64,000 bases of DNA from a marine group bacterium Sva0996 bin134. GTDB lineage: Bacteria; Actinomycetota; Acidimicrobiia; Acidimicrobiales; Bin134. This document shows, piece by piece, positions 1-64,000 of this stretch (position 1 is its first letter; each line of letters opens with the position of its first letter). The stretch spans positions 4,595-68,594 of the forward strand of contig MPNQ01000005.1 in the NCBI GenBank assembly GCA_002239105.1, written 5' to 3'. The notes under the pieces are model-generated. The model saw only the letters and a program-made list of their open reading frames with translations. It had not been told where the DNA came from and did not search any database. The position numbers and the translations under genes are program-made.

Positions 1-413
1 AGCTCAGGCGAGGCAGACGGGAGATCACCGTCTACTCAAAGGACCGAATGAGCTGGTCGGGTTTCGATAAGCGACGGGTGAGCCTTGGGAGATTCGTCAG
101 GGGGCGGCTTACGACCAGCCAGGGCATCCCAGATGGCCGTCCCGGGCGTCTCCGCCTCCGGAGATTCGTCGGTGGCCGGTTCACGGCCAGCCCGACAACG
201 ATCACAGACGACTACTACACCACCACCAACGACAGCACCCGCCAACTCAAGTTCAGAAGGCTCGACACCCTTCGCAGAGCCATCACCAACAAGTTGCGCC
301 GCGGCGGCAACCGCCGCAACGAGCGCAAGAAGACAGAGAAGATCCTGGCGCGCCCCAAGAGATGGAACCAGATCCACGGATCATCCTGGTTGAGTGGCAA
401 CGGCCAGCAATGA
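1..413 (+). CDS. C-terminal part of an Arg/Lys-rich hypothetical protein entering from the left edge
   Basis: Frame is open from position 3 to TGA at 411-413 (…EITVYSKDRMSWSG…DDYYTTTNDSTRQLKFRR…). C/G-ending codons in the second half favour this frame over the antisense ORF. Confidence 0.45.
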   Translation, partial: LRRGRREITVYSKDRMSWSGFDKRRVSLGRFVRGRLTTSQGIPDGRPGRLRLRRFVGGRFTASPTTITDDYYTTTNDSTRQLKFRRLDTLRRAITNKLRRGGNRRNERKKTEKILARPKRWNQIHGSSWLSGNGQQ

Positions 414-514
414 CAACTCTCCCAAAGCGGCCCCGAACTTCACCGGGTGTCGCGCAGGCGACCTGAAACCCGGGGAGGTTCAGCTCTCCGCTTGCCGGGT
501 CGGGGAGGCAGATC

Positions 515-913
515 TCAGTCGTCGCCTGAAGAGTCCGACGCGAGAAGTGCATCGATCACGTCGAGGTCGCTCACCGCGAGCACGGCCCTCTTGAACTGAT
601 GGTCGATCAGGTCCAGCACCAGTAGGGGAAGTTCCGGCCCACTGGCAGCTGTGACCCAGAATTGCTGGCCGACCACATCGCGGCCGAGATGGATACCGAC
701 TCGACGCCTGCCCGAACGGCGCTCGCCGGCATGAGTTCCGATCCCCAGTTGGCGGTGGTCTATGCGGGACTCAAGCTCATGCCTAGGGATGACAGCCGCT
801 CGGGCGATGTTGGCCCGGTCGATCTCAACGATGCGCCGGAACATATACATGCGGTCCCAACCAGAGAGCACAACCCGAAGAGTGCGACCCGTCCACTCAA
901 ACCGGAAGGCCAT
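515..913 (-). CDS. Hypothetical protein (possibly PH-like beta fold)
   Basis: Protein-like ORF MAFRFEWTGRTLRVVLSGWD…LVLDLIDHQFKRAVLAV; TACTGT -10 hexamer 7 nt before the ATG at 913. Confidence 0.65.
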   Translation of the reverse strand: MAFRFEWTGRTLRVVLSGWDRMYMFRRIVEIDRANIARAAVIPRHELESRIDHRQLGIGTHAGERRSGRRRVGIHLGRDVVGQQFWVTAASGPELPLLVLDLIDHQFKRAVLAVSDLDVIDALLASDSSGDD

Positions 914-1013
914 AGCAACAACAGTAACTCTCCGCCTGCGCAAGACCCGGTGAGGTTCACATGGCCTCCCAGGCTGTCAACGTGGTCATCAGCGGCGACG
1001 ACGACGCCAGACC

Positions 1014-1154
1014 GTGAGGGGCGTCGAGCAGACCGCCCAAAGCAGCGTGACCCAAGAGACCTCAAAGAGGAGCAGGCTCGAAATCGCGTACTGGGTCGCA
1101 GGGATAGCCAGCGCTGCGGTAGCCGTAGCGACACTTATCTACTTCTTGGCTTGA
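1014..1154 (+). CDS. Small (46 aa) single-TM peptide, not in the supplied ORF track
   Basis: Manual translation GTG…TGA gives MRGVEQTAQSSVTQETSKRSRLEIAYWVAGIASAAVAVATLIYFLA: basic patch followed by a hydrophobic C-terminal helix. Confidence 0.4.
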   Translation: MRGVEQTAQSSVTQETSKRSRLEIAYWVAGIASAAVAVATLIYFLA

Positions 1155-1185
1155 ACCGGCCATCAATGAGGCCGACTGGCCAAGC

Positions 1186-1205
1186 AGCCCCTTTGGGCTT
1201 CGTTT
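1186..1205 (+). terminator. Weak intrinsic terminator-like hairpin
   Basis: AGCCC-CTTT-GGGCT followed by TCGTTT, just downstream of the small TM ORF. Confidence 0.25.
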
Positions 1206-1416
1206 AGGAGGCAGGCTGGCCCTCTGTCTGCCGCGGTATACCTCCAGTGGCTACGCTGAACCGATGTCTCGCGAGCGCAACCCACGGGAAGTGCCCGAGC
1301 GCAGCTTTGACCCCTCCGAGGGCATCGCCGCCGGAGTGCTCAACCGACCGCCGAAGCAGGATTGGCGGTCGGTGGAAGACCACGCTGGCCAGCAGCCCCA
1401 ACCCGCCGAATAAGCC

Positions 1417-1692
1417 ATGTTCCGCCGTTGGGTGGCCAGGATGAACGAGAGCATGGTCGGACCGCGGCGGTGGAAATGCTGGCACGGCGTCGTTGCGAAC
1501 TTCGCCTTCGCCGCTGTCTGTGTCGCCGTCGCCCTCCAAACGTGGCACGACCCGCTTGTCGCCTACGGAGCGGTCATCTATGCAGCGGTTACGGTGTTCG
1601 TCGGCGGCTGGGGTTTGATTATGGGAATCCCCGCCCAGTACAAGCACTCCGATCCCGTCACGAACAATAAATTCCCGTCACAAGAGCATTAA
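1417..1692 (+). CDS. Small membrane protein (2 TM helices)
   Basis: Two hydrophobic segments, GVVANFAFAAVCVAVAL and LVAYGAVIYAAVTVFVGGWGLIMGI; ATG start. Confidence 0.6.
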   Translation: MFRRWVARMNESMVGPRRWKCWHGVVANFAFAAVCVAVALQTWHDPLVAYGAVIYAAVTVFVGGWGLIMGIPAQYKHSDPVTNNKFPSQEH

Positions 1693-1771
1693 CGCCAACA
1701 GCCACGTCGAGCAGCCTGCGACTAGATCAGCGGTGGGTGGGATTGGGTGTAGGCCGGATGAGGACCGTTGT

Positions 1772-2824
1772 TCAGCCTTCAGTCCAGATAGTCTCCGATG
1801 TTCCGCAAGATTTGCAGTCGCGGAAATACGTCGTCTTGTCCTTGCGGACTCGGACTCCGTTGTCTCGCCCTTTGCTGGCTCCGCAGGAGGAGCACACCAC
1901 GGGCATCTTCGTGTTCTTCCCGCACGCCCCGCACTTCCAGTAGTAGCCGTATTTCCCCCATTGGGCGGCGAGGTCTTTGGAGCCACATTCCTTGCAGGCC
2001 GCGCTCCGGGAGCGCCGGGCACCGGCTGGCTTGTTGCGGGGCCTCTTGTGGTCTTGTCTGGGAACAGCTTTCTTGGGCCGGGATGGCGGAGCGCCAGTGC
2101 GGCCCACATGGTGAGCAGCGAGAAACTTGGCCACCCTCTTTGGCTCCCCCTCCACCATGCTCCACATGCCGTAGTCGCCGCCCGCACGCTTGCGGTGGGC
2201 CTTCAGCTCTTGGCTGATCTTGTCGGGGACGACATCGGCTTTGGCCACGAACACCCGGAACGGATCGCGCGGCTCCTCCCAGCCGCCGACCCTCTTGATC
2301 CTCCCCTTGTCAGACACAGCGATAATCAACTGGATCGGCGCGTTCTTGAAACCCCGCTGATCGCTTCCTGTGGCGACCTTGGCGATGGTGCGAAACCCGT
2401 AAGCGTGCTTGCCGAGCATTTCCTCCCTGCGGCTTTGCAGAAACACCCGCAGGAAATCCGACTGCCGCTTCGCCTGCCGGATCGGCGAGGGCATCCCCGA
2501 TTCTTTCCGCCCGTGAACGCGAGTCCACTCGTCGCCGCCCGAGCCGTCAGACCTAACCCGCACCTCCCCGGCGACCGACTTGCTCTCGACAATGAACAGC
2601 CCCCAGCGATGCACGACGAGATGGTCGATCTGGCACACCCCAGGGGACCCGTCTTGCTCCGGCTGGTCCCGGTCTTCGAGCCGCAGGTCGTGAAGCACAA
2701 AGACCTCCTCATCGTCCCTGAAGTCCCGATGCAGATAGTGGGCCATCTGCTTCTCGGCATCGGCACCCGCTCTCAGGCGGCGATCCTTGGGAATCGCCGC
2801 CTGCTCAAAGGGCTTTACGATCAC
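1772..2824 (-). CDS. NERD (nuclease-related domain) protein with C-terminal zinc ribbons
   Basis: NERD motifs GADAEKQM…VLHDLRL…QIDHLVV…GLFIVESKS…SPIRQAKRQ; four CxxC pairs at the C-terminus (CKEC, CGAC, CSSC, CKSC). Start taken at GTG 2824. Confidence 0.85.
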   Translation of the reverse strand: MIVKPFEQAAIPKDRRLRAGADAEKQMAHYLHRDFRDDEEVFVLHDLRLEDRDQPEQDGSPGVCQIDHLVVHRWGLFIVESKSVAGEVRVRSDGSGGDEWTRVHGRKESGMPSPIRQAKRQSDFLRVFLQSRREEMLGKHAYGFRTIAKVATGSDQRGFKNAPIQLIIAVSDKGRIKRVGGWEEPRDPFRVFVAKADVVPDKISQELKAHRKRAGGDYGMWSMVEGEPKRVAKFLAAHHVGRTGAPPSRPKKAVPRQDHKRPRNKPAGARRSRSAACKECGSKDLAAQWGKYGYYWKCGACGKNTKMPVVCSSCGASKGRDNGVRVRKDKTTYFRDCKSCGTSETIWTEG

Positions 2825-3379
2825 CCTGAAGTACTTTCCCTGCACATCGGATGGGAGGCTATCCACCCACGTTCCCATCGCTGCAAACTCTCCTGGCTGC
2901 GCCGCTTCAGTTCCTACCACCACTCCGGGTAGTAGGCCCGCGCCCACCGATCACCGCCATTGGACTCTACCGCGGCCTTGTGACCCTGCCGGGGTGTGAT
3001 CTGAGTACAGTGCGGCCTATGAGCTGGGCAAACAAAGGAACTCCTGACAGCCGACCCGCCCGAAAACGGCCACAGAATTGTCAGTCCGCAGGAGCAGGAG
3101 TCTGCGACACCCGGCCTCGGTCTCAAGCCTCCGAAGGCCGCACGGCCACCAGTACCCCCGTTTAGAGGGCAGCTTTCGTACCCACGGCGGGGCGGACCAG
3201 GCCGGCTCTACGGACACCCAGAATTGTCACCCCTGAACCTCCCCGGGTTTCACGCAGGCTGTTTGGGCTGGACTACGACCCGGTCGTTCAGGGCTGCTTG
3301 GACTGTGGTCGGTGCCGGATGTGTAGGGTGGCCGGGGTTTGTGCCTACAGCGCAGGCCAGATCGAAAGCGAGGTGGGCT

Positions 3380-4750
3380 ATGGCTGAGACCGAGTTTGAG
3401 CGGGCGCGATTGATACCTGTGGCTGGGATCAAGGGGGCGAAAGAGGCTGAGGACCGGGCGACTTCCGCGTTGCTGTCAGTGATGAGCGTGGTCCCGTCGT
3501 TTAGCCGGGCGCTGCTTGTCCCCCTGGGGAGCACGTCTGCAAAGAAGGCACAGATTTCCACGTTCGTCAAGCCTGGCTACCGGACAGGCGACGGCCGCCT
3601 CGTCATCCCCGACGGGCTGATCCGTGTGGTGGTGGGCCAGAGGGTCGCGTTCGAGGCCCTTGTTGAGGTTAAGACCGGGATGAACAAGCTCAACGCAGAC
3701 CAGTTGAACGAATACCTGGATGTAGCCCGAGGGGAGGGCATCGACTGCGTCATCACAATTTCGAATGAGATCGCGCCATCTCCTGGGGTCCACCCCACTG
3801 ACGGGCTGAGGGTAAGGTCCAATTCAAAGACGCAAGTCCATCATCTGTCGTGGTCGCTGATTTTGGCTGAGGCTGTCAAAGAGCACACGCATCGCGGAGT
3901 TGACGACCCCGAGCAGGCTTGGATCGTCGATGAGCTCATTCGCTATTTGAACCATGAGAAATCAGGGGTGGTGGACTTTTCGGACATGGGCGACAACTGG
4001 GCGGCCGTACTCGAAGCAGCGACCGACGGCAGCCTGTCGCGCCGAAGCCCCGAAGCCGCCGAGATCTGCCAACGGTGGGACCAACTGCTGAGATTCGCCA
4101 CATTGAAGTTGGGAGCTGAGATCGGCGCCGACGTCACCGAGTTCATCCCACGTGCTCACCGCCAGAACCCGCAGGCACGCAACAAGGAATTCGTGGCTTC
4201 GCTGTGCTCAGAAGGCTCCCTGTCCGGGGTTCTGCGTGTCCCAGACGGAGCCGCCGACCTGTCTGTTTCGGTGGACCTAAGGGCCCGCAAGATCGCGGTC
4301 AGCACCCAGCTAGCGGCCCCCGACGGCCGGACTCCGAGGGCTGCCGTAGTCTGGCTCGTCAAACAGATGAAAGACGCGCCCGGCACCGTCCTCATTGACG
4401 TCTATCAGAAATCTGGGCGCATCCCCGTCACCGCATCCCTGGAACAACTGCGAGAAGACCCCAAGAAAGGTCTGCCCGAATCAAAGCAACCACCGAATAA
4501 GTTCATCGTCCGCCAGCAAACCAAAATGGGCACAGGCCGCCGCTCCACCCGCAAGAAGGGTTTCATCGACTCAGTCGTCGACGCGGTGATCGAGTTCTAC
4601 GCCAACGTGTTCCAAGACCTTCAGGCATTCGTCCCGCGCGCCCCGTCACTGGAACGCCACAACAAGACAGAAATGAGGACGAGCAGCACAAGCGGCCAGA
4701 ATGAACCGGTTGGTGCTTTCAGCGGCAGGCAAGAACCTTCCCCGGACTGA
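3380..4750 (+). CDS. PD-(D/E)XK nuclease-fold protein of the 'stress response protein' family (no TerD domain seen)
   Basis: ARLIPVAGI…E.RATSALL N-terminus, catalytic-type IPDGLI…ALVEVKTG, and VITISNE…HLSW motifs; SD GAGGT before ATG 3380. Confidence 0.75.
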   Translation: MAETEFERARLIPVAGIKGAKEAEDRATSALLSVMSVVPSFSRALLVPLGSTSAKKAQISTFVKPGYRTGDGRLVIPDGLIRVVVGQRVAFEALVEVKTGMNKLNADQLNEYLDVARGEGIDCVITISNEIAPSPGVHPTDGLRVRSNSKTQVHHLSWSLILAEAVKEHTHRGVDDPEQAWIVDELIRYLNHEKSGVVDFSDMGDNWAAVLEAATDGSLSRRSPEAAEICQRWDQLLRFATLKLGAEIGADVTEFIPRAHRQNPQARNKEFVASLCSEGSLSGVLRVPDGAADLSVSVDLRARKIAVSTQLAAPDGRTPRAAVVWLVKQMKDAPGTVLIDVYQKSGRIPVTASLEQLREDPKKGLPESKQPPNKFIVRQQTKMGTGRRSTRKKGFIDSVVDAVIEFYANVFQDLQAFVPRAPSLERHNKTEMRTSSTSGQNEPVGAFSGRQEPSPD

Positions 4751-4868
4751 TATCAGCCATCGAGGCAATCGGCCGGACACAAACCCCAATACCCCCGCAC
4801 AGCCGGACAAAGACCCCCACGTATGGTCCAACCGGCCATCCGACGAGACGCAATTGGCGATCCCCCCT

Positions 4869-4945
4869 TGGAGCGCCGGACGGGATTTGAACCCGTGAAT
4901 CATGGCTTTGCAGGCCACTCCCTTAGTCCACTCGGGCACCGACGC
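4869..4945 (-). tRNA. tRNA-Cys (GCA)
   Basis: Cloverleaf: acceptor GCGTCGG/CCGGCGC, anticodon loop CTGCAAA, T arm ACGGG-TTCAAAT-CCCGT, U discriminator and encoded CCA. Confidence 0.95.
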
Positions 4946-5027
4946 GTGCCTGGCTGCCGGAGCAGCCAGCCCTGACAGTGTATGGGATCGGCCCGGTGGG
5001 ACCACACAGGGGTTTAGGGTTTCGGGC

Positions 5028-5714
5028 ATGGCTGACGGTGGGACCCGCTCTCCTTTGGAGCTGCTCGACGTGATGGGGATCGTTGAGGCCGAAGCGGGGC
5101 CGGAGCTTCGGCACTTGGAGGTGTACTGCCCTGATGGGCTCTTGACCTTGCTGTGGCACGGGCCGGCCGACGCTACCGATGTAGTGGTGACATTGGGCGG
5201 GGCTATCGGGGGGCTGTTGGGGCCGGCCCGGGCGCTGTATCTGCGGCTGGGTGAGAACTTGGCCGCAGACGGCATTGCGGTGATCCGGGTGCACTACCGG
5301 CGGCCGGGGATCATCGAGCGCTCCTTGTTGGATGCGGCCGCGGCGGCCGACTTGGCCGCTCGGGAGCAGGCCCGGCGGTTCATATTCATGGGGCACTCAT
5401 TCGGAGGGGCGGTGGCGGTGCAGGCCGGGATCGCTCTGGGAGAACACACGGCGGGGGTGGTGGGGCTGGCCACCCAGTCGGCTGGGTGCGAGAACGCGGC
5501 GGCGCTGGGGGGCACTCCCCTGCTGTTGATGCACGGCGGGATGGACCAGATCTTGCCGGTACACGCCAGTGAGGCGGTGCGGGCACTGGCGGGGGGTGGC
5601 GAGCTGATCGTGTACCCCGAGGCCGATCACGGGCTGGCCTCGGTGGCCGATGAGATCGCCGCTACGCTCGCCGACTGGATACCGGCTCGGTTCGCCGAGC
5701 ACGCCAACCAATAG
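5028..5714 (+). CDS. Alpha/beta hydrolase (dienelactone hydrolase-like)
   Basis: GHSFGG nucleophile elbow, LLMHGGMDQIL acid motif, YPEADHGL catalytic His. Confidence 0.85.
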   Translation: MADGGTRSPLELLDVMGIVEAEAGPELRHLEVYCPDGLLTLLWHGPADATDVVVTLGGAIGGLLGPARALYLRLGENLAADGIAVIRVHYRRPGIIERSLLDAAAAADLAAREQARRFIFMGHSFGGAVAVQAGIALGEHTAGVVGLATQSAGCENAAALGGTPLLLMHGGMDQILPVHASEAVRALAGGGELIVYPEADHGLASVADEIAATLADWIPARFAEHANQ

Positions 5715-5726
5715 AGGAGCCACCGC

Positions 5727-6674
5727 ATGGGAGCAGCTGAGGACGCCCTGATCGGGCCCGACGACGACAACTTCCATCCCCCGTCGAATGATCCGTGGGA
5801 AACCGAGACCTGCTGGTACGCCTTCTGCGTCCCCGAGCGCAACATGATGGGCTACCTGTACACCTGGATCCGCCCCAACTTGGGCATCGCCGGGGGCGGG
5901 GCCATGGTGTGGGACGACACCGCGCATCTGCCGTGGGAGGTGCCGTTCTTCGACTACAACCACAGCATCCCGCTGCCCGACGGGCTCGACCTGCGAGATG
6001 CAGTGCTGCCCACCGGGATGCGGGTGAAGGTGATCGAGCCGCTCACCAGCTACGAGCTGGGCTACCGCTACCGCCGGGGCGACATGTTCGAGGCCGAACT
6101 GCGCTTCGACGCCCTCACCCCGCCCCATGTGTTCACCCGGGGCGGGCCGCCGTTCACCATCGCCAGCCACATCGACCAGCCCGGCCGGGTCACCGGGAGC
6201 TTCCGCCTCCATGGCGAAGAAATCCCCGTGGACTGCTTCGCCATGCGGGATCGGTCGTGGGGGCCCCGCAGCGACCTGCGGGGCTTCCGCATCGGCTACT
6301 CATTCGCCACCGCGTCGGGCCAGAGCGCCTTTTTGTGCTATTCGCTGCCCTCTGAAGACAGCGACCCGATCAACGCCGGCTACTACCTGCGCGACGGGGT
6401 GCGGGCCGACATCGTCAGCGGCCAGCGCCGGGTGGAGCGCGATCCCGAGCACGGCTACGCCACCGCATTCGAGATAGAGGCCACCGACGAGCTGGGCCGG
6501 GAGCTTCGGGCAGTGGGCACCCCGGTGAGCCGCATCATCTTCAACCCCTACCCCAAGATGCTTACCTGGGTGAGCACCACAGCCTGGGACTTCGACGGCA
6601 ACACCGGCTGGGGCGAGGACCAGGACTGCTGGCGTCCCGACCAGTGGTCCCGCTACCGCCGCAGCCTGCGTTAG
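5727..6674 (+). CDS. Conserved actinobacterial beta-rich protein (AttH/CrtC-like barrel, function unknown)
   Basis: WETETCWYAF…HIDQPGRVTG…AMRDRSWGPR motifs typical of this family; SD AGGAG. Confidence 0.65.
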   Translation: MGAAEDALIGPDDDNFHPPSNDPWETETCWYAFCVPERNMMGYLYTWIRPNLGIAGGGAMVWDDTAHLPWEVPFFDYNHSIPLPDGLDLRDAVLPTGMRVKVIEPLTSYELGYRYRRGDMFEAELRFDALTPPHVFTRGGPPFTIASHIDQPGRVTGSFRLHGEEIPVDCFAMRDRSWGPRSDLRGFRIGYSFATASGQSAFLCYSLPSEDSDPINAGYYLRDGVRADIVSGQRRVERDPEHGYATAFEIEATDELGRELRAVGTPVSRIIFNPYPKMLTWVSTTAWDFDGNTGWGEDQDCWRPDQWSRYRRSLR

Positions 6675-6687
6675 TAGTCTCTGCGCC

Positions 6688-7665
6688 ATGTTCACCTGCC
6701 GCTTCGAGCTGAGAGTCCCCCCGTTCGCCGATGTGACCCACGCCCAACTGCATCGCGAGTACCTGGACATGGTGTCGTGGTGCGATGACAACGGCATCGC
6801 CACCGTCATCGTGTCGGAGCACCACGGGGCCGACGACGGGTTCATGGCCTCCCCGCTGGTACTGGCCAGCGCGGCATTGGCCCGAACCGACAACATCATG
6901 GTGGCCATCTCGGCGCTGCTGCTGCCGTTCCACGACCCCATCCGCATAGCCGAAGACATCGCGGCCATCGATTTGATGGCGCCGGGGCGTTTGTCGGTGA
7001 CCATGGGGGTGGCCTACCGGGAGTTCGAGTTCGACATGTTCGGCAAAGACCGCACCCGCCGGGGGCGCGACACCGAGGAGGCCATCAAACTCATCTTGAA
7101 GTGCTGGTCGGGCGAGCCGTTCGAGCATGAGGGACGCACCATCTGGGTCACTCCCAAGCCGGTCACCGAGCCTCATCCGGTGCTGATGGTGGGCGGGTCG
7201 GTGCGGGCCTCGGCCCTGCGGGCGGCCCGGCTGGGCCTGCCCTTCTCCCCGTCCACCCCCGACCAGTCGCTGGCCGACCTCTACTACGAAGAAGCAGCCC
7301 GGTTGGGTTATGAGACCCCGTTCGCCATCGTGCCCGACGGCCCGTCGATGGTGATGGTCACCGAAGACCCTGAGCGCACCTGGGCGGCCATTGAGCGCCA
7401 CGCCCTGTATGACGCCGGGCTGTACAGCAGTTGGCAGTACGACGACCACCACAACCTCACCGCAGTCGATGCCGACGACGTGGCCGGGCTGGCCGCCAGC
7501 GGGCAGTGGGATGTGCTCACCCCCGAGCAGTGCGCGCAGTTGGTGAGGGACAAGGGCAGCGCCATGCTGCATCCGCTGGTGGGCGGCATCGACCCGGCCA
7601 TCGGCTGGGAGAGCCTGGAGCTGACCAAGAACAAGGTCATGCCCTTGCTGGCTGCCGATGGGTGA
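6688..7665 (+). CDS. LLM-class (luciferase-like) flavin-dependent oxidoreductase
   Basis: VSEHHG…SPLVLASA…LLLPFHDPIRIAEDIAAIDL…GRL motifs. Confidence 0.92.
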   Translation: MFTCRFELRVPPFADVTHAQLHREYLDMVSWCDDNGIATVIVSEHHGADDGFMASPLVLASAALARTDNIMVAISALLLPFHDPIRIAEDIAAIDLMAPGRLSVTMGVAYREFEFDMFGKDRTRRGRDTEEAIKLILKCWSGEPFEHEGRTIWVTPKPVTEPHPVLMVGGSVRASALRAARLGLPFSPSTPDQSLADLYYEEAARLGYETPFAIVPDGPSMVMVTEDPERTWAAIERHALYDAGLYSSWQYDDHHNLTAVDADDVAGLAASGQWDVLTPEQCAQLVRDKGSAMLHPLVGGIDPAIGWESLELTKNKVMPLLAADG

Positions 7666-7670
7666 CGGCC

Positions 7671-8600
7671 ATGGGTGAGGCTGGCGAGCGCCTGTTGAGC
7701 TCGGAGGAGCTGGCCAAGCTCAGCCAGCCGCCCCGGGCCGATCTGGTCGACGCGCTAATCGACGGATCCGACGCTGCCATAGAGGTGTTTCGGCGCATCG
7801 ACCGGGCCTACCGGAACTTCATAGACGGGTTTGGCGCGTGGATAGCCACCACCCAGCGTTTCGTGGCCGACAACTACGGCATCGACGGTTTGGCGCAAGT
7901 GGGCTCGGCCGACGAAGCCTACCGATCGGCGCTACTCCACAGGCTGACCGACGAGGACGTTGCCGGACGGCACCAGCCCGTCCGAGCAGACAACATTGAG
8001 GAGCTCATCAACGATGGCGACCACGAGGCCGCCATGGCCGGTTTCGACGCTTTGGAGGCTAGCTACCGCCGAATCCACGACGTGGAGCGTGACCGGGTGG
8101 CGTCGGTGCTGTCGCAGGTGTACCGGGCCTGGGGACCCGACGTGCTGGAGGCGTGCATCCGCTTCGCCGGCGAGCAGACGCTGTTGGGGTGGATGCCCCA
8201 CGATGTGGTCCGTCCCGCCGAGGTGCGGGTGCGGCAGTGGGCCGGCATGCAGAAGGGCAACTTCGCCGACATAACGGTGACCGAGACCGACGACGCCTTC
8301 ATAATCACCCTGCACCCGTGCGGCACCTGCGGACGCCAGGTGTCCGACGGCTGCTACGGGGAAAACCTGGACTTGGCTGTGGTGGCCGAGGACCACCCTC
8401 TTACCTTTGGCACCGGTCCCGCACCCATCTACCGCACCCACGTGGCGGTGATGCACTACTTGATCCCCATAGAGCGCACCGGGGTGCCCTGGCCGGTGAT
8501 CCAGTGCCCCAAGGGGATGGACGCGGAGCCCTGCCGGGTGATGCTGTTCAAAGACCCAGAGGCCACACCGCCAGAGGCCTACGGGTTCGCGACGAGCTGA
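7671..8600 (+). CDS. Hypothetical protein with duplicated helical segment and Cys/His-rich C-terminal domain (ATC-hydrolase/V4R-like)
   Basis: ATG 6 nt after the LLM stop; HPCGTCGR…THVAVMH…C…C motif. Confidence 0.7.
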   Translation: MGEAGERLLSSEELAKLSQPPRADLVDALIDGSDAAIEVFRRIDRAYRNFIDGFGAWIATTQRFVADNYGIDGLAQVGSADEAYRSALLHRLTDEDVAGRHQPVRADNIEELINDGDHEAAMAGFDALEASYRRIHDVERDRVASVLSQVYRAWGPDVLEACIRFAGEQTLLGWMPHDVVRPAEVRVRQWAGMQKGNFADITVTETDDAFIITLHPCGTCGRQVSDGCYGENLDLAVVAEDHPLTFGTGPAPIYRTHVAVMHYLIPIERTGVPWPVIQCPKGMDAEPCRVMLFKDPEATPPEAYGFATS

Positions 8601-8632
8601 TCAGCGCAAACGCTTTGGAGTCAACCCAAACC

Positions 8633-8708
8633 TGGAGCGGATGACCGGGCTCGAACCGGCGACCTACACCTTGGCAAGGTGTCGCTCTACCAACTGAGCT
8701 ACATCCGC
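8633..8708 (-). tRNA. tRNA-Gly (GCC)
   Basis: GCGGATGTAGCTCAGTTGGTAGAGCGACACCTTGCCAAGGTGTAGGTCGCCGGTTCGAGCCCGGTCATCCGCTCCA; canonical 76-nt cloverleaf. Confidence 0.97.
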
Positions 8709-8770
8709 AGGGCTGCCAATCATAGCAAGGGGCTACCGGGACACCCATAGCAATAGGTCGGGGGATGAGA

Positions 8771-9379
8771 TCAGCCGGAGGCTGCTTCCAGCAGGGCCGC
8801 AGCCCGGTCGCCCAAGTCCACGGCTTGGGCAATCTCACGAGCGGCAGCACTCATCTTCACCAGGGTCTTGGCCAGAACCTCGGCCATGTGGTCGTCACCC
8901 AGCTTGTCGGCCAAGGCGTCGAGTTGGGTCTGGAGGAACACCAGGCACAGAGCGTCCTCGTGGGTCTGCACCCGGGGGTCGGTACCCAAGCCTTGCTTGG
9001 CCACGATGGCCGACACTTCGGCGGCAAATGCGCCGTCATAGCCCGCCCCAGTCACGATGTCGGCCACCTCGGCGGCGTGGCGCTTGCCTTGGGCGGCCCG
9101 CCATCGCAGATAGCCGGCCCGGCCCTCGGGGTAGTCGGATCGAGCCAGAGCCCAGCGCCGTAGGTGGTGGGCTCGGGCGGCCACCAGTTGGACATCGTCG
9201 GCCTCGGGGTCGAGGCGCCGCACCCACTCGGTCATCAGCTCGGCGTGGGCCTGCTCCTTGGGCCGGGCCACGCCGTTCACCACGATGGTGTGGGGATCAT
9301 CGGCATTGGCCGCATCGACGGCCGCCAAGGCGGCGTTCAGCTGCCGATTCGGGGCCGCGGCGTCGAAGCCCATATTCAC
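8771..9379 (-). CDS. DUF4202 family protein
   Basis: DAANADDP…AARAHHLRRW…RSDYPEGRAGYLRWR…QTHEDALCLVFL signature. Confidence 0.88.
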   Translation of the reverse strand: MNMGFDAAAPNRQLNAALAAVDAANADDPHTIVVNGVARPKEQAHAELMTEWVRRLDPEADDVQLVAARAHHLRRWALARSDYPEGRAGYLRWRAAQGKRHAAEVADIVTGAGYDGAFAAEVSAIVAKQGLGTDPRVQTHEDALCLVFLQTQLDALADKLGDDHMAEVLAKTLVKMSAAAREIAQAVDLGDRAAALLEAASG

Positions 9380-9382
9380 TGA

Positions 9383-9610
9383 TCAGGAATCGGCCGGCGG
9401 GCGCAGGTCCACCCGCAACACCAGAAAGCCGTCCTCGATGGCGGCGGTGGCGTCGCCGATGATGGCGAAGTCTTGGAAATCTTCCTGGGCCCGGCGGATG
9501 AACAGAGTGCGCTCCTCGCCGCCCACCGGCGGCAGCGGGCGACTTCTCACCGCCTCGGCTCGCTCCCGAAACCGGGTGATCATTGCCTCCACGTCCAGTT
9601 CGTCGGCCAT
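9383..9610 (-). CDS. Small conserved hypothetical protein
   Basis: MADELDVEAMITRFRERAEAVR…LVLRVDLRP; tightly packed with its neighbours. Confidence 0.75.
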   Translation of the reverse strand: MADELDVEAMITRFRERAEAVRSRPLPPVGGEERTLFIRRAQEDFQDFAIIGDATAAIEDGFLVLRVDLRPPADS

Positions 9611-9972
9611 CAAGCGAGCGTATCTTCTGGCTCGGCATTGTCCGGCGAATCACGGCGGCCCGAGGTCGAATTGTCGCCGGTTCGCACCCAGTAGACGAAG
9701 GTCCCCAAAAGGGCCACCGCGGCCACCGCGATCAAAAGGGCCATCACCAGCCGTACCTCGTCGTCGGAATCCGACGGCGATGGAGCTTCGATCGGCTGCT
9801 CTTGGGCGATCGGATCGGACGGCCCCGACGCCCCCGCCACTGATCCCCACGCGGCGGTCCCCCACAACAGCACCAAGATCAACCCCCCAACCGGCAACCA
9901 TTTCGCAGACCGACCACGAGCACGCACGTTTTCCAGTCTCGCGCGGCGTACCGCCTCGACGGGTTCAGTCAC
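9610..9972 (-). CDS. Small membrane protein (signal/TM plus second TM)
   Basis: Hydrophobic segments LPVGGLILVLLWG and LVMALLIAVAAVALLGTFVYW; GTGA overlap with the Fpg stop. Start uncertain. Confidence 0.6.
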   Translation of the reverse strand: MTEPVEAVRRARLENVRARGRSAKWLPVGGLILVLLWGTAAWGSVAGASGPSDPIAQEQPIEAPSPSDSDDEVRLVMALLIAVAAVALLGTFVYWVRTGDNSTSGRRDSPDNAEPEDTLA

Positions 9973-10766
9973 CGCTGGTGCTGGGGGCACGAGTAGGTGG
10001 TGCGGCCGCCAATGGTTCGGCGATCCAGCAGCTCCCCGTCTCGGGGGCACGATCCGCCCCGAACCCGGGCCAAGTGGAGGTCGCCAGTGTGAGAGCCTCC
10101 CCGGTCGGCCAGCTCTTCCACTGTGGACACAATTACCTCGGCCAGCTCAGCCACCTCGGGCTCGCTCAACAGTCCCGCCTCCCGGGCCGGGTCCAGGCCC
10201 GTTCGCCACAAGATTTCGTCCACCAGCAGGTTGCCCAGCCCAGCCACCCGGCGCTGGTCGAGCAATCTGGCCTTCAGCGGAGCACGACTGCCCTCCAGAG
10301 CAGACCAAAACTCGTCTGGGGTCAGTTCGAAGGCGTCGGGGCCGAGGCGGGTTTCGTCGGGATTCAGCTCCACCCCGCCCAAGCGCCGGGGGTCGATGAT
10401 GGCCAGGGTCCCCTGGGCGGCAAAGCCCAACCCGAACCGGCGCCATTCGGGCTGGTTCCGCCCGCTGGAGTACTCCAGCTTCTCAACGACCGCGTGGTCG
10501 TCCACCACCAACCTCCCGGTCATGCCGAACCGCAGGCCCAGAACCGCGCTTGGCGAGCCGTCTGGGTACCCGAAGTCCATCATCAGGAGCTTGCCGATCC
10601 TGCGCACCCCTACGACGGCTCGGCCGTCCAACGCCAGCCTCAGCGCTACGGCATCGGCGCCCCCCTTGATGAACCAGTCATCGGGAGCATCAACGAGCGA
10701 GACTGTGCGGCCCACGGTGGCGGCCGCGGCCCGGCGGTAGTACTCGACCTCGATGATCTCAGGCAG
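9969..10766 (-). CDS. mutM: Fpg/Nei family DNA glycosylase (probable CTG start)
   Basis: N-terminal PEIIEVE, RRIGKLL, LRFGMTGRL, DPRRLG, H2TH LLDQRRVAGLGNLLVDEILW, C-terminal zinc finger CPRDG…GGRTTYSCPQHQ. Confidence 0.88.
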   Translation of the reverse strand: MPEIIEVEYYRRAAAATVGRTVSLVDAPDDWFIKGGADAVALRLALDGRAVVGVRRIGKLLMMDFGYPDGSPSAVLGLRFGMTGRLVVDDHAVVEKLEYSSGRNQPEWRRFGLGFAAQGTLAIIDPRRLGGVELNPDETRLGPDAFELTPDEFWSALEGSRAPLKARLLDQRRVAGLGNLLVDEILWRTGLDPAREAGLLSEPEVAELAEVIVSTVEELADRGGSHTGDLHLARVRGGSCPRDGELLDRRTIGGRTTYSCPQHQR

Positions 10767-10795
10767 TGAAATCGACCTCTATGCCTCTGACGATC

Positions 10796-12031
10796 TCAGG
10801 GCGTGGCTTTGTCGGCGGCGTGCATTAGGTCGGCGACCACATCGTCGCTGTGCTCTAAGCCCACCGAGACCCGGATGGTGCCCGGTCCAATGCCCGATGC
10901 CTCCAACTCCTGGGGGGTCAGGCCGGCGTGGGTGGTGGACGCCGAGTGGGTGACCAGGGTTTCGGGGCCGCCCAGCGACGTGGCGATCTGGGCCAGCTTC
11001 ACTGCTTCGACGAACCTCTCCCCCGCCTCATGCCCCCCGGCTAGGTCGAAGGCCAAGAGCCCGCCGAACATCCGCATCTGCCGGGTAGCCAGATCGTGCT
11101 GGGGATGGGTGGCCAGGCCGGGATAGCGCACCGACTCCACGCCGGGATGATCCGCCAGTGCTTCGGCCAGCTGTTGGGCGGTGGCGCTCTGGCGCTCGAG
11201 GCGGACCCCCAGGGTGCGCAGGCCCCGAAGGCCGTTCATGGCGTCGAACGGGGCGGCGTTGGCCCCCTGCAAGATGGCGAACCCCCAAAGCGAGGCGATC
11301 AAATCGGCGCTGCCCGACACCACTCCCAAGGTGGCGTCGTTGTGGCCGCCGAGGCCTTTGGTGGCCGAGTGCAGGCTCAGATCCACCCCGTAGTCCAGCG
11401 GCCGGGTGATGCTGGGCGGGGCGAAGGTGGAGTCCACTGCGGTCAGCGGGCCGACGATGGTGCCCAGTTCCTCTAGATCGACCAAATCCAGGCGGGGGTT
11501 GGCCGGGGTCTCGGCGAACACCAGCATGGTCCGGCCCGGACGCACTGCGGCTTGGAACGCCCCCGGCTCGGTGCCGTCCACAAAGGTCACGTCGATCCCG
11601 AAGCGAGGGCACACCGCTTGGAGCAAGAACTGGGTGCCGGAGTAGAGCTGGCGCTGGGCGACGATGTGGTCGCCCGCCGAGCACAGGCCCAGGATCACGC
11701 AGCTAACCGCGCCCATTCCCGACGCGAAGGCCCGGGAGGCCTCCGCCCCCTCAAGCTCGGCCATGGCATCCTCGAAGGCCGCCACCGTGGGGTTGCCGTT
11801 GCGGGTGTAGTAGTGGCTCTCGGTGGGATCCAGCGCCATGCGCCGGCCGACCTCTAACGACGGGATGCGAAAAGTGGTGGTGGGGTGAAGTGAAGGGGCC
11901 AGCTCGGCCCCGCCTGAACGTCGGCCGGCCAATACGGCCACCGTGTCCGGATGGGAGAACGCGGCCGGGTCGGGGGCGGCTACCGTCTCCCTGCTGACAC
12001 CGTCATCGTCCCTGCCGGTGTCAGGCGACAC
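10796..12031 (-). CDS. PLP-dependent trans-sulfuration enzyme (cystathionine gamma-synthase / O-acylhomoserine sulfhydrylase family)
   Basis: YTRNGNPT, FASGMGA, ETPANP, VDSTFA, HSATKGLGGHND, SLGGPETL motifs; directly downstream of metX. Confidence 0.9.
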   Translation of the reverse strand: MSPDTGRDDDGVSRETVAAPDPAAFSHPDTVAVLAGRRSGGAELAPSLHPTTTFRIPSLEVGRRMALDPTESHYYTRNGNPTVAAFEDAMAELEGAEASRAFASGMGAVSCVILGLCSAGDHIVAQRQLYSGTQFLLQAVCPRFGIDVTFVDGTEPGAFQAAVRPGRTMLVFAETPANPRLDLVDLEELGTIVGPLTAVDSTFAPPSITRPLDYGVDLSLHSATKGLGGHNDATLGVVSGSADLIASLWGFAILQGANAAPFDAMNGLRGLRTLGVRLERQSATAQQLAEALADHPGVESVRYPGLATHPQHDLATRQMRMFGGLLAFDLAGGHEAGERFVEAVKLAQIATSLGGPETLVTHSASTTHAGLTPQELEASGIGPGTIRVSVGLEHSDDVVADLMHAADKATP

Positions 12032-13277
12032 TGCTTCCCACCTTCTCCAGGAAGTCCTTGATGGCCTGGCCCACCGCCTCAACTTCGAGCAGGAAACCGT
12101 CGTGGCCGTGGGGACTGTCCACCACGGTGTACACGCATCGCCCGCCGGCAGCCACTACCGCGTCGTGCAACTCCACCTGCTGGCGGGGCGGGTACAGCGT
12201 GTCGCTGGTGATGCTCAGCGACAGCACCGGTGAAGTTATCCGGGCGGCGGCCGCGGCGATGCCGCCCCGGTCGCGGCCGATGTCGTGCAGGTCCATCACC
12301 CGGTTGAGCACCAGGTAGGTGTTGGCGTCGAACCGGCGGACCAGCTTCTCCCCGTGGTAGTCGAGGTACGACTCCACCTGGAAGCGGTCCCAGGCCCCGT
12401 ACACCGAGTGGATGTCGAACAGTTCCCGCCCGAAGCGGTCTTCGAACACCTCGTCGGACCGGTAGGTGATCTGGGCCAGCGACCGGGCAATGGCCAGCCC
12501 CACATGGGGTCCCTGTCCGAGCGGGTTGTCGTAATAGTCGCCGCCTCGCCAGTTGGGGTCCAGCGCCAAGGCCGTCCGCCCCACCGCCGACCAACCGATC
12601 TGCTGGGCACTGGCCGCCATGCACCCGGCCAAAGAGCACACCGAACTCACCCGGTCGGGGAACATCACGCCCCACTCCAGAGCCTGCATGGCCCCCATCG
12701 ATCCCCCGACCACCGTCAGCCACCGCTTGACGCCCAGATGGTCGGCCAACCGGCGCTGGGTACGCACTATGTCGCGCACCGTCACCGTGGGGAACGACGA
12801 GCCATAGGGCTGGTGGGTGTCGGGGTTGGGCGATGCCGGTCCGGTGCTGCCCTGACACCCGCCCAGCACGTTGGCGCACACCACATACAGCTCATTGGTG
12901 TCCAGGGCTTTGCCCGGGCCGATCATCTCTCCCCACCACCCGGGGGTGGGGTGGCCGTGACCGGCGTCGCCGGAGACGTGCGAGTCGCCGGTGAGGGCGT
13001 GGCAGATCAAAACGGCGTTGGAGCCGTCGGAGGCCAGTTGCCCCCATGTCTCGTAGGCCACGGTCACTTCCCGCAGCGCCCCGCCGCCCTCCAGCACAAA
13101 GGAGTGGGGGCGGTCGAGGGTGAAAAACTGGCGGCTGCCAGGGGGATCGCCAGCCAGCCACGCGCCGGTCACCGGCAAGTCGGTGCTGTAGCCCCGAGGG
13201 TGGGACAGACTGGGCGCCTCAGCGGCCGGCTCAACAGGAGGACGGCGCCCGACGCTGCGGTTCTTGTCTGTTGGCAT
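12021..13277 (-). CDS. metX: Homoserine O-acetyltransferase
   Basis: ICHALTGDSH, NVLGGCQGSTGP, GGSMGAMQALEW, RRFDANTY, SPHGHDGFLLE. Confidence 0.95.
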   Translation of the reverse strand: MPTDKNRSVGRRPPVEPAAEAPSLSHPRGYSTDLPVTGAWLAGDPPGSRQFFTLDRPHSFVLEGGGALREVTVAYETWGQLASDGSNAVLICHALTGDSHVSGDAGHGHPTPGWWGEMIGPGKALDTNELYVVCANVLGGCQGSTGPASPNPDTHQPYGSSFPTVTVRDIVRTQRRLADHLGVKRWLTVVGGSMGAMQALEWGVMFPDRVSSVCSLAGCMAASAQQIGWSAVGRTALALDPNWRGGDYYDNPLGQGPHVGLAIARSLAQITYRSDEVFEDRFGRELFDIHSVYGAWDRFQVESYLDYHGEKLVRRFDANTYLVLNRVMDLHDIGRDRGGIAAAAARITSPVLSLSITSDTLYPPRQQVELHDAVVAAGGRCVYTVVDSPHGHDGFLLEVEAVGQAIKDFLEKVGSSVA

Positions 13278-13327
13278 GGTCCTCCCTTCGTCTGTCTATG
13301 GGAGGGCCACTTTTGCCGTAGCGGATA

Positions 13328-13470
13328 AGCCCGGACACTTGGTTGCCTCCGGATTGGCCGGAGACCACATCTCCCGCCGAAGCGGGCGAGCACCTTGGGT
13401 GTCCCTCCCAGGTTGCTGGACCAACCATCCGAGCACAGTGTCTCGGGCGGAAAGCCGCTCTCGATGTACC
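13328..13470 (-). promoter_or_regulatory. SAM riboswitch, SAM-I clan (SAM-I/IV variant architecture)
   Basis: On the minus strand: P1 TACATC/GATGTG, ATCGAGAG, CAGCAACC…AAGGTGCT core, P4 hairpin CCCGC-TTCG-GCGGG, 3' P5 hairpin, and GTGTCC able to pair with the L3 GGACAC. Lies upstream of metX. Confidence 0.85.
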
Positions 13471-13475
13471 CCTAC

Positions 13476-13505
13476 AGGGTAGCGGGGCGCAGAACGCAGG
13501 CTCAA
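13476..13505 (-). promoter_or_regulatory. Putative housekeeping-sigma promoter for the riboswitch-metX operon
   Basis: TTGAGC-N18-TACCCT ending about 6 nt before the riboswitch 5' end. Confidence 0.45.
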
Positions 13506-13524
13506 CCTTTTACTTACTGAGGGG

Positions 13525-14691
13525 TCAGACGGCCTCGGCCACCGGGTCCCATCGGTCGAGGGCGTCCAGCCGATCATCGTTGGAGAACATCTCCACGATG
13601 GGGACATCCAGCGACAGCCGGCGCTGGAGCCTTTTGACTACCAACTCCTCGTTCCACAGCGACAAGGTGACAGCCATGCCCGACTCCCCGGCCCGGGCGG
13701 TGCGGCCCGAGCGGTGCAGGTAGGTCTTGTGGTCGGGCGGCGGGTCGAAGTGGATCACCACGTCCACGTCGTCGATATGCAGTCCTCGAGCGGCCACATC
13801 GGTGGCCACCAGTGCCTGGATATCGCCGGTGGCGAACCGGGCCAGCGAGCGCTCCCGAGCCTGCTGGCGGAGGTCGCCGTGGATGGGCTCGGCCCGCACG
13901 CCCTCGTCCTGGAGCTTGCGGGCTAGGCGGTCGCACCCGTGGCGGGTGGCGGAGAAAACCAGGGTGCGATTGGAGGCCCGGATGATGGCTGCGGCCACGT
14001 TGACCTTGTCCATCTGATGGACGGCCACGAACCGGTGCTGCATCTCATCCACCGTGACCTGCTTGGACTCGACTTCGTGGCGGGCCGGGTCATCCTGGTA
14101 GCGGCGGACCAGGGCGTCCACCGCCCCGTCGAGGGTGGCCGAGAACAGCAGGGTCTGGTGGCGGGACTCCACATGGCGCAGGATCCACTCCACTTGGGGC
14201 AAAAAGCCCATGTCGGCCATGCGGTCGGCCTCGTCCACCACCACGATCTCCAGCTTGGCCACCGACACTGCCTTGCGGTCGATCAGGTCGATGAGCCGCC
14301 CGGGCGTGGCCACGATTATGTCCAGGCCGTTGTCGATCTTTTTGATCTGGGCCTCAATGGGCGCCCCGCCGTACACCGGATCCAGGGTTAGATCCCGGCA
14401 CCGGGCCAAGGGTTGCAGCTCCTTGGCCACCTGCACTGCCAGCTCGCGGGTGGGGACCAGTACCAGTCCGCGCGCCCAATGGGAGTCGGCATGGGAGAGG
14501 TTCTCCACCATGGGCAGGCCGAACGCCAGGGTCTTGCCCGACCCGGTTTTGGCCTTGCCGCACACGTCTCGGCCAGCGAGAGCGTCGGGGATGGTAAGGG
14601 TTTGAATGGGGAACGGGGCTTGGATGCCTCGTTCTTTGAGCGAGGCCACCAAGTCTGAGGCCACGCCCAAAAAGCGGAATTCTTCTGTCAT
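13525..14691 (-). CDS. DEAD-box RNA helicase
   Basis: Q motif PFPIQ, AKTGSGKT, PTRELA, DEAD, SAT, HRSGRTARAG. Confidence 0.95.
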   Translation of the reverse strand: MTEEFRFLGVASDLVASLKERGIQAPFPIQTLTIPDALAGRDVCGKAKTGSGKTLAFGLPMVENLSHADSHWARGLVLVPTRELAVQVAKELQPLARCRDLTLDPVYGGAPIEAQIKKIDNGLDIIVATPGRLIDLIDRKAVSVAKLEIVVVDEADRMADMGFLPQVEWILRHVESRHQTLLFSATLDGAVDALVRRYQDDPARHEVESKQVTVDEMQHRFVAVHQMDKVNVAAAIIRASNRTLVFSATRHGCDRLARKLQDEGVRAEPIHGDLRQQARERSLARFATGDIQALVATDVAARGLHIDDVDVVIHFDPPPDHKTYLHRSGRTARAGESGMAVTLSLWNEELVVKRLQRRLSLDVPIVEMFSNDDRLDALDRWDPVAEAV

Positions 14692-14755
14692 CTAAGGTGC
14701 GGGCTGCGGAAGAAAGCGGAATAGATCGCCAGCCCGCCCTCTTAGGATACTGGAT

Positions 14756-15667
14756 TTAGGGCGTGGACGTGATGTTTTCGGCGGACGGTACCTCATGCAC
14801 CGGCTGTTCGGGCTCGGGGTCTTCGGGAGCCAACTCGTCTGAAGACGGCTCATCGGGGGCCGTTTCATCGGGGTCTGCCTCGCCGACATCGCCCCGGCCC
14901 CAGAGCAGGTAGGCCACCGATCCGGCGATCAGCGCCAGCATCACCCAGATGTTGACCCGCACCCCTCCCAGTTCGCTGGCGAAGTCCACCCTGATGGTCT
15001 CGATCCACAGCCGGCCCAGCGAGTAGCCGAGCACGTACAGCCCGAACAAGCGTCCCGGCTTGAGGGTGAAGCGCTTGCTTACCCACAGCAGAACCCCGAC
15101 CAGCGCCAGGTTCCAGATGCACTCGTACAAGAATGTGGGGTGGAAGGTGTCGTCGTCCAGATACTGGAACCGGCGGTGCTCGGGGTCGATCTCCAGCGCC
15201 CACGGCAGGTCGGTGGGCCGCCCGTACAGCTCCTGGTTGAACCAGTTGCCCCATCGCCCGATGGCCTGGGCTAGCGGGAGGGCGGGGGCGGCGGCGTCGG
15301 CAATGTGGGAGAACGGGACATTGCGCTGGCGGGCGAGCACCGCCGCCACGGCCACGCCGGCGATCACGCCGCCGGGTATGCCCAGTCCCCCCTCCCATAT
15401 CTGCCACGCCTCGCCCCAGTTCCCCTCGTAGGACTTCCAATCGGTGATGACGTGGTAGATCCGAGAGCCGATCAGCCCGGCGATCACCGCCCAGACGGTG
15501 ATGGAACTGGCCAGTTCCGGGGAATAGCCCTGCTGGGTGAATCGGCGGGCGAACAGCCAGGCCGCGGCCAGAACGCCGAGGGCGATCATGAGGCCGTAAG
15601 CCCGCAGATCCAAAGAGCCGATCTCTAGGCTGCTGGAACCCGGACTGGGAATCGAAGTCAAGATCAC
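14756..15667 (-). CDS. lgt: Prolipoprotein diacylglyceryl transferase
   Basis: IWEGGLGIPGG, AQAIGRWGNWFNQELYGRPT, HPTFLYE. Confidence 0.95.
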   Translation of the reverse strand: MILTSIPSPGSSSLEIGSLDLRAYGLMIALGVLAAAWLFARRFTQQGYSPELASSITVWAVIAGLIGSRIYHVITDWKSYEGNWGEAWQIWEGGLGIPGGVIAGVAVAAVLARQRNVPFSHIADAAAPALPLAQAIGRWGNWFNQELYGRPTDLPWALEIDPEHRRFQYLDDDTFHPTFLYECIWNLALVGVLLWVSKRFTLKPGRLFGLYVLGYSLGRLWIETIRVDFASELGGVRVNIWVMLALIAGSVAYLLWGRGDVGEADPDETAPDEPSSDELAPEDPEPEQPVHEVPSAENITSTP

Positions 15668-15756
15668 TGCCCTACTCTGCCATGTTCGGCCAGAAAAACA
15701 GCCTATCGGAGCCCATCTCGCACTCTGGGTGGTCTGGTCTGATTAGATTTCAGCCC

Positions 15757-16212
15757 ATGAGCGACAGCGCACGATTGATCGAGAACCTCCTCTACACCTA
15801 TGCCGAGCGGATCGACGGCGGGAACCTGGAGGGGGTGGCCGACCTGTTTACCCACGGTCGCATCGTGGCCTCCCCCGAGGCTCCAGTGGAGATGGTGGTG
15901 GCCGGACGAGACGAGGTGCTGGGGATGTATCAGAGCTCCACCCGGCTCTACCCCTGCGGCACCCCCCGGACCAAGCACGTCACCACCAACGCCATCATCG
16001 AGGTGGATGACGATGCCGGAACCGCCGAGGGCCGCGCCTACTACACCGTCTTCCAGCAGCTCGACGACTTCCCGCTGCAACCCATCATCACCGGCCGCTA
16101 CCACGACACCTTCCACCGAATCGACGGAGTTTGGTGGTTCGACCAGCGGACCATGCTGGTGGACCAGCTCGGCGACTTGAGCCGCCATCTGCTGTTCGAG
16201 TTGGAGATGTGA
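15757..16212 (+). CDS. SnoaL-like / NTF2-fold protein
   Basis: IENLLYTYAERID…TKHVTTN…GRYHDTF pattern. Confidence 0.85.
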   Translation: MSDSARLIENLLYTYAERIDGGNLEGVADLFTHGRIVASPEAPVEMVVAGRDEVLGMYQSSTRLYPCGTPRTKHVTTNAIIEVDDDAGTAEGRAYYTVFQQLDDFPLQPIITGRYHDTFHRIDGVWWFDQRTMLVDQLGDLSRHLLFELEM

Positions 16213-16252
16213 GGCTGACGGCCGGATTGCACCGCAGCAAGGAGACTCGACG

Positions 16253-17038
16253 ATGACCGACCTCACGCCCGCCAACCTGTTCGGCCTCGACGGCAAGATC
16301 GCCCTGGTTACCGGAGGCGGACGGGGCATTGGAGCCATGATCGCCGAGGGTCTTTTGGGTGCCGGGGCCCGGGTGATCATCTCCTCCCGGCGCCAGGACC
16401 AGCTCGACGAGGCGGTAGCAGAGCTGTCGGGCATCGGCCCCGTGGAGGCCATCGCCGCCGACTGCTCCACCGAGCAGGGCTGCAAGAGCTTGGCCCAAGC
16501 CGTTGGTGAGCGCACCGAGCGGCTGGACATCCTCGTCAACAACGCCGGGGCCACCTGGGGGGCGCCTTTGACGGAGTTCCCCGACTCGGCCTGGGACAAG
16601 GTGCTGAACCTGAACGTGAAGGGGGTATTCCAGCTGACCGTGGCTCTGCTCCCCTTGCTGGAAGCAGCAGCCACCCCCGACGACCCCGCCCGAGTCATTA
16701 ACCTGGGCTCGATTCAAGGCCTCCAAGCCCCCGACATCGAGAACTACTCATATTCGGCCAGCAAGGCCGCGGTCCACCACATGACCCGGGTCTTGGCCAA
16801 GAAGCTGGGATCCAGCCATATCACGGTCAACGCCATCGCCCCGGGGGCGTTCTACACCAAGATGATGGCCTACACGCTGGACAATTTCGGCGACGAGATC
16901 GCGGAGGCCACCGCTTTGGGACGGCTTGGGCAACCGGAGGACATGGCTGGCGCGGCCGTGTTCTTATCGGGACGGGGCGGGGCGTACCTGACCGGCGCGG
17001 TCATCCCGGTGGATGGCGGCTACTCCACCACCCTCTAA
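16253..17038 (+). CDS. Short-chain dehydrogenase/reductase
   Basis: TGGGRGIG, NNAG, YSASK. Confidence 0.93.
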   Translation: MTDLTPANLFGLDGKIALVTGGGRGIGAMIAEGLLGAGARVIISSRRQDQLDEAVAELSGIGPVEAIAADCSTEQGCKSLAQAVGERTERLDILVNNAGATWGAPLTEFPDSAWDKVLNLNVKGVFQLTVALLPLLEAAATPDDPARVINLGSIQGLQAPDIENYSYSASKAAVHHMTRVLAKKLGSSHITVNAIAPGAFYTKMMAYTLDNFGDEIAEATALGRLGQPEDMAGAAVFLSGRGGAYLTGAVIPVDGGYSTTL

Positions 17039-17053
17039 GGGAAGGTATCGCCC

Positions 17054-17929
17054 ATGTCTCCAGTGTTCATCGAAGTCCGGGCCAACGAGTACACCGGCCG
17101 GGAGGCCAACCCCAACGTCCCCTGGTCGACCGACGAGCTCATTGCCGATGCGGTGGCCTGCGCCGAGGCCGGGGCGTCGGTCTACCACTTCCACGGGAGA
17201 GATCCGGCTACCGGGGCGCCGGTGTGGGACGCCGACACGCTGGGAACTGTCATCGTCGGGGTGCGCGACGCCTGCGACATCATTTTGATGCCCACCCTGG
17301 GGGCTTCCACTGTGCCCGATCCCCATGCCCGGCTGGCTCCTGTGCTGGAGATGGCCGCCGATCCGGCCACCCGGCCCGAACTGGCGCCCATAGACCTGGG
17401 CAGCTTCAACATCGACCCCTACGACTCCGATAGCGGATCGTTCGGCAACCCCGACATCGTCTATGTGACTCCGCTGCGAGCGCTGCGGGAGATGGTGGCC
17501 GATGTTGCGAAGGCGGGAATGAAGCCGATGGGCGCATTGTGGACAGTGGGGTCGGCCCGGCTGCTGGCGGCGTTCTTAGACACCGGGGACATGGCCGCGC
17601 CGGCCTATGGGGAGGTCACCCTGTCGGACTCGTGGCTGTCGGGGCATCCGGCCACCGTCGACGGGCTCGACGCCATGACCCGCTTCCTCCCCGACGACGG
17701 GCGGGCGGTGTGGGGCTGTCTGGCCTACGGCGCCGACCTGCGGCGGTTGGCCCCTGAAGTGATCTCTCGGGGCGGACACCTCATAGCCGGATTGGGCGAC
17801 TACCCCTATTTGGAGCTGGGCACCCCCACCAACGCCGACGTCGTGGCTGCGCTGGCCGGCTGCATCGCGAACTCGGGGGCGGAACTGGCCACAGTAGGCC
17901 AGACCCGTACCCTGCTGGGACTCGGCTGA
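17054..17929 (+). CDS. Beta-keto acid cleavage enzyme (BKACE / DUF849, 3-keto-5-aminohexanoate cleavage family)
   Basis: NPNVPWSTDEL…EAGASVYHFHGRD…GSFN…GGHLIAGLGD…TNADVV. Confidence 0.85.
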   Translation: MSPVFIEVRANEYTGREANPNVPWSTDELIADAVACAEAGASVYHFHGRDPATGAPVWDADTLGTVIVGVRDACDIILMPTLGASTVPDPHARLAPVLEMAADPATRPELAPIDLGSFNIDPYDSDSGSFGNPDIVYVTPLRALREMVADVAKAGMKPMGALWTVGSARLLAAFLDTGDMAAPAYGEVTLSDSWLSGHPATVDGLDAMTRFLPDDGRAVWGCLAYGADLRRLAPEVISRGGHLIAGLGDYPYLELGTPTNADVVAALAGCIANSGAELATVGQTRTLLGLG

Positions 17930-17941
17930 TAAGCGAGCCGG

Positions 17942-19555
17942 TCAGGCGGAGTCGGTCACCCGAACCAAGAGCACGCCTTCGGGGGATTCGAGGCCTATGG
18001 CCGCCTCGGCCACTTCCCCGGCGGGGCGCTTAGAGGAGAATGCCAGGCGCCACTGCCCCGGCGGGAGCTGGAAGTCGGTGGGAATGTCGGCCAAGTTAAG
18101 GGCGCACACGCAGTCGCCGCGGCGGAAGCCGATCACCGGGGCCGACCGGTCGGTCAACCACTCCAGCTTGCGGGCTTGGAGGTCGTCGAGTTGGTGGCGC
18201 ACGGCAAGGAGTTCCCGGTATTTGTTCAGCGTCGATCCAGGGTCGTCGCGCTGAGCCGACACGGTGTCGGCGTCGGCCCGGCCCACGGGCAGCCACGGCT
18301 CTGATCCTTCGGTGAACCCGCCGCTCGGCCCCGGCAACCACGGCATCGGGGTGCGGCATCCGTCGCGGCCGTCGGCGGGGTTCTGGTTCCGGACGGCCAC
18401 CGGATCCTGGCGCTGATCGAGGGGTACGTCCACCTCCTCGAGGCCCAGCTCATCGCCCTGGTAGAGGAACGGCAGGCCGGGCAGGGCAAAAAGCAGCACG
18501 CAGTAGGCCAGCGACCGCGACTGGCCCAGCTCACCGCCGCCCAACCGGGTGGGTGCCCGGGGATCGTCGTGGCTGCTGATGGCCCAGGACAAGTCCCGGG
18601 GTGCGGCGTCGAGCGCATCCCGGAACGTGGACCACATGGCCGCCGGATCCCAGGGGGTGTGCATGGGGGCGAAGTAGAAGGCCCGGTGCAGACCGTCTTG
18701 GTTGGCCACATACCGGCTCACCTGATTGGGATTGTTGTCCCTCAGGTAGACCTCCCCCAAAAGCAAGGCGTCATAGTGCTCTGCGATGGCCCTCCAACGG
18801 CGGTAGATGGCGGTGTTGCCCCCCTGGTCGAGGTCGTAGCGGTGGTCATAGCAGCCGAACGCCTGACGGGGGCTCATGTCGGGGGTGACCGGGAACCGCT
18901 GCGGGTTGTCGGGCATGAGCATGTTCTTGACCAGGCCATGGGCCACGTCCACCCGAAAGCCGTCCACATCGCGATCCAGCCAGAACGCCAGCACATCGTC
19001 GAACTCCCGCACCAGGTTGGGGTTGGACCAGTTCAAGTCGGGCTGCTCGGGCAGAAACAGGTGGAGGTAGTACTGCTCGGAGGCTTCGTCCAATGTCCAG
19101 GCCGGCCCGCCGAAGTGCGATATCCAGTTGTTGGGGGGCCCGCCGCCCAAAGCCGGGTCCCGCCAGTGATAAAGGCCCCGCATGGGGCTGTCGGGGTCGG
19201 CCCGGGAGGTCTTGAACCACGGATGCTGGTCGGAGGAGTGGTTGGGAACCAGATCGATGAGCACCCGCAGGCCCAGGCGATGGGCCTCGGCGATGCAGGC
19301 GTCGAAGTCGCCCAGCGTTCCGAACAGGGGGTCGACCCCGGTGTAGTCGGCCACGTCGTAGCCGAAATCGGCCATGGGCGACGGGTAGAAGGGGGTGATC
19401 CACACGATGCCGACGCCGAGCCACGCCAGGTATTCCAGCTTGGAGGTCAGGCCGGGAAAGTCCCCGATTCCGTCGCCGTTGCCGTCGGCGAACGACCGGA
19501 TGTACACCTCATAGCCCACCTCGCGGTCCCACCAGCGCAGGTTGTTGTCGCTCAT
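17942..19555 (-). CDS. GH13 alpha-glucosidase / oligo-1,6-glucosidase
   Basis: YIRSFADGNGDGIGD, DLVPNHSSDQHPWF, DGFRVDVAH, YQGDELGL, RDGCRTPMPW. Confidence 0.93.
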   Translation of the reverse strand: MSDNNLRWWDREVGYEVYIRSFADGNGDGIGDFPGLTSKLEYLAWLGVGIVWITPFYPSPMADFGYDVADYTGVDPLFGTLGDFDACIAEAHRLGLRVLIDLVPNHSSDQHPWFKTSRADPDSPMRGLYHWRDPALGGGPPNNWISHFGGPAWTLDEASEQYYLHLFLPEQPDLNWSNPNLVREFDDVLAFWLDRDVDGFRVDVAHGLVKNMLMPDNPQRFPVTPDMSPRQAFGCYDHRYDLDQGGNTAIYRRWRAIAEHYDALLLGEVYLRDNNPNQVSRYVANQDGLHRAFYFAPMHTPWDPAAMWSTFRDALDAAPRDLSWAISSHDDPRAPTRLGGGELGQSRSLAYCVLLFALPGLPFLYQGDELGLEEVDVPLDQRQDPVAVRNQNPADGRDGCRTPMPWLPGPSGGFTEGSEPWLPVGRADADTVSAQRDDPGSTLNKYRELLAVRHQLDDLQARKLEWLTDRSAPVIGFRRGDCVCALNLADIPTDFQLPPGQWRLAFSSKRPAGEVAEAAIGLESPEGVLLVRVTDSA

Positions 19556-19591
19556 GGCCGGGTGCCTCTCATCGAATCGACTGGCGGTTGC

Positions 19592-20686
19592 TCAGTCGAA
19601 GGCGATGACGCTTCGAACCACGTCGCCGGCTTTCATGGCGGCGAAGCCCTCGTTCACGTCGTCGAGGCCGATGGTGGCCGACACCATCTCGTCGAGCATC
19701 AAACGGCCGTCGAGGTAGAGGTCGACCAGGCGGGGCATGTCCACCCGGAATACGTTGGATCCCATCAGCGACCCCTGGAGGCGCTTGTCGGACATGAACA
19801 GCTCTTGTCCCTCAATCTCCACCTTGGATCCCGGGGGGATCATGCCCATCACCGTGGCCGTTCCCCCCCGGCGGATCATCCCAAACGCCTGCTGGGCGGT
19901 GACGGCCAAGCCAATGGCCTCAAAGGAATAGTCCACCCCGCCGCCGGTCAGCTCCAGCACCTGCTCCACCGGGTCGCCGTCGGCGGGATTGACCGTATGG
20001 GTGGCGCCCAAGCGCAGCGCGGTGTCCAGCTTCCGGGGCTCCAAGTCGACGGCGATGATCGTGGTCGCGCCGGCGATTCGGGAGGCCTGTAGCGACGACA
20101 TGCCCACTCCGCCGCAGCCGATCACCGCTACCGAGGCGCCAGGCCCCACACCGGCGGTGCGGAACACTGCGCCGGTTCCGGTGGTTACCCCGCAGCCGAT
20201 TAGCGCGGCCCGGTCCATCGGCATGTCGTCGCGGACCTTCACCACGGCGTTCTCGTGTACCAGCATCTGCTCGGCGAACGACGACAGGTTGGCAAACTGG
20301 AACACCTCTTGGCCGCCCCGGCTGAGCCGGGCGGGCTCATCTTCGGAGCGGACGCACTCGACGCGGCTCCGCACGCACAGGTAGGGCTGGCCGCTCAGGC
20401 ACACCTCGCAGCGCCCGCAGAACACCGACAAACAGCAGATGACGTGGTCGCCGGGCTGCACCTCGCGCACATCGGGCCCTACCGCCTCCACCACCCCGGC
20501 AGCCTCGTGGCCCAACACAATGGGACGGGGCACCACCCAGCCCTCGGTCTCCATGAAGTGCAGATCGCTGTGGCACAGCCCCGAGGCCGCGGTTTGCACC
20601 AGCACCTCGTTGCCGGTGGGTACGGCGACGTCCACCTCGTCTACCACCAGCTCTTCGTGCCCGTCCAAAAACAGCGCTGCTCTCAT
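19592..20686 (-). CDS. Zn-dependent alcohol dehydrogenase (class III-like MDR)
   Basis: CHSDLH, GHEAAG, CGRCEVC…C structural zinc site, GCGGVG. Confidence 0.93.
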   Translation of the reverse strand: MRAALFLDGHEELVVDEVDVAVPTGNEVLVQTAASGLCHSDLHFMETEGWVVPRPIVLGHEAAGVVEAVGPDVREVQPGDHVICCLSVFCGRCEVCLSGQPYLCVRSRVECVRSEDEPARLSRGGQEVFQFANLSSFAEQMLVHENAVVKVRDDMPMDRAALIGCGVTTGTGAVFRTAGVGPGASVAVIGCGGVGMSSLQASRIAGATTIIAVDLEPRKLDTALRLGATHTVNPADGDPVEQVLELTGGGVDYSFEAIGLAVTAQQAFGMIRRGGTATVMGMIPPGSKVEIEGQELFMSDKRLQGSLMGSNVFRVDMPRLVDLYLDGRLMLDEMVSATIGLDDVNEGFAAMKAGDVVRSVIAFD

Positions 20687-20780
20687 CGATTCCTCCCCTG
20701 CCTGATTCGTTGGCAAGCCCCGTCAAACTACCAACGAGGCGCGCTTCTATGCCGAAGCTGGAGCGGCTGAGGCTTCGACG

Positions 20781-23504
20781 TCAGGAACAGCCAGAGGTGG
20801 AGCCGCAGTCGGGGCAGGCGTGGCAGCTTCCGGCCCGCACCATGAGCACGCCGCAGTCGGAGCACACCGGGGCGTGGGCATCCAGGGGGATCTGCCGGGT
20901 ATAGGGCGACGGCGGATCGGGTTCAACGACGTCGCCGTGCACGGCAACCGGCACCTGTTCCTCCACCCCGGGCAGGGTGGGCTGGATCCGTTCGTCGGTG
21001 GTGTACACCCCCAGCCCAAACCGTTCGTCCTGGTTGAGGTAATCCACCGCCATACGGCGGAACAGGTAGTCGATGAGGCTGGTGGCGATGCGGATGTCGG
21101 AATCGTCGGTCATCCCGGCCGGTTCGAAGCGCATGCCGGTGAAGGCATCCACATAAGCCCGCAGCGGCACGCCGTATTGCAGGCCGTGGCTCACCGCCAT
21201 GGCGAAAGAGTCCATGACCCCGGCCAGCGTGGAGCCCTGCTTGGACACCCGAATGAAGATCTCGCCGGGGCTGCCGTCCTCGTACTCCCCGACGGTGGCG
21301 AAGCCCTTGCAGTCGGCCACTCGGAACTCGAATGTCCGGCTGGTGCGGGATCGGGGCAGCCGGCGCCGCTCGGGCAGGGCTTTCGCGGCGCTCTCATCAG
21401 ACGCTGGCGTGCCAGCAGCGGCCCCAGAGTCCGACACCGACAGGGGCTGGCCCAGCTTGCAGTTGTCGCGGTAGACGGCCAGGGCCTTGACGCCCATTTG
21501 CCAGGCGTCCACGAAGAGCTCCTCGATCTCGGCCGCCCCGGTGTCCTCGGGAACGTTGACCGTCTTGCTGATGCCCCCCGACAGCCAGGGCTGCACCGCC
21601 GCCATCATGGCGACATGGCCGTTGGGGGAGATCACGTTGTCGCCCATGGAGCAGGCGAACACCGGCAGATGGGCCGGGTCGATATGGGCCGCGCCCACCA
21701 CCGTGCCCTTCTCATGCACATGGGCCTCAATGCTGTCGACCTGTGCGGGGGTGTAACCCAGCCGGTGCAGCGCCCGGTCTACCGTCTGGTTGACGATGGG
21801 CATGGTGCCGCCGCCCACCAGCTTTTTCGTCTTGACCAGGCCCAGGTCGGGCTCGATGCCGGTGGTGTCGCAATCCATCATGAACGAGATGGTTCCGGTG
21901 GGAGCCAGCACGGTGGCCTGCGAGTTGCGGACACCCACCGTGTCCCCCCACTCCACCGCGGCGTCCCACGCGGCCCGAGCGGCGTCTAGCACATCGGTGG
22001 GCACGGGCTCGCCCTCCAGCCGGCTCAGCGCATCCCGGTGCATGCGCAGCACCCTGCGGGTGGGCTCGCGGTTCTCGGCGAAGCCCTCGAACGGACCGAG
22101 GCGGGCAGCCATGCGCCCTGAGGTCTCGTAGGCCACCCCGGTCATCAGCGCGGTCACCGATGCGGCCAGACCCCGGCCCTCATCGGAGTCATAGGCGAGG
22201 CCCAAGGCCATGAGCATCGCCCCCAGGTTGGCGTAGCCCAAGCCCAGTTGGCGGAACCGGCGGGTGTTGGCCCCGATTTTGTCGGTTGGATAGTGCGACG
22301 GGCCGACCAATATCTCCTGGGCCACGGTCATGACCCTCACCGCCGCGCTGAACCCCTCCACATCGAATACTCCGTCGTCGACGAACGCCAGCAGGTTCAG
22401 GCTGGCCAGGTTGCACGCTGAGTTGTCCAGGTGCAGGTACTCCGAGCAGGGGTTGCTGGCGGTGATGCGGCCGGTGTTGGCCGCGGTGTTCCACCGGTTG
22501 ATGGTGGTCTCGAACTGCACGCCGGGGTCGGCGCACTCCCAGGCCGCCTTGGCGATCTGCGACAGCAGCGAGCGGGCCGACACCGTCTCCACCACCTCGC
22601 CGGTGGTGCGGGCGGTGAGGTGCCACTCGCGGTCGTCGACCACCGCCGACATGAACTCGTCGCTGAGCCGCACCGAGTTGTTGGCGTTTTGATATTGGAT
22701 GGAGTGGACGTCGGCGCCGTCCAGATCCATGTCGAAGCCAGCGTCGCGCAGCGCTAGGGCCTTGCGCTCTTCAATGGCCTTGCACCAGATGAACTCGGCC
22801 ACATCGGGATGGTCGGCATCCAGTACCACCATCTTGGCGGCGCGCCGAGTCTTGCCCCCCGACTTGATGGTGCCCGCCGAGGCATCGGCGCCCCGCATGA
22901 AGCTCACCGGCCCGCTGGGGGCGCCCCCGCCGCTCATTTTCTCCCGCTTGGACCGGATGAGGCTCAAGTTGACGCCGGCCCCCGACCCGCCTTTGAAGAT
23001 GCGGCCCTCCTCGCCGTACCAGTCGAGGATCGACTCCATGGTGTCGTCGACCGACAGGATGAAGCAGGCCGAGGACTGGGGCACTGCGCTGGGAACCCCG
23101 AGGTTGAACCAAACCGGGGAGTTGAACGCGGCGCGCTGGCGCACGAGCAGCCAGCGAAGCTCGTCGGCGAACGCCTCAGCTTCCTCGGGCTCGGCCAGAT
23201 GCCCCGAATCGGTGCCCCACGCCACCAACGTGTCCACCACCCGGTCGATGACTTGACGAAGCGAAGTCTCCCGCTCCGGGGTTCCCAGCCCACCCCGGAA
23301 GTACTTCTGGGTAACGATGTTGCCGGCGTTCACCGACCAGTCGGCGGGGAACTCCACGTTGGTCTGCTCAAAGGCCACTTCGCCGTCTGAGCTGGTGATT
23401 CGGGCGTCGCGACGCTGCCAGTCCACCTCGTCGTAGGGGTGGGTGCCGGCGCGGCTGAAATAGCGGCCCAGGCCGAACCTGGTGCGGTCAGATGCCAGAG
23501 CCAT
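20781..23504 (-). CDS. nrdJ: Adenosylcobalamin-dependent class II ribonucleotide reductase
   Basis: AFNSPVWFN, SACFIL, GGKTRRAAKM, SNPCSEY, APTGTIS, C-terminal CSDCG…CPDCGSTSGCS. Confidence 0.96.
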   Translation of the reverse strand: MALASDRTRFGLGRYFSRAGTHPYDEVDWQRRDARITSSDGEVAFEQTNVEFPADWSVNAGNIVTQKYFRGGLGTPERETSLRQVIDRVVDTLVAWGTDSGHLAEPEEAEAFADELRWLLVRQRAAFNSPVWFNLGVPSAVPQSSACFILSVDDTMESILDWYGEEGRIFKGGSGAGVNLSLIRSKREKMSGGGAPSGPVSFMRGADASAGTIKSGGKTRRAAKMVVLDADHPDVAEFIWCKAIEERKALALRDAGFDMDLDGADVHSIQYQNANNSVRLSDEFMSAVVDDREWHLTARTTGEVVETVSARSLLSQIAKAAWECADPGVQFETTINRWNTAANTGRITASNPCSEYLHLDNSACNLASLNLLAFVDDGVFDVEGFSAAVRVMTVAQEILVGPSHYPTDKIGANTRRFRQLGLGYANLGAMLMALGLAYDSDEGRGLAASVTALMTGVAYETSGRMAARLGPFEGFAENREPTRRVLRMHRDALSRLEGEPVPTDVLDAARAAWDAAVEWGDTVGVRNSQATVLAPTGTISFMMDCDTTGIEPDLGLVKTKKLVGGGTMPIVNQTVDRALHRLGYTPAQVDSIEAHVHEKGTVVGAAHIDPAHLPVFACSMGDNVISPNGHVAMMAAVQPWLSGGISKTVNVPEDTGAAEIEELFVDAWQMGVKALAVYRDNCKLGQPLSVSDSGAAAGTPASDESAAKALPERRRLPRSRTSRTFEFRVADCKGFATVGEYEDGSPGEIFIRVSKQGSTLAGVMDSFAMAVSHGLQYGVPLRAYVDAFTGMRFEPAGMTDDSDIRIATSLIDYLFRRMAVDYLNQDERFGLGVYTTDERIQPTLPGVEEQVPVAVHGDVVEPDPPSPYTRQIPLDAHAPVCSDCGVLMVRAGSCHACPDCGSTSGCS

Positions 23505-23857
23505 CAGCACTCCTCAAAGGAATGCGGCTCCACAAAGCGCATTCCACCATCGTATTTTAGCGGTGACTTTTGAGGCTGCGGCGTGAGTGGCCAGGTCAAA
23601 GGAGCCTCTTGACGAGGCATGCCTGCACCAGACACGCCAGCCCGTTCAAGCGCCGGGCTGAACTCCCCAAGGAGTCGCCTGAACCCCACTATGGTCGTCG
23701 GCGTCAGCCACCATTCCGGACACTCACGCCGCAGCAATAGGTCACGGTAGAGCACGGAGCCTGTGGACGGTAAGGAGGATAAGGAGGATTTCCTGTGGAT
23801 TTCAGGTGAATATCTGGAGACGTGCCGAACCGACCCGCCTGCTACGGTCGACAGCAG

Positions 23858-24592
23858 GTGGATCAGCTGCTCCCTCGGTTCGTCTCCGACGTCGATCCGG
23901 TCGCTGTTTATGCGTCCGACAGCCGCGTCCCGCACCCCGATCGCCCGTGGCTGATGCTGAACATGGTCACCTCCGCCGACGGTGCCACGTCGGCCGATGG
24001 CGTGTCGGGTGGTTTGTCGGGCCCTGAAGACCGGCGGGTGTTCGCGGCCATCCGCGCAGTGGCCGATGTGATCTTGGTGGCGGCCGAGACCGTGCGCAAC
24101 GAGGGCTACGGGCCGCCCAAGGCCAGCCCGGAAATTGCCGCCAGCCGAACGGGCCGGAACCAGGCGCCGAGACCTCGCCTGGCGGTGGTGAGCCGCTCGC
24201 TGGAGCTTGACTACGCCGCTCCGCTGTTCGCCGACCGCCCGCCGCCGATGCTGTTCACGGTGGCCGAGCCGCCCGCTGATCGGCTGGCCCAAGCCGAGGC
24301 GGTGGCCGAAGTCCAGCGTATGGGCGCCGATCGGGTGAACCTGGCCGAGGTCTTGCGCCGCATAGGCCAGTCGGAGGCTGGCGTGGTGCTGGCCGAGGGT
24401 GGACCCAGCCTCAACGGGCAGCTTTTGGCCGCCGGGCTCTTGGACGAGCTGTGCTGGACGATCTCGCCGAAACTGGCCGGCGGCGACTCCCCCAGGATGG
24501 CGCGGGGCACCCCGCCCCGGCTCGACCAGCTCCGGCTGGATCGGGTGCTGGCTCAAGACCACACCCTGTTCTTGCGCTACCTCACTCACTGA
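23858..24592 (+). CDS. RibD C-terminal (pyrimidine reductase / DHFR-like) domain protein
   Basis: NMVTSADG…ADVILVAAETVRNEGYGP…EGGPSLNG…DELCWTISPKL. Confidence 0.88.
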   Translation: MDQLLPRFVSDVDPVAVYASDSRVPHPDRPWLMLNMVTSADGATSADGVSGGLSGPEDRRVFAAIRAVADVILVAAETVRNEGYGPPKASPEIAASRTGRNQAPRPRLAVVSRSLELDYAAPLFADRPPPMLFTVAEPPADRLAQAEAVAEVQRMGADRVNLAEVLRRIGQSEAGVVLAEGGPSLNGQLLAAGLLDELCWTISPKLAGGDSPRMARGTPPRLDQLRLDRVLAQDHTLFLRYLTH

Positions 24593-24869
24593 CCCGAAGG
24601 GCGGTATCGCCCACGATCACGTAGCCGGGCTCGGACTGGGTTTGCCCCGCTGGACTTTCTGGACTGAGCGACCAATGAAGTTCAGAGGCCAGCAGCGAGC
24701 TGACCCACAGCAACAGCATCAACACGGCGACAGCCAGCGCTCTGCGGAACCAGTACACCGAAGCGGGCAGCCGGTGTACGACAGAGGGGCGGCGCGGTTG
24801 AGTCGGGCAACTGGTGACTAGGGCCAACGCGGGCCGAATCGGAGGTTGATCGCACATGGGTAGAGCCAT
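24582..24869 (-). CDS. Small membrane protein resembling a truncated ChiZ/YneA-like LysM cell-division inhibitor
   Basis: VYWFRRALAVAVLMLLL TM segment, then YVIVGDT resembling only the start of a LysM domain (YxVxxGDTL); position upstream of nrdJ. Confidence 0.5.
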   Translation of the reverse strand: MALPMCDQPPIRPALALVTSCPTQPRRPSVVHRLPASVYWFRRALAVAVLMLLLWVSSLLASELHWSLSPESPAGQTQSEPGYVIVGDTALRVSE

Positions 24870-24875
24870 GTGACC

Positions 24876-24903
24876 ATTGTCCAGATCGGGGTGACAGTAT
24901 GTC
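24876..24903 (-). promoter_or_regulatory. Putative DNA-damage (PafBC/RecA-NDp-like) leaderless promoter with GACA-N3-TGTC palindrome
   Basis: Minus strand reads GACATACTGTCACCCCGATCTGGACAAT-N6-ATG; shares GACAwACTGTCACC with the recA upstream region. Confidence 0.45.
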
Positions 24904-24949
24904 GTAACATGGCCGTTAAGCTGGTCTTATATAAATTTCAACCAGGTAT

Positions 24950-26014
24950 TTAGCCGACTGTGAGCAGCGCTTCCAAACAGCTTTTGTACGACTCGACGGC
25001 AGCCCGGTCCACCCGCTCCTCGGCGGTGTGGGCCAGGGTTGAATCCCCAGGCCCGTAGTTGGCCGCGGGGACGCCCCGCTCGGCGAAGAAGGCAACATCT
25101 GTCCACCCGAGCTTGGCCTTGACCTCCAGCCGATTATCCCCGATGAGCCTTTGCAGCACTGGATGGCCCAAGCCCGGCAGGGCGGCCGGAGAATGCTCTG
25201 TCACCTCGAAGTGGTCATTGTCACCCATCGCCGGAGCCAGCAGCTCCCTCAGGGCCGCTTCGGCGGCCTCGGCCTCTCGGTCGGGGGCGTAACGGTAGCC
25301 CACCGTCACCTCGGCGCTGTCGGGCACCACGTTGCCGGCCACTCCACCGCCGATGGCTACCGCTTGGAGCGACTCACGGTACTGGCAGCCGTCGATCTCC
25401 GGCATTCGGGGCTCGTAGGCGTCCACCAAAGCGAGCAGCGACCCCAGCCGGTGGATGGCATTGACCCCCATCCACGGCCTAGCGGTGTGGGCCCGGGCCC
25501 CGGCCATTTTCACCACTGCCCGCATCGATCCCTGGCAACCGGCCTCCACCGCTCCCCCGGTGGGCTCGCCCAGAATGGCGACATCGGCGGCCAGCAAGTC
25601 GGGGTGGACGTCGAACAGCTCCCGCAACCCGCTGTCGGTGACGCGGACCTCTTCGCGGGCATACACCAGCCAGGTCACATCCACCGCGGGCTCTGGCAAT
25701 GTGGCGGCCAGATCCAGCATCACGGCCAATGCAGCCTTCATATCGGCCGCCCCGAGTCCCCACAGCACGTCGCCGTCGATTCGAGCCGCCGCATTGCCGT
25801 TGGGAGGCACGGTGTCGCTGTGGCCGCCGATCAACACCCGAATTGGGCGGCCCAATTCGGTGCGGGCCACCACGTTGTCGCCCACTCGGTGAACGGCCAG
25901 CGCGGGCACATCCCGCAAGCGGCCCTCGATCAGATCGGCAATGGCCCCCTCGTGGTACGACACCGAGGCCACATCGACCAGCTCAGCCGTTGCGGCCAGC
26001 AAATCTGTGGTCAC
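24950..26014 (-). CDS. dapE: Succinyl-diaminopimelate desuccinylase
   Basis: GHSDTVP, GLGAADMK, AREE, GEPT, AHTARPWMGVNAIH, GWTDVA. Confidence 0.93.
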   Translation of the reverse strand: MTTDLLAATAELVDVASVSYHEGAIADLIEGRLRDVPALAVHRVGDNVVARTELGRPIRVLIGGHSDTVPPNGNAAARIDGDVLWGLGAADMKAALAVMLDLAATLPEPAVDVTWLVYAREEVRVTDSGLRELFDVHPDLLAADVAILGEPTGGAVEAGCQGSMRAVVKMAGARAHTARPWMGVNAIHRLGSLLALVDAYEPRMPEIDGCQYRESLQAVAIGGGVAGNVVPDSAEVTVGYRYAPDREAEAAEAALRELLAPAMGDNDHFEVTEHSPAALPGLGHPVLQRLIGDNRLEVKAKLGWTDVAFFAERGVPAANYGPGDSTLAHTAEERVDRAAVESYKSCLEALLTVG

Positions 26015-26093
26015 AACGCCGCCCAGCAAGGCCCAAACGGGCCACCATTCGCAGGCTCCTCCCCAAAAGGGCCAGCCTGTGGATAAACCATGG

Positions 26094-26918
26094 CTAAGTG
26101 GCCGCCCCGTGATCGCGCAGTACCGCATTCAATTGGGCCTTGTCGTGGCGCTCGCCGGGCTCAAGATGCTTGATCACCAACACGCAGGGCATGCCGAACG
26201 TCCCCCCGTCGAAGGTGCGGGGCCGGGTAGCAGACACCGCCACCGACCAGGCCGGCACCGAGCCGCGGCCCAGCTCTTCGCCGGTGGCCGCGTCGATGAC
26301 CGGGATAGAGCCGGTGAGCACGCATCCCGCGCCCAGAACCACCCCGTCGCCCAGCTGGGCGCCTTCGGCCACGATGCAGCGGCTGCCCACCAGGCAGTCG
26401 TCGCCGACGATCACCGGAGCGGCCTGGGGGGGTTCCAGCACGCCGCCGATGCCCACCCCGCCCGACAGGTGGACGTTGGCCCCGATCTGGGCGCACGAGC
26501 CCACGGTGGCCCAGGTGTCGACCATGGTGTTGGCCCCCACCCGGGCGCCAATGTTCACGTAGCTGGGCATCATGATCACGCCCCGGTCCAGAAACGAGCC
26601 CCAGCGGGCCGACGCCCCCGGCACCACCCGCACTCCGGCGGCCTGGTAGTCGCTCTTGAGGGGGATCTTGTCGGCGAACTCGAACGGGCCCAGCTCCATG
26701 GTCTCCATCTCGGCCATCGAGAACAACAACAAGATGGCCTGCTTGAGCCACTGGTTCACCACTACCTCGCCGTCGTCTCCCACCTCGGCCACCCGGGCGG
26801 CACCAGAGTCGAGCAGGCCGATGGCCTCGTTTACCGCGGCCCGCGCCTCGGGGTCGCCCTGAGCTATCGGTGTGCGGTCGGCCCACAGCCCCTCGATCCG
26901 AGCTTGCAGATCGCTCAT
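26094..26918 (-). CDS. dapD: Tetrahydrodipicolinate N-succinyltransferase
   Basis: DKIPLK, RVVPGA, MPSYVNIGA, DTWATVGSCAQIG, GGVLEP hexapeptide repeats. Confidence 0.95.
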   Translation of the reverse strand: MSDLQARIEGLWADRTPIAQGDPEARAAVNEAIGLLDSGAARVAEVGDDGEVVVNQWLKQAILLLFSMAEMETMELGPFEFADKIPLKSDYQAAGVRVVPGASARWGSFLDRGVIMMPSYVNIGARVGANTMVDTWATVGSCAQIGANVHLSGGVGIGGVLEPPQAAPVIVGDDCLVGSRCIVAEGAQLGDGVVLGAGCVLTGSIPVIDAATGEELGRGSVPAWSVAVSATRPRTFDGGTFGMPCVLVIKHLEPGERHDKAQLNAVLRDHGAAT

Positions 26919-26943
26919 TGCCTCAACCTCGCATTGCCTTGAC

Positions 26944-28089
26944 TCATCGCCCCACGGTATCCCCGCGCCGGGCCGCCATCCGCTGTTCAAGCAGGCCGAT
27001 CCGGGCGTCGGGAGCCACCGCGGCCACCCTGATGTGGCCAGCGCCTGCTGAACCATAGAACTCCCCCGGGCTTACCAGCGCCCCCATTTCCTCGGCCACC
27101 CGGCGGGCCAGCGTCCAGCCGTCGCCGTCGGGAGACGCCACCCACAGGTAGAAGGCACCTCCGGGGGTTGCCACCGCAGGGTCATAGGCTGAGAGAAGCG
27201 CCCGCAGGCGGCTCAGGCGAGACCGATAGACGGCCCTCTGGGCATCGACGTGGGCGTCGTCGCCCAATGCCACTGCCGCGGCGGCCTGCGCCGGGCCGGG
27301 AATCATCATCCCGGCGTGCTTTCTGACCTCCGACAAGTAGTGGACCAAGTCGGGATCACCGGCGTAGAAGCCGGCCCGGACGCCAGCCAGGTTGGACCGC
27401 TTGGACAGCGAGTGAACCGCCATCACCCCGGTTGACCCCTGGCTCAAGATGCTGGCCTCGGGGCTCCTGTCTTGTTCGGCGTCCCATATGTATTCGATGT
27501 AGCACTCGTCGCTGAAGACCGGAACTCTGTGGAGACGTCCCCAATCGGCTACCGCCGCCAGATCTTCAAGACCGCCCGCCGGGTTGCCCGGGGTGTTGAC
27601 CCACAGGCATAGAGAGCGACCGGCATCGTCGGGATCGACCGCGGCCAAATCTAGGCACCACTGGTCGTCCACGGGGACGGGAACTGCCCGGCAGCCGGCC
27701 AAAAGGGCGCCCATGGCATACGACGGGTACGAGACGGCCGGGTACAGAACGGTGTCGCGGCTGGGATCCCGCAACTTCAGGTAATGGGGCAGCGAGGCCA
27801 CAAATTCCTTGGTGCCCACACATCCGGCTACGGCGGCCCCGGTGGTGTCGATGCCGAACCGCCGGGCCAGCCAGCCCATTGCCGCCTCCCGATAGGCGGC
27901 CGATCCCAGCGACGCCGGGTAGCCCCGCTCAGCGTCGGAGGCCGAGAGGGCGGCCACCACCGCGGGCGGGGGCGGGTCGGACGGGGCCCCCACCGACAGG
28001 TCGACACATCCGCCTTCGAAGCCGTCGGCCACCGCCCGCAGCTCGTCGAGGCGGTCGTAGGGATAGGGAGGGGGTACGAATCCGGCCAT
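26944..28089 (-). CDS. dapC: Succinyldiaminopimelate aminotransferase
   Basis: DLSVGAPSDP, SDECY, HSLSKRSNLAGVRAGF; adjacent to dapD and dapE. Confidence 0.88.
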   Translation of the reverse strand: MAGFVPPPYPYDRLDELRAVADGFEGGCVDLSVGAPSDPPPPAVVAALSASDAERGYPASLGSAAYREAAMGWLARRFGIDTTGAAVAGCVGTKEFVASLPHYLKLRDPSRDTVLYPAVSYPSYAMGALLAGCRAVPVPVDDQWCLDLAAVDPDDAGRSLCLWVNTPGNPAGGLEDLAAVADWGRLHRVPVFSDECYIEYIWDAEQDRSPEASILSQGSTGVMAVHSLSKRSNLAGVRAGFYAGDPDLVHYLSEVRKHAGMMIPGPAQAAAAVALGDDAHVDAQRAVYRSRLSRLRALLSAYDPAVATPGGAFYLWVASPDGDGWTLARRVAEEMGALVSPGEFYGSAGAGHIRVAAVAPDARIGLLEQRMAARRGDTVGR

Positions 28090-28100
28090 AGACGGCTCTT

Positions 28101-29411
28101 CTACCCCACCACCCACTCAGAGAGCCGGGCTGCCGATGCCGGGTCCATGCGGGCCTGGATCCGATAGCCGACCTCGTCGGTGTCGTTGGCCAGCACGTGC
28201 CCGGCCCGCTGCACCGCGGCCAGCACCTCGCCCCGGGCATAGGGCACCAGCAGCTCGACGATTACCGCGCCGGAGCGCAGCTCGTCGGCCATGGCGGCCA
28301 GCAGCTTGTCGGTGCCCTCGCCGGTGGCGGCCGAGATCGCTATGGCGTCCTTGTTGGAGCCCAGCGGGATGTCTTGCCCGGCCAACAGGTCGCACTTGTT
28401 GTACACCAGCAGCTCGGGCACGTCCCCGGCGTCGATCTCCCGCAGCACTTGGCGCACCGCGGCGATGTGGGCGTCGGGGTCGGGGCCGGCGGCGTCCACC
28501 ACGTGCAGCAGCAGATCGGCCTCCGATACCACGTCGAGTGTGGACCGGAACGCCTCCACCAGTTGGTGGGGCAGCTTCTGGATGAACCCGACGGTGTCGG
28601 TGAGCAGCACTCGCTCCCCGCCGGGCAGCTCCAGGCGCCGGGTGGCGGCGTCGAGGGTGGCGAACAGGCGGTTCTGCACCAGCACGCCCGAGTCGGTGAG
28701 CTGGTTGAGCAGCCGGGACTTGCCCGCATTGGTGTAGCCCACGATGGTCACCGCACTCTGGGCTGATCGCTGACGGCTCCGGCCCTGCACGCTGCGGTTC
28801 TTCTTGATGTCCCGCAGCTGGGCCTCCAGCTTGTGAATGCGCCGCTGAATGCGCCGGCGGTCCACCTCGAGCTGGGTCTCACCCGGTCCCCGGGTACCGA
28901 TCCCCCCGGCCTGCTGGCTGAACCTCCCGCCCCGGCGCAGTCGTGGCAGCGCATAGCGGAGCTGGGCCAGCTCTACCTGGGCCTGGCCCTCTTGGCTGCT
29001 GGCGTTCTGGGCGAATATGTCGAGGATCACCGCGGTGCGGTCGATGGCGGTGCGGCCGAGGATCTTCTCCAGGTTGAATTGCTGGGCCGGGCTCAGCTCG
29101 TCGTCGAACACCACGGTGTCGGCGTCGAATTGCTCGCTCAGCTCCAAGATCTCGTCGACCTTGCCCTTGCCGATGTAGGTGGCCGGATCGGGAGCGCGGC
29201 GACGCTGGACCACCCGGCCCACCTCGTCGGCCCCGGCGGTGTCGATGAGCTGGGCCAACTCGTCCAAATCGGCGTCGGTGCGGGCTGCATCGGCACCACC
29301 GAGGGTTACGCCCACCAGCACTATCTTCTCCCGGAAGGCCCGTTCGATGAACGCGCCCGACTCACCGCCGTGGGTGCCAAACCCGCCTCTGTGGGATTCT
29401 CTATCAGCCAT
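28101..29411 (-). CDS. hflX: Ribosome-splitting GTPase HflX
   Basis: GPGETQLE, GYTNAGKS, LFATLD, DTVGFI, NKCD. Confidence 0.96.
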   Translation of the reverse strand: MADRESHRGGFGTHGGESGAFIERAFREKIVLVGVTLGGADAARTDADLDELAQLIDTAGADEVGRVVQRRRAPDPATYIGKGKVDEILELSEQFDADTVVFDDELSPAQQFNLEKILGRTAIDRTAVILDIFAQNASSQEGQAQVELAQLRYALPRLRRGGRFSQQAGGIGTRGPGETQLEVDRRRIQRRIHKLEAQLRDIKKNRSVQGRSRQRSAQSAVTIVGYTNAGKSRLLNQLTDSGVLVQNRLFATLDAATRRLELPGGERVLLTDTVGFIQKLPHQLVEAFRSTLDVVSEADLLLHVVDAAGPDPDAHIAAVRQVLREIDAGDVPELLVYNKCDLLAGQDIPLGSNKDAIAISAATGEGTDKLLAAMADELRSGAVIVELLVPYARGEVLAAVQRAGHVLANDTDEVGYRIQARMDPASAARLSEWVVG

Positions 29412-30186
29412 AGTCCACTGTCGCTATGTACTCGGCAGGGCCGACCAGCATTGCGGTGTCTCCCAACTCCACGGTGACATCACCGCCGGGCATGGAGACC
29501 GGGACCAGCGAGCCGACAAGACCCCATCGGTGGGCTGCATGAGCGGCGGCGCACGCGCCGGTTCCGCACGCTTGGGTCACGCCCACGCCGCGTTCCCACA
29601 CCTGCAAGTCGATGCCCAAGCCGCCGGGGCTCGGGCTGATGAACTCCACGTTGATCCCGCCGGCAAGCCGTGAAAGCTCGGCTCCGTCGGCGGCCACGTC
29701 AACACGGTGGGCGTCGGGTACCTGAATCACCAGATGGGGGTTGCCCACATCGGCGGTCGCAAGCCGCACGCTGTCGGGGTAGTCAATTGCTTCTAGTGCT
29801 GGTCCAGCGTTCACCGGCCCCATGTCTACCCGAGCTTGGATAGCGGTGGGGTGGTCGGCAGCCTCGACGCCCACCTCGCGAACTCCGGCATCGGTGCCGA
29901 TCCGCATCTCCGCACTGCACCCGGCACCCATGACGGCGGCCTGGGCCAAACAGCGGATGCCGTTGCCGCTCATCTCTGCCCGGCTCCCGTCGGCGTTGAA
30001 CAGCACCATGGTGACGTCTGTTCCCTCGTCGGGATCACCGGGCAGGCCGAATATCAGGCCGTCGGCGCCCACACCCCGGGTGCGATGGCACACTGCCTGG
30101 GCCAACGCGGGGGCGTCAGCGGGCAGCGCGTCTACCAGGGCGATCAAAAAGTCGTTGCCCAAGCCGTGGTGCTTGGTCAGCTGCAT
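29404..30186 (-). CDS. dapF: Diaminopimelate epimerase
   Basis: KHHGLGNDF, GADG, NADGSRAEMSGNG, GNPH, ERGVGVTQACGTG. Confidence 0.93.
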   Translation of the reverse strand: MQLTKHHGLGNDFLIALVDALPADAPALAQAVCHRTRGVGADGLIFGLPGDPDEGTDVTMVLFNADGSRAEMSGNGIRCLAQAAVMGAGCSAEMRIGTDAGVREVGVEAADHPTAIQARVDMGPVNAGPALEAIDYPDSVRLATADVGNPHLVIQVPDAHRVDVAADGAELSRLAGGINVEFISPSPGGLGIDLQVWERGVGVTQACGTGACAAAHAAHRWGLVGSLVPVSMPGGDVTVELGDTAMLVGPAEYIATVDYG

Positions 30187-30236
30187 CGTTCCAGTCTGGC
30201 AAGTTCTGCTTGCTCGGCCACGCACCATTTGCAAGT

Positions 30237-31190
30237 TCACCCTTGGGCAATTCCCGAGTTGCGGTGGGCCAACACCTCTTCGGCCAGCGCTCCGGCCTCT
30301 CCGTCGGCGTCCAGCCAGATGATGCGGGGGTCGCGCCGGAACCACCGCTCCTGGCGGCGGGCAAATTGCCGGGTGCGGGTGATGGCCAGCGCCACCGCCT
30401 CGTCGAGCGACACCTCGCCGCTGAGGTGGGCCAGCAGCTCCTTATACCCCAAAGCCTGGGAGGCAGTGCGCGACAGGGGCGGACGGCGGGCGGCCAGCGC
30501 CTCCACCTCGGCCGGGAAACCGGCTTCAATCTGTTGGTGGTAGCGCTGCTCGATGCGGCGGTCGACCTCTGACCGAGGCAGCGACAGGCCGAACTGGGCG
30601 ATGTCGCGGGGCGGGTATTGGTTCAATCCCGGCCCGTAGGAGGAGAACGGACGGCCGCTGCCCACCGTCACCTCCAGGGCTCTGATGATCCGACGCCGAT
30701 TGGTGGGCTCCATGCGGGTTGCGGCCACCGGATCGAGATCGGTCAAGCGACGGTGCAGAGCAACCGTGTCGGGCACCGTGTCCAGGTCGGCCGCGGTCTC
30801 GGGATAGCGGCCGGGAATCTCGAGATCGTCGATCACGGCCCGGTGGTAGAGCCCTGTGCCCCCCACCAGCACCGCCACCCGGCCGCGGCCAGAAATGCCA
30901 GACCGGGCTTGACGGGCCGCTTGTTGGAACATGGTTAGGGAGTAGTCCTGCGACGGGTCGGCCACATCGATGAGGTGGTGTGGCACCTCGGCCCGCACCG
31001 CGGCGGAGGGCTTATCGGTGCCGATGTCCATCCCCCGGTACACCTGCATGGAGTCCACCGAGATGATCTCGGCTTCTCCCAGGCGGCGGGCTAAGGCCAG
31101 TGACACCGCCGATTTGCCGCTGGCGGTAACCCCGACGATGGCCAGCGCGCCCGGCGCGCCAACGGAATCGGGGGCCGTTGAGCTGCTCAG
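30237..31190 (-). CDS. miaA: tRNA dimethylallyltransferase (start uncertain: CTG 31190 or GTG 31220)
   Basis: GVTASGKS, DSMQVYRGMDIGTDKP, VGGTGLY, ALGYKE, FARRQERWF. Confidence 0.93.
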   Translation of the reverse strand: MSSSTAPDSVGAPGALAIVGVTASGKSAVSLALARRLGEAEIISVDSMQVYRGMDIGTDKPSAAVRAEVPHHLIDVADPSQDYSLTMFQQAARQARSGISGRGRVAVLVGGTGLYHRAVIDDLEIPGRYPETAADLDTVPDTVALHRRLTDLDPVAATRMEPTNRRRIIRALEVTVGSGRPFSSYGPGLNQYPPRDIAQFGLSLPRSEVDRRIEQRYHQQIEAGFPAEVEALAARRPPLSRTASQALGYKELLAHLSGEVSLDEAVALAITRTRQFARRQERWFRRDPRIIWLDADGEAGALAEEVLAHRNSGIAQG

Positions 31191-32599
31191 AGCGCGGCCA
31201 CCGGGATCCGGGTGCGCCACCGGGGCGGAGCGGTCACCTCGGCCAACTCGCCTCGTAGATGATGGGCGCCAGCCTCGGTCACGTCCACGGTGGCGAACGT
31301 GCCCGGCTTCAGCTTCTCCGGCGACGGGAAGTGGACCAGGCGGTTCTGGCGGGACCGGCCAGTGAGCACGGCGGGATCCTTCTTCGACGGGCCCTCCACC
31401 ACCACCTCTTCGCGGCGGCCGACGCGAGCCTGGTTGCCCCGGCGGCTGGAGCGCTCCACCACGGCCCGGAGCCGCTCGAAGCGGTCCCGCACCTCGTCGG
31501 GGTCGCAATACTGGTCGGCCATCTCAGCGGCCTCGGTACCGGGCCGGGGCGAGAACACGAACGTGAACGCCGAGTCGTACTCGGCCTCGGCGGCAACCAG
31601 CAGCGTCTGTTCGAAGTCGTCCTCGGTCTCGCCGGGGAAGCCCACGATGATGTCGGTGGACACGGCCAAGTCGTCCACCGCGTCCCGGGCGGCCCGGAGC
31701 CGCTCCAAGTAGCGCTCAGCGGTGTAGCCGCGGTGCATGGCGGCCAGCACCCGGTCGCTGCCCGATTGCAGCGGCAGGTGCAGGTGTTCGCACACCGAGG
31801 GAACCTCGGCCATGGCCTCGATGGTCTCGGGCCGCAGATCCTTGGGGTGGGGGCTGGTGAACCGGATCCGCTCGATGCCGTCCACCGCGCCTACAGCCCG
31901 CAACAAGTCGGCGAACAGCGGGCGCAGCGGCACCCGCTCACCGGCTTGGCGGCGATCCCGCTGGAGATCGCGGCCGTAGGAGTTGACGTTTTGGCCCAGC
32001 AGGGTGATCTCGGTTACCCCGCCGGCCACCAGATCGGCGGCCTCGGATACCAGCGTCTCCAGCGGGCGGCTGATCTCCGCTCCCCGCACCGCGGGCACGA
32101 TGCAAAAGGCGCACGAGTTGTCGCAGCCCACCTGGATGGTCATCCACGCGGCATACGGGGCTTCCCGGCGCACCGGCAGCGCCGAGGGGAAGCTGTCGCG
32201 GTCTTGCTCGACGGCCTCTTCCAGGATCTCCACTATGGGCCCGTCGGCTGAGGCACCGATCAGCTCGGCAGCCCGGTGCACGTTGTGGGTGCCGAACACC
32301 ACGTCTACGTGGCCGGCCCGCTCCCGGATCAGCTCCCGGTCTTTCTGGGCCAAACAGCCCGCCACCGCAATCTGCATGTCGGGGCGGTCCTGCTTGAGCC
32401 GTTTGAGGTGGCCGAGCTGGCCGTAGAGCTTGTTGTCGGCGTTCTCCCGGATGCAGCAGGTGTTGAGCACGATGACGTCGGCCGACTCCATGGCGTCGGC
32501 CGATGTCATCCCGTCGGCTTCCAGCAGCCCGGCGATGCGCTCGGTGTCGTGCTCGTTCATCTGACACCCGTAGGTGCGGATGAAATAGCTGCGGCTCAC
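31187..32599 (-). CDS. miaB: tRNA methylthiotransferase MiaB
   Basis: TYGCQMNEHD, NTCCIRENA, GCDNSCAFC radical-SAM motif, TRAM domain. Confidence 0.96.
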   Translation of the reverse strand: MSRSYFIRTYGCQMNEHDTERIAGLLEADGMTSADAMESADVIVLNTCCIRENADNKLYGQLGHLKRLKQDRPDMQIAVAGCLAQKDRELIRERAGHVDVVFGTHNVHRAAELIGASADGPIVEILEEAVEQDRDSFPSALPVRREAPYAAWMTIQVGCDNSCAFCIVPAVRGAEISRPLETLVSEAADLVAGGVTEITLLGQNVNSYGRDLQRDRRQAGERVPLRPLFADLLRAVGAVDGIERIRFTSPHPKDLRPETIEAMAEVPSVCEHLHLPLQSGSDRVLAAMHRGYTAERYLERLRAARDAVDDLAVSTDIIVGFPGETEDDFEQTLLVAAEAEYDSAFTFVFSPRPGTEAAEMADQYCDPDEVRDRFERLRAVVERSSRRGNQARVGRREEVVVEGPSKKDPAVLTGRSRQNRLVHFPSPEKLKPGTFATVDVTEAGAHHLRGELAEVTAPPRWRTRIPVAAL

Positions 32600-32651
32600 C
32601 CCGCCAGGCTACCTGTCGGCTGCCAATAGCCTCCTAGCCAGTTTGGGCCCA

Positions 32652-33683
32652 CTAGCCGGTTTGTGCGGCCGGTTCCTCGGTTTCGGCTGCTTCTTCCTCC
32701 GCCGGAGGGTTCACGGTATTCCACACCCGGTCGGTGATCTCCACCATGATCTCGGGGTGCTCGGCCAAGAACGCCTTGGCCTTCTCCCGGCCCTGGCCGA
32801 GGTGCTCACCCTCGTAGGTGAACCAGGCCCCGGACTTCTCGACGATGTCCAAGTCGACGCCCACATCGAGCAGCGAGCCCTCCCGGCTGATGCCCTTGGA
32901 GTACATGATGTCGAACTCGGCCTGCCGGAACGGCGGGGCCACCTTGTTCTTGACCACCTTCACCCGGGTGCGGTTGCCGATCGCCTCCACCCCCTGCTTG
33001 AGGGACTCGATGCGGCGGATGTCCAATCGGACCGAAGAGTAGAACTTCAGCGCCCGGCCGCCGGGCGTGGTCTCGGGAGACCCGAACATCACGCCGATCT
33101 TCTCCCGAAGCTGGTTGATGAAGATGCACACCGTCTTGGACTTGTTCAAGTTGGCGGTGAGCTTGCGCAGGGCCTGCGACATGAGGCGGGCTTGCAGGCC
33201 CACGTGGGTGTCGCCCATGTCCCCCTCGATCTCAGCCCTAGGGGTGAGGGCGGCCACCGAGTCGATGACGATCACGTCGAGTGCACTCGACCGGATCAAC
33301 ATGTCGGTGATCTCCAGGGCCTGCTCACCGGTGTCGGGCTGGGAAATCAACAGCTCGTCGACGTCCACTCCGATGGCCTTGGCGTACACCGGGTCGAGGG
33401 CGTGCTCGGCGTCGACAAACGCGCAGATCCCCCCGTTCCGCTGGGCCTCAGCCACGGCGTGCAGCGCCAGGGTGGTCTTGCCCGAGGACTCCGGGCCGTA
33501 GATCTCCACCACCCGGCCCCGGGGAAGCCCCCCGACGCCCAGCGCCAAATCGAGGGCCAGCGCCCCGGTGGGGGTGGTCTCGATGGCCATGGTGCCCTTC
33601 TCGCCCATCTTCATCACGGCACCTTGGCCGAATTGCTTCTCGATCTGGCCGAGGGCCATCTCTAGTGCTTTTTCTCGTTCCAC
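32652..33683 (-). CDS. recA: Recombinase RecA (no intein)
   Basis: [42 protein letters not shown]. Confidence 0.99.
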
Positions 33684-33744
33684 TTTTCCTCCTCTAGGTG
33701 GTGTGTCTTGCGGCTACGAGGTTGTAGGGGGAATGTCGAGCCAC

Positions 33745-33773
33745 ACTCTAAAGACGACCGGTGACAGTTTGTC
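33745..33773 (-). promoter_or_regulatory. RecA-NDp / PafBC-type DNA-damage promoter of recA with overlapping palindrome
   Basis: Minus strand TGTCAC-CGGTCGTCTT-TAGAGT matches the mycobacterial TGTC-N12-TANNNT spacing exactly; overlaps GACA-AAC-TGTC. Confidence 0.7.
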
Positions 33774-33874
33774 CCCAGATAATGACATCAGCGTAGTTAC
33801 GGGGCATGAATTTCACAAGTACCCCGCTAGCCCCACCTGCCTGTTTGCGCCAGAAATCCGATACGGTGAACGTC

Positions 33875-34285
33875 ATGGCAGAGCAAGCATTCACCGATGA
33901 GGAACTGCGCCAGCGGCTGACCGCCGAGCAGTACCACATAACCCAGCAAGCCGGCACCGAACGGGCCTTCACCGGCGAGTACTGGGACTGCAAAGACGAG
34001 GGCATGTACCGCTGCCGGGTGTGCGACGAGCCGCTGTTCTCATCCGACACCAAATACGACTCGGGCACTGGCTGGCCGTCGTTCTACGAGGAAGCCGGCG
34101 AGGGCAAGGTGGACCGCAACACCGACGCCAGCCACGGCATGGTGCGCACCGAGGCAGTGTGCGGATCGTGCGGGGCGCATCTGGGCCACATCTTCCCCGA
34201 CGGCCCCCACCCCACCGGCGAGCGCTACTGCATGAACTCGGCTTCGCTTAGGCTCGACCGCGACACCTCCGGAGAGGAGAACTGA
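33875..34285 (+). CDS. msrB: Peptide-methionine (R)-S-oxide reductase
   Basis: [33 protein letters not shown]. Confidence 0.96.
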
Positions 34286-34286
34286 C

Positions 34287-35063
34287 ATGGGAAGGCTCGA
34301 CGGCAAAGTAGCCATCGTTTCCGGCGGCGCCCGGGGCCAAGGCGAGGCCGAGGTGCGGCTGTTCGCCGCCGAGGGCGCCAAGGTGGTGTTCGGCGACGTG
34401 CTCCACGACTTGGGCGAGGCGGTGGCCGCCGATGTGGGCCCCAATGCCCACTACCTGCCCTTGGACGTGACCGACCCCGAGGCGTGGCAGAAGGCGGTGG
34501 CCGAGACCACCAGCCGCTTCGGCCCCCCCACCGTGCTGGTGAACAACGCCGGGGTGCTCCTGTTCGGCGTGTCCATGGTGGACACCTCGCTGGAGGACTA
34601 CATGCGGGTGATCAACATCAACCAAGTGGGAGTGTTCTTGGGCATGAAGTACACCGTGCCGGCCATGATCGAGGCCGGCGGCGGGTCGATCGTGAACATC
34701 AGCTCCACCAACGGCATCGCCGGCTACGGCGGCACGGTGGCCTACACCGCCTCCAAGTTCGCGGTGCGGGGCATGACCAAGAACGCCGCCCTAGAGCTGG
34801 GCAAGCACGGCATCCGAGTCAACTCCATCCACCCCGGCGGCGTAGACACTGCCATGACCGCTCCCGACACTCTGGGAGACGCCATTTCCGACGAAGAGCG
34901 AGAAGCGACCTTCGCCATGCTCCCCCTGGGCCGTGTGGGCCAACCCGTCGAGATAGCCCACCTGGCCGCCTACCTAGCCTCCGACGACTCCTCCTACAGC
35001 ACCGGCGCCGAATTCATCGCCGACGGCGGAATGCTCGCCGGAGTGGTCAACCCCGAGGTGTGA
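34287..35063 (+). CDS. Short-chain dehydrogenase/reductase (3-alpha-hydroxysteroid dehydrogenase-like)
   Basis: SGGARGQG, NNAG, YTASKFAVRGMTK. Confidence 0.92.
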   Translation: MGRLDGKVAIVSGGARGQGEAEVRLFAAEGAKVVFGDVLHDLGEAVAADVGPNAHYLPLDVTDPEAWQKAVAETTSRFGPPTVLVNNAGVLLFGVSMVDTSLEDYMRVININQVGVFLGMKYTVPAMIEAGGGSIVNISSTNGIAGYGGTVAYTASKFAVRGMTKNAALELGKHGIRVNSIHPGGVDTAMTAPDTLGDAISDEEREATFAMLPLGRVGQPVEIAHLAAYLASDDSSYSTGAEFIADGGMLAGVVNPEV

Positions 35064-35108
35064 TTCAGACCAATACACACGGGCGCTTATGCGCTAAAGA
35101 TTGATTTA

Positions 35109-35149
35109 TCAATCATCTATATTTACTAAAGATAAGAATAGATGATTGA
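35109..35149. terminator. AT-rich inverted repeat between convergent genes
   Basis: Perfect 12-bp arms TCAATCATCTAT / ATAGATGATTGA with a 17-nt spacer. Confidence 0.5.
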
Positions 35150-35153
35150 GCCA

Positions 35154-35939
35154 CTAACTATACATACTCGATGATATATAACGCCGAAAATCTGGATGGT
35201 CGGGATGCCAACACATATGAGAATCTTTATAGAAATCGAGGTACCATCCCTCGGGGCATGAGCGTGAACTGACAAAGAGGCGGTTGCTTATTTGGCTTGT
35301 TCCTACACACCTGGAGAGTTTGAAATTTATCATCTCGCACTCCAAGAGCTCTGCCATTCCCTGCAGGAAGGCCTGAGTATCTTCGGCATTAACGCATTCT
35401 CTAGTAGAAATTTCCGGATCTATGCAGGCATCCTGGAAATCCAACAACCTAATCCACTCTCGGAAGAACTCTGTTGTTGGTAGCAAGGGTTCCAAGGTGT
35501 TCGCTATGACAGTCGTATATTCCTCGGTCGGTGTAACGCTGTTATCTTGGCAGCCGCCCGGAACCAGTTCAGTGTCTATGTTGAACTGGCAGCGGTAGAC
35601 GTTCAACAGCGCCTCCTGATTAGCAATCAGTTGGTCGCGAACGGTGATGTCTTGGGCGGTGGGACTACCGGAGAACGGGGCCGGGCCCTCAGCGGGCAAA
35701 ACAGGGACGCCATCAGCGCAGCCGCCGGGAACCACGCCGACATCCACGTCGAACATGCAGCGGTAGACGTTCAACAGCGCCTCCTGATCGGCAACCAGCC
35801 GGTCCCGCACCTCCACATCGGCCACCGACTGCGCCGCCGCCCCCGACGCCCCGACAAACCCCAACCCAGCAGCCAACACCCCCGCAACCACCACAATTCG
35901 CAACCACCGGCCCACAACCAACTGCCACATCCTGGTCAT
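35154..35939 (-). CDS. Secreted protein with duplicated RDxLxAxQEALLNVYRC…VPGGC module and AT-rich Cys-containing C-terminal domain
   Basis: Signal peptide ending in AAA-Q; two copies of a ~34-aa module 56 aa apart; start taken at ATG 35939. Confidence 0.75.
   Translation of the reverse strand: MTRMWQLVVGRWLRIVVVAGVLAAGLGFVGASGAAAQSVADVEVRDRLVADQEALLNVYRCMFDVDVGVVPGGCADGVPVLPAEGPAPFSGSPTAQDITVRDQLIANQEALLNVYRCQFNIDTELVPGGCQDNSVTPTEEYTTVIANTLEPLLPTTEFFREWIRLLDFQDACIDPEISTRECVNAEDTQAFLQGMAELLECEMINFKLSRCVGTSQISNRLFVSSRSCPEGWYLDFYKDSHMCWHPDHPDFRRYISSSMYS
35550..35812. repeat. Intragenic direct repeat with 168-bp period
   Basis: Identical 32-mer GCAGCGGTAGACGTTCAACAGCGCCTCCTGAT at 35589-35620 and 35757-35788. 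Confidence 0.9.
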
Positions 35940-36076
35940 CCTAACCCCACCCCCACCGCCCTCTTCCCACCCACACGGTGATTGTGGAACGCTCTGCTGA
36001 GCGGTATGGTCAACAGGAATCACTCGGGGACGGTGAAATAGAGGTCCCCCTCCAAGAACACAACCGAGGAGGCCGC

Positions 36077-36496
36077 ATGACGGTGAGTGAGCCAATCGGC
36101 GAGGAACGGCGCTTTGCGCTGATTGAGCGCCTAACCGAACTACTGGGGAAGGAGGAGGCCAGAACACTTATGGAGAGCCTTCCCCCCGTGCTATGGACCC
36201 ACCTGGCCACCAAAGACGACCTACGCGCCCTCGAAGAACGCCTCCGCGCCGACTTCAACGGTCAATTCGCCGTGCTCAACGGCAAATTCATCGAGCTCCG
36301 CGCCGACTTCAACGGCCAATTCGCCATGCTCAACGCCAAAGTTGACGGCGGATTCGCCAATGTTGAAGCCGCGTTCAAAGAACACCGGGCTGAGACCACC
36401 CTTCAGCTGGCCAAGCAGACCCGGGCCATGGTGATCACGCTTATCGGATTCGCAATGTCGGTGTGGATCCCAATGCTGATCTTCGGCCTCTCCTGA
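36077..36496 (+). CDS. DUF1640/CCDC90-like coiled-coil protein with C-terminal TM
   Basis: LATKDDL motif, heptad-like stalk, terminal hydrophobic helix; SD GAGGAGG. Confidence 0.8.
   Translation: MTVSEPIGEERRFALIERLTELLGKEEARTLMESLPPVLWTHLATKDDLRALEERLRADFNGQFAVLNGKFIELRADFNGQFAMLNAKVDGGFANVEAAFKEHRAETTLQLAKQTRAMVITLIGFAMSVWIPMLIFGLS
36242..36340 (+). repeat. 54-bp period duplication (LRADFNGQFAxLNxK twice)
   Basis: CTCCGCGCCGACTTCAACGGyCAATTCGCCrTGCTCAACG starting at 36242 and 36296. Confidence 0.88.
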
Positions 36497-36537
36497 CAGC
36501 TGCCTGCAAGGAGGGACAATCATCCCCGTATGAGGGC

Positions 36538-37776
36538 TTATCCCCCGGCGAGGACCCTCATGCGGAGGTTGTTGAGGACCGACACGGTGGTGAATTGGCG
36601 GGTGCGCTCGCGGTCGAAGGGGAACTTGACCCGGGTGGCCTCTACTTCGCCGTTGACCAGGGTGGCCATCCACACGGTGCCGGGGTCTTGGCCGTCTAAG
36701 GGGTCGGGGCCGGCTACTCCGGTGACGGCGATGGCGCAGTCGGCACCCAGCAGCTTGGCGGCGCCGTGGGCCATGGCGGTTACCGCCTCTTCGCTCACCA
36801 CTGGGCCTTCGGGCACTTCCAGCAAATCGAACTTCACGTCGCTGGCGTAGGACACCAGCCCGCCTCGAAACACGTCGCTGGCGCCGGGCACGGCGGTGAG
36901 CCGGGAACCGATCAGACCGCCGGTGAGGGACTCAGCCAGCGCCAGGGTCCAGCCCCGGCTGCGCAGGGCATCGAGCACGGCGGATTCCATGGTTTCGTCG
37001 TCGACGCCGAACACGATGTCGCCGATGATGCCCCGCACGATCTGCTCCTCGTTGGCCAGCATCTCGTCGGCGGCGGCCTCGCTGGGGGCCTTGGCGGTGA
37101 GCCGAACCTTGAGGCCCTCCATGCCCGAGGCCAGAAAGGCGATGGTGCACCCGCCGACCTCATCCAGCCGCTCGATCTCCTCGTGGAGCTTCTCGGCCAG
37201 ACCCGACTCGGAGTCACCCCAGGTGCGCAGCGTGAGGCTCTTGATCACCGCGGTGATCCCGGCCCGGGCCTTGAGATCGGGCAGCACGCACTCCCCCACC
37301 ATCTGCTGCATCTCCCAGGGCACGCCGGGCACGGCATACACCGCCTTGTCGCCGCTCTCGATCTTGAAACCGGCGGCGGTGCCGGGCATCACCGGCAGCA
37401 CATCGGCCCCTTCGGGGATGTCGGCCTGGCGCAGGTTGTTCTCGGGCATGGCTCGCCCCCGGCCCCCGAACACGGTCGAGATGCGCTCCACGATGTCGTC
37501 GCGCCGCACCAGCTCCACTCCCAGGGCCGCGGCGATCACGTCGCGGGTGATGTCGTCTTGGGTGGGGCCCAGCCCGCCGCACATGATCACCGAGTCGCTG
37601 CGCTCCAGGGACTGTTCCAGCACGGCCCGCATCCGCTTGAAGTTGTCGCCCACCTTCACCTGGTGATGCGAGTCGATGCCGGCCAGCGCCAGCTGCTCGC
37701 CGATCCACGACGAGTTGGTGTCGACAATCTGGCCGAGCAGCAGCTCGGTTCCTACCGCGATTACTTCACAGTTCAC
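36538..37776 (-). CDS. cinA: Competence/damage-inducible protein CinA (MoCF-like plus PncC domains)
   Basis: AVGTELLLGQIVDTN, GGLGPTQDDIT, AESLTGG, TGVAGP. Confidence 0.95.
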   Translation of the reverse strand: MNCEVIAVGTELLLGQIVDTNSSWIGEQLALAGIDSHHQVKVGDNFKRMRAVLEQSLERSDSVIMCGGLGPTQDDITRDVIAAALGVELVRRDDIVERISTVFGGRGRAMPENNLRQADIPEGADVLPVMPGTAAGFKIESGDKAVYAVPGVPWEMQQMVGECVLPDLKARAGITAVIKSLTLRTWGDSESGLAEKLHEEIERLDEVGGCTIAFLASGMEGLKVRLTAKAPSEAAADEMLANEEQIVRGIIGDIVFGVDDETMESAVLDALRSRGWTLALAESLTGGLIGSRLTAVPGASDVFRGGLVSYASDVKFDLLEVPEGPVVSEEAVTAMAHGAAKLLGADCAIAVTGVAGPDPLDGQDPGTVWMATLVNGEVEATRVKFPFDRERTRQFTTVSVLNNLRMRVLAGG

Positions 37777-37806
37777 GCAGGGAGGCTAACCGGCTGCGAC
37801 CGGCTA

Positions 37807-38388
37807 CTACTGGTCTGCGGCGGCAATCGCGCCGGCCCGGCCGTCGGCCATATAGCGCCAGCCGGTATAGAGGGTGAGGGCCACCGCCAGCCAGATGGCC
37901 AGCGACGGCGCCCAGTCGTGTTCCTCCAATGGGGGCAGCGCCGCCACAATGAGGGCCGCACCCTGCAACAGCGTCTTGTACTTGGCCAAGAGGCGAGCGG
38001 GAAGCGACAGACCCTCTCGGGCCCACCGGGTTCGAGCCGCGCTCACCAGCAGCTCTCGCACCGAGATGATCAGGACCGGAACCCAAAACAGCCGGTCTAC
38101 CGCCACAAAGCACCAGGAGGCCCCCAGGATCATCACCTTGTCGGCCAGCGGATCCAGGAAAGCTCCCCACCGGCTGACACTGCCGGACGACCGGGCCACC
38201 CAGCCGTCGTAGTAATCGCTGGCCCCCAATACCAGGCCCACCGTCAATACCGACCACGACGTTCCCCGGCTGTCGGACGCGGCCAGGATCAGCACGAACA
38301 ACACGGGCGACGCGGCAATGCGCCCCAGCGTGATGAGGTTGGCCGGCAACCGCAGATCGGACCAGGAATACGTCTCCACATGGCTCAT
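37807..38388 (-). CDS. pgsA: CDP-diacylglycerol--glycerol-3-phosphate 3-phosphatidyltransferase
   Basis: PANLITLGRI, DYYDGWVAR…GAFLDPLADK; rimO-pgsA-cinA order. Confidence 0.9.
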   Translation of the reverse strand: MSHVETYSWSDLRLPANLITLGRIAASPVLFVLILAASDSRGTSWSVLTVGLVLGASDYYDGWVARSSGSVSRWGAFLDPLADKVMILGASWCFVAVDRLFWVPVLIISVRELLVSAARTRWAREGLSLPARLLAKYKTLLQGAALIVAALPPLEEHDWAPSLAIWLAVALTLYTGWRYMADGRAGAIAAADQ

Positions 38389-39650
38389 GAGGGCCCCGCC
38401 TCGGCCACCATGTCGGGACCCATGGCCTCGGTCAACCGCACGGTGTGGAACTGGCCGGTGGCCAAGTGTTCGGGCACCGAGATGATCCCGTCGATCTCTG
38501 GGGCCTCTCGATAGCTGCGGGCCATGCCGGGGGTGTCCACCAGAACTTCGACCTCGCGGCCGACGAGTTGGTCACGCTTGGCCGCGGTTATCTCGTCTTG
38601 GACTTCGGCCAGCTCTCGGCGACGCTCAGCAGCCAGCTCGGCGGGCACCTCTTTGTCGAGGGTGGTGGCGTAGGTTCCCGTTTCCGGGGAGTAGGTGAAG
38701 AACCCGCACCAATCCAGGCCCACGTCGGCCACGAAATCAAGCAGGGCGTCGTGGTCGGCCTCGGTCTCTCCCGGATAGCCCACGATGAAATTCGACCGGA
38801 ACACGGCGGCGGGCTCACGCTGGCGGATGTCGGCGATGCGAGCGGCAAATCGGTGGCCGTCGCCCCACCGGCGCATGCGGGCCAGAAGCGGACGCGACAC
38901 ATGCTGCAACGACAAATCGAAGTAGGGCACGCCGGTGGCGCAGATGGCGTCGATCAGCGGGTCGGTGAGATCGGACGGGTACAAATACAGCAGACGCAAC
39001 CAGTCAACCTGCTGGCGCAGCGACTCCACCAGCGGGATGATCCCCCGCTCCCCCTGGCCCTGATCGCGCCCGTAGGAGGCCAGGTCTTGGGCCACCAGCA
39101 CCGCCTCTCGCACGCCGAGGCCCTCCACTTCGGCCACGATCGCTTCGGCCGACCGGGAGCGCTGCGGCCCCCGGAAGCTGGGGATGGCGCAGTACCCGCA
39201 GCGGCGGTCGCAGCCCTCGGCGATCTTCACGTAGGCCCACGGCGCCTCGGCCGGCGGCCGGGGCAGGTTCAGCAGGTCAAAGGAGGGAAGCGCCACCGCT
39301 GATGGTGAAGCAGCCGAGGGCTTGGCCCCGATGCTCACCGGCACGCCGAATCCGGCCACCCGGTCGGCCTCGGGCAGGGCCTCGGCCAACTCGGCACCGT
39401 AGCGCTCGGCCATGCACCCGGTTATCACCAGCTCAGCGTCAGCCGCGGTCGAGCGCAGTTCCAGCACGGTGTCCACCGATTCCTGGCGGGCCTCCTCGAT
39501 GAAGGCACAAGTGTTCACCACCACGAGGTCGGCCTCTTCGGGTGCCCCAGCCGCGGCCATACCGTCTCGAACCAGCAGACCCGTGATCTTGTCGGAGTCC
39601 ACCTGATTCTTGGGACATCCCAGGGTCTCAACCCAAAACCGGCGCACCAT
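38385..39650 (-). CDS. rimO: Ribosomal protein S12 methylthiotransferase
   Basis: LGCPKNQVDS, NTCAFI, KIAEGCDRRCGYCAIP, APEIDG. Confidence 0.95.
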   Translation of the reverse strand: MVRRFWVETLGCPKNQVDSDKITGLLVRDGMAAAGAPEEADLVVVNTCAFIEEARQESVDTVLELRSTAADAELVITGCMAERYGAELAEALPEADRVAGFGVPVSIGAKPSAASPSAVALPSFDLLNLPRPPAEAPWAYVKIAEGCDRRCGYCAIPSFRGPQRSRSAEAIVAEVEGLGVREAVLVAQDLASYGRDQGQGERGIIPLVESLRQQVDWLRLLYLYPSDLTDPLIDAICATGVPYFDLSLQHVSRPLLARMRRWGDGHRFAARIADIRQREPAAVFRSNFIVGYPGETEADHDALLDFVADVGLDWCGFFTYSPETGTYATTLDKEVPAELAAERRRELAEVQDEITAAKRDQLVGREVEVLVDTPGMARSYREAPEIDGIISVPEHLATGQFHTVRLTEAMGPDMVAEAGPS

Positions 39651-39657
39651 CCTCAGA

Positions 39658-40716
39658 TTATGCGGAGAATGGCCCAAGACCATCAGTGTCCGAGGCCGGC
39701 TGCACTACCACCTCGACCGCAGGGGTGCTCGAGACGTCATGTTCGGATTCGTCGGGGTCGTCGGAGATCAGGAACGGCATCGACACCAAGTACACGGCCA
39801 GCAAGAACGCCCCCTCCCACCATCGCTCCAAGCCGTCGCCCCGGAACATGAGCAGCCAGGCGCTGACGGAGATGCCCACCATGATCCACACCGCCAGCCC
39901 CGAGAGGTTTCCGTCTACCAGCGGTCCAGGGCCGACCAGTGCCACCACCGCACTCACCAGCAGGCTGTTGAACGTGTTGGAGCCCAAGATGTTGCCCACC
40001 AGCAGATCGGCCTCGCCCCGGCGAGCCGCCTGCACCCCGGTGATCAGCTCGGGCAGCGACGTGCCGAACGCCACCAGCGACAGCCCCACGAATCCAGAGC
40101 CCAAGCCAACCTCGTGGGCGATGTCCACCGCACCGGTCACCGCGAGTTGGGCGCCTACCACCGTGGCCCCCAGCCCCAACACGGTGCGAACCAGCTCGGC
40201 GGACTGGTTGATCGGCTTGTCGGTGTGGATGACATCGGCCGCGTTGGCGTCATAGGCCGGTCGCCACAAGATGATGCTCATGGCCACCACAAACGCGGCC
40301 AACAGGACGAAACCCTCCCACCGTTCCAAGCCGTCCTGAACCAGCAGCCAAAACAACAGCGCGGCACCCACCGAAACCACGCCCTCCCGCCACAGAGTGC
40401 TGTTGGCCACCTTGATGTACCGGCCCCCGACGGCAACCGCCGCCACCAGCGCGGAAACGCCCAACACCAGGCTCAAGTTGGCCACGTTGGAGCCGACGAT
40501 GTTGCCCACGCCCAAGTCGACATCGCCATCGGCGGCGGCCAGACCCGACACCAGCATCTCGGGAGCGCTGGTTCCGAAGCCGATGACCAGCGCCCCGATC
40601 ACGATGGGCGAGATACCCCGGGAGAAGGCCAGGCGTGACGCCCCGATCACCAGCTGGTCGGCGCCCAACGCCAGCACGAGAAGGCCTCCTCCGAGGAGCA
40701 CCGCTGCCAATGTCAC
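39658..40716 (-). CDS. Calcium/sodium (CaCA, YrbG-like) antiporter
   Basis: Two alpha repeats, GTSAPE…GNIVGSN and GTSLPE…GNILGSN. Confidence 0.92.
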   Translation of the reverse strand: MTLAAVLLGGGLLVLALGADQLVIGASRLAFSRGISPIVIGALVIGFGTSAPEMLVSGLAAADGDVDLGVGNIVGSNVANLSLVLGVSALVAAVAVGGRYIKVANSTLWREGVVSVGAALLFWLLVQDGLERWEGFVLLAAFVVAMSIILWRPAYDANAADVIHTDKPINQSAELVRTVLGLGATVVGAQLAVTGAVDIAHEVGLGSGFVGLSLVAFGTSLPELITGVQAARRGEADLLVGNILGSNTFNSLLVSAVVALVGPGPLVDGNLSGLAVWIMVGISVSAWLLMFRGDGLERWWEGAFLLAVYLVSMPFLISDDPDESEHDVSSTPAVEVVVQPASDTDGLGPFSA

Positions 40717-40749
40717 GAGCTGAGACTACCGACGAGGACTAAGCGATGG

Positions 40750-43173
40750 TCAGGGAAGCTCGTCGGGGGTCATCAGCACCTCTCGGGCTTTGGACCCCTC
40801 GGAGGGGCCGACCACGCCCCGCTGCTCCAGCAGGTCCATCAGCCGGCCGGCCCGGGCAAACCCCACCCGAAGCTTGCGCTGGAGCATCGAAGTGGAACCC
40901 AGCTGGCTGTCAACCACCAGCCTCATGGCCTGGGCCAAGAGCTCATCGTCGTCATCGCTTCCACCACCGGTGGCGGTCGACGGAGCGGCGGTCAGCGGGT
41001 CGTCGTCGCCGTCTCCCCCGTCGGTGGTCAAAGACGGGCTGCTGCTGTGGCCCATGGCCGAGGCCTGGCGCCGCCAGGCCGCCACCACACTGCGGACTTC
41101 CGCCTCGGTCACCCAAGCGCCTTGTATGCGCTGGGCGGTGGTAGAGGAGGCGTTGACCAGGAGCATGTCGCCCTGGCCCACCAAGCGCTCGGCCCCCTGC
41201 TGGTCGAGGATTACCCGGCTGTCGGTCTGGCTGGACACGGCAAAGGCCAGACGGGCCGGGATGTTGGCCTTGATCACCCCGGTGATCACGTTGATGGACG
41301 GCCGCTGGGTGGCAATCACCAGGTGGATGCCCACGGCTCGGGCCTTCTGGGCGATGCGGCAGATGGAGTCCTCCACGTCGCGGGGGGCCACCATCATCAG
41401 ATCGGACAGCTCGTCCACCACCACCAAGATGAGCGGCATCCGCTCTTTGGGCTCAGATTCCTCGATCCCCAAATCGCGGTCGTTCTCGAACACCCCCCGG
41501 TCGAAGGCGTCGTTGTAGCCGTCGATGTCGCGGACACCCACCGAGGCCAGGATCTCGTAGCGGCGGTCCATCTCCCGGCAGGCCCAGGCCAAGGCGTTGG
41601 CCGCCTTCTTGGGGTCGGTTACCGGCTGGGTGAGCAGGTGGGGCACATGTTCGTACTGGGCCATCTCCACCATCTTGGGATCGACCAAGATCATGCGCAC
41701 CTGGTCGGGGGTGGTGCGCATCAGCACCGAGGTGATCATGGAGTTGATGCACGACGACTTGCCCGCCCCGGTGGCCCCGGCAATCAATATGTGGGGCATA
41801 CGGGACAGGTCCATCATCACCGCTTTGGCGTTGATGTCCCTTCCGATGGCCACCTCTAGGGGATGCTTGGCCTTGCGGGCCTCGGCCGACGCCAAAATCC
41901 CGCCCAGCGACACCACCTGGCGGTCTCGATTGGGCACTTCTACGCCGATGGCCTGGCGCCCGGGAATCGGGGCCAGGATGCGGACATCGGGCGAGGCCAT
42001 GGCGTAGGCGATGTCCTTGCTCAGACTGGTTACCCGGCTGACCTTGACCCCCGCGGCCAGCTCCAGCTCGTAGCGGGTCACGGTGGGGCCGATCACCATC
42101 CCCACCAGCTTGGTGTCCACATCGTGGGCCGCTAGGGCCTGTTCCAGGGCGGCGCCCCTCCGGGCGGCCTCCTCCTGGTTGACCTGCTGGGGATCGGAAC
42201 CGCTCAGCAGCTTGAGCGAGGGGAGCTTCCACTTTGAAGACTTGGAGGCCTTGTCGCTGACAATGACGGGCGCCTGCCATTCCGGCTCGGGATCGGAACC
42301 TTGGGGGGGCGGGCCAACCTCGGATTCGGGCGGGGCCAGGCTGACCTCGGGCTCAGGCTCGGGGTCCGGGGAGGGAATGAAAACCACCTCGGGCTCAACC
42401 AGGTCTGTCTCCGGACCAGCCACCAAGCGGTCGTCAACCGGAGCTTCGGGGGCTTCTGGAAGTGGGGCCGTGCCGGTGAGCGAATGGATCATCCGGCTGA
42501 GGCTGGCCTTTATCTTGGCGCCGTCCACTCGGCGAGCCCAGGCCCGCAGAGACACCCGGGTCAGCACGACTAGTCCCAATAGCCCGAACGCACCCACAAC
42601 CAGGCTCGCTCCCCAGATTCCCACCACCGCGGCCAGGGTCCCGCCAAAGGCCAGGCCCAGAGCACCGCCAGCATCCATCAGTCCGTCTAGATCCTCGATG
42701 CCGGGCCGGTTCACGGCGATGTGCAAAAGGCCGGTAACCGACAGCAGCGTCAAAGCGGTGCCGATGGCGAGGCGGACGGCCAACACCAGATCGGCCCGAG
42801 CCGGATCGGTGTAGGGGTTCTTGTCGAAGGCATCCGGGGTGCTCTCCGGTTCAGCCTCATCGGGGCGGGGGCCCCGGAGCAGGACGATCCCGATGACAAC
42901 CAGCATGACGGGCACCGCGGCGCGCGCCGCGCCGATTAGAGCCCCGAGGACGGTTCGCAGGCCCGAGCCGAACGGCCCCGCCACATCCGCCCACAGACCG
43001 CAGGCCGCCAACAAGCCCGCGAGGACGAACCCCACGGCGACAATGTCGACGCGGTGGCGAGCCCAGACCGCGGCCGCGGCCTGCTTCAGTCGACCATCGG
43101 ACTGAGCACCGGCTTTGGACTTGGACTTTGTGCTGGGCTTGTTAGGGGCTTTGTGAGCGGTTTTGGTAGCCAC
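40750..43173 (-). CDS. ftsK: DNA translocase FtsK/SpoIIIE
   Basis: N-terminal TM helices, AGATGAGKS, VDELSDLMM, ATQRPS, gamma domain STSMLQRKLRVGFARAGR. Confidence 0.96.
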   Translation of the reverse strand: MATKTAHKAPNKPSTKSKSKAGAQSDGRLKQAAAAVWARHRVDIVAVGFVLAGLLAACGLWADVAGPFGSGLRTVLGALIGAARAAVPVMLVVIGIVLLRGPRPDEAEPESTPDAFDKNPYTDPARADLVLAVRLAIGTALTLLSVTGLLHIAVNRPGIEDLDGLMDAGGALGLAFGGTLAAVVGIWGASLVVGAFGLLGLVVLTRVSLRAWARRVDGAKIKASLSRMIHSLTGTAPLPEAPEAPVDDRLVAGPETDLVEPEVVFIPSPDPEPEPEVSLAPPESEVGPPPQGSDPEPEWQAPVIVSDKASKSSKWKLPSLKLLSGSDPQQVNQEEAARRGAALEQALAAHDVDTKLVGMVIGPTVTRYELELAAGVKVSRVTSLSKDIAYAMASPDVRILAPIPGRQAIGVEVPNRDRQVVSLGGILASAEARKAKHPLEVAIGRDINAKAVMMDLSRMPHILIAGATGAGKSSCINSMITSVLMRTTPDQVRMILVDPKMVEMAQYEHVPHLLTQPVTDPKKAANALAWACREMDRRYEILASVGVRDIDGYNDAFDRGVFENDRDLGIEESEPKERMPLILVVVDELSDLMMVAPRDVEDSICRIAQKARAVGIHLVIATQRPSINVITGVIKANIPARLAFAVSSQTDSRVILDQQGAERLVGQGDMLLVNASSTTAQRIQGAWVTEAEVRSVVAAWRRQASAMGHSSSPSLTTDGGDGDDDPLTAAPSTATGGGSDDDDELLAQAMRLVVDSQLGSTSMLQRKLRVGFARAGRLMDLLEQRGVVGPSEGSKAREVLMTPDELP

Positions 43174-43249
43174 AACAGCAACAAACGTACCACTGACAAC
43201 ACCAGCAACCAACGGTTTGCCCTGAGAGAGCCGACCGGCGCCGGTTTGG

Positions 43250-44908
43250 TCAGAACTCGATGATGATGGGAGCGATCATCGGACGGCGACCGGTGTTGTG
43301 GTTGACGAACTGGCCCGCGGCCCGCCGCACTACCCGCTCCAAGCTGTCTTCTTCGCCCGAAGCCAGGTGATCCTCCACCGCAGCCGCCACCTCATCGGCC
43401 CCGGCCTGTTCCAACTCCCACACCGTGTCGGCCCCGACCCACCCCTTGGTCTCAAATCGGGGACGAGCCAGCAGACGACCCTTGTCGCGGTTCACCACAA
43501 CCACCACATTGACCACACCTTGGCCTCCGAGGATGGACCGCTCGCGGAACAGCTCCCGGCCGCTCTCGATCAGCTTTCCATTCACGTAGTAGTAGTCCCC
43601 GGAGGTGACCTTCCCTCGGTTGGCCAGCCCGCGGTCGCTCAACTCCACCTGCTCACCGTCGCGGGCGATCACCACCTGATCAGAGGGCATGCCCATGTCC
43701 ATCGCCAGATCAGCGTGGGCCAAGAGGTGGCGGACTTCGCCATGGACCGGCACGAAGTACTCGGGGTCGGCCACCGTGTGCAGGGTGCGCAGCTCGTCCT
43801 GTTTCCCGTGGCCGGTGGTGTGGACCTCAAGCTGGCCGCTGTGAACCACATCGGCTCCCCGGGACATCAAGTTGTTGATCATGCGAGAGACCCGCGCCTC
43901 GTTGCCGGGTATGGGGCTGGAGCTCAACACCACGGTGTCGCGGGGGCCGATGTCAATCCAGCGGCTGTCGCCGGTGGCGGCCATCGCCAGGGCCGAGCGG
44001 GTCTCACCTTGAGATCCGGTGGCCACCACGCACACCTCCCCGGGAGGATACTGCTCGGCTTCGGACACATCGATGAAGGCCTGGTCGGGCATCTGGAGCA
44101 GGCCCAATTCCCGGGCCAAGGCGAAGTTGCGCTTCATGGACAGCCCGAGCGTGGCCACCTTTCGCCCTGAAGCCACTGCGGCGTCCACCACCTGCTGGAC
44201 CCGGTGAATGTGGCTTGAGAACGCGGCCACCACCAGCCGTCGTTCTTGATGGGCCGCGAACACCCCTCTCAGCACCCCTCCCACTTCGGTCTCCGACCGG
44301 GAGCTGCCGGGGATCTCCGAGTTGGTGGAGTCGCACAGCAGCAGCCGCACCCCTTCGGTGCGGGCGATCGCCCCAATCCGGGCAAGGTCGGTGCGCCGGC
44401 CGTCAACCGGATTCAGGTCCAGCTTGAAGTCGCTGGAGTGCAGGACAACCCCTTGGGGGGTGCGGATGGCCGAGATCAGCCCCGAGGGAACCGAGTGGGT
44501 GACCGGGATGAACTCGCAGTCGAACGACCCGATGCTGATGCGGTCGTGGTCTCCGATGGGGTTGAGGCTGGTGCGGCCCATCACCCCATGCTCTTCGAGG
44601 CGATTGCGGATCAGCCCCAGGGTGAACCGCGAGGCGTAGATGGGGAACGACAGCCAATCCAGCGCCTGTGACAGCGCTCCGATGTGATCCTCGTGGCCAT
44701 GGGTGCAGATGCAGCCCACGATGCGGTCGGCCTTGTCGCGCAGGTACTCCAGATCGGGCAGCACGAAATCGGCCCCCGGCATGTCCTCATCGGGGAAGAG
44801 CACCCCGCAGTCCAAAATGAGCACCTCTCCCCCGCACTCGATGGCCGCGCAATTCCTCCCAATGTCGCCCAAACCGCCCAAAAAGGTGATCTGGACCGGA
44901 TCAGCCAT
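43250..44908 (-). CDS. rnj: Ribonuclease J
   Basis: LGGLGDIGRN, THGHEDHIG, DSTN, TGSQGE, PVHGE. Confidence 0.95.
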   Translation of the reverse strand: MADPVQITFLGGLGDIGRNCAAIECGGEVLILDCGVLFPDEDMPGADFVLPDLEYLRDKADRIVGCICTHGHEDHIGALSQALDWLSFPIYASRFTLGLIRNRLEEHGVMGRTSLNPIGDHDRISIGSFDCEFIPVTHSVPSGLISAIRTPQGVVLHSSDFKLDLNPVDGRRTDLARIGAIARTEGVRLLLCDSTNSEIPGSSRSETEVGGVLRGVFAAHQERRLVVAAFSSHIHRVQQVVDAAVASGRKVATLGLSMKRNFALARELGLLQMPDQAFIDVSEAEQYPPGEVCVVATGSQGETRSALAMAATGDSRWIDIGPRDTVVLSSSPIPGNEARVSRMINNLMSRGADVVHSGQLEVHTTGHGKQDELRTLHTVADPEYFVPVHGEVRHLLAHADLAMDMGMPSDQVVIARDGEQVELSDRGLANRGKVTSGDYYYVNGKLIESGRELFRERSILGGQGVVNVVVVVNRDKGRLLARPRFETKGWVGADTVWELEQAGADEVAAAVEDHLASGEEDSLERVVRRAAGQFVNHNTGRRPMIAPIIIEF

Positions 44909-45794
44909 GGGTTCCTAGGCGGGTGCCGGCCAGCACTTCGGCCGCGGCTTCGGTCAACCCATCGGGCTCGACATCCATCGGTGGGCGGCATCGGCCCACT
45001 GGCAGGCCGATGAGGCGCATCATGGCCTTGGCCGGGATGGGGTTGGGGGCCTTCAACCCCGTCTCATAGTCATACGACGGGATGAGGCTGGCGTTGATTT
45101 GCCGGGCGGCGGCGACATCGCCCTTCTCGAAGGCCGCGACCATGTCGGCGTGCTCGGCCCCGGCCCAGTGGGAGGCCACGCTTATGAACCCCACCGCGCC
45201 CACTGCCAATAGTGCGAGGTTGAGGCTGTCGTCGCCGCTGTACACCTCGAAATCATCGGGAGCCTGGGCGATCAGCTTGGCGGTCTCGGCGGGGTCGCCG
45301 GCCGCGTCTTTGACGCCGACAATGTTGCCCACGCCGTGGGCCAGTTCCAGCAGAGTAGCGGTGTCCACTTTCCGCCCGGTGCGCACGGGAATGTCGTAGA
45401 TCAGCACTGGGAGATCAGTGGCTGCTGCCACCGTGGCGAAGTGCTTGGACAGACCGGCCTGTGAGGGGCGGTTGTAGTAGGGGGCCACCAGCAAGATCCC
45501 GTCGGCCCCAACCTCGGTTGACCGCTCGGTGAGCTCTACCGCCGCCGCGGTGTCGTTGCTGCCTGCCCCGGCCACCACCGGTGCATCCACCACCGAGGCG
45601 ACCGCACCGATGAGATCGATCTGCTCATCGTGGGTCAGGGTCGGGGACTCCCCCGTGGTGCCAGCGACCACCAATCCATCGCTCCCGTTGTCAACCAGCC
45701 ATTGGGCCAGCAAAGCAGCCGCATCTAGGTCCAGCGAGCCGTCATCGCGAAACGGTGTGACCATGGCGGTCAATACCCTTCCAAATCGAGCCAT
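44901..45794 (-). CDS. dapA: 4-hydroxy-tetrahydrodipicolinate synthase
   Basis: GTTGESPTL, PYYNRP, YDIPVRTG, GVKDA. Confidence 0.96.
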   Translation of the reverse strand: MARFGRVLTAMVTPFRDDGSLDLDAAALLAQWLVDNGSDGLVVAGTTGESPTLTHDEQIDLIGAVASVVDAPVVAGAGSNDTAAAVELTERSTEVGADGILLVAPYYNRPSQAGLSKHFATVAAATDLPVLIYDIPVRTGRKVDTATLLELAHGVGNIVGVKDAAGDPAETAKLIAQAPDDFEVYSGDDSLNLALLAVGAVGFISVASHWAGAEHADMVAAFEKGDVAAARQINASLIPSYDYETGLKAPNPIPAKAMMRLIGLPVGRCRPPMDVEPDGLTEAAAEVLAGTRLGTHG

Positions 45795-45803
45795 GGGATC
45801 TCC

Positions 45804-46448
45804 TTACGCGTCAGCTGAGTCGGCGGCCAGCTCGGTTGCCCGATCAATACCCAGTGACACCAGGAGATCCTCGTGCAGTTCGAACCACACTTCATGGTAG
45901 GAATCCAGAGAGGGTTTCGTAAACCAGTTAATGTCACCGCTCAGCACCTGGTTCAGCGCATATTCGAGCCGTCCCCCATAATGCCCGAAGCGGTCGAGGG
46001 CTTCGGCCAGCTGAGCGAGGATCGGCTGGACGCGCCGGTTGATCTCGGCCAGTCGGGCGATGACCGCGGCGTCGTAGTCGGGATCGGTGTGATCGTTCAA
46101 GGTCTGATCGCCGCGTACCTGGAAATCGGTGCAGACCACCTTTAGCTCGGGGTCCAACACCCTGAACGACTCATAGTGCTCTTGGATCAGGGGCTTCACC
46201 CCGGACTGGTCGACTTCGGCGGCCACCATCCGCTCGGCCTCGGCCCGGCCCTCTCCGAGCAGCATCCACCCCTTGGCCCTTTTCCCGTCGCGGTAGCGCA
46301 CCCATCCCTGCTCGCCCAGCTCGTCCAACACCGCGGCTGCCTGGTTCGACGAGAGGCCCGCGGCCCGGGCCAATGCATCAACCTCGGCCATGCCCTTCGT
46401 GCGCAGGGCATGAAGCACGCGCTGCACTATGTGGGGAGAATGGGGCAC
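45804..46448 (-). CDS. Winged-helix protein (family usually found beside ppdK, Rv1126c-like)
   Basis: N-terminal wHTH; C-terminal NDHTDPDYD…DSYHEVWFELHEDLL motif. Confidence 0.7.
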   Translation of the reverse strand: MPHSPHIVQRVLHALRTKGMAEVDALARAAGLSSNQAAAVLDELGEQGWVRYRDGKRAKGWMLLGEGRAEAERMVAAEVDQSGVKPLIQEHYESFRVLDPELKVVCTDFQVRGDQTLNDHTDPDYDAAVIARLAEINRRVQPILAQLAEALDRFGHYGGRLEYALNQVLSGDINWFTKPSLDSYHEVWFELHEDLLVSLGIDRATELAADSADA

Positions 46449-46457
46449 GATGGCAGC

Positions 46458-47192
46458 CTACTTTGGACCTGAGCTCGACTTACGGCGCAAGATGAGCGGG
46501 TAGCCCACCAGCGCGATGGTGGCGAAGACAAACCACTGCACGGCATAGGCCAGATGAGACCCCTCCCCTAGGTCGGGAGAGGGCACGGGGACGGGCAGGT
46601 CACCGGAAGGGGGTGATTGCGCCTGGAGTTGCACATAGACCGGGAGCAGGGGGTGGTCAAGCTGTTGGGACAGACGGGCCAGGTCAGGCCGGGCCATTTC
46701 GACAAGCACGCCGCTTGCGGGGTCGGGCTGCTGGAGTCCAGCAGCGGTGACCGTGGCCCGGACGAGTCCGGTCACCTCAACCTCTCCACCAACCGCCGCG
46801 AATTCCGCTGGTAGTGCGCCGGTGCCCGCCCCGTGGGGAATCCAGCCCCGATTGACGGCAACGACCGCTCCGGTTTGAAGTCGGAGTGGGGTGAGGACCC
46901 AAAACCCGGCGGTGCCCTGATGGGTGCGGTTTCGGATCAGCACTTGATCGTCAGTCTGGTAGACACCGACCGCCCGGACCAGGCGGAACTCAATCTCGCG
47001 GCCGGCGTCGAGAGGATCGTCAATTCCTGCCAGATCTTGCACTTCGGCGATGGGAAGCTGGCTGCGGCTGGTGATTGTGCTGTTGCGATCTCGGCGCTCA
47101 GACAGCCGATGGAGCTGCCAGAACCCCGCGGCGACCATGGCGATCACCGCCAACAGCACCGCGATGTTGAGCAACTGGCGCCGGAGCGACAC
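46458..47192 (-). CDS. SURF1 family protein
   Basis: GFWQLHR, GFWVLTPL, VNRGWIP, HLAYAVQWFVF. Confidence 0.92.
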   Translation of the reverse strand: MSLRRQLLNIAVLLAVIAMVAAGFWQLHRLSERRDRNSTITSRSQLPIAEVQDLAGIDDPLDAGREIEFRLVRAVGVYQTDDQVLIRNRTHQGTAGFWVLTPLRLQTGAVVAVNRGWIPHGAGTGALPAEFAAVGGEVEVTGLVRATVTAAGLQQPDPASGVLVEMARPDLARLSQQLDHPLLPVYVQLQAQSPPSGDLPVPVPSPDLGEGSHLAYAVQWFVFATIALVGYPLILRRKSSSGPK

Positions 47193-47207
47193 GACTGGGC
47201 TCTGGTT

Positions 47208-47978
47208 CTAGATGTCCAGCAAAGCGTCGAGGCCGACGATGAGCCCCGAACGGCCGGAGGCGGCCTTGATAGCCGCCAGAACACCCGGCATGAACGAGAA
47301 GCGATCAGTGGAGTCTTGGCGGATGGTCAGTGTCTGGCCCTCGGCACCCAGGATCACCTCGTGGTGGGCCACCATCCCCCTCATACGCACGGAATGAACC
47401 CGGATGCCCTCGGGGCCCTCGCCTCCCCGAACTCCGGGCAGCATCTCATGCTCGGTGGGATCGGGAGCCCACTCGCCTGACGCGGCCGCCATTTTCTCCA
47501 CCGTGAGCCGGGCGGTTCCCGACGGTGCGTCGATTTTGGCGTCGTGGTGCAGCTCGATCACCTCAGCGGTGTCGAAGTAGGGCGCGGCCATCTCGGCAAA
47601 CCGCATCATCAGCACAGCGCTTATGGCGAAGTTGGGGGCGATGATGCACGCCCGCCCCGCACTGGCAAAGGCAGCTTCAAATCGCTCCAAGTCGCCGTCG
47701 GTGAAGCCGGTGGTCCCAACGACGGCGTGAATGTTCTGAGCTGCCAGCCAGATCAGGTTGTCTCGGGCCGCTTCAGCAATGGTGAAATCCACCACCACGT
47801 CGGCACCGGCATCTGCCACTGCCTGGCGGTCGGCTACCGAAACTGCGCCGCCGGCGACAGCACCCACCCGAATGGGATCCACGGCGGCCACCAAATCCAG
47901 ATCGGGGTCGGCAGCCACCGCTTCACAGACGGTGGCGCCCATTCTTCCCCCCGCACCGAACACCCCAACCCGAATCAT
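47208..47978 (-). CDS. dapB: 4-hydroxy-tetrahydrodipicolinate reductase
   Basis: GAGGRMG, GTTG, APNF, ELHHDAKIDAPSGTA. Confidence 0.96.
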   Translation of the reverse strand: MIRVGVFGAGGRMGATVCEAVAADPDLDLVAAVDPIRVGAVAGGAVSVADRQAVADAGADVVVDFTIAEAARDNLIWLAAQNIHAVVGTTGFTDGDLERFEAAFASAGRACIIAPNFAISAVLMMRFAEMAAPYFDTAEVIELHHDAKIDAPSGTARLTVEKMAAASGEWAPDPTEHEMLPGVRGGEGPEGIRVHSVRMRGMVAHHEVILGAEGQTLTIRQDSTDRFSFMPGVLAAIKAASGRSGLIVGLDALLDI

Positions 47979-48041
47979 AAACGAGACGATATAGGGCTGA
48001 GCCGTGCCAATACGGCTTAGAAAACTAAGCGGAACGCAGGG

Positions 48042-50723
48042 TTAGCGCGAAGACCGGTCCCGGTCGCGGCCGCGGCCGCCTCCGCCTCGACGATGTGAGC
48101 TGCCACCTGGTCCGAGGTCGCCGAACTCGTCTCGCAGTTGAGACTCAAAGTCGTCTTCAAAGGATGCGGCTTGGGAGGGAACTTCCCAATCTCCACGGTC
48201 GCGGCCACCCCGATTGTCACGGTCGCGGCCACCCCGGTCATCACGGCGATCCCGACGATCATCACGATCCCGGCCACCCCGGCTATCGCGGTCGCGGCCA
48301 CCCCGGTCATCGCGGCGATCCCGACGATCATCACGATCCCGGCCACCCCGGCTATCGCGGTCGCGGCCACCCCGGTCATCGCGGCGATCCCGACGATCAT
48401 CACGATCCCGGCCACCCCGATTGTCACGGTCGCGGCCACCCCGGCTGTCGCGGTCGCGGCCACCTCGGTCGTCGCGGCGATCCCGGCGATCATCACGGTC
48501 CCGGCCACCCCGGTCATCGGAGCGGGAACCAGAGTCACGGTCGTCGCTGCTGTCGTCGCCGGTCAACTTGAGGCTGATCTTGCCGTTGGGGTCTATGTCC
48601 TCCACGACAACCTCGAGGTCGTCGCCCAATGCGACCACGTCTTCAACCCGATCAATTCGGCGGCCTCGGCCCAGCTTGGAGATGTGCACCAAACCATCTC
48701 GGCCCGGAAGGATGTTCACGAACGCCCCGAATGCGGTGATGTTCACCACCTTCCCGTTGTAGACCTCGCCAACATCGGCGGTGGGCGGGTCCAAAATCAG
48801 CCGGATTTGGCGCTCGGCCTCGTCCACCTTGTCGCGGTCGGGCGAAGAAATGGTGACGATGCCCGCGTCCTGGGCGTCATCCACATTGACCTCGGCCCCA
48901 GTCTCAGACTGGATGGAGTTGATGACCTTGCCCTTGGGCCCGATGACCTCGCCGATCTTGTCCAGCGGGATCTCGAACTTGATGATCTTGGGGGCAGTGG
49001 GCCGGACATCGTCCCGGGGGGCATCGATGGCGCCTGCCATCACCTCCAGAATCTTGAGCCGGGCATCACGAGCCTGGTTCAACGCATCAGCCAGCACGTC
49101 AGCGGGCAGCCCGTCGATCTTGGTGTCGAGCTGGAGGGCGGTCACGAAGTCGGCGGTGCCCGCCACCTTGAAGTCCATGTCGCCGAACGCATCTTCGGCG
49201 CCCAGGATGTCGGTGAGCGTGGTGTAGCGACCCTCGTGGAATACCAACCCCATGGCGATGCCGGCCACCGGCGCCTTTATGGGCACACCAGCGTCCATCA
49301 GCGACAGAGTCGATGAGCACACCGAGCCCATGGAGGTGGAGCCGTTTGAGGACAGCACCTCCGATACCAGGCGCAGCGTGTACGGGAACTCGTCCATGGA
49401 GGGGACCACGGGGACCAGGGCCTTCTCTGCCAATGCCCCATGTCCGATCTCCCGGCGCTTCGGCCCCCGCATGAAGCCGGTCTCGCCGGTGGAGTATGGC
49501 GGGAAGTTGTAGTGGTGGATGTAGCGCTTCTTGTCAATGGGGTCGATCCCGTCGATCATCTGGTCCATCCGTGCGGTGCCCAGCGTGGTGATGTTCAACA
49601 CCTGGGTCTCACCCCGCTCGAACAGCCCAGAGCCATGAGCGGTGTCCACCACTCCGACCTCAGATCCAAGTTGCCGGAGATCGGCCGGGCCCCGCCCGTC
49701 GATGCGCGCGCCGTCTTGCACGATCCGCGTGCGAACGATGCTCTTGGTGAGTGACCGGACGGCCGCGGAGATCTGCTTGTCGGCGCCCTCGACCTCGGCG
49801 AACCGGTCGGCCAGCGCTTCAGCGATCTCCTCTTTCACCTGCGACTCGGCCTCTTGGCGCTCTGCCTTGTCGGCTATGGACATGGCTGCGGCCAGCTTGT
49901 CGGCACCAACTTCAGCCACCGCGGCTTCGATCTCGGGGGCGTAGTCCACCTGGAGCTCATACTCCATCGGGGGCTTCACCCCGGCGGTGGCGATCAGCCG
50001 GCGCTGGAGGCCAACCGCTTCTTTGATCCACTCTTTGGACCGCTCCAAACCCTCGGCCAGGGCGGCTTCGTCCACTTTGGGAGTGCCGTTGCTGTACAGC
50101 TCCCAGCCGGCCTCGGTGCCGTTGGCCTCCACCATCATGATGGCCACGTCGCCGTCGTCCAGCACCCGTCCGGCCACCACCATCTCGAAGGTGGATTCGG
50201 CACCCTCTTCATAGGTGGGGTGGGGAATCCACTCCCCGTCGGCACTGTGAGCCACTCGGACCGCGCCGATCGGCCCGGCAAACGGGATGCCCGAGATGCT
50301 CAGTGCGGCCGATGCCCCGTTGATGGCGATCACGTCATAGGGGTTCTCCTGGTCTGCACCCAAAACGGTTCCGACGACGTGGATCTCGTTGCGGAATCCG
50401 TCGGGGAATGAGGGCCGCAGGGGTCGATCGATCAAACGGCACGTGAGGATGGCCGACTCAGGGGCCCGGCCCTCCCGCCGGAAGAACGAGCCGGGGATCT
50501 TGCCCGCGGCATACATGCGCTCTTCGATGTCGACGGTCAGGGGGAAGAAGTCCGCCCCTTCTCGCACCCGGCGGGCCGCGGTTGCGGTTACCAGGATGGT
50601 GGTGTCGCCCATGCGGACCACAACGGCTCCGTCGGCCTGTCCGGCCAGACGACCTGTCTCAAAGGACAGGGTCTTACTTTCCGCGCCGCTTACTGCGGCT
50701 GAAACGGTGATGGCTTCCGCCAT
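48042..50723 (-). CDS. pnp: Polyribonucleotide nucleotidyltransferase with extended Arg/Asp/Gly-rich tail
   Basis: FFPLTVD, RREIGHG, SNGSTSMGS, GDMDFKVAG, KH and S1 domains. Confidence 0.98.
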   Translation of the reverse strand: MAEAITVSAAVSGAESKTLSFETGRLAGQADGAVVVRMGDTTILVTATAARRVREGADFFPLTVDIEERMYAAGKIPGSFFRREGRAPESAILTCRLIDRPLRPSFPDGFRNEIHVVGTVLGADQENPYDVIAINGASAALSISGIPFAGPIGAVRVAHSADGEWIPHPTYEEGAESTFEMVVAGRVLDDGDVAIMMVEANGTEAGWELYSNGTPKVDEAALAEGLERSKEWIKEAVGLQRRLIATAGVKPPMEYELQVDYAPEIEAAVAEVGADKLAAAMSIADKAERQEAESQVKEEIAEALADRFAEVEGADKQISAAVRSLTKSIVRTRIVQDGARIDGRGPADLRQLGSEVGVVDTAHGSGLFERGETQVLNITTLGTARMDQMIDGIDPIDKKRYIHHYNFPPYSTGETGFMRGPKRREIGHGALAEKALVPVVPSMDEFPYTLRLVSEVLSSNGSTSMGSVCSSTLSLMDAGVPIKAPVAGIAMGLVFHEGRYTTLTDILGAEDAFGDMDFKVAGTADFVTALQLDTKIDGLPADVLADALNQARDARLKILEVMAGAIDAPRDDVRPTAPKIIKFEIPLDKIGEVIGPKGKVINSIQSETGAEVNVDDAQDAGIVTISSPDRDKVDEAERQIRLILDPPTADVGEVYNGKVVNITAFGAFVNILPGRDGLVHISKLGRGRRIDRVEDVVALGDDLEVVVEDIDPNGKISLKLTGDDSSDDRDSGSRSDDRGGRDRDDRRDRRDDRGGRDRDSRGGRDRDNRGGRDRDDRRDRRDDRGGRDRDSRGGRDRDDRRDRRDDRGGRDRDSRGGRDRDDRRDRRDDRGGRDRDNRGGRDRGDWEVPSQAASFEDDFESQLRDEFGDLGPGGSSHRRGGGGRGRDRDRSSR
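48195..48518 (-). repeat. Coding tandem repeat in the pnp 3' end (about 69-bp unit built from 45-bp and 24-bp subunits)
   Basis: GGRDRDDRRDRRDDR four times, interspersed with GGRDRD(S/N)R; near-identical DNA copies. Confidence 0.92.
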
Positions 50724-50770
50724 TTTTGCTCCTCTCCGGGCCACGTGAGGCCCGAGCGGGCCGGAATGGA

Positions 50771-50827
50771 GCCAGTTCCCAGTTGGAGGGGCCCAGCGCA
50801 ACTAGGCCCCTTCAACTGGCAGCTGGC
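50771..50827 (-). promoter_or_regulatory. Long hairpin in the rpsO-pnp intergenic region (probable RNase III autoregulation site)
   Basis: GCCAGCTGCCAGTTGAAGGGGCC…GGCCCCTCCAACTGGGAACTGGC stem; position matches the known pnp leader hairpin. Confidence 0.7.
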
Positions 50828-50883
50828 CTCTCTAGTGGCCCGCTTATTTGTTTTCCATATATCGCCAGGGCGATGCCCGCTTC

Positions 50884-51153
50884 TCAGCGGCGAAGTCCAA
50901 GTTCGGCGATGATGCCTCGGTAGCGCTCCACATCGTTGTCCTTGACGTAGTCGAGCAGCCGCCGCCGTCGGCCCACCATCATCAGCAAGCCTCGCCTGCT
51001 GTGGTGGTCCTTGACATGCACCTTCAAGTGCTCAGTGAGGTGATCGATCCGCTCAGTGAGCAGTGCAATCTGTACCTCGGGCGAGCCAGTATCGGTGTCA
51101 TGCACGCGGTGCTTCTCGATAGTCGCGGTTTTGGACGCTAGTTTCTCGGCCAT
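50884..51153 (-). CDS. rpsO: 30S ribosomal protein S15
   Basis: [13 protein letters not shown]…[10 protein letters not shown]. Confidence 0.98.
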
Positions 51154-51307
51154 CCCTACTCAGTGTGTCCGTCGGTCAGAAAACGGGCGATTTCACGACA
51201 CCTTGCCGTGCTTGTGCCCGGGGGACCCGATCAAACTACCACCCCGAAGGCCAGAACACCCATCTGAGAGCATTTGGCCTGAGAGGTTTTAGGGGATACT
51301 GGTGTCG

Positions 51308-52168
51308 ATGAAGGTTGTGTCCTTCGGAAGCCTCAACTACGACCTGTCCATCTGGCTCGACCGGCTGCCCGGCCCCGACGAGACCCTGCGGGCCCAGCGG
51401 ATGGAGGCTTTCTCCGGGGGCAAGGGCGCCAACCAGGCCACCGCCGCGGCCCAACTTGGGGCCACCGCGCCCATGGTGGGCTGTGTGGGCGACGACGATC
51501 GGGGCCGCTGGCTGCTGGACGTGCTCAACGGCAACGGCGTGGACACCAGCCTTGTCCGCGTCGTCGAGGAGCCCACCGGCACCGCGGTGCCGCTCATCAC
51601 CGCGGCGGACGTCTCCATCGTCATCGTCGCCGGGGCCAACGCCAGCACCGGGGTGGCGGACGCTGATGCCGCCGCGCAGGTCATCGCCTCGGCCGACGTG
51701 CTGCTGCTGCAAGGCGAGGTGGGGGCAGCGGGTGCCCGGCGAGCCGCCCAGGCTGCCCGTTCGGGCGGGACCACGGTGGTGTTCAACCCAGCACCCGTCG
51801 ACCCGTTCTTGGTGGAAGCGGTGGCGCCGCTGACCGACATCTTGGTGATGAACCGGGCCGAGCAGGCCCAGGTGGCAGCAATCGGCCCCGACACAAGCCA
51901 ATGCGAAACGATCATCACCCTGGGCAGCCGGGGTGCTCAGCTCGACGATGTACTGGTTCCCTCTTACCCCGCAGATGTGGTGGATCCCACCGGCGCAGGC
52001 GATGCGTTCTGCGGTGCCCTGGGCGTGGCTCTGGCCGAGGGTCTGGCGCTGATCGAAGCTGTCCGCTTCGCCAACGCCGCTGGCGCCCTGGCGGTAGCAA
52101 CCCCCGGCGCCCAGCCCTCCATGCCCACCCGCAGCGCCGTCGAGTCCCTGCTCGACGGCCACCGTTAA
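51308..52168 (+). CDS. rbsK: Ribokinase (PfkB family)
   Basis: GSLNYDL, GGKGANQA, NPAP, DPTGAGDAFCG. Confidence 0.85.
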   Translation: MKVVSFGSLNYDLSIWLDRLPGPDETLRAQRMEAFSGGKGANQATAAAQLGATAPMVGCVGDDDRGRWLLDVLNGNGVDTSLVRVVEEPTGTAVPLITAADVSIVIVAGANASTGVADADAAAQVIASADVLLLQGEVGAAGARRAAQAARSGGTTVVFNPAPVDPFLVEAVAPLTDILVMNRAEQAQVAAIGPDTSQCETIITLGSRGAQLDDVLVPSYPADVVDPTGAGDAFCGALGVALAEGLALIEAVRFANAAGALAVATPGAQPSMPTRSAVESLLDGHR

Positions 52169-52175
52169 GACTGAA

Positions 52176-53285
52176 CTACCCGCTAAGGGCGGGGATGACG
52201 TGGGTGGCGGTGAGGCGGATGCTCTCCATGGTCTTCTCGTGGGGGATGTTGTAGGGGTTCATCATGCACAAGAGCAGGTCGACGCCGAGATCGGCGAAGC
52301 CCCGGCATAGCTCGATGCACTGGTCGGGGTCGCCGGCAATGGCCACGCCCTGGTCCACCAAGTCCTCCACGCTGAACGTGGTATCCCAGTCGGCATCGGC
52401 GGTCATGCCGGGGAGATACCGCAGATAGTTCCAGTCGCCCAGCTCGGCGCCCTCTTCTTGGAGCATCTCGGCCACGCTGCCCACCAGCTTGAACGCCACC
52501 GTGGGGTACCACCAGAACGACTCCCGGGCGTTGTCGTAGGCCTCGGCCGTGGTGGGCGCGCAGTGGAACATGGCGAATGTGGCCACCCGGTCGTTCACGA
52601 AACCGCCCACCGGGTTCTGGCAGGCCGCCACCGCCTCGCGGTACAAGCCGATTCGCAATTCCAGCTCTTCGAGCGACACCCCGGCGCTGAACGACAGCAA
52701 ACCCATCCCCATATCCCCCACCAATTGATGGGTTTCCCGGCTGCCAGTAGCGGCCCACAGGGGAGGATGGGGCTTTTGCACCGGTTTGGGCAGCACCCGG
52801 CGGCGAGGCATCGACCAGTGCTCACCCTGGAACTCATGCTCGTCGTTCATCCAACAGCCAGCGATGTGCTCCACCGCCTCGGCCCACATCGCCCGTGTCT
52901 CGCGAGGGTCGATTCCAAACCCCTCCAGCTCGGCCCGGGTGGTTGAGCGGCCAGTGCCGAACTCCACTCGGCCCCCGCTGAGCAAATCCAGCGTGGCCGC
53001 AGACTCGGCGCTGCGCACCGGATGGTTGTAGGGCTTGGGGGTAAGCCGCACCCCATAGCCCAGCCGAATCTGCTCAGTGAGCGCGGCCACCGCTCCGTAG
53101 AGCACCTCGGGATTGGAGCTGTGTGACATCTCCTCCAAGAAGTGGTGCTCAACCGTCCAGAAACTGTGGAAGCCGAGCTGATCAGCCAGCACAGCCTGCT
53201 GGATCAACTCTTGATAGCGAAGCTGCTCGCTGTTTTGGTGCCACGGCCGGGGCACCGGGATCTCGGAGAATAGGGCGAGCTTCAT
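52176..53285 (-). CDS. LLM-class flavin-dependent oxidoreductase
   Basis: WTVEHHFLEE…HPVRSAE…LDLLSGGRVEFGTGRS…PKPVQKPHPPLW. Confidence 0.92.
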   Translation of the reverse strand: MKLALFSEIPVPRPWHQNSEQLRYQELIQQAVLADQLGFHSFWTVEHHFLEEMSHSSNPEVLYGAVAALTEQIRLGYGVRLTPKPYNHPVRSAESAATLDLLSGGRVEFGTGRSTTRAELEGFGIDPRETRAMWAEAVEHIAGCWMNDEHEFQGEHWSMPRRRVLPKPVQKPHPPLWAATGSRETHQLVGDMGMGLLSFSAGVSLEELELRIGLYREAVAACQNPVGGFVNDRVATFAMFHCAPTTAEAYDNARESFWWYPTVAFKLVGSVAEMLQEEGAELGDWNYLRYLPGMTADADWDTTFSVEDLVDQGVAIAGDPDQCIELCRGFADLGVDLLLCMMNPYNIPHEKTMESIRLTATHVIPALSG

Positions 53286-53290
53286 GCCGG

Positions 53291-54244
53291 TTAGCGGGAC
53301 GGTTCCGCGCTCAAGATCTCCCGACTAAGGGCGACATCCACCCGGAGCTGCTTGACCAGGGAGTCGATGCCGTCGAAGCGGTGCTCGCTTCTCAGCAGCT
53401 CCACAAACTCCACTCTGGCCTCCTCGCCGTACAGGTCGCCCTCGAAATCGAGGAGATGCGCCTCCAACAGCGACTGCTGGGCGTGCTCATAGAAAGTGGG
53501 GCGTCGGCCGATATTGATGGCCGCCATGTGCCGGGACCCGTCGGGACGGGTGTACCAGCCGGCGTACACTGCGTCGGCCGGCCAGGCCATGACCATGGAA
53601 ACCGGGATGTTGGCGGTGGGAAACCCGATGGTCATCCCCCGCCGATCGCCCAAAACCACCTTGCCCCTGATCTCGTGGTAGCGCCCCAGCATGGCCGCCG
53701 CGGTGCGAACATCGCCGCCCGCCAGCGCCCGGCGCACTGCGGTGGATGAAACCGGCTCGGGCCATTTCTCGTCGTGGTGCAGGAGCGTAACCGCTTGCAC
53801 CTCAAAGCCCATTTCCTGGCCGAATTCCCTCAGCGTGTCGATGTTTCCCAGCCGAGCCCGCCCGAAGTGGAAGTCCTCCCCCACCACCACGCTGCGCACT
53901 CTCATCCTTTCCACGAAGACCTCTCGCACAAATTCCTCGGGCATGGTGTGGGCTCGATCAGGGGAGAACTCAATCAAGTACACGTATTCGATGCCGGCCG
54001 CCTCGAGCAGCTCCAGCTTCTGATCGAGCGAGTTGAGCAGCTTGGGCGCATTCTCCGGCCGCAAGACCAGGGCCGGGTGGCGGTCAAAGGTGACCACTGC
54101 GGGAGCAACGCCCAGTCGATTCGCTTCGCTGAGGAGCTGATCGATGACAGCCTGGTGTCCGACGTGGACACCGTCGTACACCCCGATGCTGGCTGCGGTC
54201 TCCTCAATGCCCTGCAGGCTGCCGAAGTCTTCTATGACCTGCAC
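53291..54244 (-). CDS. ribF: Bifunctional riboflavin kinase / FAD synthetase
   Basis: GVYDGVHVGH, VSSTAVR, GFPTAN, LEAHLLDF. Confidence 0.96.
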   Translation of the reverse strand: MQVIEDFGSLQGIEETAASIGVYDGVHVGHQAVIDQLLSEANRLGVAPAVVTFDRHPALVLRPENAPKLLNSLDQKLELLEAAGIEYVYLIEFSPDRAHTMPEEFVREVFVERMRVRSVVVGEDFHFGRARLGNIDTLREFGQEMGFEVQAVTLLHHDEKWPEPVSSTAVRRALAGGDVRTAAAMLGRYHEIRGKVVLGDRRGMTIGFPTANIPVSMVMAWPADAVYAGWYTRPDGSRHMAAINIGRRPTFYEHAQQSLLEAHLLDFEGDLYGEEARVEFVELLRSEHRFDGIDSLVKQLRVDVALSREILSAEPSR

Positions 54245-54316
54245 CGCGCTGCACGGTAGCGGCCACAGCCTCAAACTGGACAATCCCGGTGGCCTCAAGA
54301 CCGCCCGCCACTGGCC

Positions 54317-55183
54317 TCATTGGGGAATGACCACCTCCGGTTTGACCATCCCCGAGGTATGAGGCTTGTAGACAGCCAAGAGTTGACCCTGCGGCCCGAG
54401 CACGGCCCACGGGCCGTCGCCCTTCGCAGCCAACTCGTCAGTGGCCATCACCTGTCCGCTGCTCACCCTTTGGCCGAGCGACTCATCGACCGACACTGCC
54501 GGGTAGTCGCGCAGGGCCTCGGCCATCGACAACAACGAAGGCTTGCTGACTGGCCGGGCCTCATCGATCGCAAACGAGCCAATGGCCATGCGCCGCAAAG
54601 CCCGCAAGTGCGCCCCTCCCCCCAGGGCGGCGCCGATGTCGGCGGCCAGCGAGCGGATGTAAGTCCCCGAGGAACAGGTCACCTCAATCCTGTACACGCC
54701 GGCGTCAGGGTCTATCGGAGCAACCGCCAGTTTGTGGACGGTTACTGGGCGGGGTTCCCGCTCTACCTCCACACCCTCACGGGCCAACTCGTGCAGACGG
54801 CGGCCTCCGATCTTGATGGCCGACACCATCGGCGGAACCTGCATGATGTCGCCGAGAAATCCAGAGGCAGCCTCAGAAACCTGCTCGGGGGTGACCGCCG
54901 ACATGTCGTAGACCGCGGTGACCTCGCCCTCCGCGTCCAGCGTGGTGGTCTCAGCACCCAGGATCAGCTCGCCCACATATTGCTTGGGAAGCGGGGTGAT
55001 AAACCGCAGCAGCCGAGTGGCACGGCCCACCCCCAAGAGCAACACCCCAGTGGCGCCGGGGTCCAGGGTCCCGGCGTGTCCCACTTTGCGGGTGCCGAAG
55101 ACGCCCCGGGCCTTGGCCACCACATCGTGGGAGGTCCACCCCGTCTCTTTGTCGATAACCGCCAACCCGTCGGTCGGGCTCAC
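54317..55183 (-). CDS. truB: tRNA pseudouridine(55) synthase
   Basis: TSHDVV, KVGHAGTLDP, CSSGTYIRSLA. Confidence 0.97.
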   Translation of the reverse strand: MSPTDGLAVIDKETGWTSHDVVAKARGVFGTRKVGHAGTLDPGATGVLLLGVGRATRLLRFITPLPKQYVGELILGAETTTLDAEGEVTAVYDMSAVTPEQVSEAASGFLGDIMQVPPMVSAIKIGGRRLHELAREGVEVEREPRPVTVHKLAVAPIDPDAGVYRIEVTCSSGTYIRSLAADIGAALGGGAHLRALRRMAIGSFAIDEARPVSKPSLLSMAEALRDYPAVSVDESLGQRVSSGQVMATDELAAKGDGPWAVLGPQGQLLAVYKPHTSGMVKPEVVIPQ

Positions 55184-55554
55184 TATTCGTCCTCGGCAGC
55201 CAGATCACGCAATATCTGATCGACCCGCTCACCGGCTGAAATGGAGGGATCAAGGGCGAACACCAACTCGGGGACCCTGCGGACCGCAGAAGAATGGGCG
55301 ACTGCCTGTTTTAGCTGGAGACGATGCTCCTCCAATGCCTCTAGGGCCGCAGATGCCGCCTCGTCGTCCAGCACGCTTATGTACACAGTGGCCTGGCTCA
55401 ATTCGGCACTGGTCTCCACCCCGGTGATGCTGGCCAGCTCCAGCCGGTCGTCATCCAATAGGGCCAGTTCAGAGGCCAGTATCTCTCGCAGCAACTCGCC
55501 TAGCCGGGCCGAGCGTGAGTATCGGGAGGGGCGCGACGCCCGGTTGCGAGCCAC
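55183..55554 (-). CDS. rbfA: Ribosome-binding factor A
   Basis: RLGELLREIL…DDRL…ITGV…RRVPELVF; located between infB and truB. Confidence 0.9.
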   Translation of the reverse strand: MARNRASRPSRYSRSARLGELLREILASELALLDDDRLELASITGVETSAELSQATVYISVLDDEAASAALEALEEHRLQLKQAVAHSSAVRRVPELVFALDPSISAGERVDQILRDLAAEDE

Positions 55555-55556
55555 GC

Positions 55557-55850
55557 CTACTCCTCGGTGTTGAGCCAATGCGATGAGGAGCCCACCACTT
55601 CGATCTCGGGAATCGACCAGATGAACCGGTCCACATCATCGGCCAGCGACCGGCATTGGCCCGGCTGGCCCGACACAACCGCCATACCCACCTCTGCCCT
55701 CTGCCACAGATCGGTGTGACCGGTTTCCGCCGCCGACACACCGAATCGACGGGCCAAGTCCGACAGCAAGGGTCGCAGAACCGAACGGCGCTCCTTCAGC
55801 GATTGGCAACCAGGGATGTGCAAGTCATAGACCACGGCGAGAACGTGCAT
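55557..55850 (-). CDS. DUF503 (YlxP-like) protein
   Basis: DLHIPGCQSLKERRSVL…VSAAETGHTDLWQRA. Confidence 0.9.
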   Translation of the reverse strand: MHVLAVVYDLHIPGCQSLKERRSVLRPLLSDLARRFGVSAAETGHTDLWQRAEVGMAVVSGQPGQCRSLADDVDRFIWSIPEIEVVGSSSHWLNTEE

Positions 55851-55858
55851 CGGCTCGA

Positions 55859-58609
55859 TCAGACTCGGGCGACTTCTCGCTCCTCGAAAGTCTCGATGAT
55901 GTCTCCCTGCTTGAGGTCTTGGAAGTCGGACAACCCGATACCGCACTCGAAACCAGACTGCACGTCGCGCACATCTTCTTTGAAGCGCTTGAGAGACGAG
56001 ACCGTGCCCCGCCATATGACGGCACCCTCCCGCAAGAACCGGACTTTGGAGCCTCGGGTGATCGCCCCGTTGAGCACATAGCAGCCGGCCACGGCACCCA
56101 CCCGGGGAACTCGGAATATCTCCCGCACCTCGGCGTCTCCGGTGACGACCTCCTCGAACTCGGGAGCAAGCATCCCGACCATGGCGTTCTCCACATCCTC
56201 GATCAGGTTGTAGATGATCTCGTAGGTCCGGATTTCCACCTTCTCGAGCTCGGCGAGTTCTCTGGCCTTGCGATCAGGCCTGACGTTGAAACCGATGATG
56301 GTGGCGTTGGATGCGGCGGCCAGTTGGATGTCGTTGGCAGTCACACCGCCCACGCCCCTATGGACAAAGGCCAGCTTGACCTCTTCGCGTCCTAGGCGCT
56401 GAAGGCTGTCTACCACCGCTTCCAGCGACCCGTTCACATCAGCTTTGACGATGAGGTTCAGCGTCGCGGTCTCACCGGCTTGGATTTGGGTGAATATGTC
56501 CTCCAGACGCGCGCCGCCTGCGGTGGCTGCGGCGTCTCGACCAAGGCTGGCGATCCGCTGCGAGTGCTCGCGTGTCTGTGCAACCTTGGCCGCCACCTTC
56601 TCGTTGGGGGCGACCACGAAGGCGTCACCAGCGTTGGCTACATCTGAGAGACCGAGCACTTGCACCGGCTTAGAGGGCGGGGCCTCAAGAATCTGGTTGC
56701 CCCGGTCGTCGAGCAGGGCCCTGACCCGGCCCCAAGAAGCCCCGGCAACCACCGGATCCCCTCGCCGCAGGGTTCCATGCTGCACCAACAGGGTGGCCAC
56801 CGGACCCCGCCCGATGTCCAGGTTGGACTCCAGCACCACTCCTTGGGCCCGGCCCTCCACGTTGGCCCGAAGATCTTCCACCTCAGCCACCACGGCCAGC
56901 TGTTCGAGCAAGTCGTCTATTCCCAGGTTCTGAAGAGCGGATATCTCCACCATGATGGTTTCACCGCCCCACTGCTCGGGTACCAGTTCGTGCTCGGAGA
57001 GCTGTTGCATGGTCCGAGTGGGGTCGGCGTTGTTGCGGTCGATCTTGTTGACGGCTACCACAATGGGCACATCGGCGGCCCGAGCGTGGTTGATGGCTTC
57101 CAGAGTCTGGGGCATCACTCCGTCGTCGGCCGCCACCACCAACACCACGATGTCGGTGGCATCGGCACCCCGGGCCCGCATAGCCGTGAACGCCGCGTGA
57201 CCAGGGGTATCGATGAAGGTCAGCGTCCGCCCATCTTTCTCCACCTGATAGGCGCCGATGTGCTGGGTAATACCACCGGCTTCGCCCTCAGCCACATTGG
57301 CATTGCGAATCTGGTCGAGCAGCTTGGTCTTGCCATGGTCAACATGGCCCATGACCGTGATAACCGGGGAGCGAACAGGTTGGGCCTCTTCGAGCTCATC
57401 ATCTGTGAATTCGGCTTCGAGCAGTTTGAGCAGTTCATTCTCCTGCTCTTCACCTGGGTCTACCAGGCGGACCTCGGCTCCGACTTCCGCAGCAAAGAGC
57501 TCGATCATGTCGTCGGTCAGCGATTGGGTGGCGGTGACCATCTCACCCTGCTGCATGAGGAAGCGGACCACGTCGGCAGCCGTCTGGTTCAGCTTCGGAC
57601 CCACCTCAAGGGGGGTTGAGGCTCGCTCGACCACCACCTCACCAGTGGGCGCGGCCGCGTCCGTCGGGGTGTAGTCCGGGATGTTCATGGGCTGGAGGTC
57701 TTCGGCCACCCGCCTACGCCGCCGGCTCTTGCGCCGCCTCTGCTGAGGACGTTGGGGACCGCCTCGACCTCGACCACCGGGGCCAGCAGGGCCGCTCGGA
57801 GGCCCGCTGAGGGCACCGGCGGGGCCGCGTGCCGCTAACGGCGCGGGAGATCGTCCCGGCGATCCGGTGCCCGGTCCATGGGTACCGCCAGCTGGTCGGG
57901 CTGGACCGCGAGGGCCCCTCCGGGGACTCGGCGCCGGACCCCGTCCTCCTCGGCCGGGGGGCGGCGGAATCGGCTTGCCCGAAGAGGACGTTGGAGGACT
58001 GCCGGGGGGCGGCGGAATCGGCTTGCCCGACCGTGACATCGGCGGGCTGGGTCGAGCAGAAGCGGCTGGCTGCGCAGCCGGAGGCTCAGCCGCGGGCCTT
58101 GGCGCGGGTCGAGACGGCGCTGGGGGCGCGCTCGCTGGAGGCGATTCAACCGGCGGTGCTACCGGACGGAGCCGTGGCGGCATTCCCCCGCTGGAGGTAA
58201 CCACCCGCGTGGGGCTTGGCGGGGACTCAGGAGGCTCTGGTTCGGGCTCAGGCTCAGCGGCAACTGGTACGGGCTCTGGTTCGGGCTCAGGCTCGGGCTC
58301 AGCCGCAACCGGCGCCGGTTCGGGCTTGGGTTCGGGCACAGGCTCGGCCGCAACCGGCTCGGGCTCTGGTTCGGGCTCAGGCTCGGGCTCAGCCATAACC
58401 GGCTCGGGCTCTGGTTCCGGCTCAGGCTCGGGTGGCCGAACAAGGCCATCACGATGAGCTCGGCGGCGGACGCGGTCTGCTTGAGCATCCACGATGCTCG
58501 ATGAATGGCTGTTGACGCCGATCCCCAAATTCACGCAGAGATCAAGCGTTTCCTTGTTCGTGAGGCCGAGCTCGCGGGCAAGCTCGTAAACCCGAATCTT
58601 TGCTGGCAA
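55859..58609 (-). CDS. infB: Translation initiation factor IF-2
   Basis: [12 protein letters not shown]-terminus (TTG start), [26 protein letters not shown]. Confidence 0.98.
58233..58432 (-). repeat. Low-complexity (EP)n / VAAEPEPEP repeats in the IF-2 N-terminal linker
   Basis: Repeated GGCTCAGGCTCG / GGTTCGGGCTC units. Confidence 0.85.
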
Positions 58610-58718
58610 AAAGCTCTTTCTTGGTCTATCCGCAGTGCGCGGCCGACCCATGTGGGTCGGATTTTTATTGTCTCACGCCCAGCCGTCAGATTTCGAAGTC
58701 AATCTGAGGCGCAGGCCG

Positions 58719-59882
58719 TTACCCCGGCGGAGGGCCGCCTTCCGAAGCCTCCCCTACCTCCTCAACAGGGGCGTCTTCGCTGCCTTCAGCAGCCCAATCC
58801 TCGGCCGACAGGGCCGGTCCTCCCTCGGCTGGCCGCCATACCTGCTCGCCAGTCGTTTCGTCCACCACCCATTCACCCTCGGCCCAATCCGTTTCTGCAT
58901 ATGCCGCTTCTTGGGCCAACTGGGTCTCGCTCTTGATGTCGATTCGCCAACCCGTCAGGCGAGCGGACAGCCTGGCATTTTGGCCTTCTTTGCCGATGGC
59001 CAGGGAGAGCTGATAGTCGGGCACAATCACCTCGGCGACACCGGACTCCTCATCGATGCTGACCTCTTTGATCTTGGCCGGTGACAGCGCCTTGGCCACG
59101 AAGTCGGCCGGATCGTCGGCAAAGGGAACGATGTCGATCTTCTCCCCCCGCAACTCGTTTACCACCATGCGCACTCGGGCACCCCGGGCGCCGACACATG
59201 CCCCAACCGGATCCACGTTGGTGTCGTTGGAGGCCACCGCGATCTTGGTGCGATGACCTGGTTCGCGGGCACACGCCCTGATCTCCACCACCCCATCGGC
59301 TATCTCGGGCACTTCCAACTCGAATAGCCGTTTGATCAGCCCGGGGTGGGTGCGGCTGACCACGATTTGGGGACCCTTGGCCGTCTTGCGAACCTCCACG
59401 ATGTAGGCCTTGAGGCGGCTGTTGGCGTCGGGGCGCTCAAAGGGCACCTGCTCGGCCTGGGGCAACAGTGCCTCCACCCGGCCCAAGTCCAAAAGGGTGT
59501 AGCGGGCATCGTTCTGCTGGATGATCCCGGTGACGATGTCACCCTCGCGACCGGCGTATTCCTCGTACTTCAGCTCTCGCTCCACCTCGCGAATCCGCTG
59601 CATCATCACCTGCTTGGCCGTCTGGGCAGCGATGCGGCCGAAACCGTCGGGGGTCACGTCAAAGGGCTCGCCTACTGGCTCACCGTCGTCATCCAGCTTT
59701 TGGGCGAACACCTGGATGTCGGCCGTCTCGGGATTGATGGTGACCCAGGCGTACTCTTCGCTGTTGGGCATGCGCTTATAGGCCGATTCAAGGGCGTCGG
59801 CCAAAGCAGCCAACAGTGCGTCAACCGAGATTCCCTTGTCTGCGGCCAATGCTTGGAGGGCTTCCAACATGTCGGGGTTCAT
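58719..59882 (-). CDS. nusA: Transcription termination/antitermination factor NusA
   Basis: FGRIAAQTAKQV, LFELEVPEI, GACVGARGARV, LSLAIGKEGQNARL. Confidence 0.98.
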   Translation of the reverse strand: MNPDMLEALQALAADKGISVDALLAALADALESAYKRMPNSEEYAWVTINPETADIQVFAQKLDDDGEPVGEPFDVTPDGFGRIAAQTAKQVMMQRIREVERELKYEEYAGREGDIVTGIIQQNDARYTLLDLGRVEALLPQAEQVPFERPDANSRLKAYIVEVRKTAKGPQIVVSRTHPGLIKRLFELEVPEIADGVVEIRACAREPGHRTKIAVASNDTNVDPVGACVGARGARVRMVVNELRGEKIDIVPFADDPADFVAKALSPAKIKEVSIDEESGVAEVIVPDYQLSLAIGKEGQNARLSARLTGWRIDIKSETQLAQEAAYAETDWAEGEWVVDETTGEQVWRPAEGGPALSAEDWAAEGSEDAPVEEVGEASEGGPPPG

Positions 59883-60361
59883 TGGCTGCTCTTCTCTTTG
59901 ATCTTCTTCTTAGGCAGAGGACCCCATTCAAAGACGGTCCTGGCTTTGGTGATGTCGTTGAAGGCCACTTGAAGGGGAACTCCGTCTACTTCGATGGTAA
60001 TCCCGTCATCGTCGTATTCCATCAGCACACCTTGAAGCCGGCGCTCTCCTTCAACCTGGGGACCGAGCTTGACGCTTATGGCCTCACCCACCGCGCGGGC
60101 ATAGTGCTCAGGCCGGCGCAGCGGTCGCTCCAGGCCCGGGCTGGTGATCTCCAAGGTGTACCGGCCGGGAATGAGTTCGCTGTCGTCCAGCAATCGGGAG
60201 GCCACTTTGGAAGCGCTAGCCACTTCGTCCAGGCTGATGCCGCCGGGTTTGTCCAGGATGATGCGAAGAATCCCGCCTCCGTAGGTGAGGTCATAGACCT
60301 CTAAGCCTCTCCCTCGAAAAAGGGGTTCGAGCAGGTCGTGCACGTTGTCTGCTACTGACAT
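59879..60361 (-). CDS. rimP: Ribosome maturation factor RimP
   Basis: YTLEITSPGLERPL; directly upstream of nusA. Confidence 0.95.
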   Translation of the reverse strand: MSVADNVHDLLEPLFRGRGLEVYDLTYGGGILRIILDKPGGISLDEVASASKVASRLLDDSELIPGRYTLEITSPGLERPLRRPEHYARAVGEAISVKLGPQVEGERRLQGVLMEYDDDGITIEVDGVPLQVAFNDITKARTVFEWGPLPKKKIKEKSSQ

Positions 60362-60409
60362 CTCGCCCCTTTCTCGGTTGGACAATGATCGCTTTACCCG
60401 TCTCTCCCC

Positions 60410-60442
60410 AAAGTCAGAAGGCGTGGGCCGAAGCCCACGCCT
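60410..60442 (-). terminator. GC hairpin with UUCG loop in the rimP leader (rimP-leader/attenuator or proS terminator)
   Basis: AGGCGTGGGC-TTCG-GCCCACGCCT followed by TCTGACTTT. Confidence 0.7.
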
Positions 60443-60524
60443 CACCCGAATAAAGAGATCGACGATTCGTCGGCAATCTTACCCGGTGGAATCGGCTATG
60501 TCGTTACACAGACAGAGCCATCTT

Positions 60525-61937
60525 CTAGTAGCTGCGGCCGCAGACGGCCACCAGATCGGGCTCTTCGCCGCTCTGGGGCAGTGACCCGTCGGGGCGCTGC
60601 AAACAGCGCACGGTGACCGCTTCTTCGGCCAAGACTGCCTCCCCCTCAGGGCCAAGGTCGGCCCAGGGAATGCGGGCAAAACCGGTGGCTGCCGCCTCGC
60701 GCACCTCCGCGATGGTGGACGCATCGGCGATCTGAGAGTCGCGCCATGAGACGGCGCCTTCGAATATGTCCGTCTGGATGTCATCCAGCAGTGCTTCGAC
60801 CCGCTTCGGCACCTCAGCAAGAACGACCGTCTGCTTCTCGCTTCCCGTCCGGGAAACCAGGGTGGCCTGACCCTGCTCTAGGTCTCGAGGTCCGATCTCC
60901 ACTCGGACGGGCACACCTTTCAACTCCCAATCGGTTGCCCGGCGGCCGAACCCGGTCCCCGTCCGGTCGTCCACCTTGGCCCGAATCCCGGCATCGGTGA
61001 GTGCCGCGCCCAAGCCGTGGCAGGCGTCGACCACGCCGTCGGCATCGCGCACCGCAATCACCAAGGCCTGAATGGGCGCCAGCCGGGGCGGGACAACCAG
61101 CCCCTGGTCATCGCCGTGGGCCATAATCAACCCGCCGACCATGCGGGACGACACCCCCCAAGAGGTCTGCCACACAAAGCCCTGGTTGCCTTCGGCATCC
61201 AGAAAAGTGATGTCGAACATGGTGGCGAAGCTCTGGCCCAGCTCATGGGATGTCCCCATCTGGAGGGCCTTGCCGTCGCGCATCATCGCTTCAAGGCACA
61301 TGGAGTTGATGGCGCCAGGGAACCGCTCCGCCTCAGTCTTGTACCCGATGAGCACCGGAATGGCCAGTACCGACTCCATGAAATCCCGGTAGACCTCGTG
61401 GAGGATCTTGGCGGCGTAGACACGGGCCTCTTCGCGGGAGGCGTGTGCGGTGTGGCCTTCCTGCCACAAGAACTCCGTGGTCCGCAGGAATATCCGTGGG
61501 CGCATTTCCCAGCGGACCACGTTGGCCCATTGGTTGATCAAGAGCGGCAGATCGCGATGGCTTTGCACCCATTTGGAAAAGTAGGCGTTGATGATGGTCT
61601 CGCTGGTGGGGCGGACCACCACCGGCTCGGCCAACTCTCGACCCCCGCCCTGGGTGACTACCGCCAATTCGGGACTGAAGCCCTCCACATGGTCGGACTC
61701 CCGGTTCAGGTAGCTCTCAGGAATGAACAGCGGGAAATAGGCGTTGTCGGCCCCGGCAGCCTTGATGCGCTGATCCACTTCGGCCTGCATCCGCTCCCAA
61801 AGGGCATAGCCGTAGGGACGGATCACCATGGTGCCCCGAACCGGCCCGTTGTCGGCCAGCTCGGCTTTGTTGAGGATGTCCTGGTACCAGCGGGGGAAGT
61901 CCTCGTGCTGCGGGGTGAGCACCCCTTTCTTGGCCAT
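60525..61937 (-). CDS. proS: Proline--tRNA ligase, archaeal/eukaryote type (no editing insertion)
   Basis: RPTSET, QWANVVRWE, EFLWQEGHT, QTSWGVSSR; 470 aa. Confidence 0.96.
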   Translation of the reverse strand: MAKKGVLTPQHEDFPRWYQDILNKAELADNGPVRGTMVIRPYGYALWERMQAEVDQRIKAAGADNAYFPLFIPESYLNRESDHVEGFSPELAVVTQGGGRELAEPVVVRPTSETIINAYFSKWVQSHRDLPLLINQWANVVRWEMRPRIFLRTTEFLWQEGHTAHASREEARVYAAKILHEVYRDFMESVLAIPVLIGYKTEAERFPGAINSMCLEAMMRDGKALQMGTSHELGQSFATMFDITFLDAEGNQGFVWQTSWGVSSRMVGGLIMAHGDDQGLVVPPRLAPIQALVIAVRDADGVVDACHGLGAALTDAGIRAKVDDRTGTGFGRRATDWELKGVPVRVEIGPRDLEQGQATLVSRTGSEKQTVVLAEVPKRVEALLDDIQTDIFEGAVSWRDSQIADASTIAEVREAAATGFARIPWADLGPEGEAVLAEEAVTVRCLQRPDGSLPQSGEEPDLVAVCGRSY

Positions 61938-61939
61938 TG

Positions 61940-63163
61940 TCAGCTTCTCCTGCGAATCAATTCGATCTTCTCACTGGCCTTGTTGGCATCTTCGCCCTGC
62001 TCGGCTAGCAGGCGGCTCCGGTCCCGTTCAGCCTCCCGGGCGGCGGCCACTGTATCGGCTTTGGCCAACGCCGCCTCGGCACCATGCTCGTGGATCAACT
62101 CGGCCCACTCCACCAGTGAGGTCACCATGTTCTCCTCGGCCACCACGGCCACGTTGCGGCCCTTCACGAACAGGTGGCCCCGCTTGTTGCCCGCGGCGAT
62201 GCCGATATCGGCATCGCGGGCCTCGCCGGGCCCATTCACCACGCAGCCCATTACCGCCACCTGAAGGGGAATCTCCCGGTCGCCGAACGCCTCCATGGCC
62301 TGCTCAGCCACGGCGTACACGTCGATCTCCGCCCGCCCGCAGCTAGGACAGGCGATGAGGTCGACGTTCTTGCGCTCCCGCAAGCCCAGCGATTCCAGAA
62401 GCTGGCGTCCAGCTTTGGCCTCTTGCACCGGGTCGGCGGTGAGGCTGTAGCGGATGGTGTCGCCGATGCCCTCGGCCAACAGCGTGCCGATGCCCGCGGT
62501 GGACTTGATCAACCCAACCGGGGGCGGCCCCGCTTCGGTAACCCCCAGATGCAGGGGATGATCGGTGACGTCGGCCAGCTGTCGGTAAGCCTCGATCATG
62601 AGGGGCACACTGGATGCCTTGACCGAGATCTTCACGTCATGGAAGTCCACTTCTTTGAAGTAGTCGAGCTCCATCTGGGCCGACTCCACCATGGCCTCGG
62701 GCGTGACCCGGTCGCCGTACTTGCGATAGAGGTCGGGGTGCAGCGACCCCCCGTTCACTCCGATGCGGATGGGGACCTCTCGGTCTCGGCACTCCGAGGC
62801 CACTGCCTGGATGTGCTCGGGCTTGCGGATGTTGCCGGGGTTCAACCTCAGGCACTGGACGCCGGCATCTAACGCGGCCAGCGCCATGCGGTACTGGTGA
62901 TGGATGTCGGCCACGATGGGCACCGGAGAACGGGGCACAATCTGGGCCAGCCCCTCGGCGGCCTCGATCTCGTTGCAAGTGCAGCGCACGATGTCGGCAC
63001 CCGCCGCGGCCAAGGCGTAGATCTGCTGAAGGGTGCCCTCCACATCGGCAGTGCGGGTGGTGGTCATCGACTGGACAGTGATCGGCGCGCCGCCGCCGAC
63101 GGGTACATCCCCTACCTGGATCTGGCGCGTTGGACGACGCTCGAAGGCTGCCTGGACTTCCAC
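61940..63163 (-). CDS. ispG: (E)-4-hydroxy-3-methylbut-2-enyl-diphosphate synthase
   Basis: VQSMTTT, RLNPGNI, HLGVTEAG, CPSCGR, VMGCVVNGPGE. Confidence 0.97.
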   Translation of the reverse strand: MEVQAAFERRPTRQIQVGDVPVGGGAPITVQSMTTTRTADVEGTLQQIYALAAAGADIVRCTCNEIEAAEGLAQIVPRSPVPIVADIHHQYRMALAALDAGVQCLRLNPGNIRKPEHIQAVASECRDREVPIRIGVNGGSLHPDLYRKYGDRVTPEAMVESAQMELDYFKEVDFHDVKISVKASSVPLMIEAYRQLADVTDHPLHLGVTEAGPPPVGLIKSTAGIGTLLAEGIGDTIRYSLTADPVQEAKAGRQLLESLGLRERKNVDLIACPSCGRAEIDVYAVAEQAMEAFGDREIPLQVAVMGCVVNGPGEARDADIGIAAGNKRGHLFVKGRNVAVVAEENMVTSLVEWAELIHEHGAEAALAKADTVAAAREAERDRSRLLAEQGEDANKASEKIELIRRRS

Positions 63164-63223
63164 GGTCTTAGCTTGTCATGCCCGGCCAGCGGGATTCGCA
63201 ATTGCCCATGACCATCACAAATC

Positions 63224-64000
63224 TCAACCGGGGAGCTCTACCGGGTCGGTGAAGTCCAGATATACGGACCCGATGAAGACAAAAACCAGGATCAAGATCA
63301 CGGCGTAGGCCACGGGCACCATCTTGGCAACATCGGCGGTGTATCGGCGGCCTCGCCAAGATCGCAGACGCTCGTAGGTGGCAATCACCACATGGCCACC
63401 GTCCAAGGGCAGAAACGGAATCATGTTGAATACGCCGATGAACACATTCAGCAGCGCCAAGAACAGCAGCAGATTCCCATAGCCGTTCTCGGTCAGATCG
63501 GCACCTATTCGAAGTGCACCAAAGATCGAGATCACGCGGTCCTGATTTTCGGCGGGAACGGCGGTCGTGAGGCCGCCCTCGGCCGGTGCAATTACTTCTT
63601 GGGCAGGTTGGTCGGCCACATTGCGGAAAAAGCTGCTGAGCCCGCTGGGAGAGAAGAATCTGCCAATGCTCAGGACCGACTCTTTGACCAGAAACCCAAA
63701 CTCATCCAGCGTCTCGGGAACGGCCTCGAGGTAGCCGACTTCCACCGACTGGCGCAACCATGCCGACTGAGAGGAGATACCCAAATACCCCCGGCTGGCA
63801 TCCTCAGGATGGGAGCCGAGCGTCAGGGAGCGGGCCAATAAGTCGCCATCCCGCTGGACTCCCAAGCTCACCGCAGTCCCTGGTTCGGGCAGAACCGCCA
63901 CCATGTCTTCCATGGTGGCCACCGGGCTGTCATTGACCGACACAATGCGATCGCCCGGCAGCAAGCCAGCCCTCTGGGCGGCCGAGCCGGGAACCACCAG
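63224..64000 (-). CDS. rseP: RIP metalloprotease RseP (M50 with PDZ domain), 5' end outside the window
   Basis: PDZ segment GSAAQRAGLLPGDRIVSVN and FNMIPFLPLDGGH; upstream of ispG. Confidence 0.9.
   Translation of the reverse strand: MVVPGSAAQRAGLLPGDRIVSVNDSPVATMEDMVAVLPEPGTAVSLGVQRDGDLLARSLTLGSHPEDASRGYLGISSQSAWLRQSVEVGYLEAVPETLDEFGFLVKESVLSIGRFFSPSGLSSFFRNVADQPAQEVIAPAEGGLTTAVPAENQDRVISIFGALRIGADLTENGYGNLLLFLALLNVFIGVFNMIPFLPLDGGHVVIATYERLRSWRGRRYTADVAKMVPVAYAVILILVFVFIGSVYLDFTDPVELPG

Follow-up and report, generated by a model that had tools for sequence, protein, structure and literature searches.

A duplicated cysteine-module head domain with exchanged C-termini in Candidatus Poriferisocius, a putative envelope tether

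Many proteins of Candidatus Poriferisocius share a small head domain, built from two copies of a cysteine-containing module, on cargoes that are unrelated to each other, and the DNA behind this head is exchanged between strains and loci. We consider it probable (roughly 0.6) that the two-module domain is a non-covalent tether by which exported proteins are kept at the cell envelope, with the head and a hairpin 3' of the gene acting as anchors for exchange of the DNA behind the head. Sponge symbionts encode many exported proteins with host-like repeats, and the domain bears on how such proteins are retained at the surface of an actinobacterial symbiont that nearly lacks SLH domains. The analysis concerns a 261-aa gene in a 64,000-nucleotide stretch of DNA (the window, to which feature coordinates refer unless a contig or locus is named), for which an earlier note, made from the sequence alone, had proposed a conserved export/anchoring head that carries an exchangeable payload.

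Results

Anatomy of the 261-aa gene and its insertion site

The gene (P0001) reads on the minus strand from an ATG at 35939 to a stop at 35154; its parts and neighbours are as follows.

35154..35939, minus strand: 261-aa gene (P0001), with signal peptide, two-module head, linker and six-cysteine tail
35832..35939, minus strand: predicted Sec signal peptide, aa 1-36, without lipobox (hydrophobicity and lipobox rule; cleavage site by eye)
35718..35810, minus strand: module 1, aa 44-74, a helix and a predicted disulfide-closed loop
35643..35717, minus strand: Pro-rich linker joining modules 1 and 2
35550..35642, minus strand: module 2, aa 100-130
35589..35620 and 35757..35788, no strand assigned: the two identical copies of a 32-bp block
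35484..35549, minus strand: Pro/Thr/Glu linker, the exchange zone, where identity between alleles starts or stops
35157..35483, minus strand: six-cysteine tail, AT-rich, of an uncatalogued family, one copy in the genome
35109..35149, no strand assigned: 41-bp AT-rich hairpin 3' of the gene, the conserved downstream boundary of tail exchange
36077..36496, plus strand: small divergent coiled-coil gene with a hydrophobic C-terminal segment, in the same islet
34287..35063, plus strand: short-chain dehydrogenase-type gene, left flank of the insertion site
36538..37776, minus strand: cinA-type gene, right flank of the insertion site

The N-terminus is hydrophobic and ends in AAA-Q, by eye and by a hydrophobicity rule, in agreement with the signal peptide that the earlier note had predicted. 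The two Cys modules described there are also present; they start 168 nt apart, are 78% alike over 93 nt and share 32 identical bp (the longest exact repeat), but their conserved core comprises 31 aa, not 34. The distinct AT-rich domain with six cysteines and, nine bases past the stop, the AT-rich inverted repeat (arms 35109-35125 and 35133-35149) are as the note had them. A run contig that spans 34200-35618, including the head-tail junction, shows zero differences; this run is possibly the source of the assembly. The labels of the two flanking genes, assigned from sequence, are presumptive, and the coiled-coil gene, which we take to be DUF1640-like, has no Pfam match.

Among 29 genomes with both flanks, the inter-flank gap is shorter than 100 bp in 22 and holds varied inserts in seven; one run contig likewise shows the site empty, and one genome (G018) keeps the coiled-coil neighbour together with a remnant of the first codons of the 261-aa gene. 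The gap (35064-36537) is an insertion hotspot (orthologous sites L016, L019, L021, L029, L033, and L046), with inserts in different genomes that, by reading, we take to be toxin-antitoxin-like pairs, ATPase genes, a displaced msrB-like gene and an insertion-sequence end. The coiled-coil gene contains internal repeats of 21-33 nt, and this genome encodes six paralogues of it; in G037 and G044, too, one is located close to the gene with this tail family. As a general partner of the head, the coiled-coil gene was rejected, with only one of the six paralogues located within 5 kb of a head gene.

The head domain and its distribution

The two paired modules are predicted by AlphaFold2 to fold as one domain (pLDDT 94.6, pTM 0.82), in which two long helices are each followed by a Cys-closed loop; the complete head is 87 residues long. 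Across 636 modules, 12 of the 31 positions are 99-100% invariant, with six invariant positions being polar or charged (R2, Q9, E10, N14, R17, and D23), and the modules are spaced 56 and 52 aa apart in 233 and 75 proteins, respectively. Consistent with the earlier statement that the module fits no named family, searches of Pfam, NCBIfam and PDB sequences were blank, and Foldseek, VIA-align and ESM Atlas gave no named family for the head either. The structural check suggested in the note (i.e., AlphaFold followed by Foldseek) yielded a confident single domain and no usable structural match; the best fold match (Z 5.2, VIA-align) was to generic helical bundles, and no structural homologue backs an anchoring role. 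Blank family and structure searches are no proof of a new fold. Two candidate assignments were rejected: NIP_1 (Pfam; E 0.07, best 0.0014 among relatives) was judged a chance match, and a streptolysin S model (NCBIfam), which touches 16 of 42 heads (best E 7e-4) and leaves the window's own head untouched, was judged to reflect Cys/Gly composition. Full-text literature searches brought up no paper that describes the domain.

The profile search of this genome and its relatives that the note had proposed found the module in multiple copies, with 23 head reading frames in this genome on unrelated cargoes and 402 head clusters at 50% identity overall; C-termini differ, no characterised domain matches the module, and a GC step is present in the 261-aa gene, all of which sit well with the note's reading. 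Every one of the 40 genus genomes carries the head, the matches being named Ca. Poriferisocius, at 2 to 35 copies each; some genomes hold just two or three, and a one-contig genome (G001) holds single-module forms only. A family search returned the same 40 genomes, a single-sequence query found no head in 300 other Acidimicrobiia genomes, and a GTDB genome scan located at least 46 head loci, with those listed titled Ca. Poriferisocius, Acidimicrobiales or Acidimicrobiia. The head is an uncatalogued, genus-limited domain that resembles established surface-anchor modules and polymorphic C-terminal systems in its workings but belongs to none of them.

Decayed head genes and arrays of head genes also occur. 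One head gene in this genome has two in-frame stops in module 1 (G000:C14:70268-71035), and in G033, G034, and G009 the head was lost through deletions (L158, L159, and L160). Tandem arrays of eight (L013, G039:C1:3195500-3211500), three (L014) and four (L015) head genes were found, with one tail family each; the members of the G039 array differ mainly in a central tail segment.

Exchange of tails behind the head

Tails are exchanged behind near-identical heads. In a set of 237 proteins, 34 pairs are at least 90% identical across signal peptide and head, and in 8 of these the two tails fall into different clusters; in one pair (P0065 and P0076) signal peptide and head are identical and the tails are six-Cys-type and RCC1, respectively. 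Together with the unrelated cargoes in this genome, these pairs bear out the proposed conserved head with exchangeable payload. Five tail types occur on heads within 72% of the head studied here, including four of seven Cys-rich tail families that are mutually unrelated in profile comparison (probabilities <40%) and have a short CPxG motif in common. In a tree built from 43 selected heads (the other 194 left out; P0065 labelled apart), six changes are required for the six-Cys tail, whose carriers are monophyletic in none of 200 bootstrap trees; a constraint that keeps 15 members together was rejected (p-AU 0.029).

DNA comparisons locate the exchange. Two genes beside the same flank in G004 have heads with 78-81% DNA identity to ours up to 35549, followed by an unrelated tail. 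Run contigs from X10 and X7 (metagenomic, at a depth of 3-10) match the head and the hairpin region (57 of 57 bases), with 842 and 536 other letters between them, a replaced stretch that is known as a letter count alone; other X10 and X7 contigs carry our tail at 92-93% identity plus the hairpin, but their downstream flank is not ours and they no longer match past 35482. Identity thus ends at 35549 in the comparison with G004 and at 35482 in those with X7 and X10, and the breakpoints that could be read fall either where module 2 ends or within the linker that follows. The internal repeat, which the note had named as a possible recombination point, does recombine within genes, but the readable tail breakpoints lie at or after the end of module 2. 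An affinity switch just past the 32-bp block is suggestive of a crossover inside module 2 of the 261-aa gene. With regard to recombination between modules, identical codons at shared residues are more frequent within than between genes (0.80 vs 0.67; 10 heads of this genome, permutation p 0.0004), and identical inter-module runs of at least 32 bp occur in 22% of 90 heads vs 0.6% between genes; modules are homogenised within genes, and the 32-bp match is therefore a common feature that reflects intragenic conversion.

The hairpin is linked to the tail family. It occurs once each in 6 of the 40 genus genomes, exactly those with this tail family (intact in G000, G037, and G044; decayed in G033, G034, and G009), and is 93-95% identical to ours where the preceding 380 bases are at shuffle level (0.45-0.47 vs 0.43-0.49). 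The five other hairpin genomes share a single locus and are therefore not independent of each other; this locus differs from ours, which implies one or more joint moves of gene and hairpin. A large conserved gene follows the hairpin in G037 and G044. The hairpin has no Rfam match, was not found in viral contigs and was not called by a terminator scan; it folds at about -23 kcal/mol on either strand, and may be a terminator that doubles as a short downstream recombination anchor.

Ordinary duplication, domain shuffling and drift, with the hairpin as a terminator that travels with its gene, is a possible, though not the favoured, account of the tail differences. It fits the native composition of most tails, tandem arrays that hold one tail family (G039, G010, and G008), the position and stability of the hairpin right after the stop codon, and the lack of a dedicated recombinase nearby; it sits poorly with unrelated tails on identical or 95% identical heads and with the fully identical hairpin-region bases beside replaced tails, which indicate recent, repeated exchange. 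A terminator as the original job of the hairpin is compatible with a tethering head whose tails are exchanged.

Composition of and selection on the tails

GC content is 0.63 in the head and 0.46 in the tail of the 261-aa gene (genome, 0.643), and only 0.6% of 9337 genome windows of 393 nt have a GC content as low as the tail. The best GC change-point is 35633 with a 2-lnL interval of 35520-35668, such that the low-GC DNA could begin within module 2; the abrupt switch placed near 35545 by the note falls inside this interval, but the step is less sharply positioned than that wording implied. The foreign composition claimed for the C-terminus likewise holds for this gene and not as a family trait, as no more than 11 of the 80 head genes with DNA show a GC drop of at least 0.10 (median drop, 0.025). 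Head and tail both have GC contents near 0.52-0.58 in G037 and G044, and the tails in G008 have GC contents of 0.34-0.36 behind heads of 0.63-0.65. HExxH-type tails with GC contents of 0.34-0.41 were observed on heads of 0.58-0.66 (L015, L018, L097, and L102; G008 and G043); those of G008 and G043 are the clearest cases of foreign DNA capture.

Close tail alleles are under purifying rather than diversifying selection, with dN/dS at about 0.22 (23/26 and 19/22 listed differences) and no cysteine altered among the listed differences; tips therefore evolve through being replaced and through divergence over long times rather than through rapid point mutation.

The six-Cys tail, found in about 19 of the first 121 relatives, is predicted to form two helices and a small strand region, with its first half repeated in some members. 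No family or fold match was obtained (Pfam, VIA-align with a best Z of 5.0, Foldseek, ESM Atlas), and a six-frame search with a tail profile (filters off; genome 94% complete) found this gene alone, i.e., no orphan tail copies. A word-based search with the tail alone returned its own protein only, vs about 19 relatives among head proteins by profile methods, and head-less relatives of the tail may therefore exist. One match to the tail in G013 (E 0.03) was dismissed as an unrelated protein. The tail has no recognisable catalytic motif and is a putative binding domain.

Cargoes and the case for envelope anchoring

In 322 head proteins, a set biased by its retrieval with a two-module query, the head is N-terminal in 308, C-terminal in 10 and internal in 4. 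None of these 322 has a lipobox or a C-terminal membrane helix, and neither they nor P0001 combine LPxTG with a membrane tail; two LPxTG-like words occur among head proteins, without membrane tail. In this genome, where the same cargoes also occur in 10 paralogues that lack the head, the lipobox rule is satisfied by 5 of these 10 vs 0 of 23 head frames. Cargoes active at the envelope include SBP_bac_5, Amidase_3 and transglycosylase-like proteins; further cargoes are RCC1, trypsin, CAP, Calx-beta, cadherin, LRR and peptidase M60. Conservation is highest for a transglycosylase-like carrier with a single module, which has strong matches in 39 of the 40 genomes; in 27 of 30 fetched loci its module caps a longer heptad helix.

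Bacteria with a single membrane have to tether their binding proteins and wall enzymes, and a repeat domain found at the termini of unrelated cargoes usually serves this purpose. From the shared terminal position of the head and the tether need of its envelope cargoes we therefore infer envelope anchoring, which we regard as the probable role of the head on the strength of this domain context. Of the export/anchoring head proposed in the note, a conserved head on many exported-type cargoes is thus observed, and domain context suggests anchoring. Under this reading, the protein would be exported by Sec and its signal peptide removed, and the modules would form one small disulfide-locked two-helix domain whose invariant polar residues may bind a wall polymer or an envelope protein. 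The Pro/Thr linker would point the cargo outward, the cargo of the 261-aa gene being perhaps a disulfide-rich binding tip for a host or community ligand, the most tentative step. Recombination would be anchored upstream by the head and, in the case of this tail family, downstream by the conserved hairpin.

Other anchors are present in the genus. This genome encodes one sortase (G000:C3:2135-2524) and two plausible substrates (C2 and C64), and covalent anchoring therefore seems little used. SLH domains occur in 3 of 40 genus genomes vs 23 of 251 genomes across the order; because SLH is scarce throughout the order, its rarity in the genus is weak evidence, and the idea that the head replaced SLH is weakened accordingly. 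One genome (G012; L095 and L096) is the sole one with several multi-SLH proteins, on short contigs that are possibly bin contamination. Two small predicted lipoproteins (L099 and L100; G016:C28 and G003:C30) consist of a two-module head alone and are candidates for a membrane-to-wall tether or scaffold; two other proteins combine a head with one SLH repeat. Given lipid-anchored heads and head-SLH proteins, a head does not strictly preclude another anchor.

A second, unrelated duplicated Cys head takes the same position in other proteins and occurs in 31 of 40 genus genomes. It was seen behind signal peptides on RCC1 and other cargoes (L113:1032-1370, which is G000:C59:182531-182869, and L094), with up to 28 matches per genome and no Pfam match. 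A visibly homologous cargo, as judged by eye, carries the head described here in G041 and the second head in G015. Copy numbers show no anti-correlation between the first and the second head (rho 0.20, p 0.22), i.e., there is no sign of compensation.

Discussion

If the head does not anchor, it could be a self-association or folding domain that joins secreted cargo into multimers or stabilises it, with no binding target in the envelope, an explanation we hold to be rather unlikely. The helix of single-module forms continues as heptads with 7-residue insertions (51 vs 58 aa), which is typical of coiled coils, and the fold matches of the head are generic helical bundles; in two-module heads, however, the helices are predicted to pair with each other inside a single chain (pTM 0.82), and self-association alone leaves unexplained both the invariant polar residues and the loss of the lipobox from head-bearing solute-binding proteins. 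An elaboration of the tethering reading, in which heads dock a genus-specific receptor in plug-and-socket fashion and the 41-bp hairpin is a dedicated site for swapping disulfide-rich tips, including captured foreign DNA, for host or strain recognition, is speculative and in our view clearly unlikely. Binding of the head to a sponge host molecule, which would fix released bacterial proteins in the host matrix, is improbable. The six runs that contain the sequence nearly completely are sponge metagenomes, all marked as possible sources (no RNA run was listed, which has no bearing on expression), and host-like repeats and an M60 peptidase of mucin type are found among the cargoes; by contrast, the transglycosylase-like enzyme, the amidase and the ABC binding proteins act at the bacterium's own envelope, and the domain is confined to one genus even though other symbionts share the host. 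That the 261-aa gene encodes a small polymorphic toxin, with the variable tail as the part that kills competitors, as conserved N-termini with strain-variable, partly AT-rich C-termini at insertion hotspots might suggest, is highly improbable, given only 90 bp and no immunity gene between its stop and the convergent flank gene, no orphan tail copy in the genome, no toxin family match, and named cargoes that are mostly housekeeping or adhesion domains.

A tethering head with exchangeable cargo would have several uses. The head is a marker domain for 2-35 likely surface proteins per genome (40 of 40 genus genomes, 0 of 300 others), and its size of 87 residues allows direct binding tests, for which the second uncatalogued head doubles the test case. 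Fusion behind a ready-made signal peptide and head would also provide a route from new, sometimes foreign, DNA to an exported protein.

Comparison with known systems

Integron cassettes carry attC hairpins, and the 261-aa gene resembles them in that an imperfect inverted repeat comes after an AT-rich coding segment, an arrangement present at several loci; it differs in that only the 3' half of the gene is exchanged and in having one hairpin per genome. The integron integrase model TIGR02249 gave four partial matches in this genome, none above cut-off. As a target of a diversity-generating retroelement the tail was rejected: differences between alleles affect all four bases and half are synonymous (dN/dS about 0.22), the genome has no match to reverse transcriptase (PF00078), and the tail is single-copy without a template repeat.

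CdiA-CT/CdiI and Rhs systems combine a conserved N-terminal part with strain-specific C-termini, as set out in PMC6336857, which also proposes that CdiA C-termini are integrated by one-sided homology with non-homologous new 3' DNA. By analogy, such a one-sided model would fit very-low-GC tails such as those of G008. The head proteins share with polymorphic toxins the conserved N-terminus and exchanged C-termini; they differ in being small and Sec-type, in having no immunity gene, orphan cassette or toxin domain match, and in a conserved downstream hairpin that outlasts exchange. The analogy with polymorphic effectors drawn in the earlier note was accordingly dropped.

In dockerins, a duplicated short module forms one pseudo-symmetric domain on varied exported enzymes, and the head resembles them as a duplicated short module that is predicted to form one domain on varied exported proteins. 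Unlike dockerins, the head is mostly N-terminal and no cohesin-type partner was identified; the module consensus has no Asp/Asn calcium loop, Pfam and PDB sequences gave no dockerin match, and the dockerin fold is not among the listed fold matches of the head.

SLH (Pfam PF00395), CWB2 and choline-binding repeats are non-covalent wall anchors. PF00395 has no match in P0001, in 56 aligned relatives or anywhere in this genome, and the head, with two Cys-closed 31-aa modules confined to one genus, differs from the three 44-aa repeats of SLH. In its architecture the head nonetheless resembles SLH, with short tandem repeats that act as one domain, sit at either end of the protein, are joined to the cargo by a linker and are found on many unrelated exported cargoes per genome.
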